A program made the translations under genes and the position numbers. 37,370 nt of DNA from Alphaproteobacteria bacterium. GTDB taxonomy: Bacteria; Pseudomonadota; Alphaproteobacteria; JAQWUY01. Under the pieces are notes generated by a model that did not search any database, had not been told where the DNA came from, and saw nothing but the letters and a program-made list of their open reading frames with translations. The stretch covers positions 1-37,370 of the forward strand of contig JBMZFW010000003.1 in assembly GCA_049615605.1 (NCBI GenBank). The letters run 5' to 3'. Below are positions 1-37,370 of this stretch, in pieces (position 1 is the first letter of the stretch; each line of letters starts with the position of its first letter).

Positions 1-8
1 TTAAAAAG

Positions 9-37
9 AAAGCCTTGTTTTTTACAAGGCTTTTTTT
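9..37 (+). terminator. Rho-independent terminator of an upstream gene outside the window
   Basis: AAAGCCTTGT-ttttt-ACAAGGCTTT stem-loop running into a T-tract. Confidence 0.7.
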
Positions 38-50
38 ATAAGGTTATTTT

Positions 51-1040
51 ATGAATTTTATCACAGGTATATTAATTTGTTTTGTTATGGCAATTGTTTC
101 ACAAGTTTTTGCCAAAACATTTGGTGGCGCGTATATGATTTACGCCCTATTACTTGGTATGGTTTTAAGTAAAATTTTATATATTGAAAAGTTTAAAGAC
201 AGCATAAATTACACTGGCAAAAGTATACTTAGTATTGGTGTGGCATTACTTGGGGCAAGAATAACTTTTGTTGAAATTTCAACATTGGGTTTTGATGTGG
301 TGATTGCCGTTGCACTAGCGGTATTTGCAACAATATTATTTGGTTATGTTGTAAGTCGTCTTATGGGACTTAACGGTGAAATGGGGATTATCAGTGGTGG
401 TTCAACTGCAATTTGTGGTGCGTCTGCGGCAATGGCTGTTTCAAGCGTTTTCCCGCACAACAAGAAAATTGAACAACAAACATTATTTATTGTTGTTGGT
501 GTTAATATTTTAAGCACCGTTGCAATGGTATTATATCCAATGATAACAACATACTTGGGGTATAACGATTTACAAACCGGTGTATTCTTAGGCGGTTCAA
601 TTCACGATGTGGCACAAGTTGTCGGTGCGGGATTATCCGTAAATGATAATGTGGGTGACATTGCAACAATTACAAAATTATTCAGGGTCGCATTGCTATT
701 ACCAATCGTATTTACACTGGCTTATATCGTGTCATTACAAAAAAGCAAAGCGGTTGAAACAAAAGCACCGTTTCCTGTATTCTTAATCGGGTTTTTAGCA
801 TTGGTATTATTAAACAGCTTTGAAATTTTATCTTTTACAATTCCAGTTATTGATATGACAGCAAGTTCTTCATTGGCATTTGTTTCAAAAATATTACTTA
901 CAATGGCGGTATTTGCATTGGGTATGAAAACATCGCCACGACAATTATTATCAATTGGTCCAAAGGCGATTTCATTACTGGTAATGGAAACAGTATTCAT
1001 CGCCATTCTTATTTTAATGATTAGCTCATATATCGTTTAA
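51..1040 (+). CDS. YeiH/UPF0324 (putative sulfate exporter family) membrane protein
   Basis: About 10 hydrophobic segments; family motifs GxAICGASAAMA, GGSIHDVAQVVG and KLFRV. Confidence 0.85.
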   Translation: MNFITGILICFVMAIVSQVFAKTFGGAYMIYALLLGMVLSKILYIEKFKDSINYTGKSILSIGVALLGARITFVEISTLGFDVVIAVALAVFATILFGYVVSRLMGLNGEMGIISGGSTAICGASAAMAVSSVFPHNKKIEQQTLFIVVGVNILSTVAMVLYPMITTYLGYNDLQTGVFLGGSIHDVAQVVGAGLSVNDNVGDIATITKLFRVALLLPIVFTLAYIVSLQKSKAVETKAPFPVFLIGFLALVLLNSFEILSFTIPVIDMTASSSLAFVSKILLTMAVFALGMKTSPRQLLSIGPKAISLLVMETVFIAILILMISSYIV

Positions 1041-1044
1041 TATT

Positions 1045-1530
1045 TTAATCAGGTTTATTTATACCCAACATTCGGGCAAAAGTATGATCGCCTTTTTTAA
1101 ATAAATGATAAAATGCACCCAATGTATGTAAAATAGTAATTGGAATAATCAGTTTGGCAATATTTTGATGAATTCCCATAAAAATATTTCTGTCAAAATT
1201 CATATTACCTTGTAACAGGTTTGGTATTAAGTCAGCTTTAACCCCACCAACAACACCAAGTGAAAGAACAACAATTAAGAATGCATAAATTCCGTGGTGC
1301 ATTGCCGTTGCAAGCTTATTACTTTTTGGGTTTGTCTTTGAATATTTAAATTTATAATACAATCTTGCAACAACAATAACCGCAACAGTTATTCCCATTA
1401 CAACATGGGCAAGAATATATCCCGACTTTTCATAAATTGGTACACTAGATGACATTTTAATTGATGCAATTGCACCAACAATTAAAACAGCGGTTAACCA
1501 ATGAAGTATGATTGTTTGTAATTTCCACAT
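1045..1530 (-). CDS. Cytochrome b561-like di-heme membrane protein (161 aa)
   Basis: LHWLTA, HVVMG, ARLYY, HHGIY, IHQ and LHTLGAFYH His pattern over 4 TM helices. Start moved to ATG at 1530 (AAGGA upstream) instead of the ORF-track TTG at 1653. Confidence 0.8.
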   Translation of the reverse strand: MWKLQTIILHWLTAVLIVGAIASIKMSSSVPIYEKSGYILAHVVMGITVAVIVVARLYYKFKYSKTNPKSNKLATAMHHGIYAFLIVVLSLGVVGGVKADLIPNLLQGNMNFDRNIFMGIHQNIAKLIIPITILHTLGAFYHLFKKGDHTFARMLGINKPD

Positions 1531-1619
1531 ATTATTTTCCTTTTTAAAAGTTATGTATTCATTATACGAATACAAACAAAAAAATTCGTCAAAATAAAAA
1601 ACATTCACAAAACAATAAA

Positions 1620-1690
1620 TGGATTTTAATGACTCAAGAATCAACAAAGACAAGGCGACGACGACTACAAGTAGTTTAGCTTTGTATTTT
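1620..1690 (+). repeat. Decayed/partial copy of the palindromic element family
   Basis: Left end TGGATTTTAATGAC and core GCGACGACGACTACAAGTAGT, resembling GCGACTACGACAAGTAGT of the 19800-20067 copies. Confidence 0.45.
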
Positions 1691-1704
1691 ACAGGTAATA
1701 AATA

Positions 1705-1798
1705 TTTTTAATGAGGGAATTAACAAGATTTGCGAGCGCAGTGTAGTAAGGCGAAGCCTACATAAGCGAGCAAATTGAAGTTAATTTCCCATTAAAAA
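1705..1798 (+). repeat. Complete 94-bp palindromic element (MITE/RPE-like)
   Basis: TTTTTAATG[A]GGGAATTAAC-AA-GATTTGC-GA-GC-gca-GTGTAG..CTACAT-aa-GC-GA-GCAAATT-GAA-GTTAATTTCC-CATTAAAAA folds as one long hairpin. Confidence 0.85.
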
Positions 1799-1802
1799 CC
1801 AG

Positions 1803-1850
1803 TTGACAGACATAATTTCCCATGATATACCATATATTAGGGAAAATTAT
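1803..1850 (+). promoter_or_regulatory. Probable dcw (mraZ) sigma70 promoter with an overlapping putative MraZ operator
   Basis: TTGACA at 1803, 17 nt spacer, TATACC at 1826. GACAT/CCCAT/ACCAT at 10-bp spacing (1809, 1819, 1829). Inverted repeat ATAATTTCCC / GGGAAAATTAT. Confidence 0.6.
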
Positions 1851-1868
1851 ATTTGGGTAAAACAATCA

Positions 1869-2333
1869 ATGAAATATTTTGTTGGAACATACGAAAATAA
1901 GATCGATTCAAAAGGCAGGGTGTCATTACCGTCTGCTTTTCGTGATGTTTTACGCATTAATAACAGTAATAATTTTTACTTATTCCCTAGCCCAACCCAA
2001 GATTCCCTTGAAGCAGGCGGTGAAGATTTAATTGATTTTATTGCAAAATCCATTGAACAAAATGCACCAATGTTTTCACAAGACGAAGAAACATATAACT
2101 ATATACTTGCCAATGCTCGCCCGTGTTCTTTTGACAGTACGGGCAGATTTGTTTTACCAGAAGAATTTTCCCAATTCGCAAGTTTATCGGGCAATGCTTT
2201 GTTCGTCGGTAATGGTAAACGGTTCCAAATATGGCAACCGCTTGCTTATCATAATGCAACCAATGGCAGGCGTGAACAATTCGCAAGTCGTGGATTAACT
2301 ATCAAAAACCCAGATGGGGGTAATGATGACTAA
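1869..2333 (+). CDS. mraZ: Transcriptional regulator MraZ
   Basis: FVGTYENKIDSKGRVSLPSAFR and FDSTGRFVLP repeats; first gene of the dcw cluster. ATG at 1869 preferred, because the TTG at 1803 is the -35 box. Confidence 0.93.
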   Translation: MKYFVGTYENKIDSKGRVSLPSAFRDVLRINNSNNFYLFPSPTQDSLEAGGEDLIDFIAKSIEQNAPMFSQDEETYNYILANARPCSFDSTGRFVLPEEFSQFASLSGNALFVGNGKRFQIWQPLAYHNATNGRREQFASRGLTIKNPDGGNDD

Positions 2334-3246
2334 TTCCCCACATATCCCTGTTATGCTTAACGAAGTGTTGGAACATTCAAAAATAAACGATAATGATATC
2401 GTTGTTGACGGCACTTTTGGCGCAGGTGGATATACTGGGGCGATACTTGAAAGTTGCAATTGTACAGTTTATGCAATTGACCGTGACCCAGATGCAATTA
2501 AGCGTGCTGAACCATTACTTAAAAAATATCCAGACCGATTTAAAATTATCCAAGGCTGTTTTGGCGATATGCAACAACTGTTAAAAGACGAAGGCATTGA
2601 TAATGTTGATGTAATCGTTCTTGACCTTGGTGTATCAAGCCCACAACTGGACGAAGCGGAACGCGGATTTTCATTTAAAAAAGATGGTGTCCTTGATATG
2701 CGAATGAGCCAATCTGGTTTATCAGCAATGGATATTGTTAATACTTATTCCCACGGTGAAATTGCCCATATAATAAAACATTACGGCGAAGAAAAAATGG
2801 CAGGACAAGTTGCATCAGCTATCCTAAGGCATCGTGAAAATGAAAAAATAGAAACAACATCACAACTGGCAGATATCGTAAGGTCTGTTGTGAAATCAAA
2901 GAACAGTAAAATTGACCCAGCAACGCGTACTTTCCAAGGGATAAGAATTGCGGTTAATGATGAACTGGGCGAAGTTGAAAGATGTCTTGATGGTTCAATT
3001 GAACTATTAAACAAAGGCGGAAGATTAGTAATTGTATCATTCCATTCACTGGAAGATAGAATTGTTAAAAAGTTTATCAAATACCATTCGGAACAAGACA
3101 GTGTAAACCGTCACATTCCAATCGGTAGCGATAAAAAGCTAAGCTTGGAAGTAGGAAACAAGAAATTCATTCAATGTAGCGACGAAGAAGCACAAATAAA
3201 TGTCCGTGCCCGTTCTGCTAAACTGCGAATGGCAACCAAAATTTAA
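2326..3246 (+). CDS. rsmH: 16S rRNA m4C1402 methyltransferase RsmH (MraW)
   Basis: HIPVML, DGTFGAGG, DLGVSSPQLD, ATRTFQ, SFHSLEDRIVK, RARSAKLR. Start is 2323 or 2326. Confidence 0.96.
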   Translation: MTNSPHIPVMLNEVLEHSKINDNDIVVDGTFGAGGYTGAILESCNCTVYAIDRDPDAIKRAEPLLKKYPDRFKIIQGCFGDMQQLLKDEGIDNVDVIVLDLGVSSPQLDEAERGFSFKKDGVLDMRMSQSGLSAMDIVNTYSHGEIAHIIKHYGEEKMAGQVASAILRHRENEKIETTSQLADIVRSVVKSKNSKIDPATRTFQGIRIAVNDELGEVERCLDGSIELLNKGGRLVIVSFHSLEDRIVKKFIKYHSEQDSVNRHIPIGSDKKLSLEVGNKKFIQCSDEEAQINVRARSAKLRMATKI

Positions 3247-3263
3247 ACTAAAAGGAGAACATT

Positions 3264-3623
3264 ATGTTTTTAACGGGTAAAAAAGTATTTGTAACAATTT
3301 GGGGTGTTTTATTTTTCCTAATTATTTTTATGATTGTGTATGTATCAGCACAAGTAAAAAGTATCGAAAAGCAAGTTAGCTTAATGGATACAAAAATTGA
3401 AGTAGAAAAGCAAAATATCAAAGCTTCTAAAAACGAATGGGCATTTTTAACTAGTCCAGAACGAATTGCAAAGCTAAGTGAAAAAGTATTACCAGATCTT
3501 ACAAAAATCACTGCGAAAAATATTGTTGATTTAGAAGAAATTCCATCTTCTTCAAAATATATCAATGTTAAAATCACTGGTGAAAAAGAAGAATACTCTG
3601 TAATCAAAATATCTAACGAATAA
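3264..3623 (+). CDS. ftsL: Cell division protein FtsL
   Basis: One TM helix plus coiled coil with EWAFLTSPERI; position between rsmH and ftsI; AAGGAG RBS. Confidence 0.85.
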   Translation: MFLTGKKVFVTIWGVLFFLIIFMIVYVSAQVKSIEKQVSLMDTKIEVEKQNIKASKNEWAFLTSPERIAKLSEKVLPDLTKITAKNIVDLEEIPSSSKYINVKITGEKEEYSVIKISNE

Positions 3624-3644
3624 TATTTTGGATAATTACATATT

Positions 3645-5369
3645 ATGGGATTGCTAAGAGCTTTTTTTAATAAGTTAAGTTTTTTATTATTATCTGTAAT
3701 AAAGAAGTCGGTTTCGCTTGACAAAACCTATGAAAAAGCCCTTAAATCAGGCAAAAATCGGAGTATTATTTTAAAAATAATAATCTGGGGAGTTTATTCC
3801 ATTATCGCCATAAGGATTGTAATTATCGGTGGTTTTCCACAAGACGCATATACAAACAAACCGTCGTATGCCCCACCCAAAAGTATTGCCCGTGAAAGTA
3901 TCTATGACCGCAATGGTCGTTTGATTGCTGACTTTGTAAATTCTGATGGTTTGTATGTAAATCCAAAAATGGTTAAAGACCCAGAAAAACTACAGGCACA
4001 ATTGCTTGAAATTTTTCCATCTATGAACCCAGACAAATTGTATAAAAAACTTACCCGTAAAGCAAAGTTTGTTTGGTTGGTTCGCCGTCTTACACCAAAA
4101 CAAAAATATCGTGTAAATGCATTGGGCGATGTATCGCTTAACTTTATCAAAGCAAAGACTCGTATTTATCCGCATTCTAACTTATTTTCACATGTTCTTG
4201 GCTATGTAAATGTTGATAATATTGGTCAAAGCGGAATTGAAAAACGCTTTAACGAACAACTTACCGCAGGAAAAGAACCAATAAACCTTACAGTTGATAT
4301 TCGTGTTCAATATATCTTGCGAGAAGAAATATTAAAAATGATGGAAAAAACCGAAGCCAAAGCAGGCATCGGTATCGTAATGGATGTTAACAATGGCGAA
4401 GTTATTGCGATGACAAGTTTGCCTGATTTTAATCCAAACAAACCAAATAAGAAAAGACAATATTTCCTTAACAAAGCAACACAAGGCGTTTATGAACTTG
4501 GTTCTACATTCAAAGCAATAAATACAGCAATCGCCCTTGAATCGCGCAAGGTATCAATGACTGATATTTTTGATGCAAAAAAACCAATTAAACTAGGCAG
4601 ATTTACAATCAATGATTACCACGCGGAAAAAAGGGATTTATCTGTACCAGAAATCTTTATCCATTCATCAAATATTGGTTCTATCAAAATGATTTTAGAA
4701 GCAGGAACAGAAGCACAAAAACAAAAGATGCAAGAATTAAATATGCTTGAACCTTTGGATATCATCTTACCTGAAAGGGCAAAAACACTTTACCCAAAAC
4801 ATTGGAAGAAAACCGAAACAGCAACCATTTCATATGGACATGGTATATCGGTAACGCCCCTGCACTTAGCCGCGGCAATTTCCGCAACTGTTAACGGCGG
4901 AACATATTACAGACCTAAGTTTGTAAAAGGCGAACTAGATGAAGGTAAAACTGTGTTTTCTGCCAAAACTTCAAACAATATTAAAAAGCTTATGCGTTAT
5001 AACAGTACCCACGGTTCTGGTAAACTTGCCAATGTGGAAGGTTATTTAGTTGGCGGTAAAACTGGTACTGCGGATAAGCCAGATTTAGTAAAAGGCGGTT
5101 ATAATAAAAAGTTATTAATGTCATCATATATTGCCGCATTCCCTATTCACAATCCAAAATATTTGGTATATGTAATAATTGACGAACCAAAACCAAGTGC
5201 GGTTACAAGGTTCTTGCGTCCAACTGGTGGTTGGGTTGGTGCCCCAGTGGTTGGCAGTGTGATTGAACAAATTGCACCGATACTTGATATTAACCCGATT
5301 ATTGAAGATAGCCCTGCTATTAAAAAGTTTATGGAAATCCCGAAGCCAAAAAGAAAGAACACTATATAA
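3645..5369 (+). CDS. ftsI: Peptidoglycan transpeptidase FtsI (PBP3)
   Basis: IYDRNG, RIYP, GIEK; catalytic STFK, SSN and KTG motifs. Confidence 0.95.
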   Translation: MGLLRAFFNKLSFLLLSVIKKSVSLDKTYEKALKSGKNRSIILKIIIWGVYSIIAIRIVIIGGFPQDAYTNKPSYAPPKSIARESIYDRNGRLIADFVNSDGLYVNPKMVKDPEKLQAQLLEIFPSMNPDKLYKKLTRKAKFVWLVRRLTPKQKYRVNALGDVSLNFIKAKTRIYPHSNLFSHVLGYVNVDNIGQSGIEKRFNEQLTAGKEPINLTVDIRVQYILREEILKMMEKTEAKAGIGIVMDVNNGEVIAMTSLPDFNPNKPNKKRQYFLNKATQGVYELGSTFKAINTAIALESRKVSMTDIFDAKKPIKLGRFTINDYHAEKRDLSVPEIFIHSSNIGSIKMILEAGTEAQKQKMQELNMLEPLDIILPERAKTLYPKHWKKTETATISYGHGISVTPLHLAAAISATVNGGTYYRPKFVKGELDEGKTVFSAKTSNNIKKLMRYNSTHGSGKLANVEGYLVGGKTGTADKPDLVKGGYNKKLLMSSYIAAFPIHNPKYLVYVIIDEPKPSAVTRFLRPTGGWVGAPVVGSVIEQIAPILDINPIIEDSPAIKKFMEIPKPKRKNTI

Positions 5370-5370
5370 G

Positions 5371-6801
5371 ATGATAAAATCTAATATAAAAATGATTTCA
5401 GCCGATAGCAGAGAAATAAAACAAGATGGTTTATTTCTTGCTGTGCGTGGTGTAAATCAAGACGGGACAAAGTTCATTGATAGTGCCATTGAAAATGGTG
5501 CAATTGCAATCATTACGCACAATGATACGGACACATCAAACATTCCAGATAATGTAGAAGTTATCAAATCTGATAACCCAAGACAGACTTATGCAAAAAT
5601 ATGTAATGAATTTTTTCAACCAAAGCCAAAATACTTTTCTGCGGTAACGGGAACGAATGGTAAAACAAGCATTGCAAACTTTACCCAAAATATTTGGGAA
5701 CAAAAAGGTTATAATGCAATCGCAACTGGCACACTTGGTTTTACAGGGTGCGGTTATGAACCATCATCTTCACTTACCACACCAGAGCCATCTGTTTTAC
5801 ACCAACAATTAAGCAATGCAAAAAAAGACAAAGATATTGATTATATTTGTATGGAAGCATCATCACACGGGCTTGATATGAACCGTCTTGATGGTATTGA
5901 ATTTATGTCAGCTGGTTTCACAAACTTATCGCGTGACCACCTTGACTACCATAATACTATGGACGAATACTTTAAGGCAAAATCTTATCTATTTGAAAAC
6001 TTATTATCAACTGATGGGGTTGCCGTATTAAATGCAACCATTCCAGAATACGAACCATTAAAAGAAATCTGTAAAAAACGAAAAATAAAAACTGTTTCTT
6101 ATGGTTTACTTGAAAAATCAATCAATGGAATTATTCCAGATATTCATATCATTGGATACAAACGCGACCTTAGCGGGTTTGATGTTGATATGTCAGTTAT
6201 GGGAACGGAATTACAAACACGAATTAATTTACCGGGTATTTTCCAACTGGAAAATGTTTTATGTTCACTGGGTTTAAGTGCAATTGATTGCAACCCTGTT
6301 GACAATGTGCAATTCCTTGACCAAGTAAAAGGCGTAAGGGGAAGATTGGAATACATTGGAATGACTGCAACGGGTGGAACGGTTTATGTTGATTATGCAC
6401 ATACACCTGATGCACTTGAAACGGTACTTAATACAATGAAACCACACGCAAAAAATAAATTAAATGTAATAATTGGTTGCGGTGGCGACCGTGATAAAGG
6501 TAAACGCCCTATTATGGGTCGTGTCGCATGTGAAACGGCTGACATTGCATATATTACCGATGATAATCCACGCACGGAAAACCCATCGGATATTCGCGCC
6601 GATATGATGGTTGGGGCAACAACTGGAATTGAAATTGATGGTCGTGAAAATGCAATCTTCCAAGCGGTAAAAGATTTAAATGCGGGCGATATATTAATTG
6701 TTGCAGGCAAAGGTCACGAACAAGGGCAAATTGTTGGTGATAAAGTATTACCATTTGACGATGCAAAAGTAATTAGAAAAGCCATAGCTGAAAGTGTGTA
6801 A
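5371..6801 (+). CDS. murE: UDP-MurNAc-dipeptide:meso-DAP ligase MurE
   Basis: VTGTNGKTS, MEASSHG, NLSRDHLDYH, DYAHTPD, DNPR (meso-DAP motif). ATG at 5371 directly follows the ftsI stop. Confidence 0.96.
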   Translation: MIKSNIKMISADSREIKQDGLFLAVRGVNQDGTKFIDSAIENGAIAIITHNDTDTSNIPDNVEVIKSDNPRQTYAKICNEFFQPKPKYFSAVTGTNGKTSIANFTQNIWEQKGYNAIATGTLGFTGCGYEPSSSLTTPEPSVLHQQLSNAKKDKDIDYICMEASSHGLDMNRLDGIEFMSAGFTNLSRDHLDYHNTMDEYFKAKSYLFENLLSTDGVAVLNATIPEYEPLKEICKKRKIKTVSYGLLEKSINGIIPDIHIIGYKRDLSGFDVDMSVMGTELQTRINLPGIFQLENVLCSLGLSAIDCNPVDNVQFLDQVKGVRGRLEYIGMTATGGTVYVDYAHTPDALETVLNTMKPHAKNKLNVIIGCGGDRDKGKRPIMGRVACETADIAYITDDNPRTENPSDIRADMMVGATTGIEIDGRENAIFQAVKDLNAGDILIVAGKGHEQGQIVGDKVLPFDDAKVIRKAIAESV

Positions 6802-6802
6802 T

Positions 6803-8140
6803 ATGGATTGGAATTTAAACGATATAATTAATGCAACTGGTGGCAAATGTGAATCAAATGACTTCACAATAAACCAGTTTTGTATTGACAGTCGCAAAGT
6901 TAAAAAAGGCGATTGCTTTATCGCCCTTAAAACCGATAATGCGGACGGACACGATTATATTAAAAGTGCTGTTGAAGCTGGGGCAAGTGCGGTTATCGTA
7001 TCAAAAGATTGTAATGCAACCATTCCACAAATAATTGTTGATGATACAATGATTGCCTTAACAAACATTGGTATTTATGCCCGCAATAAATTAACAGGTA
7101 AAGTAATCGGCATTACTGGTTCAGTTGGTAAAACATCAACCAAAGACACATTAAGCAATGCGTTAAGTATTTATGGCAAAACTTATGCAACGCTTGGCAA
7201 CCTTAATAATCATTTAGGTGTTCCCCTTACACTTGCACACGCACCAATTGATGCGGATTATATTATTGTTGAAATGGGAATGTCGGCACTTGGGGAAATT
7301 AATGATTTAACAAACATTGCAAAGCCAGATATTGCAATGGTTATATCCGTTGAATCAAACCATTTGGAATTCTTTGATTCAATTAATCAAATTGGACAGG
7401 CAAAAGCAGAAATATTTAACGGCTTAAATGAAAATGGTATTGCCATTTATAACAATTCAACAAATTGTACTAATATTTTAAAATCAAATATCAAAACAAA
7501 TAATATTATCACTTATGGTGAAGATGATATTAAACAAATTAATTACAATAATGATTTACAAGAAACAAAACTTAACATTCAAGGCACAGAATTAAATGTG
7601 GAAATAAGTGGTCTTGGCAAACACCGAATACTAAATACATTGGCGGTACTTAATGTATTAAACGCACTAAAGCTTGATATAAACAAATCATTACCTGCCA
7701 TTAAAGACACAAACCCAACTGCGGGGCGTGGATTGGCGGAAGTTGTCGGCGGAATTAACCTGTTTGATGAAAGCTATAATGCGTCCCCTGCTAGTATGAA
7801 GTCTGCATTGGAAGTCCTTGGCTTAACAAAAACATCTGGTCGTAAGATTGCAATCATTGGCGATATGCTGGAATTAGGCAAAGATTCAGCCCAACTGCAC
7901 AAAGGGTTATTAAACGCCATTACAGATAACAAAATTGAGCTTGTTTTTGCCTGTGGTGAAAATATGAAACACCTGTACGATACATTACCAAATGAAATTA
8001 AGGGTGATTGGAAAGAAAATTCTAGTATGTTAAGCCCACAAGTGATAAAATCATTACAACAAAATGATACTGTTATGGTGAAAGGTTCCCTTGGCAGTAA
8101 TATGAAACAAATTATTAACGATATTAAGAAACAGGATTAA
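6803..8140 (+). CDS. murF: UDP-MurNAc-tripeptide:D-Ala-D-Ala ligase MurF
   Basis: [43 protein letters not shown]. Confidence 0.96.
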
Positions 8141-8142
8141 CA

Positions 8143-9219
8143 ATGCTTTATAATTTATTACCACAACTTGATGATTATTCTCAATTCTTTAATCTTTTCC
8201 GTTATATCACAGTTCGTACTGCTGGTGCATTAATTACCGCACTTATAATTTCATTTATCGCAGGTCCGAAAATTATTAATTGGCTTAAAAAAGCACAAGA
8301 CGGTGCATCAAATGTGCGTGAAGATACGCCCGATACACATCTTAAAAAATCTGGCACCCCATCAATGGGTGGTTTAATGATATTGTTATCAATTATTTCG
8401 TCCACTTTATTATGGGCGGATATTACCAATAAATATATTTGGGTTGTTCTTATCATTACCGCAGGTTATGGTCTTATTGGTTTATTAGACGACTATTTAA
8501 AGCTGTCTAAAAAAGATTTATCAGGTAAATTAAAGTTATTATTACAAGTTGTATTTTCATTTGTTGCTGTTTATTTAATCCAAGACCAATTTACAGATAA
8601 TCTTAAGTCTGGTCTTGCAATTCCATTTATGAAAAATTACTTATTAGACCTTGGAATGTTATTTATTCCATTTGCAATGTTGGTTATTATTGGTTCATCA
8701 AATGCGGTTAACTTAACGGACGGTTTGGACGGTCTTGCAATTGTTCCAGTTATGATTGCGGGGGCTTGTTTTGGTTTAATTGCATATATCGTTGGCAATG
8801 TTATTTATTCTGAATACCTATTCATTCCGTATGTTAAGAATGCGGGTGAAATTGCCGTGTTCTGTGGTGCACTTGTTGGTGCTTCATTGGGCTTTTTATG
8901 GTTTAATGCCCCACCTGCAAAAGTATTTATGGGTGATACGGGTTCATTATCATTGGGCGGTGCATTGGGTGCAATTGCGGTAATTACAAAGCACGAACTA
9001 GTCCTTGCTATTATTGGTGGGGTATTTGTTCTTGAAACAACAAGTGTAATTATCCAAGTAATAAGTTTTAAATTAACAGGCAAACGCGTTTTTGCAATGG
9101 CACCACTTCATCACCATTATGAAAAGAAAGGGTGGCAAGAAAGCACGATTGTAATTCGCTTTTGGATTATTGCCCTTATTCTTGCGATTATTGGACTGGC
9201 AACATTAAAGTTAAGATAA
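8143..9219 (+). CDS. mraY: Phospho-MurNAc-pentapeptide transferase MraY
   Basis: [40 protein letters not shown]. Confidence 0.97.
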
Positions 9220-10491
9220 ATGACAATTGATTTATACAAAGATAAAAATGTAGCTGTATTTGGACTTGGGGTTTCAGGTCTTGGTGTGGCAAAGTTTTTA
9301 AAATCAAATGGTGCGAATGTTTTTGTTTGGGATAACAACCAAGATGCAGTTGCAGATTCAGGCTTCACCCCGTGCGATTTAAACAGCGCCGACTTAACAC
9401 AGTTTGATTTTATTGTCGCTTCACCAGGGATAAGCAACGACAATCCAATTTGTCAAAATGCAATTAAAAATAAAGTTCCTTTGGTTGGCGAAGTTCAATT
9501 ATTATTTCAAAGTCAAAGCGAAGCCACATATATTGGCATAACAGGTACAAATGGTAAATCAACAACCACTGCATTAATTTCACATATTCTTAATTCGGCG
9601 GGAATTAAAAATGAAACTGGGGGCAACTTTGGTATCCCTGCAACCGCACTTAATAAACTTGGTAAAGGTGAAGTATATATTCTTGAAATGTCATCATATA
9701 TGTTGGAACGCGTTCCCGATGTAAAATTTGATATCGCCGTATTTTTAAACATTACGGAAGACCACCTGCAATGGCATAACACAATGGAAAATTATTACAA
9801 TGCAAAGGCAAAAATATTTAATAATATGACTGCCAATGATACGGCAATAATTTGTAATGACGATGAATATGGAAAAAAATTAACAAACCAAATTACCACA
9901 CCAAACAAAGTTATCGTTTCAAAGAATGATATTAACAAAGATTACAAATACCTTAACGGCGAACATAACAAACAAAATATTGCTTGTGTAATTGCTGTAT
10001 GTAAATCACTTGGTATTGATGAAAAAATAATTGAAGACAGTCTTAATTCATTTACCGGTCTTACCCACCGCCAACAATTTGTTGATAAAATTAACAATAC
10101 TACATTCATTAATGACAGCAAGGCAACCAATACCGTATCAGCACAAAAAGCCTTATCCGCATATAACAATATTTATTGGATTGCAGGCGGTGAAAAAAAA
10201 TCTGACGATTATTCAGATTTAGATAAGTGTATTAACAATATCAAAAAAGCATTCTTAATTGGTAAAGACGCCGATTCAATTGCAAAATACTTGGATACAA
10301 AAAACATCCCTTATGAAATAAATCAAACACTTGAAAAAGCGGTGCAATCTGCATATAAAGAAAGTACAAGTAATACAGATGATAACATTGTTTTATTATC
10401 CCCTGCTTGTGCATCGTTTGACCAATTTAAAAGCTTTGAAGCCCGCGGGGACAAGTTCATACAAATAATTAAGGAAATAAACAATGGTTAA
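9220..10491 (+). CDS. murD: UDP-MurNAc-L-Ala:D-Glu ligase MurD
   Basis: GLGVSG, ITGTNGKSTT, EMSSY, NDSKATN, LSPACASFDQF. Confidence 0.96.
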   Translation: MTIDLYKDKNVAVFGLGVSGLGVAKFLKSNGANVFVWDNNQDAVADSGFTPCDLNSADLTQFDFIVASPGISNDNPICQNAIKNKVPLVGEVQLLFQSQSEATYIGITGTNGKSTTTALISHILNSAGIKNETGGNFGIPATALNKLGKGEVYILEMSSYMLERVPDVKFDIAVFLNITEDHLQWHNTMENYYNAKAKIFNNMTANDTAIICNDDEYGKKLTNQITTPNKVIVSKNDINKDYKYLNGEHNKQNIACVIAVCKSLGIDEKIIEDSLNSFTGLTHRQQFVDKINNTTFINDSKATNTVSAQKALSAYNNIYWIAGGEKKSDDYSDLDKCINNIKKAFLIGKDADSIAKYLDTKNIPYEINQTLEKAVQSAYKESTSNTDDNIVLLSPACASFDQFKSFEARGDKFIQIIKEINNG

Positions 10492-11599
10492 TCTTTTATC
10501 AAGGACTGATGATTCATTACTAGCCCGCTGGTGGTGGAGCATTGATAAAAAATTATTCAAATGGTTGTTCTTTTTATCAATCGTTGGATTGATTATCAGC
10601 ATATCCGCACCAAATTACAATGGTGAAAAAGGCGGTTCAATCGCTATGTCATTCAGCTTAAAGTACTTAGTCTTTATGATGGTTGGGTTTAGCGTATTTA
10701 TTTTTACATCTATGTTAAATGTACAATGGATAAAACGGTTAAGCTTAATTGGTATCGTTGCATTGATAATAACCTTAATTTTAATTCAATTTATTGGTAT
10801 TGAAAAGAAAGGGGCAATCCGTTGGATTTCAATATTTGGTTTCAGCTTGCAACCAACCGAATTTGTAAAGCCAGTCTTTGCTGTATTTTCCGCAATGCTG
10901 TTTACCGCACAATATAAATACAAAGATATCCCCGGTGCGGGATTATCGTTCCTGTTATTCTTAACATTTGCGGTGTTGTTCTTTATTCAACCTGATATGG
11001 GACAGTTATTCTTATTATTTGGTATATGGGCATCACAATTATTTGTGGTTGGCTTAACATTCTTTGGCTTTGCGTTATTATTAGGCAGTGGCGTTGTCGG
11101 TGCAATATTGGCATACCTGTTTATGCCCCACTTCCACGATCGTGTTAATAAATGGATTATGCCATCAGAAAATGATACTTACCAAGTTGACAAATCATTG
11201 CAATCATTCGCCGATGGTGGTTGGATAAACTTTTCTTTTGGCAGTGGTACAAACAAATATAAAATTCCAGATGCAAATACAGATTTCGTATTTGCCGTAA
11301 TTGGTGAAGAAGGCGGTGTATTCTTTTGTATATTATTCCTGTTCTTATTAATTCATATTATTAATTTAATGATACGACAGGCAAAGAAACAAGAAGACTT
11401 ATTCATTACCCTATCAGTTGTTGCAATTACCGTTCAATTTGCAATGCAATCAGCAATTAATATTAGTTCAACTATCGGTCTTATTCCAGCAAAGGGAATG
11501 ACATTACCACTGGTTTCGGCGGGTGGTTCGTCTTATCTTGCAATGTGTTTAGGGCTTGGCATTATAATCGCATTAACCCGTAAGCAGAAAATAGTATGA
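10484..11599 (+). CDS. ftsW: SEDS peptidoglycan polymerase FtsW
   Basis: WWWSID, GAIRW, QPTEFVK, QPDMG, TDFVFAVIGEE, PAKGMTLPLVSAGGSS. Confidence 0.95.
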   Translation: MVNLLSRTDDSLLARWWWSIDKKLFKWLFFLSIVGLIISISAPNYNGEKGGSIAMSFSLKYLVFMMVGFSVFIFTSMLNVQWIKRLSLIGIVALIITLILIQFIGIEKKGAIRWISIFGFSLQPTEFVKPVFAVFSAMLFTAQYKYKDIPGAGLSFLLFLTFAVLFFIQPDMGQLFLLFGIWASQLFVVGLTFFGFALLLGSGVVGAILAYLFMPHFHDRVNKWIMPSENDTYQVDKSLQSFADGGWINFSFGSGTNKYKIPDANTDFVFAVIGEEGGVFFCILFLFLLIHIINLMIRQAKKQEDLFITLSVVAITVQFAMQSAINISSTIGLIPAKGMTLPLVSAGGSSYLAMCLGLGIIIALTRKQKIV

Positions 11600-12648
11600 T
11601 GAAAATTGTTATTACCACAGGTGGCACAGGCGGTCACATATTCCCAGCGGTTGCAACGGCAAAATGTTTATTAAAAAATAAATGTGAAGTGTCATTATTA
11701 ACAGACGCACGCGGAACAAAATGGTCGGATAAAAAAATACCATTATATAATGTTCCATCGGCAAAAGTATTGGGGCGTGGTATTATTGGTAAATTAAGTG
11801 CAGGATTTAAAATTCTTGGCGGGGTATTTGTTGCCATTAAACACCTTAATAAAATCAAACCAGACGGGATTGTTGGTTTTGGTGGTTATGCAAGCTTCCC
11901 TGTTGTTTTAGCGGGACGCATACTTGGTATTCCAATCATCTTACACGAACAAAACGCTTATGCTGGTTCCGCCAATCGTGTATTATCAAGGTTTGCAAAA
12001 ATTGTGGCAACCGCATTTCCAAATACAAAAGCATTAAAAGCAAAAACTGTTCATACGGGTAACCCAGTACGACAAGATATTAAAAAGTTATACAAAAACA
12101 AATACCCATCTGTTGATAAAAAGATAAACATTTTAATTACCGGCGGTTCACAAGGTGCGGAAATATTTGGCGATGTAATCCCAAAAGCCTTAACAAAGTA
12201 CAAAGATAAAATAAAAGTTGTTCAACAAGTGCGAAAAGAACAATTAACAACGGTTAAAAACTTTTATAAAAAGCATAAAATCAATGCAGATGTACGAACA
12301 TTTATTGATGATATGCCAAAGGTATTAAAACAATCACACATTGCCATTTGCCGAAGCGGTGCTGGTTCTGTTATGGAAAATGCCTGTGTTGGATTGCCTG
12401 CTATTTATGTGCCATATAAATATTCCGCAAACAATCACCAATATTATAATGCAAAATCTATTGCCGATGTGGGTGGTGGGATAATAATTAACCAAGACGA
12501 CTTTACAGAAGAATCTTTGCAAAAAGCAATAGATTCAATTATAATCAAAAATAAGTTAAACAAGATGTCTGTTTCCGCAAAATCTTTTGCAATTTATGAT
12601 GCGGATGAAAGATTGGCTAAAACTATTTTAAAGGTTATAAAAAAATAA
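11596..12648 (+). CDS. murG: Lipid II GlcNAc transferase MurG
   Basis: GGTGGH, GFGGY, HEQN, GNPVR, GGSQGA, RSGA; ATGA overlap with ftsW. Confidence 0.96.
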   Translation: MMKIVITTGGTGGHIFPAVATAKCLLKNKCEVSLLTDARGTKWSDKKIPLYNVPSAKVLGRGIIGKLSAGFKILGGVFVAIKHLNKIKPDGIVGFGGYASFPVVLAGRILGIPIILHEQNAYAGSANRVLSRFAKIVATAFPNTKALKAKTVHTGNPVRQDIKKLYKNKYPSVDKKINILITGGSQGAEIFGDVIPKALTKYKDKIKVVQQVRKEQLTTVKNFYKKHKINADVRTFIDDMPKVLKQSHIAICRSGAGSVMENACVGLPAIYVPYKYSANNHQYYNAKSIADVGGGIIINQDDFTEESLQKAIDSIIIKNKLNKMSVSAKSFAIYDADERLAKTILKVIKK

Positions 12649-12649
12649 A

Positions 12650-14041
12650 ATGAAACCACAACCAATTACAATGCAAATGCCAGTTGATATCGGAAAAATC
12701 CACTTTGTTGGGGTTGGCGGTATTGGTATGAGCGGGATTGCTGAAATCCTTGTGAACCTTGGCTATGAAATTTCTGGTTCTGATATAAATGAATCTGACA
12801 CAACAAAACGACTTGCTGATAAAGGTGTGAAAATCTTTATCGGACAAAAATCTGAAAATGTTATCGGGGCAAATGCGGTGGTTGTATCAACAGCTATTAA
12901 ACCAGATAACCCTGAATATGTATCGGCAAAGAAAAATAATATTCCAATCGTACATCGTTCGGAAATGTTGGCAGAAGTCATGCGACTTCGCCTGTCTATT
13001 GCCATTGCGGGAACGCACGGTAAAACCACAACAACAACTTTGGTTGCCCACGCTTTAAGCGAAGCCGATATGCAACCAACCGTTATTAATGGCGGTATAA
13101 TTAACAAATTCGGTTCAAATGCAAAATTGGGCGAAGGCAAATGGCTTGTTGCCGAAGCTGATGAATCAGATGGTTCATTCACAAGACTTCCAGCCACAAT
13201 TGCGGTCGTTTCAAACATTGATGCGGAACACTTGGATTTTTATGGTGATTTTGATGCGGTAAAAGAAGCCTTTTACAGATTTGTTGAAAACATTCCATTT
13301 TATGGGGTTGCTATTTTATGTACGGATAATGAAGAAGTCAAAAAACTTCGCCTGCAAATTGATAATCGCCGTATTGTAACATATGGTTTTAATAACCAAG
13401 CAGATGTTCGTGCCGAAAATGTCCGTTCAGATGAAAACGGAACAACATTTGATGTTGTTTTAAAAGACGAAACAATAAAAGATATCTTTATCCCAATTCA
13501 TGGGGAACACAATATTCAAAACACACTTGCATCAATTGCTGTTGCGTTGGAAGTTGGTGTTGAAACCAAAAAAATTCAAAAACTTTATGAAAAATTCAAT
13601 GGCGTAAAACGCAGGTTCACCAACACTGGCACACTTAATGGTGCACGTGTGATTGATGATTATGCACACCACCCTGTTGAAATCAAAGCAACATTACAAG
13701 CAGGCAGAAGCGGTACAACGGGTAAAGTTCACGCAATTATGCAACCACACCGTTATACAAGATTACAAAGTCTGTTTGATGATTTTGCAACTTGCTTTGA
13801 CGATGCGGATAATGTTCATATTATTCCTGTATATTCAGCTAATGAAGATGAAATTGACGGAATAAACAGTAAATCATTAACAGAAAACATTATTACATCG
13901 GGACACAGCAATGCGTCTTTCTGTGACAGTTTTGATAAATTAAAATCTGTACTTTCTAAATCTGTTGATAAAGATGACATTGTTATCTTTATGGGTGCGG
14001 GCGACATTACAAAATGGGCGTATCAGATTACCGATGATTGA
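12650..14041 (+). CDS. murC: UDP-MurNAc:L-Ala ligase MurC
   Basis: GVGGIGMSG, AGTHGKTTTT, EADESDGSF, DDYAHHP, QPHRYTR. Confidence 0.97.
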   Translation: MKPQPITMQMPVDIGKIHFVGVGGIGMSGIAEILVNLGYEISGSDINESDTTKRLADKGVKIFIGQKSENVIGANAVVVSTAIKPDNPEYVSAKKNNIPIVHRSEMLAEVMRLRLSIAIAGTHGKTTTTTLVAHALSEADMQPTVINGGIINKFGSNAKLGEGKWLVAEADESDGSFTRLPATIAVVSNIDAEHLDFYGDFDAVKEAFYRFVENIPFYGVAILCTDNEEVKKLRLQIDNRRIVTYGFNNQADVRAENVRSDENGTTFDVVLKDETIKDIFIPIHGEHNIQNTLASIAVALEVGVETKKIQKLYEKFNGVKRRFTNTGTLNGARVIDDYAHHPVEIKATLQAGRSGTTGKVHAIMQPHRYTRLQSLFDDFATCFDDADNVHIIPVYSANEDEIDGINSKSLTENIITSGHSNASFCDSFDKLKSVLSKSVDKDDIVIFMGAGDITKWAYQITDD

Positions 14042-14915
14042 TAGATTACCCCCTGTAAAAGGTGATATAAAAGTTTTAGAGCTATCAAAACTAACTTGGT
14101 TCCGCGTTGGTGGCAAGGCAACGGTATTTACCCCTGTTGATGAAGACGACTTACAAAACTTTTTACAAAACAAACCAAACGATATTGAAATATACCCATT
14201 GGGTCTTGGTTCAAATGTATTAATCCGTGACGGTGGATTTAATGGTGTTATTATTCGCACCAATAAACTTTCTGAACTGTCAATTAATGGAACTGAAATT
14301 ACAACTGGCACGGGTAATGCGGATTTAAAGGTGTCAAAGTTTGCGTTGGCAAATTCAATTACTGGTTTTGAATTCTTATCTGGAATACCTGGGGCAATTG
14401 GCGGTGCATTGGCAATGAATGCGGGTGCGTATGAAAATGACATTAACAACATATTCGTATCAGCCGAAGGTTTTGATTATAACGGCAACAAAGTAAGCCT
14501 TAGCAAAGATGACATGAACTTTTCATATCGCCACTGTGATATGGCGGGGAAAATTATTTTCACCAAAGCAACCTTTAAGGGTGAAATTGGAAATGAAAAT
14601 GAAATATCAAATAAAATGGAACAAATAAATAAATCCCGCAATGACAGCCAACCTGTTAAGTCACGAACTGGCGGTTCAACATTCCGCAACCCAGATGACA
14701 ATAAAGCATGGGAATTAATTGACCGTGTTGGTTTGCGTGGCAAGGTAATCGGCGGTGCTATGATTTCTGATAAACATTGTAATTTCTTAATTAATAATGG
14801 CGATGCAACAGCAAACGATTTAGAAAGCCTTGGCGATTTAGCAAAAGATACTGTAAAATCAGAAACAGGAATTGATTTACATTGGGAAATTAAAAGGATT
14901 GGCGAATATGAATAA
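14034..14915 (+). CDS. murB: UDP-GlcNAc-enolpyruvate reductase MurB
   Basis: TWFRVGG, GLGSNVL, GIPGAIGG-MNAGAY, GGSTFRNP, KHCNFLIN. Start moved to ATG 14034. Confidence 0.95.
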   Translation: MIDRLPPVKGDIKVLELSKLTWFRVGGKATVFTPVDEDDLQNFLQNKPNDIEIYPLGLGSNVLIRDGGFNGVIIRTNKLSELSINGTEITTGTGNADLKVSKFALANSITGFEFLSGIPGAIGGALAMNAGAYENDINNIFVSAEGFDYNGNKVSLSKDDMNFSYRHCDMAGKIIFTKATFKGEIGNENEISNKMEQINKSRNDSQPVKSRTGGSTFRNPDDNKAWELIDRVGLRGKVIGGAMISDKHCNFLINNGDATANDLESLGDLAKDTVKSETGIDLHWEIKRIGEYE

Positions 14916-15810
14916 AAAAGTCGCTGTATTAATGGGTGGTATTTCAAATGAAAGGGAAGTAAGCCTTAATTCGGGCAAAGCTTGCCTTAACGCATTAATT
15001 GAATATGGATATGACGCAACCGCAGTTGACATTACAACTGATGACTTTGATACGATTAAATCACAACTTAACGGATATGATGTTGCCTTTAACGCCCTGC
15101 ACGGCATTTTTGGTGAAGACGGTGGCATTCAAAGTATACTTAACAAATTAAATATACCTTATACTCACAGTGGATATGAAACTTCAAAATTGGCAATGGA
15201 TAAGCCGGCAACAATTGAACTTTATAAAAAGAATGACATTCCCGTTGCGGATAATATTATTTTAAGCCCTGCTGAATTTTCATATGACAAAATTCCATTT
15301 GATAAACCTTATGTAATCAAACCAGCCCGTGAAGGAAGCAGTGTCGGTCTGTACATAATATTTGATGACACTGATTTACCAGATTTATCAAATTGGGACT
15401 TTGGCGACATAATGGTTGAAAAATATGTTGCTGGATTGGAATTAACCGTATCGGTTATTGATGATAAGGCATTAAATGTTACCGAATTAAAACCATTAAG
15501 CGGTATTTACGATTATGATTCAAAATATGTTGATGGAAAAACCGAACATATATGCCCTGCTCAAATTGATGAAAGCTTAAAACAGCAATTGTTTGATATT
15601 GCAATTAAGTGTCACAAATCATTAAAATGTCGCGGTATAAGTCGCACTGACTTCCGCTTTGACCCTGAAAATAACATACTTGCAACACTTGAAACAAACA
15701 CGCAACCAGGTATGACAGATTTATCCCTTGTACCAGAACAAGCAAAAAGTATTGGAATTGATTTGCCAAATTTGGTAAATATATTAATAGAGAATGCAAA
15801 AATAGATTAA
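14908..15810 (+). CDS. ddl: D-alanine--D-alanine ligase
   Basis: GGISNEREVSL, LHGIFGEDG, EGSSVG, YDYDSKY, ETNTQPGMT. Start moved to ATG 14908. Confidence 0.95.
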   Translation: MNKKVAVLMGGISNEREVSLNSGKACLNALIEYGYDATAVDITTDDFDTIKSQLNGYDVAFNALHGIFGEDGGIQSILNKLNIPYTHSGYETSKLAMDKPATIELYKKNDIPVADNIILSPAEFSYDKIPFDKPYVIKPAREGSSVGLYIIFDDTDLPDLSNWDFGDIMVEKYVAGLELTVSVIDDKALNVTELKPLSGIYDYDSKYVDGKTEHICPAQIDESLKQQLFDIAIKCHKSLKCRGISRTDFRFDPENNILATLETNTQPGMTDLSLVPEQAKSIGIDLPNLVNILIENAKID

Positions 15811-15834
15811 CAATTATTAATTGATAGTAGAATA

Positions 15835-16599
15835 ATGGCAAAAATAAAACAAAATCAGTTTAATACTGCACTTTATAAAAAGATAATTCTTTTTGTTGTC
15901 TTTGTCGTATTGCTATTTGCATTTACCAACAAAAGCACAAGTGAAAAAATAAGCAATGCTTTCCACAGCACAATGGTTAACAATGGCTTTGCCGTAAAAG
16001 ATGTTATTCTGTACGGTCGCAAGAATTCTTATAAAGATGAAATATTAAAACAAACAAATATTGAATACGGGCAATCTATATTTTCAATTGATGTAAATGA
16101 AATCAAACAAAACATTGAAAAAATAAGCTGGATTAAAAGCGTTTCTGTTGAACGCCAATTCCCAAACCGAATTAATATTAAGATTAAAGAACGCAAACCT
16201 ATTGCAATCTGGCAACTTAATAAAAAACACTATATTATTGATAAAAATGGAACAGTTATCACAGATAAAGACATAGAAAAATTTTCATATCTAAAAACTG
16301 TGGTTGGTAAAGATGCCAATAAAAAGGCTGTATCGTTCTTAAAGCTTATTGCATCTGACCCTGCAATGTCACAAATTGTGGAGGCAGGTGTATATGTTTC
16401 TAAACGAAGGTGGGATTTACTTATCCTTGATAAGGTTACGGTTAAATTACCAGCCTATGACGCAAAAAATGCTTGGCTTGTTCTTGGTAAATATGCCAGA
16501 GAGAAAAACCTTCTTGCACGACCAATAAGTGTTATTGATATGCGTGTACCAAAAAAGATCTTCATTAAAATGAAGAAAAAAAGTAAAAAGAAAATTTAA
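15835..16599 (+). CDS. ftsQ: Cell division protein FtsQ
   Basis: N-terminal TM, POTRA domain (WIKSVSVERQFP..ERKPIAIWQ), RRWDL, IDMR; located between ddl and ftsA. Confidence 0.9.
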   Translation: MAKIKQNQFNTALYKKIILFVVFVVLLFAFTNKSTSEKISNAFHSTMVNNGFAVKDVILYGRKNSYKDEILKQTNIEYGQSIFSIDVNEIKQNIEKISWIKSVSVERQFPNRINIKIKERKPIAIWQLNKKHYIIDKNGTVITDKDIEKFSYLKTVVGKDANKKAVSFLKLIASDPAMSQIVEAGVYVSKRRWDLLILDKVTVKLPAYDAKNAWLVLGKYAREKNLLARPISVIDMRVPKKIFIKMKKKSKKKI

Positions 16600-16610
16600 G
16601 GGTATTTTAA

Positions 16611-17834
16611 ATGGCTTTTACAAAAACAATCACCGCCCTTGATGTGGGAACATATAAAATCACTTGTATAACGGGTGAAGTTGGTTCAAACGGTACTGTA
16701 AAAATTAATAAAGTTGCAACCGTTGCTTCACAAGGTATGTCAGGTGGTATGATTAATGACATAGCAAAAGCAAAAAAATCAATTACATCGTGTATTGATG
16801 CCATTGAAAAGAAACAAGGTTTCCGTGTAAAAGATTTACACCTAACAATATCTGGGTTACAACCGAATTGCCATTCAGTAAAAGAAACTGTTAAAGTTGG
16901 TGGAAAACGCGTATCAAATAACGATGTAAACAGATTACTTAAATTATGTAAGTCAAAAGTCCACGATACGGACACCCCATTATTACACGCAACACCACTT
17001 TCATATTTTGTTGATGGACACCCAACGGACAACCCTGTTGGTTTAATTGGCAAAGAATTATCAATTAAAATCACATTGACAACTTGTGATGCATATTCAA
17101 TTAAGAACATTAAAAGCTTGCTTGAACATTGTGATATTAATGTAAAAGAAATTGCCTTTGATGGTTATATGGCGGCAATCGGTTGCCTTGATAAAGAAGA
17201 AAAAGATTTATTCACCGCTGTTATTAATATCGGCAGTGAAACAACATCTGTTTCAATAATGTATAAAGGTAAATTTGTTGCTTGTTCCAGTTTCAATATT
17301 TCTGGTGATAATATTACCAATGATATTTTATCAACAACTGCCACTTCAAAGATGGAAGCAGAACAAATTAAAATTAAACATGCCCACGCCGTATTAAGCA
17401 ATTCAATTGCCATTCAAAATCCAATTGAATTTCATCGTGCGGGTGAAAAAAATACTGTACCTAGTACAATTAACACTTCTACAATTACGGAAATTGTCCA
17501 ACGCAGGCTGGAAGAAATATTTGATAAATGTAAGCAAGCACCATACTTTGCAAATGCAGACAGAATTATCTTAACTGGCGGTTCAGCAAAGATTGAAAAT
17601 ATTGCTGAACTTTGTCGTTTGTATTTAAAGAAACCATCGCGAATTGGCACACCAAATAATGTGATTAATTTACCAAGTGATTATAACAATTCAATGTATA
17701 CAACAACGGTTGGTTTATTACGCCACAGTGGTCTAAACAGACCAACAGAAGAAAGCGAACTTGTTGACAAAGAAACCCTGCAAGAAGGCAGTCTTATCAC
17801 AAGATTGATTAATTGGGTTAAGACAGAGCTTTAA
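16611..17834 (+). CDS. ftsA: Cell division protein FtsA (divergent)
   Basis: ALDVGTYKI, AEQIK, ILTGGSA, RIGTP, C-terminal amphipathic RLINWVKTEL; position before ftsZ. Confidence 0.9.
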   Translation: MAFTKTITALDVGTYKITCITGEVGSNGTVKINKVATVASQGMSGGMINDIAKAKKSITSCIDAIEKKQGFRVKDLHLTISGLQPNCHSVKETVKVGGKRVSNNDVNRLLKLCKSKVHDTDTPLLHATPLSYFVDGHPTDNPVGLIGKELSIKITLTTCDAYSIKNIKSLLEHCDINVKEIAFDGYMAAIGCLDKEEKDLFTAVINIGSETTSVSIMYKGKFVACSSFNISGDNITNDILSTTATSKMEAEQIKIKHAHAVLSNSIAIQNPIEFHRAGEKNTVPSTINTSTITEIVQRRLEEIFDKCKQAPYFANADRIILTGGSAKIENIAELCRLYLKKPSRIGTPNNVINLPSDYNNSMYTTTVGLLRHSGLNRPTEESELVDKETLQEGSLITRLINWVKTEL

Positions 17835-17844
17835 TAGGCAACAT

Positions 17845-17890
17845 TCTTATCCCCCCTGTATTCATAATCCCCCCTATAAACATAATCCAT
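17845..17890. repeat. Imperfect 18-bp tandem repeat (~2.5 units) with C6 tracts
   Basis: TCTTATCCCCCCTGTATT / CATAATCCCCCCTATAAA / CATAATCCAT. Confidence 0.6.
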
Positions 17891-18076
17891 AAAAATGGAT
17901 TAATATTTTTTATACTTAAAGGGGGGTTTAAAAGCCCCCTACTCTTTTCAAAAAAAGTTTTTTTTTCAGACAAAAAATCGCTAAAAACTGCGAAAAATCG
18001 TGATTTTAAGCATCATATATATTGTGCTTCGGGGGGCTTTTTAATACTATATATATGAATTTTTTAACATTTTTGC

Positions 18077-18105
18077 TTGTTTTTATGTTTTTAAAAGTAT
18101 ATCAT
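18077..18105 (+). promoter_or_regulatory. Candidate ftsZ promoter
   Basis: TTGTTT-N17-TATCAT, 45 nt upstream of the ftsZ ATG. Confidence 0.4.
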
Positions 18106-18150
18106 TAATATAAATATATATTTTAACATTAATTTTTAAGGGCTTTTAAC

Positions 18151-19734
18151 ATGTTAGATATCACTACTTCAGATGTAACGAAGAAAAATACTCCAAGAAT
18201 CGTTGTGATTGGTGCGGGCGGTGCCGGTGGCAATGCAATCAATAATATGATTACAGAACACTTACAAGGCTGTGAATTCGTTGTTTGTAATACGGACGCA
18301 CAAGCATTGGAACATTCCCTAGCGGATAAAAAATTCCAAATCGGTGAAGAAGTTACCGGTGGTTTAGGTGCAGGTGCGAACCCAGAAGTTGGTCGTATGT
18401 CTGCCGAAGAAAACATTGAAGAAATCTCTAATTACATTGACGGTGCCAACATGGTATTTATTGCCAATGGTATGGGTGGTGGTACTGGTACTGGTTCTGC
18501 CCCTGTTATTGCCCGTGCAGCACGTGAAAAAGGCATATTAACAATTGGCGTTGTAACAAAGCCTTTTGGTTTTGAAGGTACTGTTCGTATGCGTCAAGCA
18601 AACGAAGGTATTGAAGAATTACAAAAGTATGTTGATACATTAATTGTTATTCCAAACGAAAACTTACACGCAGAAGTTTCTGAGACAACTTCACTTGAAG
18701 ACGCATTCAAAAAAATTGACCGTGTATTATTACTTGCGGTTCAAGGCGTGACTGATTTAATGGTTAAACCTGGTAAAATCAACCTTGACTTTAATGACAT
18801 CAGAACTGTTATGCTTGAAAAAGGCAAAGCAATGATGGGTGTTGGTGAAGCATCAAGGGCAGAACAAGGTAGCGAAGCATCTATTAATGCGGCGGAACTT
18901 GCAATTCACAACCGTTTACTTGATAACGATAATATGCGTGGTGCTAAATCGGTTATTATTAACTTCACTGCATCAAAAGACTTATCATTAAACGAAGTTT
19001 CTGTTGCGGTTAACCGTGTTCGTGAAGAAATTGATCCAGATGCTGGTATCTTCTTTGGTCAAACAATTGATGAAAGCATGGGCGATGTAATTCGTATATC
19101 TATCGTTGCAACTGGTATTGATGTGAATGCTGATACTATTACAGCACCAAATTTTGACACAGAAACGAAAAACCACGATGCAATTTGGCAAGATGCTGGT
19201 TCTGAAACAACTGAAACTGATGACTTCCTAGCATCTGTATACAATGTTAACGAAGATACACCATCTGAACCTGAAATGGTTGAAGAAACTGTATCATCGG
19301 AAGAATTCGTATCTGAAGCTAATATTGAAACTTCTGCACCTGAAATCGCAGAAGAAGCAACTGTTGAATCAATGACGGAAGAAGTATCTGCTGAACCTTC
19401 TTTACCACAAAGTGAAGAAGAATACAGCTCAATCGACCCATTCATTGAAGCGGATATGGCAAATGCAACACGCGAAGGTGGTGCAGTTGAAACAGCCGAA
19501 GAAGAAACAGCTGAAGAAAAAGTTGGTTTCTTTAAGAAAATCTTTGGCAGTATTAAAGCAAATGACGAAACTGTAAGAACAGAACCTATCTTGGAAGATG
19601 CGGAAGAAGAAACTACATCTACTTCATCTGCACCTGCAACTGCGGTTACATCTGATGGCAGATTAGCCCTTGAACAAACTCAAGAAGAAGAAGATATGGA
19701 AATCCCATCGTTCTTAAGAAAACAGTTAAACTAA
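18151..19734 (+). CDS. ftsZ: Cell division GTPase FtsZ with a long acidic linker
   Basis: [36 protein letters not shown]; C-terminal core peptide EIPSFLRKQ. Confidence 0.98.
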
Positions 19735-19753
19735 TTTGTGATTGTGTTTTCAT

Positions 19754-19787
19754 AAAAAAACTACCGCCCCACTGGGGCGGTTTTTTT
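19754..19787. terminator. Rho-independent terminator after ftsZ, probably bidirectional
   Basis: ACCGCCCC-act-GGGGCGGT, with an A7 tract upstream and a T-tract downstream. Confidence 0.85.
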
Positions 19788-19799
19788 ATAAGGGTTTAA

Positions 19800-20067
19800 A
19801 TTTATGAGCGACTACGACAAGTAGTCATAAAGCGAACAAATACGAAGTGTAATATTTCGTATAACTTAATCTATTTTAATGAGTCTAGTACCAAGTATTT
19901 GTGAGCGACTACGACAAGTAGTCATAAAGCGAACAAATACGAAGTGTAATATTTCGTATAACTTAATCTATTTTAATGAGTCTAGTACCAAGTATTTGTG
20001 AGCGACTACGACAAGTAGTCATAAAGCGAACAAATACGAAGTGTAATAGACCATTAAAATAGATTAA
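19800..20067 (+). repeat. Tandem array (period 97 bp, ~2.7 units) of the palindromic element; last unit 19963-20067 is complete
   Basis: GAGCGACTACGACAAGTAGTCATAAAGCGAACAAATACGAAGTGTAATA starts at 19806, 19903 and 20000. The final copy has a 16-bp terminal inverted repeat TTAATCTATTTTAATG / CATTAAAATAGATTAA. Confidence 0.92.
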
Positions 20068-21228
20068 TTATTTAAGGTAGTCAGTGAAACGCTTAAATAA
20101 ATAGTGTGAGTCTTGTGGACCCGGTGAAGCTTCTGGGTGGTATTGTACTGAAAAGACTGGCTTGTCTTTGATACAAATTCCCGCCAGTGTTCCATCAAAT
20201 AAGCTGAAGTGTGTTGCTTCTACATTATCTGGTAATGTATCTTTGTTTACAACGAAACCGTGGTTTTGTGATGTAATTTCAACTTTACCAGTTGTTAAGT
20301 CTTTGATTGGGTGGTTTGCACCGCGGTGTCCCAAGTGCATTTTTTCTGTTTTCGCACCAAGGGCTAATGCCAACATTTGGTGACCAAGACAGATACCAAA
20401 GATTGGTTTGCCGCTTGCGATTAATTCTTGAATCACTGGAACTGAATATTCCCCCGTTGCCGCAGGGTCACCCGGACCATTTGATAAAAATACACCATCT
20501 GGGTTGTATGCAAGGATGTCTTGTGCTGATGTTGTTGCTGGAACAACTGTAATTTTACAACCTTGTGAAGCAAGGTTTCTTAAAATATTTCTTTTGATAC
20601 CATAATCAATGGCAACGATATGATGTTTTGCATCTTTTACTTCGCCGTGACCTTCGCCCAATTTCCAAAGGCTTTCATTCCATTCATATGGTTTTTCACA
20701 ACTTACATCTTTGGCTAAGTCAAGACCTTCAAGTCCAGACCAAGATTTTGCCATATCATATAATTTATCTAAATCAAAATTACCCGACTTGTCGTGGCAA
20801 ATCACACCATTTGGTGCGCCGTTATCACGAATTATTGCCGTTAATGCACGGGTATCAACACCAGTGATTGCCGGTATATTATGTTTCTTTAGCCATTCAT
20901 CAAAGCCAGCCATATTACGCCAGTTTGAAGGTTGTGTAATATCAGTACTTAATACCGCACCACAAGAAACTGGTTTTTCGCTTTCAATGTCTTCGTCATT
21001 TGTACCAACATTACCAATATGTGGGAATGTGAATGTAATTGATTGCCCCGCATACGATGGGTCAGTCATTATTTCTTGGTATCCAGTGATTGAAGTATTA
21101 AAACAGATTTCTGAAACTGTTGTTGTTTCCGCACCAGCACCGTAACCAAAGATTACTTCACCATTATCTAAAACCAGCACCGCTGTTGCATCATTTGGGA
21201 TATTCTTTTTATCAATATTTAATGTCAT
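20068..21228 (-). CDS. carA: Carbamoyl-phosphate synthase small subunit
   Basis: FNTSITGYQE, DPSYAGQ, LSNGPGDP, GICLGHQ, QNHGF, QYHPEASPGP. Confidence 0.97.
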   Translation of the reverse strand: MTLNIDKKNIPNDATAVLVLDNGEVIFGYGAGAETTTVSEICFNTSITGYQEIMTDPSYAGQSITFTFPHIGNVGTNDEDIESEKPVSCGAVLSTDITQPSNWRNMAGFDEWLKKHNIPAITGVDTRALTAIIRDNGAPNGVICHDKSGNFDLDKLYDMAKSWSGLEGLDLAKDVSCEKPYEWNESLWKLGEGHGEVKDAKHHIVAIDYGIKRNILRNLASQGCKITVVPATTSAQDILAYNPDGVFLSNGPGDPAATGEYSVPVIQELIASGKPIFGICLGHQMLALALGAKTEKMHLGHRGANHPIKDLTTGKVEITSQNHGFVVNKDTLPDNVEATHFSLFDGTLAGICIKDKPVFSVQYHPEASPGPQDSHYLFKRFTDYLK

Positions 21229-21264
21229 TTTATCTATATTCCTACTACTTTGATAAATTACCCC

Positions 21265-21293
21265 ATACTATTACTATTTTATCCTTTTGTCAA
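21265..21293 (-). promoter_or_regulatory. Sigma70 promoter of carA
   Basis: Minus strand TTGACA (21293-21288)-N17-TAGTAT (21270-21265). Confidence 0.65.
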
Positions 21294-21345
21294 ACCACAA
21301 TTGGGTGTATAATTAGCATAATTTACAACAATTTAAGGATAAAAA

Positions 21346-21798
21346 ATGCGTGATATTATCAACAATGCAATGAAAACCGCTATGAAAGAAAAACAAAGCG
21401 AAAAATTACTAGTTATTCGTGCCATTAATGCCAAAATTAAAGATGCGGATATTAACGCCCGTTCAAAAGGCAACAATGATGGTGTGAATGATTCGGAAGT
21501 ACTTGGCTTATTGCAAAATATGGTCAAACAACGCAAAGAATCTATTAAAATGTATACGGAAGGCAACCGCCCAGAACTAGCAGAAAAAGAACAAGCGGAA
21601 ATTGAAATTATTAATGAATTTTTACCTGAAATGATGTCAGACGAAGAAACGGAAAAGGCAGTAAGCGAAGCAATCGGTGAAACTGGTGCGTCTTCAATGG
21701 CGGATATGGGTAAAGTAATGGGTATTTTAAAATCAAAATATTCTGGTTCATTGGATATGGGTAAAGCATCGGGGATTATTAAATCAAAATTATCATAA
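21346..21798 (+). CDS. yqeY: GatB/YqeY domain protein
   Basis: AMK, KQRKESI, GNRPELAEKEQAEI..FLP, DMGKVMG; divergent from carA as is common in Alphaproteobacteria. Confidence 0.92.
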   Translation: MRDIINNAMKTAMKEKQSEKLLVIRAINAKIKDADINARSKGNNDGVNDSEVLGLLQNMVKQRKESIKMYTEGNRPELAEKEQAEIEIINEFLPEMMSDEETEKAVSEAIGETGASSMADMGKVMGILKSKYSGSLDMGKASGIIKSKLS

Positions 21799-21821
21799 GG
21801 TGTTTTGACAAAGGTAATTAA

Positions 21822-22649
21822 ATGCTAAACAGAATACTGTTATCAACAATAGTAATATTATCATTAACTTTTTTTGCTGAAGTCTATTTTAAAATAACTG
21901 TAGCAAACCAAACTTGGACTAAAACCGCGGGATTTTTAACGGAAGACAAACGATTTTACCCCCGTTATGCAACAAAAAATGCCAGTGATACATCAAAGGT
22001 AATAATTCCAAACGCATCTGATAAAACAATTATTATATATAATCACGGAACAACGGATTCTTGGTTAAAAGAAAACTGTGATGCCAATTTCAACCAAATG
22101 CCCGCAAGGTATAAAAAATTACAAAATAAGGACACGGTGTTTTATTACCTTTGTTCAACTGTAACCGATTATGATAAACCAGGGACATATACAGAGCGTC
22201 GCACAGTTGAGATTTCAGCCCTGCTAGACAAATTAATTAACGCAGGTGTAAAGCCAAAAAACATTTTCATAATTGCCCATTCATCTGGTTCGTGGGCAAC
22301 ACTATTATTAAATAAACAGCAAAAGAAAAAATTTAACGCTTTCTTTTTAACTGCACCTGCAATGGCGGGGAAAGTTGCAGAAATGAATACAAGACCTTTG
22401 TATAAAAAGGCATATTATCAACACTTAGATAAATTTAACCATACCCCACAAAAAGGGATAATTGTATTTTACACAAAAGACCGTTGGGTAAGGCAATCTG
22501 ATTGGAATAATTTTAAGCAAAACCATTCATCAAATGTAGATTTTTATACATACAGATGTTTAAGGGGACATTTTTCAAGTTGTAATTCTTATAACCATAT
22601 AAAAGTAATAAAACAATTTATGAAAAAATCTAGACAAGGCAAAAGATAA
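21822..22649 (+). CDS. Exported or membrane-anchored alpha/beta hydrolase
   Basis: N-terminal hydrophobic segment; IIYNHG oxyanion region; AHSSG nucleophile elbow; candidate catalytic Asp (KDRW) and His (GHF). Confidence 0.65.
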   Translation: MLNRILLSTIVILSLTFFAEVYFKITVANQTWTKTAGFLTEDKRFYPRYATKNASDTSKVIIPNASDKTIIIYNHGTTDSWLKENCDANFNQMPARYKKLQNKDTVFYYLCSTVTDYDKPGTYTERRTVEISALLDKLINAGVKPKNIFIIAHSSGSWATLLLNKQQKKKFNAFFLTAPAMAGKVAEMNTRPLYKKAYYQHLDKFNHTPQKGIIVFYTKDRWVRQSDWNNFKQNHSSNVDFYTYRCLRGHFSSCNSYNHIKVIKQFMKKSRQGKR

Positions 22650-22656
22650 AAATTCC

Positions 22657-22685
22657 TTGACTAAATAAGGGGTTTTCTATATATA
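22657..22685 (+). promoter_or_regulatory. Candidate rplU-rpmA promoter
   Basis: TTGACT-N17-TATATA. Confidence 0.5.
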
Positions 22686-22813
22686 TAAGCCATTATATGA
22701 TTCTTTGGAACATATATATAGAGTATATAAGATGCTATTTGAGGTTCATAAGTATTTGTTTTATTTAAATAAATCACCGTAAAATGCGAATTTGAGTAGA
22801 AGGGTGTACAATT

Positions 22814-23122
22814 ATGTATGCAATTATCAAAACTGGTGGCAAACAGTATAAAGTAGCCAAAGGCGATGTAATTCGCGTTGAAAAAGTTGACGCTGAAGCG
22901 GGCAAATCTATTACAATTGACGAAGTATTAATGATTGGTGGCGAAAAGCCAGTTGTTGGTGCACCAGTTGTTAAAGGCGCAAGCGTTAAGGCTGAGGTTG
23001 TTGAGCAAACTCGTAACAAAAAAATTATTATTTTCAAGAAAAAGCGTCGTCACAATTACCGTCGCAAAAATGGACACCGTCAACCGGTATCTATCTTGAA
23101 AATTACAGATATTAAAGCATAA
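22814..23122 (+). CDS. rplU: 50S ribosomal protein L21
   Basis: [14 protein letters not shown] ... [16 protein letters not shown]. Confidence 0.98.
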
Positions 23123-23137
23123 GGAAAGGAATTAACA

Positions 23138-23392
23138 ATGGCACATAAGAAAGCTGGCGGTAGTTCAAGAAACGGTCGTGACTCAGAAGGTCGCAGATTA
23201 GGCGTAAAAAAATACGGTGGTGAAAAAGTAGTTCCTGGCAACATTATTGTTCGTCAACGCGGTACTAAGTTTTACCCAGGTAAAAATGTTGGTATGGGTA
23301 AAGACCACACATTATTTGCAACAGTAGAAGGCAATGTTTTATTTAAGAAAACAAGAGCCCGTACAACTGTTGAAATTACACCTGTAAATTAA
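23138..23392 (+). CDS. rpmA: 50S ribosomal protein L27
   Basis: [16 protein letters not shown] ... [10 protein letters not shown] ... GKDHTLFA. Confidence 0.98.
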
Positions 23393-23413
23393 TCTTGTAC
23401 TAGGTTTACATAT

Positions 23414-23450
23414 AAAAGGCAGGAAGTGTTATCATTTCCTGCTTTTTTTT
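23414..23450 (+). terminator. Rho-independent terminator after rpmA
   Basis: GCAGGAAGTG-ttat-CATTTCCTGC followed by T8. Confidence 0.8.
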
Positions 23451-23468
23451 AATTAATAAAGATATTAA

Positions 23469-25087
<1,619 letters not shown>

Positions 25088-25088
25088 C

Positions 25089-25430
25089 ATGGCAAAAAAC
25101 ACTGAATTAATGGAACTTATCCGCAATACCATTGACATCAATAAAGGCAGTGATATTACGGTAATTGATATGGAAGGCAAAGCGGACTTTGCCGATTATA
25201 TGATTATTGCAACAGGTAATTCAGGGCGTCAATGTAATGCCCTTTCACGTTATGTAGAAGACGAATTAAGAAAAACAGGATTCAAAGAAACGTTAATTTC
25301 TGGTAAAACCAACGGTGATTGGGTTGCGATGGATTGTGGTGATGTTGTTGTACACTTATTCCGTCAAGAAGTGCGTGAATTTTACGACCTTGAAAAATTA
25401 TGGCTTGACCCACCAAAAATTTCTGAATAA
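25089..25430 (+). CDS. rsfS: Ribosome silencing factor RsfS (Iojap)
   Basis: ADYMIIATG, WVAMDCGDVVVHLF, REFYDLEKLW. Confidence 0.95.
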   Translation: MAKNTELMELIRNTIDINKGSDITVIDMEGKADFADYMIIATGNSGRQCNALSRYVEDELRKTGFKETLISGKTNGDWVAMDCGDVVVHLFRQEVREFYDLEKLWLDPPKISE

Positions 25431-25433
25431 ATA

Positions 25434-25880
25434 ATGGCTTGGAATATAATTGCAATTGGTAAGATAAAAAATAGTCCTGAATTGGAACTATGCAATCGTT
25501 ATATTCAAAGATGCCAAACTCCGATTAATATTATTGAACTGGAAGAAAAGAAACCACTTCCAGAAGATAAATTAAAATCAAAAGAAGCGGAACTTATTTT
25601 AAGCAAGATTCCAGATAATGCGGTTGTGGTTGCACTTGATGAAACAGGTAAATCATTCACCAGCCCAGAACTATCACAAAAAATTAATGAATTTGACGGT
25701 GATATATACTTTGTAATCGGTGGTGCATTTGGTTTAGATAAACAAATAAAACAAAGGGCAAACTTATTATTATCATTTGGGAAAATGACCCTGCCGCATA
25801 TGATGGTAAGGGCAATTGTTTGCGAACAATTATACCGCGTTCGTACAATCTTAGATAACCACCCATATCACAAGATTTAA
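25434..25880 (+). CDS. rlmH: 23S rRNA m3Psi1915 methyltransferase RlmH
   Basis: LDETGK, FVIGGAFG, SFGKMTLPH, EQLYR, HPYHK. Confidence 0.95.
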   Translation: MAWNIIAIGKIKNSPELELCNRYIQRCQTPINIIELEEKKPLPEDKLKSKEAELILSKIPDNAVVVALDETGKSFTSPELSQKINEFDGDIYFVIGGAFGLDKQIKQRANLLLSFGKMTLPHMMVRAIVCEQLYRVRTILDNHPYHKI

Positions 25881-25941
25881 AGTTTTATTTTCTGCCTTTT
25901 TTTGCTATTATATTTATAAATAATTTTTATAGGGGATAATA

Positions 25942-27462
25942 ATGACAAAAAAACCTGTGGTTTTATGTATTCTTGATGGTTGGGGTGATGAAAAATCACT
26001 GGAATTCAATGCCCCAAAAATTGCAAACACCCCTAATTTTGACAAACTGTTAAATAATTATCCTAGCTCACATTTAAAGGCATGCGGTTTGGCGGTTGGT
26101 TTGCCCGAAGGTCAAATGGGTAATTCGGAAGTTGGGCATATGAATATTGGGGCGGGGCGTATTGTTATGCAAACTTTGCCAAGAATTGATAAATCTTGTG
26201 CAAATAAATCTTTTACGGATGAAGAAGCCTTTAAAAACTTTATTAATGATTTAAAGCAATCTGGTGGAACAGCACACTTAATGGGATTGGTTTCAAATGG
26301 TGGTGTTCACGCCCACATTAACCATATGACTGCCTTTGCCAATGAAATTATTAAACAAGGTGTTGATGTAAAACTTCATGTATTTACCGACGGTCGTGAT
26401 ACGGCACCTGCCATATCCGACAAAGTATTAAATGAATTACAATCAAAAACAAAAGCCCCTATTGTCACAGTGTCTGGTCGTTATTGGGCGATGGACAGGG
26501 ACAATAATTGGGACAGAGTGAAATTGGCAACCGATGTAATTGCACACGGTATCAATAACACTGACAACCCAATAGCGGACAATCCAGCTGAACTGGCAAA
26601 GTCATCTATTGCAAATGGCACAACAGACGAATTCATTAAACCAACAGTTATTGGCGATTATGACGGGTTAAAAGATGGCGATGGTATCTTTTGCACTAAC
26701 TTTCGCACCGACCGTGCAAGACAAATTTTATCCGCCCTGCTAGATTCAGAATTTGATGAATACGATGCTCACAACACAAAAATTGCAAGTGCTTGCGGAG
26801 TGGTAAGTTATTCATACAAGCACGATGAATATATGGAAACTATATTTAAACCAATTCCAATAACAAATACATTGGGTGAAGTTGTATCCCGTGCAGGATT
26901 AAAACAAATAAGAACTGCCGAAACAGAGAAATATCCACATGTGACATTCTTTTTAAACGGTGGCGAAGAAACGGAATTCCAAGGCGAAGAAAGATTATTA
27001 TCAAACAGCCCAAAGGTTGCAACTTATGACTTAAAACCAGAAATGAGCGCTTATGATGTTGCCGAAAATCTTGTTAACAGGTTATCGCTTGGTGATATTG
27101 ATATGGTTGTATTAAACTTTGCCAACCCTGATATGGTTGGTCATACGGGCATATTGGACGCGGCGGTTAAGGCGTGCGAAGCGGTTGATGAATGCCTTGG
27201 TAAAGTATGGACGGAAGTTGAAAAACAAAATGGTGTTTTACTTGTAACCGCCGACCATGGAAATTGCGATATTATGTACGATGTGGAAAAAGACGAACCA
27301 CATACGGCACACACCCTTAATCCAGTAAACTTTATTGTTGCTGGTGGTGGTGATATTGAATTAAACGATGGTGTGTTGGGTGATATTGCCCCGACAATGT
27401 TATATTTATTGGGTGTAGAAAAGCCAACGGAAATGACTGGGGAAAACCTTATAAAATGTTAA
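25942..27462 (+). CDS. gpmI: 2,3-BPG-independent phosphoglycerate mutase
   Basis: ILDGWG, GQMGNSEVGH, DGRD, AETEKYPHVT, NPDMVGHTG, TADHGN. Confidence 0.97.
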   Translation: MTKKPVVLCILDGWGDEKSLEFNAPKIANTPNFDKLLNNYPSSHLKACGLAVGLPEGQMGNSEVGHMNIGAGRIVMQTLPRIDKSCANKSFTDEEAFKNFINDLKQSGGTAHLMGLVSNGGVHAHINHMTAFANEIIKQGVDVKLHVFTDGRDTAPAISDKVLNELQSKTKAPIVTVSGRYWAMDRDNNWDRVKLATDVIAHGINNTDNPIADNPAELAKSSIANGTTDEFIKPTVIGDYDGLKDGDGIFCTNFRTDRARQILSALLDSEFDEYDAHNTKIASACGVVSYSYKHDEYMETIFKPIPITNTLGEVVSRAGLKQIRTAETEKYPHVTFFLNGGEETEFQGEERLLSNSPKVATYDLKPEMSAYDVAENLVNRLSLGDIDMVVLNFANPDMVGHTGILDAAVKACEAVDECLGKVWTEVEKQNGVLLVTADHGNCDIMYDVEKDEPHTAHTLNPVNFIVAGGGDIELNDGVLGDIAPTMLYLLGVEKPTEMTGENLIKC

Positions 27463-28595
27463 AAAGGTTTTTATTAATTGTTATTGCTTCGCTTGTTGTT
27501 GGTTCATATTCATTTGCCAATGACACAGATGAATTAATTAAAAATCAAAAAGATTTAGACAAAATCCAAGTTGAAAAATCAAACCAAATAAAATTAAAAA
27601 AGAAAATTAAGCAAGAAATTAATCGATTGCAAACCCTTACAAAAAATATTGCAAAGCAAAGCCAAGAATATGAAAAGCAACTTTCTTTATTGGAACAAAA
27701 TATTTCTTCGCTTAATGAAGAATATGATACAAAGCTTGCCCAATTAAGAATTCAGACAAAGAAACTTGCATCTATTATATTAACCGCACAAAAAATTTCC
27801 AATCACCCAGAAACATCTATATTCCTGTACCCAGGCTCATCTAAAAAAGCTGTGCAAAGCACTTTTATATTAAAAATGTTATTAAAAGATATTGAAAAAA
27901 CTAGGACAAGTGTACAAAACAACCTAGCCGACCTAGAAGAAATGCAAAAAGCACTAAGCGTTAAACAAGACGGGTTCTTGCAGAAACAAAAGCAACTAGC
28001 AAAAAATAATAAAAAGCTAAAATATGAACTTGGTAATAAAAAATTATTAGAACAGAAATCTAATAAAAAGATTTCTTCATTGGAAGAAAAGTCTAAAAAA
28101 CTTTCTAAGAAAATTAAAAATATAAAAGACTTCCTTGAAAAAGTTGAAGCGGAACGAAGAAAGCGTAATAAACAAAGATTAAATAAGCCTGTGTCAATTA
28201 AGAAATTCCCACGCTCTGGTCGTATATCAAGCCCTGTTTCAGGTAAGATAACAAAATCATTTAATTCAAAGACTGTGTCTGGTAAAAAGCATACTGGCAT
28301 CACAATCCAAGCCCGTGGTGGTGCAATGGTAATTGCCCCATTTGATGGTTATATTGCATATGCTGATAAATTTAAACAATTGGGCAATGTTGTTATCATT
28401 TCCCACGAAGGCGGTTATAATAGTGTGTTAATTGGTCTTAATGAAATATACGCGAAAAAAGGTACTTGGGTATTAACAGATGAACCAATTGGTTCACTGC
28501 CAAAAGGTAATCCAAAGCTCCAATATGAAATTAGGTATGGCACAAAAGCGTTAAATCCATTAAGATGGGTAGATAAGAAAATGTTAAGGAGATAA
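27456..28595 (+). CDS. envC: EnvC-like murein hydrolase activator (coiled coil plus degenerate M23/LytM domain)
   Basis: Signal peptide, long Lys-rich coiled coil, LytM fold lacking the HxxxD/HxH ligands (HTGIT; LQYEIR); position between gpmI and ctpA. Confidence 0.8.
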   Translation: MLKRFLLIVIASLVVGSYSFANDTDELIKNQKDLDKIQVEKSNQIKLKKKIKQEINRLQTLTKNIAKQSQEYEKQLSLLEQNISSLNEEYDTKLAQLRIQTKKLASIILTAQKISNHPETSIFLYPGSSKKAVQSTFILKMLLKDIEKTRTSVQNNLADLEEMQKALSVKQDGFLQKQKQLAKNNKKLKYELGNKKLLEQKSNKKISSLEEKSKKLSKKIKNIKDFLEKVEAERRKRNKQRLNKPVSIKKFPRSGRISSPVSGKITKSFNSKTVSGKKHTGITIQARGGAMVIAPFDGYIAYADKFKQLGNVVIISHEGGYNSVLIGLNEIYAKKGTWVLTDEPIGSLPKGNPKLQYEIRYGTKALNPLRWVDKKMLRR

Positions 28596-28599
28596 TCTT

Positions 28600-29916
28600 A
28601 TGAAAAAGTTAGCTAAAGTAGTACTTGCATTATCAATGGTAGGTGCTATTTCAACATATAGTTTCGCCAACAAAGATAATAGTGATTTTTTCCAAAAATC
28701 TGAAAAATTTGTACAAGTTTTAAGAATTATTAAAAATGTTTATGTAGAAGAAAAATCTTACAAAGAATTATTTGACCATGCCATTCAAGGTATGCTTACA
28801 AAACTTGACCCACATTCAGCTTACTTAACAGAAGATGACTTTGATAAATCAGAAGAATCAACATCTGGTAAATTTGCGGGCGTTGGTATGACTGTTGAAA
28901 AAGATGAAAAAACTGGCTTCATTCGTGTTGTATCGCCTATTCACGGCACACCTGCGGAAAAAGCGGGTATGAAATCAGGTGACCTTGTAATTAAAATCGC
29001 AGACACATTCACTGATTCACTTCCATTTAAAGATGGGGTTAATATGCTTCGCGGTAAACCAAAAACAAAGGTAACAATTAAAGTATGGCGTGGTAAACAA
29101 GAACCATTTGATGTAACAATTACCCGTGCGATTATTAAAGTACCAAGCATTAAAGCCGAATTACTTGATAACAATATCGGTCACATAAGAATTATTCAAT
29201 TCCAAGAAAAAACAACAGCTGATCTTAAAAATGAAATTAAGAAACTTAATAAAAAATCTAAGAATAAGATAAGAGGCTTCATTATTGACCTTCGCAATAA
29301 TCCAGGTGGATTATTATCAGAAGCAATCAGCATATCTGATTCATTTCTTAACAAAGGGGAAATTGTTTCAATTCGTGGTCGTAACAAAGAAAATGCTCGC
29401 AGATGGAATGCAAAAAAAGGTGACTTAACAAATAATAAACCAATCGTTGTTCTTGTTAACCGTGGTTCGGCATCTGCATCTGAAATTGTTGCTGGCGCAT
29501 TACAAGACCACAAACGTGCAATTATTGTTGGCGATAAGACTTTTGGTAAAGGTTCTGTTCAATCAATAATTCCAATTGGTGAAAAAGAGTCTGTTAAATT
29601 AACAACGGCTAGATATTACACACCAAGCGGTCGCAGTATCCAAAAACTAGGCATTGTTCCAGACATTAGAATTCCAAACCTTATTATTGAAAAAGAACTG
29701 GATGACTTTGAATATGGTGAAGACAAATTATCTGGTGCAATTGATAATCCACAAAAAGACAAAAAAGATGGTAAAAAAGTTTCTGTAAATGATAAACTAA
29801 AAGAAAAAGAAACTGGCAAGCCTGTAAAAAATCAAAGCTTAAATATTACTGATTATTCACTTGCTAGGGCTATTGATATTCTTGAAACTGTTATATTAAC
29901 GAATGTCAAAAGATAA
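28600..29916 (+). CDS. ctpA: Carboxy-terminal processing protease, S41 family
   Basis: LDPHSAY, PDZ domain, DLRNNPGG, SASASEIVAGALQD, TFGKGSVQ, TARYYTPSG. Confidence 0.93.
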   Translation: MKKLAKVVLALSMVGAISTYSFANKDNSDFFQKSEKFVQVLRIIKNVYVEEKSYKELFDHAIQGMLTKLDPHSAYLTEDDFDKSEESTSGKFAGVGMTVEKDEKTGFIRVVSPIHGTPAEKAGMKSGDLVIKIADTFTDSLPFKDGVNMLRGKPKTKVTIKVWRGKQEPFDVTITRAIIKVPSIKAELLDNNIGHIRIIQFQEKTTADLKNEIKKLNKKSKNKIRGFIIDLRNNPGGLLSEAISISDSFLNKGEIVSIRGRNKENARRWNAKKGDLTNNKPIVVLVNRGSASASEIVAGALQDHKRAIIVGDKTFGKGSVQSIIPIGEKESVKLTTARYYTPSGRSIQKLGIVPDIRIPNLIIEKELDDFEYGEDKLSGAIDNPQKDKKDGKKVSVNDKLKEKETGKPVKNQSLNITDYSLARAIDILETVILTNVKR

Positions 29917-30382
29917 CCGACCATATCGCCCCAATGTGGGAATAATGTTATTAAACAATGACATGTCTATGGTATGGGTTGGTTCACGCATTGACATGCC
30001 AAGCCCATATTGGCAAATGCCACAAGGTGGGGTTGATGACGGCGAAGACATTGAAACAGCAATGTGGCGTGAATTAATGGAAGAAATCGGTGTCTCTAAA
30101 TCCGATGCTGAAATAATTGATTATCACAAAGATTGGATAATGTATGATTTACCACAAGATATTTCACATAAATTATGGGACGGAAAATATCGTGGGCAAA
30201 AACAAAAGTGGTTTGTGTTAAGATTAACCGCTGATGACAGTGTAATTAACATTGCAACAGATGAACCAGAATTTAATGAATGGAAATGGTCAAACACCCA
30301 CGATTTAATTGAAAATATAGTACCGTTTAAAAAAGATGTATACAAACAAATCGCAAAAGATTTTTCAAAACATTTAAAATAA
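29903..30382 (+). CDS. rppH: RNA pyrophosphohydrolase RppH
   Basis: YRPNVG, WQMPQGG Nudix box RELMEEIG, GQKQKWF, PFKKDVY. Confidence 0.95.
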   Translation: MSKDNRPYRPNVGIMLLNNDMSMVWVGSRIDMPSPYWQMPQGGVDDGEDIETAMWRELMEEIGVSKSDAEIIDYHKDWIMYDLPQDISHKLWDGKYRGQKQKWFVLRLTADDSVINIATDEPEFNEWKWSNTHDLIENIVPFKKDVYKQIAKDFSKHLK

Positions 30383-30467
30383 TACTTTTTGTTTTTGGTA
30401 AATTATTATGTATGTAATAATAGTACAGAAAGCTATATACTAGCCAAGCAAATAAAACAGCAGATAA

Positions 30468-31190
30468 CTATCTATTTATAAGCGTAGATATTATTCCGTG
30501 TAGCATTTTTAATTCTTGCTCATTTAAGTCCGTACGATTGAATAAGTTATATATGTTTCTTTCAACTGTACTTTGCGCCCCTGCTGATTTAAAAAATCCA
30601 CGCGGTTCTAGTTCACCTATAAGACGACTTACGAATTGTTGCTTGCTTTCACCTGTTGCCAGTTGATAATCTGGATCAAGACTTGGCATTGGGGCTTTAT
30701 TATCATTTACATTAATCCACCAGTGCCATGATAACAATAATACGGCTTGCGAAATGTTTAATGATGTAAAATCTGGGTTTAATGGGGCGGTAATTACCGT
30801 ATTGCATTGAGCGATATCTTGATTTGAAAGACCGCTTGCTTCACAACCGAATAATATACCAATACCAGTCCCCTGTTTTGATTGCTCAGCCATTTTAACA
30901 CCCGCATCCATTGGGGTTAAGACTTCCACTTGCATTTGACGTGGGCGTGCGGTTGATGCATATACAAATTGTAAATCCGCCGTTGCGTCCGCCACTGTAT
31001 CAAATATTTGAACCTCTGGCATTTGCTTTAAACAATCGGCTGATGTTGCCATTGCACGGCTTGATGGATAATGTTCACGCGGTTCAACCAATCGTAGCTG
31101 TTCAATACCACAATTATACATTGCACGTGCCGACATACCTATGTTTTCAGGCATTTGTGGTTTAACTAATATTACAATTGGTTTTTTCAT
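30468..31190 (-). CDS. trmJ: TrmJ/LasT-family SPOUT tRNA methyltransferase
   Basis: LVKPQMPENIGMSARAM, STAR, FGCEASGL, SLNISQAV. Confidence 0.85.
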   Translation of the reverse strand: MKKPIVILVKPQMPENIGMSARAMYNCGIEQLRLVEPREHYPSSRAMATSADCLKQMPEVQIFDTVADATADLQFVYASTARPRQMQVEVLTPMDAGVKMAEQSKQGTGIGILFGCEASGLSNQDIAQCNTVITAPLNPDFTSLNISQAVLLLSWHWWINVNDNKAPMPSLDPDYQLATGESKQQFVSRLIGELEPRGFFKSAGAQSTVERNIYNLFNRTDLNEQELKMLHGIISTLINR

Positions 31191-31448
31191 TATAGTTATA
31201 TATCATAAATAATAGTAAAAAAAAAGACTAAGTCAGCACTTACTTACCATTCTTTGGCAAAGCTAACAATTACAGCTCTAGAACGAATCATTTATGAAAT
31301 TATAGATTCCATCCTTGCTTCAGATTACTTCCCCCCCCCTGTGTCCTTTTTTTTATATTTTAATAAAGCTTAAATAAATATGGAAGTATCATTATATGTT
31401 TAAGGGGCGTTACCCCGCTCACTTCACGACTTCGTATTGCTAGTTTGT

Positions 31449-31470
31449 CAAAACAACATATGTTGTTTTG
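31449..31470. repeat. Perfect 22-bp palindrome, possibly the apex of an inverted, diverged element copy
   Basis: CAAAACAACAT|ATGTTGTTTTG. Confidence 0.75.
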
Positions 31471-31509
31471 CGGGATTTATTAACGCAGATATGCTTATTT
31501 GTATAACAG

Positions 31510-31601
31510 TATAATAGTTTGCAAGTATCAAGGGTATTGTTAGCGACGACGAACAAGTAGTCATAAAACAAACAAATGCGAAGTGCAGTTAACCATTAAA
31601 A
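31510..31601 (+). repeat. Decayed copy of the palindromic element at the glmS stop
   Basis: GTATTGTTAGCGACGACGAACAAGTAGTCATAAAACAAACAAATGCGAAGTGCAGTTAACCATTAAAA aligns end to end with 19992-20059. Confidence 0.85.
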
Positions 31602-31606
31602 CCTAT

Positions 31607-33439
31607 TTATTCCACTGTTACTGATTTGGCTAGGTTTCTTGGCTGGTCTACATCAGTCCCCTTTGCCAATGCACAATAATATGCAAGTAATTGTGCAGGA
31701 ACGGAATATAATATTGGGGCAACTAGTTGATTAATCGTTGGAATACAGATTGCATCAAAATCAGTTGTTGTTAATTTACGCATTTTGGCGATGCCTTCTT
31801 CATCAGACATAAAGACAACTTTACCACCGCGAGCGATTGCTTCTTGAATATTACCTGCAGTTTTTTCAAACAGGTCATCGTTTGGACAGGTTGCGATAAT
31901 TGGCACGCTGTCATCAATAAGGGCAATTGGTCCGTGTTTCATTTCGCCAGCTGGGTAGCCTTCGGCGTGAATGTAAGAGATTTCTTTTAATTTCAATGCA
32001 CCTTCCATTGCGATTGGGTAATTTACCCCACGACCAAGGAATAATACATCTTTGGCTTCGGCAACACGGTTTGAGATTTCTTGAATTTCTGTGCCTTTGG
32101 TTAAGACTTCAGCAATTGTTGCGGGTAATTCCAATAATGCCGACACATAATCTTTTTCATCTTCGGCAGATAATTTACCAATACTTTTGCCGATTGATAA
32201 TGCCATACACATAAGCACCGTTAACTGTGTTGTAAATGCTTTGGTTGATGCAACACCAATTTCTGGACCAGCCAAGGTTTGTAATACCGCATCGGATTCC
32301 CTTGCAATTGTGCTTTCAAGAACATTTACCACAGAAATAATTTTCTGCCCCTGTGATTTACAATATTTTAAGGCTTCCAAAGTATCCATAGTTTCGCCAG
32401 ATTGTGAAACAAAAATAGCAACGCCATTTTTTGGCATTGGTGGTTCGCGGTAACGCATTTCGCTTGCCACATCAATTTCCACAGGAATTCGTGCAATCTT
32501 TTCAATCCAATACTTGGCAATTAAACCCGCATAATATGCCGTACCACAAGCGGAAATTGTTACCTTTTCAACCTTTGAAAAATCAATACCCAAGTCTGGG
32601 ATTGTAATTGATTGTTCCGCAGGGTGAATATAACTAGCCAGTGTATCGCCAATTACCGTTGGTTGTTCGTGGATTTCTTTTTCCATATAATGGCGAAAGT
32701 TCCCTTTGCCCACGCTGTCGCCTGTTAATCCAGTTTGTACCACTGGGCGGTCAACAACATTGTTATCAATATCATAAATTTCAACATTGTCATTTGTGGC
32801 AACAACATAATCACCATCATTTAAATAACATATATCTTGTGTATAAGGGGCAAGTGCCAACGCATCAGAACCAAAATATTTTTCCCCATCGCCCAAACCA
32901 ATGGCAAGTGGTGAACCAACACGCGCGCCAATCATAATATTTTCATGCCCTTTAAATATCATACAAAGTGCAAATGCACCTTTTAATTTTGGTAACATTT
33001 CCTGTACCGCTTGTAATGGTGTTTTACCCGCATTTAAAAACGAAGTTAACAAGTGAACAATAATTTCCGTATCTGTTTCAGATTCCATATCAGATGGGGT
33101 AAGACCAAGACCATCGGCAAGTTCGCGGTAATTTTCAATAATACCATTGTGTACAACCGCCACCTGTTCATTCATATGTGGGTGTGCGTTATTTTCACTT
33201 GGAACACCGTGTGTTGCCCAACGGGTGTGTCCAATCCCCATAGTTCCAGAAATTGGTTGTTCAGATATTACCTTTTCCAAGTTTACAATTTTACCAGATG
33301 CACGACGGCGTTGTAATTCCCCACCGCTTAATGTGGCAATACCTGTTGAATCATAACCGCGGTATTCTAGGCGACGCAATCCATCAACCAATAATTCCGA
33401 TACTTCCGATTTACCAATAATTCCAATGATACCGCACAT
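31607..33439 (-). CDS. glmS: Glutamine--fructose-6-phosphate aminotransferase
   Basis: MCGII N-terminal catalytic Cys fixes the start at 33439; LEYRGYDS, HTRWATHG, SQSGET, VASTKAF, PRNLAKSVTVE. Confidence 0.98.
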   Translation of the reverse strand: MCGIIGIIGKSEVSELLVDGLRRLEYRGYDSTGIATLSGGELQRRRASGKIVNLEKVISEQPISGTMGIGHTRWATHGVPSENNAHPHMNEQVAVVHNGIIENYRELADGLGLTPSDMESETDTEIIVHLLTSFLNAGKTPLQAVQEMLPKLKGAFALCMIFKGHENIMIGARVGSPLAIGLGDGEKYFGSDALALAPYTQDICYLNDGDYVVATNDNVEIYDIDNNVVDRPVVQTGLTGDSVGKGNFRHYMEKEIHEQPTVIGDTLASYIHPAEQSITIPDLGIDFSKVEKVTISACGTAYYAGLIAKYWIEKIARIPVEIDVASEMRYREPPMPKNGVAIFVSQSGETMDTLEALKYCKSQGQKIISVVNVLESTIARESDAVLQTLAGPEIGVASTKAFTTQLTVLMCMALSIGKSIGKLSAEDEKDYVSALLELPATIAEVLTKGTEIQEISNRVAEAKDVLFLGRGVNYPIAMEGALKLKEISYIHAEGYPAGEMKHGPIALIDDSVPIIATCPNDDLFEKTAGNIQEAIARGGKVVFMSDEEGIAKMRKLTTTDFDAICIPTINQLVAPILYSVPAQLLAYYCALAKGTDVDQPRNLAKSVTVE

Positions 33440-33440
33440 A

Positions 33441-34778
33441 TTATTTCTTCTTTTGTTTTGCTTTGCGGAATAAGGCAGCCGCACCAGCAACATTTTCTTG
33501 GTTTGCACGGGCAATTACCAATGCATCTTTTTCCACATCTTTTGTCACAACTGAACCAGCACCAATTAATGCACCGTCTTGTACCGATACAGGCGAAACA
33601 AGGCAAGTATTTGAACCAACAAAGACTTCATCCCCCATATCAGTTGTTGTTTTTTCAAAGCCGTTGTAATTACAAGTAATAACACCCGCACCAATATTAC
33701 AATCTTTGCCCATATTAGTATCGCCAATATAAGTTAAGTGATTAACTTTTGAACCTTTGCCAATTTTAGATTCTTTTACTTCAACAAAATTACCGATTTT
33801 GTTATTGCCTTCAAGTACCGCACCTGGGCGAAGCCTTGCATAAGGACCAACCACACTGTTTTCACCCACGATACATTTTTCAAGGTGTGAAAAAGCACGG
33901 ATTGTACAGTTATCATTAATTTCAACGCCTGTACCAAACACAACATTTTGTTCAATGGTTACATCGCTTCCAATTTTTGTATCGTATGAAAAGTAAACTG
34001 TTTCAGGGGCTAATAAATGTGTGCCATTTTCAAGTGCGTTCATTCGCATATTGTATTGGAATAACGCTTCGGCTGTTACCAAGTCCATTTTTGAATCACA
34101 ACCCATTACTTCGTTTTCATCGGCAATGGTATAGGCAACATTACCGCCATCAGCTTTTGCCAATTTGATAATATCAGTTAAATAATATTCGCCTTTTGCA
34201 TTGTCATTATCAACCGCATCAATCAAATCAAATAACTTATCAGCACTTACCGCCATAATACCCGAATAACATAAATTTACTTGGCGTTGGTCGTCATCAC
34301 ATTCTTTGTCTTCAACGATTGCTTCAACGAATTCATCATCACCAACCATAATACGACCATATCCCGTTGGGTCTTGGGGTAAGAAACCAGCAATGGCAAT
34401 TGTTGCACCTGCTTCGGCGCGTGTATCAATTAAATCCGTAATTGTTTCTGCATTAATAAGTGGGGTATCACCATTTAAAATTACAATAGTTTCAACTTTT
34501 TCTTTTTTAAAGAAGTCAGCACACACACCAACGGCTGATGCGGTACCGTTTGCGTCTTTTTGTAAAACCGCATTTGTTTCACCAATAACGGATTTTACTT
34601 CTTCTTGGTTATGTGGACCAACAACAACACAGCCCGTCTTTGGCGACAAAGAACCAACCGCATTTAAAACATGATTTATCATAGGAAGTCCCGCAACACT
34701 GTGCATTACTTTTGAAAGTGAAGACTTCATCCTAGTGCCACGACCAGCACCCATAATAACAAATCCAATATTAGCCAT
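33441..34778 (-). CDS. glmU: Bifunctional GlcNAc-1-P uridyltransferase/acetyltransferase
   Basis: AGRGTRMKS, GYGRI, EYYLTD, hexapeptide repeats, GNFVEVK, HLTYIGD; adjacent to glmS. Confidence 0.95.
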   Translation of the reverse strand: MANIGFVIMGAGRGTRMKSSLSKVMHSVAGLPMINHVLNAVGSLSPKTGCVVVGPHNQEEVKSVIGETNAVLQKDANGTASAVGVCADFFKKEKVETIVILNGDTPLINAETITDLIDTRAEAGATIAIAGFLPQDPTGYGRIMVGDDEFVEAIVEDKECDDDQRQVNLCYSGIMAVSADKLFDLIDAVDNDNAKGEYYLTDIIKLAKADGGNVAYTIADENEVMGCDSKMDLVTAEALFQYNMRMNALENGTHLLAPETVYFSYDTKIGSDVTIEQNVVFGTGVEINDNCTIRAFSHLEKCIVGENSVVGPYARLRPGAVLEGNNKIGNFVEVKESKIGKGSKVNHLTYIGDTNMGKDCNIGAGVITCNYNGFEKTTTDMGDEVFVGSNTCLVSPVSVQDGALIGAGSVVTKDVEKDALVIARANQENVAGAAALFRKAKQKKK

Positions 34779-34855
34779 ATTTAACCCCTTAAAAATTATA
34801 TAAATAATATATAACCGTTACTATATAATAGCCATTAACAAAATATTACGATTTA

Positions 34856-35113
34856 TTACAGTTTTAAAAGCTTGTCCAATTCACCCGATACATCAAGTGC
34901 CATTGTATCATCACAACCGCCAATATGCTTACCATCAATGAATACTTGTGGTACGGTTCTTGCATTTGGAACGCGGGCTTTCATCAATGCGTCATATTCA
35001 GGGTCTTCCCAAATATTATACGCTTTGTAATTAACACCTTTTTGTTCAAATAAAGATTTAACACGGTTGCAAAATCCGCAACCTTCACGCCAAAAAATTT
35101 CAACTTGTACCAT
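34856..35113 (-). CDS. grxC: Glutaredoxin 3
   Basis: CGFC active site, RTVPQVFI, HIGGCDD, GELDKLL. Confidence 0.92.
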   Translation of the reverse strand: MVQVEIFWREGCGFCNRVKSLFEQKGVNYKAYNIWEDPEYDALMKARVPNARTVPQVFIDGKHIGGCDDTMALDVSGELDKLLKL

Positions 35114-35242
35114 TGGTAATTCCTTTTAAAAAATGATTTAAGATAAAAATAAAATAACATCACTTAATAAAGTTTAAAAGGACATTTTACATTTATTTAA
35201 ATAAGGTATATTATTGTCAAAACAATTAAATAAGGAAACAAT

Positions 35243-36223
35243 ATGTTTAAAGCATTTTTCAAATCAAAACAGTGGGCATTATGGGCATACCTTGGTGGTG
35301 CATTATTATTCTTAGTGGTATTAACACAAGTATGGATTGCCACACAAATTAATGTTTGGTATGGGGAATTTTACAACATATTACAACAAGCCCAACAACA
35401 TAAGTTATCTGACTTTTATGATTCAATGATTAAGTTTTCTTATCTGGCATTTCCTGCGGTAATTATTGGTACATTTGCCAATTACTTTACCCGTGTTTAT
35501 GCACTTAAATGGCGTGAAGCAATGACTTTTTATTACCTGCCAAAATGGCGAAATGCAAAAGGTAATATTGAAGGGTCATCACAAAGAATCCAAGAAGATA
35601 TTTTCCGCTTTGCCCGTATTGTGGAAAGTCTTGGTTTACAAGCATTAAAGGCAATACTTACACTTATTGCATTTATTCCAATTTTATACGGTTTGTCAAA
35701 GCATGTGAATTTACCAGTAATGACATTCTTAAATGATATTGATGGTGTACTTGTTTATATTTCATTATTAATAAGTATCGGTGGTATGGTTATCAGTTGG
35801 TATGTGGGTATATACCTGCCGAAACTGGAATACAACAATCAAAAGGTTGAAGCCGCATTCCGTAAAGAACTTGTTTATGCAGAAGACAATAAAAAATCTT
35901 ATGGTGGCGATGAAACAATTTTTGAATTATTCACTGGCATAAAATACAACTATCACCGTCTGTACTTACACTATGGTTATTTTGATTTATGGGTAATTTT
36001 ATATGCTCAATTTATGATTATTGCACCTTATCTTATTATGGCACCTAGCTTATTCACAGGTGCAATGGCACTGGGTGTATTAATTCAAACATCAAACGCA
36101 TTTGGTAAAGTAAATGATAGCTTTTCATTACTTATCAACAACTGGACAACGATTACAGAACTTCGTTCAGTAAGATTAAGGCTTGTTGAATTTGAAAAAC
36201 ACATTGATATGAATACTAAATAA
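35243..36223 (+). CDS. SbmA/BacA-like peptide uptake transporter (no ATPase domain)
   Basis: INVWYGEFYN, WREAMT, IEGSSQRIQED, NQKVEAAFRKELVYAED, NWTTITELRSV..RLVEFE. Confidence 0.85.
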   Translation: MFKAFFKSKQWALWAYLGGALLFLVVLTQVWIATQINVWYGEFYNILQQAQQHKLSDFYDSMIKFSYLAFPAVIIGTFANYFTRVYALKWREAMTFYYLPKWRNAKGNIEGSSQRIQEDIFRFARIVESLGLQALKAILTLIAFIPILYGLSKHVNLPVMTFLNDIDGVLVYISLLISIGGMVISWYVGIYLPKLEYNNQKVEAAFRKELVYAEDNKKSYGGDETIFELFTGIKYNYHRLYLHYGYFDLWVILYAQFMIIAPYLIMAPSLFTGAMALGVLIQTSNAFGKVNDSFSLLINNWTTITELRSVRLRLVEFEKHIDMNTK

Positions 36224-36648
36224 TGAAATATATATTTAGTATATTATTTATTGTTTTTGGATTTAATTCTGCATTCGCCGATTTAAAAAAAGGTGATGTT
36301 ATATCGGGCAGTGTATGGGTTATTGATGGTGATAGTCTTATCATCACCGCAAAAGACCATAAAAAATATGAAGTCCGCATATTTGGAATTAATGCTCCTG
36401 AATTATCAACTGACAAAGGGCAAGTTGCCAAAAGATTTATGATTAGATTGATTAAATCTGGCAACCGCCAAGCATCTTGTGAATTTATGGAATATGACAA
36501 ATATAAAAGACATGTTGCCATATGTAATAACAGCAAAGGCGACTTAGCCGAAATAATGTTAAAGAACAAACAGGCTTGGTTATTTAAAAGATACCTGCAT
36601 AAAGCGGATAAAAAGATTCAAAACAAATACAAACAAGCGGTTAAGTAA
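36223..36648 (+). CDS. Exported thermonuclease (SNase-like) family protein
   Basis: Signal peptide; VIDGDSL, VRIFGINAPE, DKYKR; TAATG stop/start overlap with the upstream gene. Confidence 0.8.
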   Translation: MKYIFSILFIVFGFNSAFADLKKGDVISGSVWVIDGDSLIITAKDHKKYEVRIFGINAPELSTDKGQVAKRFMIRLIKSGNRQASCEFMEYDKYKRHVAICNNSKGDLAEIMLKNKQAWLFKRYLHKADKKIQNKYKQAVK

Positions 36649-37370
36649 TTACTTAATTAACTTTGCCCATTCTTGATTCATATCTGGTTGAATTTCATTA
36701 ATTAATGCCCTTGCATCAATTGGACGGTCAATGTCAATTGATGGTAAAACCTTTACGGTTAATTCCGCTGATGGCAATGATGCCATTTCAATTAAAAATT
36801 CTTGGATTGGTTCAGTTCCCCACGACCCCATTCGGCGTTGTTCGGGCGTTGCCTTTTTACCAGATACTTTTGTATATGTAATAACAAGTGGCTGAATTGT
36901 TGCAGGTACAGTAAAGTTATCTTTGTTTAATGACCTAAGCAGTGCACTTTTAAATGGTAATAATAATGTGGCATCACTTGATGTTCCTTCGGGGAATATG
37001 GCAACATTTTTTCTTTGTTCCAATGCACTTGATACCGCATCAATATGATTACCCACATCTTTTCGTTGACGGTTAATAAGAATTTGCCCCGTGCGTTTCA
37101 TTGCCCAACCAAATGGACCCCACGCACCCATTTCCGCCTTTGCCACAAAGCGAACATTGTACAATTGGAATATGGCAAGAATTTCCGCCAAGCCAAAGTG
37201 ATTTGATAAAATAATAACTGGACGGTGTTTGTTTTTATATAAAGCCCCATCAACATTAAGTGTAATGCCAAAGATTTTTAACAATCCCCAAGCCCAGAAT
37301 CTGCACAAATATATACGTTGTTTTTCTGGTAATGGTGCCAGTACAACCAAAATGCTTATTATTACCGAAT
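36649..37370 (-). CDS. PlsC/OlsA-like lysophospholipid acyltransferase, 5' end beyond the window
   Basis: SNHFGLAE, FVAKAE, FPEGTSSD, LPFKS; the frame stays open to the window edge. Confidence 0.8.
   Translation of the reverse strand, partial: SVIISILVVLAPLPEKQRIYLCRFWAWGLLKIFGITLNVDGALYKNKHRPVIILSNHFGLAEILAIFQLYNVRFVAKAEMGAWGPFGWAMKRTGQILINRQRKDVGNHIDAVSSALEQRKNVAIFPEGTSSDATLLLPFKSALLRSLNKDNFTVPATIQPLVITYTKVSGKKATPEQRRMGSWGTEPIQEFLIEMASLPSAELTVKVLPSIDIDRPIDARALINEIQPDMNQEWAKLIK

Follow-up and report, generated by a model that had tools for sequence, protein, structure and literature searches.

A family of covarying hairpin repeats at gene 3' ends in small alphaproteobacterial genomes

Two palindromic elements of about 100 nt in an alphaproteobacterial contig share their unpaired bases and their order of helices, although the helices themselves differ in sequence, and this raises the question of what keeps such a fold intact and what it does at the places where it is found. 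The original prediction had answered that a protein recognizes the single-stranded fold of a mobile element or a structured noncoding RNA (ncRNA) family. The window (the whole 37,370-nt stretch of DNA that was analyzed) is contig C3 of the source assembly (G000; 80 contigs, 1.10 Mb, 35.7% GC, 84% complete).

Copies in the window and structure of the family

Family copies were gathered by iterated nhmmer searches, which gave 65 matches in the source genome, and base pairs were predicted with RNAalifold on an alignment of 53 full copies from it (A1). A covariance model (R1) recovered 69 matches in the same genome at E <= 0.01. The 61 loci counted below are its matches at E < 1e-4, with five opposite-strand echoes taken out, and they bear out the prediction that the window elements belong to a multicopy family. 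A second alignment of 58 rows (A2) was fitted to R1 and is hence biased toward structure; the independent MAFFT/RNAalifold result agrees with it. We call the strand on which the family was modeled the model strand (the + strand in the window) and the 3' end on that strand the model-3' end. The copies and the neighboring features in the window are as follows; three of the copies (1624-1702, 19800-19854, and 19866-19951) go beyond those first predicted.

1624-1702, + strand: degenerate, 3'-truncated copy directly upstream of copy A, covering model positions 1-79 (nhmmer E 1.5e-10)
1705-1798, + strand: copy A, full hairpin with an extended apex (R1, 66.6 bits; fold z -7.35)
19763-19781, both strands: GC-rich hairpin outside the family, with 8 pairs (7 of them G-C) and T-runs on both strands, just after ftsZ and before the element array
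19800-19854, + strand: another truncated tandem unit, shorter than that at 19866-19951, with 98% identity to the corresponding part of copy B
19866-19951, + strand: truncated tandem unit without the model-3' arm, 100% identical to 19963-20048 (97-nt period)
19963-20067, + strand: copy B, full hairpin (R1, 107.4 bits), whose model-3' end abuts the carA TAA stop
20068-21228, - strand: carA (carbamoyl-phosphate synthase small chain), whose stop abuts copy B
31510-31601, + strand: copy C, decayed and no longer folding (z -0.09), whose model-3' end abuts the glmS TAA stop
31607-33514, - strand: glmS-like gene (GATase and SIS domains), whose stop codon abuts copy C

Folded as RNA, copy A reaches -35.4 kcal/mol (none of 200 shuffles was as good) and copy B reaches -42.8 kcal/mol (z -11.32). 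The folds reproduce the layout predicted for both, from the terminal stem and bulged A through an outer stem, an AA/GAA loop, an inner stem, GA/GA, and GC/GC to the apical hairpin, and the three G.T pairs claimed for copy A can be read directly in its sequence. The third predicted copy, copy C, holds as a family member by similarity (82% identity to copy B over 78 nt; nhmmer E 1.8e-6), but it does not hold by its fold or by R1, whose matches do not include it.

Copy A is an atypical member, sited in a divergent promoter region rather than at a gene end. Together with two others, it has the lowest R1 score among the full-length copies of its own genome, and with its truncated neighbor it lies between a cytochrome b561 gene (- strand) and mraZ (+ strand), which are divergent. 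The mraZ open reading frame (ORF) as listed (1803-2333) begins with a TTG codon at 1803, 5 nt past copy A. Because the MraZ domain match begins only at residue 101, the true start is probably further downstream, which would place copy A in the mraZ/cytochrome b561 promoter region. The degenerate copy beside it scores 46.6 bits with R1 (at 1612-1722) and is without the long hairpin (dG -12.2).

Copy B is the carA-proximal and only complete member of an array (19800-20059) of three tandem units with a period of 97 nt and 98 to 100% identity, which looks like the product of recent slippage or duplication and not of transposition. Comparable arrays of an intact copy with half copies occur elsewhere in the source genome (C8:2932-3178, C14:24576-24793, C37:7429-7601, and C69:3076-3244). 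Intact copies are gene proximal, and half copies or remnants, where present, lie on the gene-distal side of the intact copy. Internal repeats of another kind, 230 to 630 bp long, 78 to 93% identical, and unrelated to the hairpin family, occur within single contigs (C10:6085-9252 and C8:363-1207) and may be tandemly repeated gene segments.

The element is about 105 nt long, has 19 to 37% GC, and consists of four helices. From the outside in, a variable basal stem leads to a conserved ATTTTAAT/ATTAAAAT stem with a bulged A, a further stem (stem 2), a 3-bp helix between conserved internal loops, a highly variable inner stem, and, at the tip, a hairpin whose TA core is conserved. In the model orientation, the 5' arm reads W-AAAT-NN-ATTTTAAT-(G/T)AG (the A being the bulge), followed by stem 2 ending in AG, then (A/T)ATC and AA; the center holds an inner stem of 9 to 13 bp, GCG-A(C/A/T)G, and an apical stem, its TA core invariant, capped by a loop of about 5 nt; and the return arm reads G(A/C)AG-AT-AAT, (C/A)A, and TAAAAT-NN-ATTT-W. 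The ends are palindromic (WAAAT-NN-ATTTTAAT...ATTAAAAT-NN-ATTTW). When pairs were counted outward from the modeled stem as an anchor, pairing was 0.89 to 1.0 for 4 bp and 0.64 at the fifth position and then fell to the background of 0.28, and this abrupt fall indicates that the element has sharp ends, about 105 nt apart. Tandem GA/GA, present in copies A and B and taken for a family motif, is confined to one subfamily; most copies continue the inner stem there. Two candidate readings, as CcrM (GANTC) sites and as a kink-turn formed by GA/GA, were rejected, the motif in each case not being conserved across copies.

The predicted combination of conserved unpaired motifs with covarying stems holds across the family. 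In A2, the 58 copies are paired at 93.9% of 1,723 stem cells, against 63.9 ± 0.8% after shuffling (none of 500 shuffles reaches the observed value) and 35.6 to 46.3% in controls with slid partners; doubly changed cells number 501, against 151.6 in the shuffles. Compensatory double changes are found in 29 of the 30 pairs predicted on A1 with RNAalifold, and A2 likewise gives 29 of 30 changed on both sides. Such covariation, together with the conserved unpaired motifs, indicates that some constraint maintains a single-strand fold. The stems are about 50% identical between copies and yet 94% paired. How similar two copies are in the outer stem, in stem 2, or in the inner stem shows no correlation from one of these helices to another (Mantel r, 0.00 to 0.06), and only the inner stem and the apex covary in similarity (Mantel r, 0.29; p 0.001); the lack of correlation between helices argues that the family is not a recent neutral burst. 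Most copies in the source genome are old and mosaic, with small subfamilies present.

The family had not been recognized in the original prediction, and a search of the whole window against Rfam 15 likewise matched no family at the gathering thresholds. Rfam searches at E <= 1, covering 18 of 48 small copy-bearing loci, gave five sub-threshold hairpin-like matches, the best with 27.7 bits against a gathering score of 80. In the full-text literature searched, we found no description of this hairpin family. No family described in Rfam or in that literature matches it.

Placement and orientation at gene ends in five genomes

Placement was scored on a crude gene map of ORFs of at least 110 aa, taken greedily by length (90% coding), to which tRNAs were added with aragorn. 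At 46 of the 61 loci in the source genome, the model-3' side of the element has the 3' end of a gene or tRNA no more than 15 nt away, whereas a gene 3' end lies that close to the model-5' side at only 3. The abutting neighbor is always convergent to the model strand. Its stop codon (mostly TAA, in some cases TAG) falls 0 to 12 nt before, or within, the ATTTTAAT motif, i.e., in the basal stem, and a TAG or TAA stop falls on the TAG or TAA, respectively, of the element. With the neighbor convergent and its stop inside the basal stem, its mRNA would carry the reverse complement of the model strand; likewise, a carA transcript would carry the reverse complement of copy B, which abuts the carA stop on the opposite strand. 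The claim that the + strand is the functional one thus conflicts with the context at these 46 loci.

Three copies stand directly after tRNA-Leu, tRNA-Asn, and tRNA-Tyr, and a fourth adjoins a tRNA-like 3' end that is truncated by the edge of its contig. Between codirectional genes, 21 of 26 elements are antisense (in the model orientation) to both genes and adjoin the stop of the upstream one. Copy A and about 15 other loci are without an abutting gene end. All 61 loci are intergenic, the sole ORF overlaps being of at most 30 nt and at ORF ends, and the likeness to Rickettsia palindromic elements (RPEs) suggested in the original prediction fails on this point. As to its broader choice between a mobile element and a structured ncRNA, the maintained single-strand fold stands, but the loci are not those of randomly placed ncRNA genes. 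As a separate observation, the orientation of the elements is uniform within most contigs of at least 15 kb (C9, ++++++; C3, ++++; C5, +++; C4, --; C8, --; and C13, --).

The proteins encoded by element-abutted genes end where their orthologs do. In six of six comparisons with a same-genus genome (G001), the C terminus lies 0 to 2 residues from the ortholog end, four being equal, one being 1 residue shorter, and one being 2 residues shorter. CarA ends in ...FTDYLK* in the source genome and in ...FTDYLKAQ* in the same-genus ortholog, which has no element after the gene. The orthologous gene ends in G001 are without the element, and one bears a classic GC hairpin with a T-run instead. Gene order between the two genomes, compared at 17500-22700 of the window and at a second locus, is heavily broken, with breaks that often coincide with element positions, and neighboring genes of the source genome map to different G001 contigs at 66 to 82% nucleotide identity.

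A BLAST search with copy B against 40 relatives found nothing outside the source genome; the distant copies needed the covariance model. R1 gave 3 matches in G001 (1.2 Mb, 100% complete), against the 61 loci of the source genome, and no match in two same-family genomes of 2.6 to 3.0 Mb; elsewhere, it gave one match in G058, five in G109 (1.1 Mb), and eight in G153 (1.4 Mb). Under strict filters, 4 of 151 genomes sampled from the class carry the family, a patchy distribution. A sequence-pattern scan of contigs listed at least 80 loci, of which one among those listed was confirmed by R1, and it is of little use for judging distribution. Among the 14 copies of the four other carriers (G001, G058, G109, and G153), 13 have an ORF, either long or edge limited, that reaches into the model-3' end, and no ORF of at least 100 aa runs into the model-5' end of any of the 14. 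Since the rule is kept in five genomes, the placement is a property of the family and not of one genome.

G109 holds four copies that are 96 to 99% identical and stand beside four unrelated ORFs, each with TAG at the same position in the element. Outside the conserved core, 2 to 5 nt differ between these near-identical copies yet stay complementary, G-C pairs included. At four loci of this genome (L205, L206, L217, and L219; about 1614-2050 in gene sense), a second set of repeats of about 60 to 250 nt and 74 to 98% identity follows the hairpin, so that the G109 gene 3' regions are repeat clusters.

Candidate roles of the hairpin and routes of its spread

The reading that we favor, tentatively and at somewhat short of an even chance, is that of a MITE/REP/SPRITE-like small interspersed repeat serving as a 3'-end hairpin, be it a terminator, a stabilizer, or a processing site. 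The elements would then probably be gene-end signals that copied themselves around the genome and would have been mobile in the past. The element would be transcribed, in the sense opposite to the model strand, as the first part of the 3' untranslated region; the hairpin would act at the transcript 3' end in a terminator-like manner and/or as a barrier to 3' exonucleases or a substrate of RNase III, an enzyme that the source genome encodes; and selection for this role would preserve the pairing of every helix as the sequences drift or recombine. The gene-sense strand has U-rich unpaired residues, and on it TTGATTCT, complementary to the conserved AGAATCAA, comes after the inner hairpin. On this strand, 26 of 59 copies have a T-run (T >= 4) no more than 16 nt past the hairpin, compared with 17% of the intergenic 16-mers taken as controls (odds ratio, 3.8; p 1.4e-6). 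Gene ends of the source genome show hardly any enrichment of canonical terminator-like sites (96 of 856, against 78 of 1,000 random segments).

Other observations count against a 3'-end role. The displaced T-run is present in under half of the copies, the model strand folds better than its complement, and the excess of G.T pairs runs opposite to what selection on a gene-sense RNA would predict. Termination after the inner hairpin would leave the outer stems out of the RNA, and their conservation would then need another cause. Only 3 of the 61 elements, on either strand, have the short GC-rich stem, loop of 3 to 8 nt, and T-rich tract of a canonical intrinsic terminator, and the intrinsic terminator consensus flagged none of copies A, B, and C. 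Beyond the element array downstream of carA there is a canonical terminator, so copy B is not needed there in that capacity. The GC-rich hairpin at 19763-19781 would, to judge by its sequence, be a bidirectional intrinsic-terminator-like site that serves ftsZ and, past the array, carA. As a side observation, the RNA-binding domain of Rho was found in G001, with its three elements, and not in the source genome, with its 61 loci (84% complete, with the rpoB domain likewise undetected). The missing Rho may be an assembly gap; if its absence is real, Rho would have been lost where hairpin gene ends were gained, a noteworthy pairing.

An unlikely but serious alternative to the 3'-end role is a selfish, strand-specific element that spreads as single-stranded DNA or by template switching and inserts at stops, through microhomology of TAA/TAG with its TAAATAG end, on one replication strand. 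Targeting and purifying selection would then account for where and how the element sits, with no service to the host. Such an element would suit the sharp difference in copy number within the genus, the patchy distribution in the class, the near-identical G109 copies beside unrelated ORFs, and the coincidence of TAG and TAA stops with the element's own. The complementary variable flanks in G109 suggest that the outermost stem was made from the target, e.g., by snap-back synthesis, but these flank pairs are mostly A/T and lie in A-rich and T-rich contexts. In the family, the flanks are complementary, not direct, for 4 to 5 bp; about half of the copies could have a TA...TA pair, and no consistent target-site duplication was seen at the element ends. 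Orientation also tracks replication-corrected GC3 skew, the model strand being the C-rich one at 34 of the 41 elements that could be used, compared with 60% of genes that lie on the G-rich strand (p ~0.004), but the assembly is fragmented and 84% complete and the skew is weak, which makes this result a lead only. Loci that break the gene rule follow the skew as well (9 of 11). Three landmarks consulted to calibrate skew polarity gave no anchor: the rpoB domain was undetected, the contig with the L2 operon shows almost no skew, and dnaA is on a contig of 11.6 kb.

A selfish element is disfavored, in turn, by the lack of an enzyme that could move it. The partner enzyme that the original prediction had placed elsewhere did not turn up in the 84%-complete source assembly, which lacks all five transposase domain families searched for as well as RVT_1. 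None of the five carrier genomes yielded Y1_Tnp, the TnpB zinc ribbon (Cas12f1-like_TNB), or DDE_3; DDE_Tnp_1 and rve were found among the five in G109 only and hence neither in the source genome nor in G001; and RVT_1 (reverse transcriptase) was found in neither of the latter two. No long multicopy repeats were found in the source genome. Neither an empty site nor a polymorphism was seen for the one copy followed in contigs of two other seawater runs, which bridge it without gaps and thus indicate that this copy is stable across samples. Logan contigs at one copy's locus gave no clean empty site, the contigs being short and their repeat-copy joints not interpretable, and at a locus syntenic between the source genome and G001, the intergenic DNA and the C-terminal part of the gene are too diverged for an empty-site alignment at the nucleotide level, with genes of the two genomes 70 to 82% identical. 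Neutral decay, moreover, would not hold 94% pairing at about 50% stem identity.

We consider it distinctly unlikely that the functional fold is that of the model strand, whether as a cis-antisense RNA, as a hairpin that blocks transcription into the gene 3' end, or as a single-stranded DNA recognized by a protein. As RNA, the fold of the model strand is the more stable one in 49 of 56 copies (mean, -41.5 versus -37.2 kcal/mol), and its unpaired residues are purine rich, but about 30 of the counted G.U pairs are one conserved position. The wobble argument of the original prediction stands within the source genome, where G.T exceeds A.C on the model strand by 53 to 17 in the model alignment (two ambiguous pairs removed) and by 28 to 8 in strand-neutral folds (21 copies versus 4). 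It does not extend to the 14 copies from other genomes, where the count is 4 to 4; related copies, moreover, are not independent, and mutation bias is possible (replication-corrected coding-strand GC3 skew, -0.055). A convergent gene could transcribe into the element in the model orientation at 24 of the 61 loci, but 21 codirectional loci are without an annotated transcript in that direction, no conserved promoter-like motif lies upstream (only A-richness), and no T-run follows the hairpin on that side. A promoter in the model orientation was considered as well and rejected, promoter-like matches in the window being at the level of shuffles (97 versus 89.3 ± 10.0).

A further account, which we regard as a long shot, would make the element a transposase-free, self-propagating gene-end cassette, copied onto stops by replication-coupled template switching and snap-back synthesis on one replication strand, with an outer stem derived from the target's last codons, a protein that is spared, and an antisense fold that a host factor reads. 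Integron attC sites, which form a cassette array beside the intI integrase and carry R''/R' core sites, are the remaining comparison. It is highly improbable that our elements are attC-like sites, i.e., folded single strands recombined by a tyrosine recombinase: they resemble attC in being imperfect palindromes, here about 105 nt long, that keep one orientation at the 3' ends of ORFs and often overlap the stop, with conserved terminal boxes, bulged bases, and a structure kept more than the sequence, and gene order differs greatly between the source genome and G001, but their neighbors are housekeeping genes and tRNAs spread over many contigs with no array beside an integrase, the source genome has only two Xer-sized tyrosine recombinase genes, as does the three-element G001, and the ATTTTAAT/ATTAAAAT boxes are unlike the attC core sites.

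Known repeat families and the meaning of gene-end hairpins

The closest concept is the SPRITE of pneumococci (Firmicutes). Its description (PMC3049150) presents a terminator-like, AT-rich repeat with an 18-bp duplex and AAAA/TTTT ends that lies near CDS 3' termini, is enriched between convergent genes, is reported there to be without a matching IS or clear target duplication, and is proposed to be a co-opted terminator. The likeness, which is one of description, consists in a small AT-rich repeat at CDS 3' ends with a long stem and a U-rich tract, and it is a functional analogy only. Unlike SPRITE as so described, our family has a 105-nt four-helix hairpin, asymmetric conserved loops, heavy covariation, a stop in the basal stem, and a 46-to-3 lock on orientation.

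Correia elements (Neisseria), ERIC/YPAL (enterobacteria and Yersinia), RUP, and BOX are bounded by conserved terminal inverted repeats, with TA or other target duplications, and have IS transposases related to them. In our family, by contrast, the arms vary and covary, no consistent duplication is seen, and none of the five transposase families was found in the source genome. According to PMC10969869, those families are likewise long-hairpin repeats (100 to 170 bp); RNase III cleaves Correia hairpins in mRNA, and an ERIC copy at the 3' end of a gene alters transcript levels. The same article notes RPEs for in-frame insertion inside protein genes. Our elements share with RPEs, so described, the character of a palindromic repeat family in small genomes and are set apart from them by description, with none of the 61 loci within an ORF and with unchanged protein C termini.

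Only the loose features of MITEs are present, namely, small size (<300 bp; here about 105 nt), many copies (61 loci), and palindromic terminal repeats, and no related autonomous IS or transposase was found in the carrier genomes searched, the source genome being 84% complete. REP/BIME elements are GC-rich sequences of 20 to 40 bp that carry a GTAG or CGTC tag and occur together with a Y1 (RAYT) gene. Our family resembles them as extragenic palindromes on the 3' side of genes in a mosaic arrangement and differs from the REP/RAYT system in its length of 105 nt, its AT-rich composition, and the absence of Y1_Tnp from all five carriers. Liang, Rudd, and Deutscher are said to have found in 2015 that Escherichia coli REPs no more than about 15 nt from a stop codon stall ribosomes. 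PMC3733652 describes REPs as mosaic extragenic palindromes in 3' untranslated regions with proposed roles in termination and mRNA stabilization.

Small interspersed palindromes are common, but few combine four helices that covary independently, conserved asymmetric loops, a stop in the basal stem, and a near-absolute rule of orientation; the recurrence in several small genomes, with no transposase found in the source genome, adds to this unusual combination. The covariance model can be used to annotate the family, and the elements explain many contig ends and rearrangement hot spots in such metagenome-assembled genomes. If the element is a gene-end cassette of the kind outlined above, it would represent a new route of spread for structured DNA and a new strand-specific punctuation of the genome in streamlined marine bacteria. 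If it is selfish, its precise targeting of stop codons, which spares the proteins, and the complementary flanks on the target side would point to an undescribed mechanism of insertion. If, as we favor, the elements are 3'-end signals, a streamlined genome with few canonical terminators would mark its gene ends in this way, with a repeat that has been domesticated for that job.
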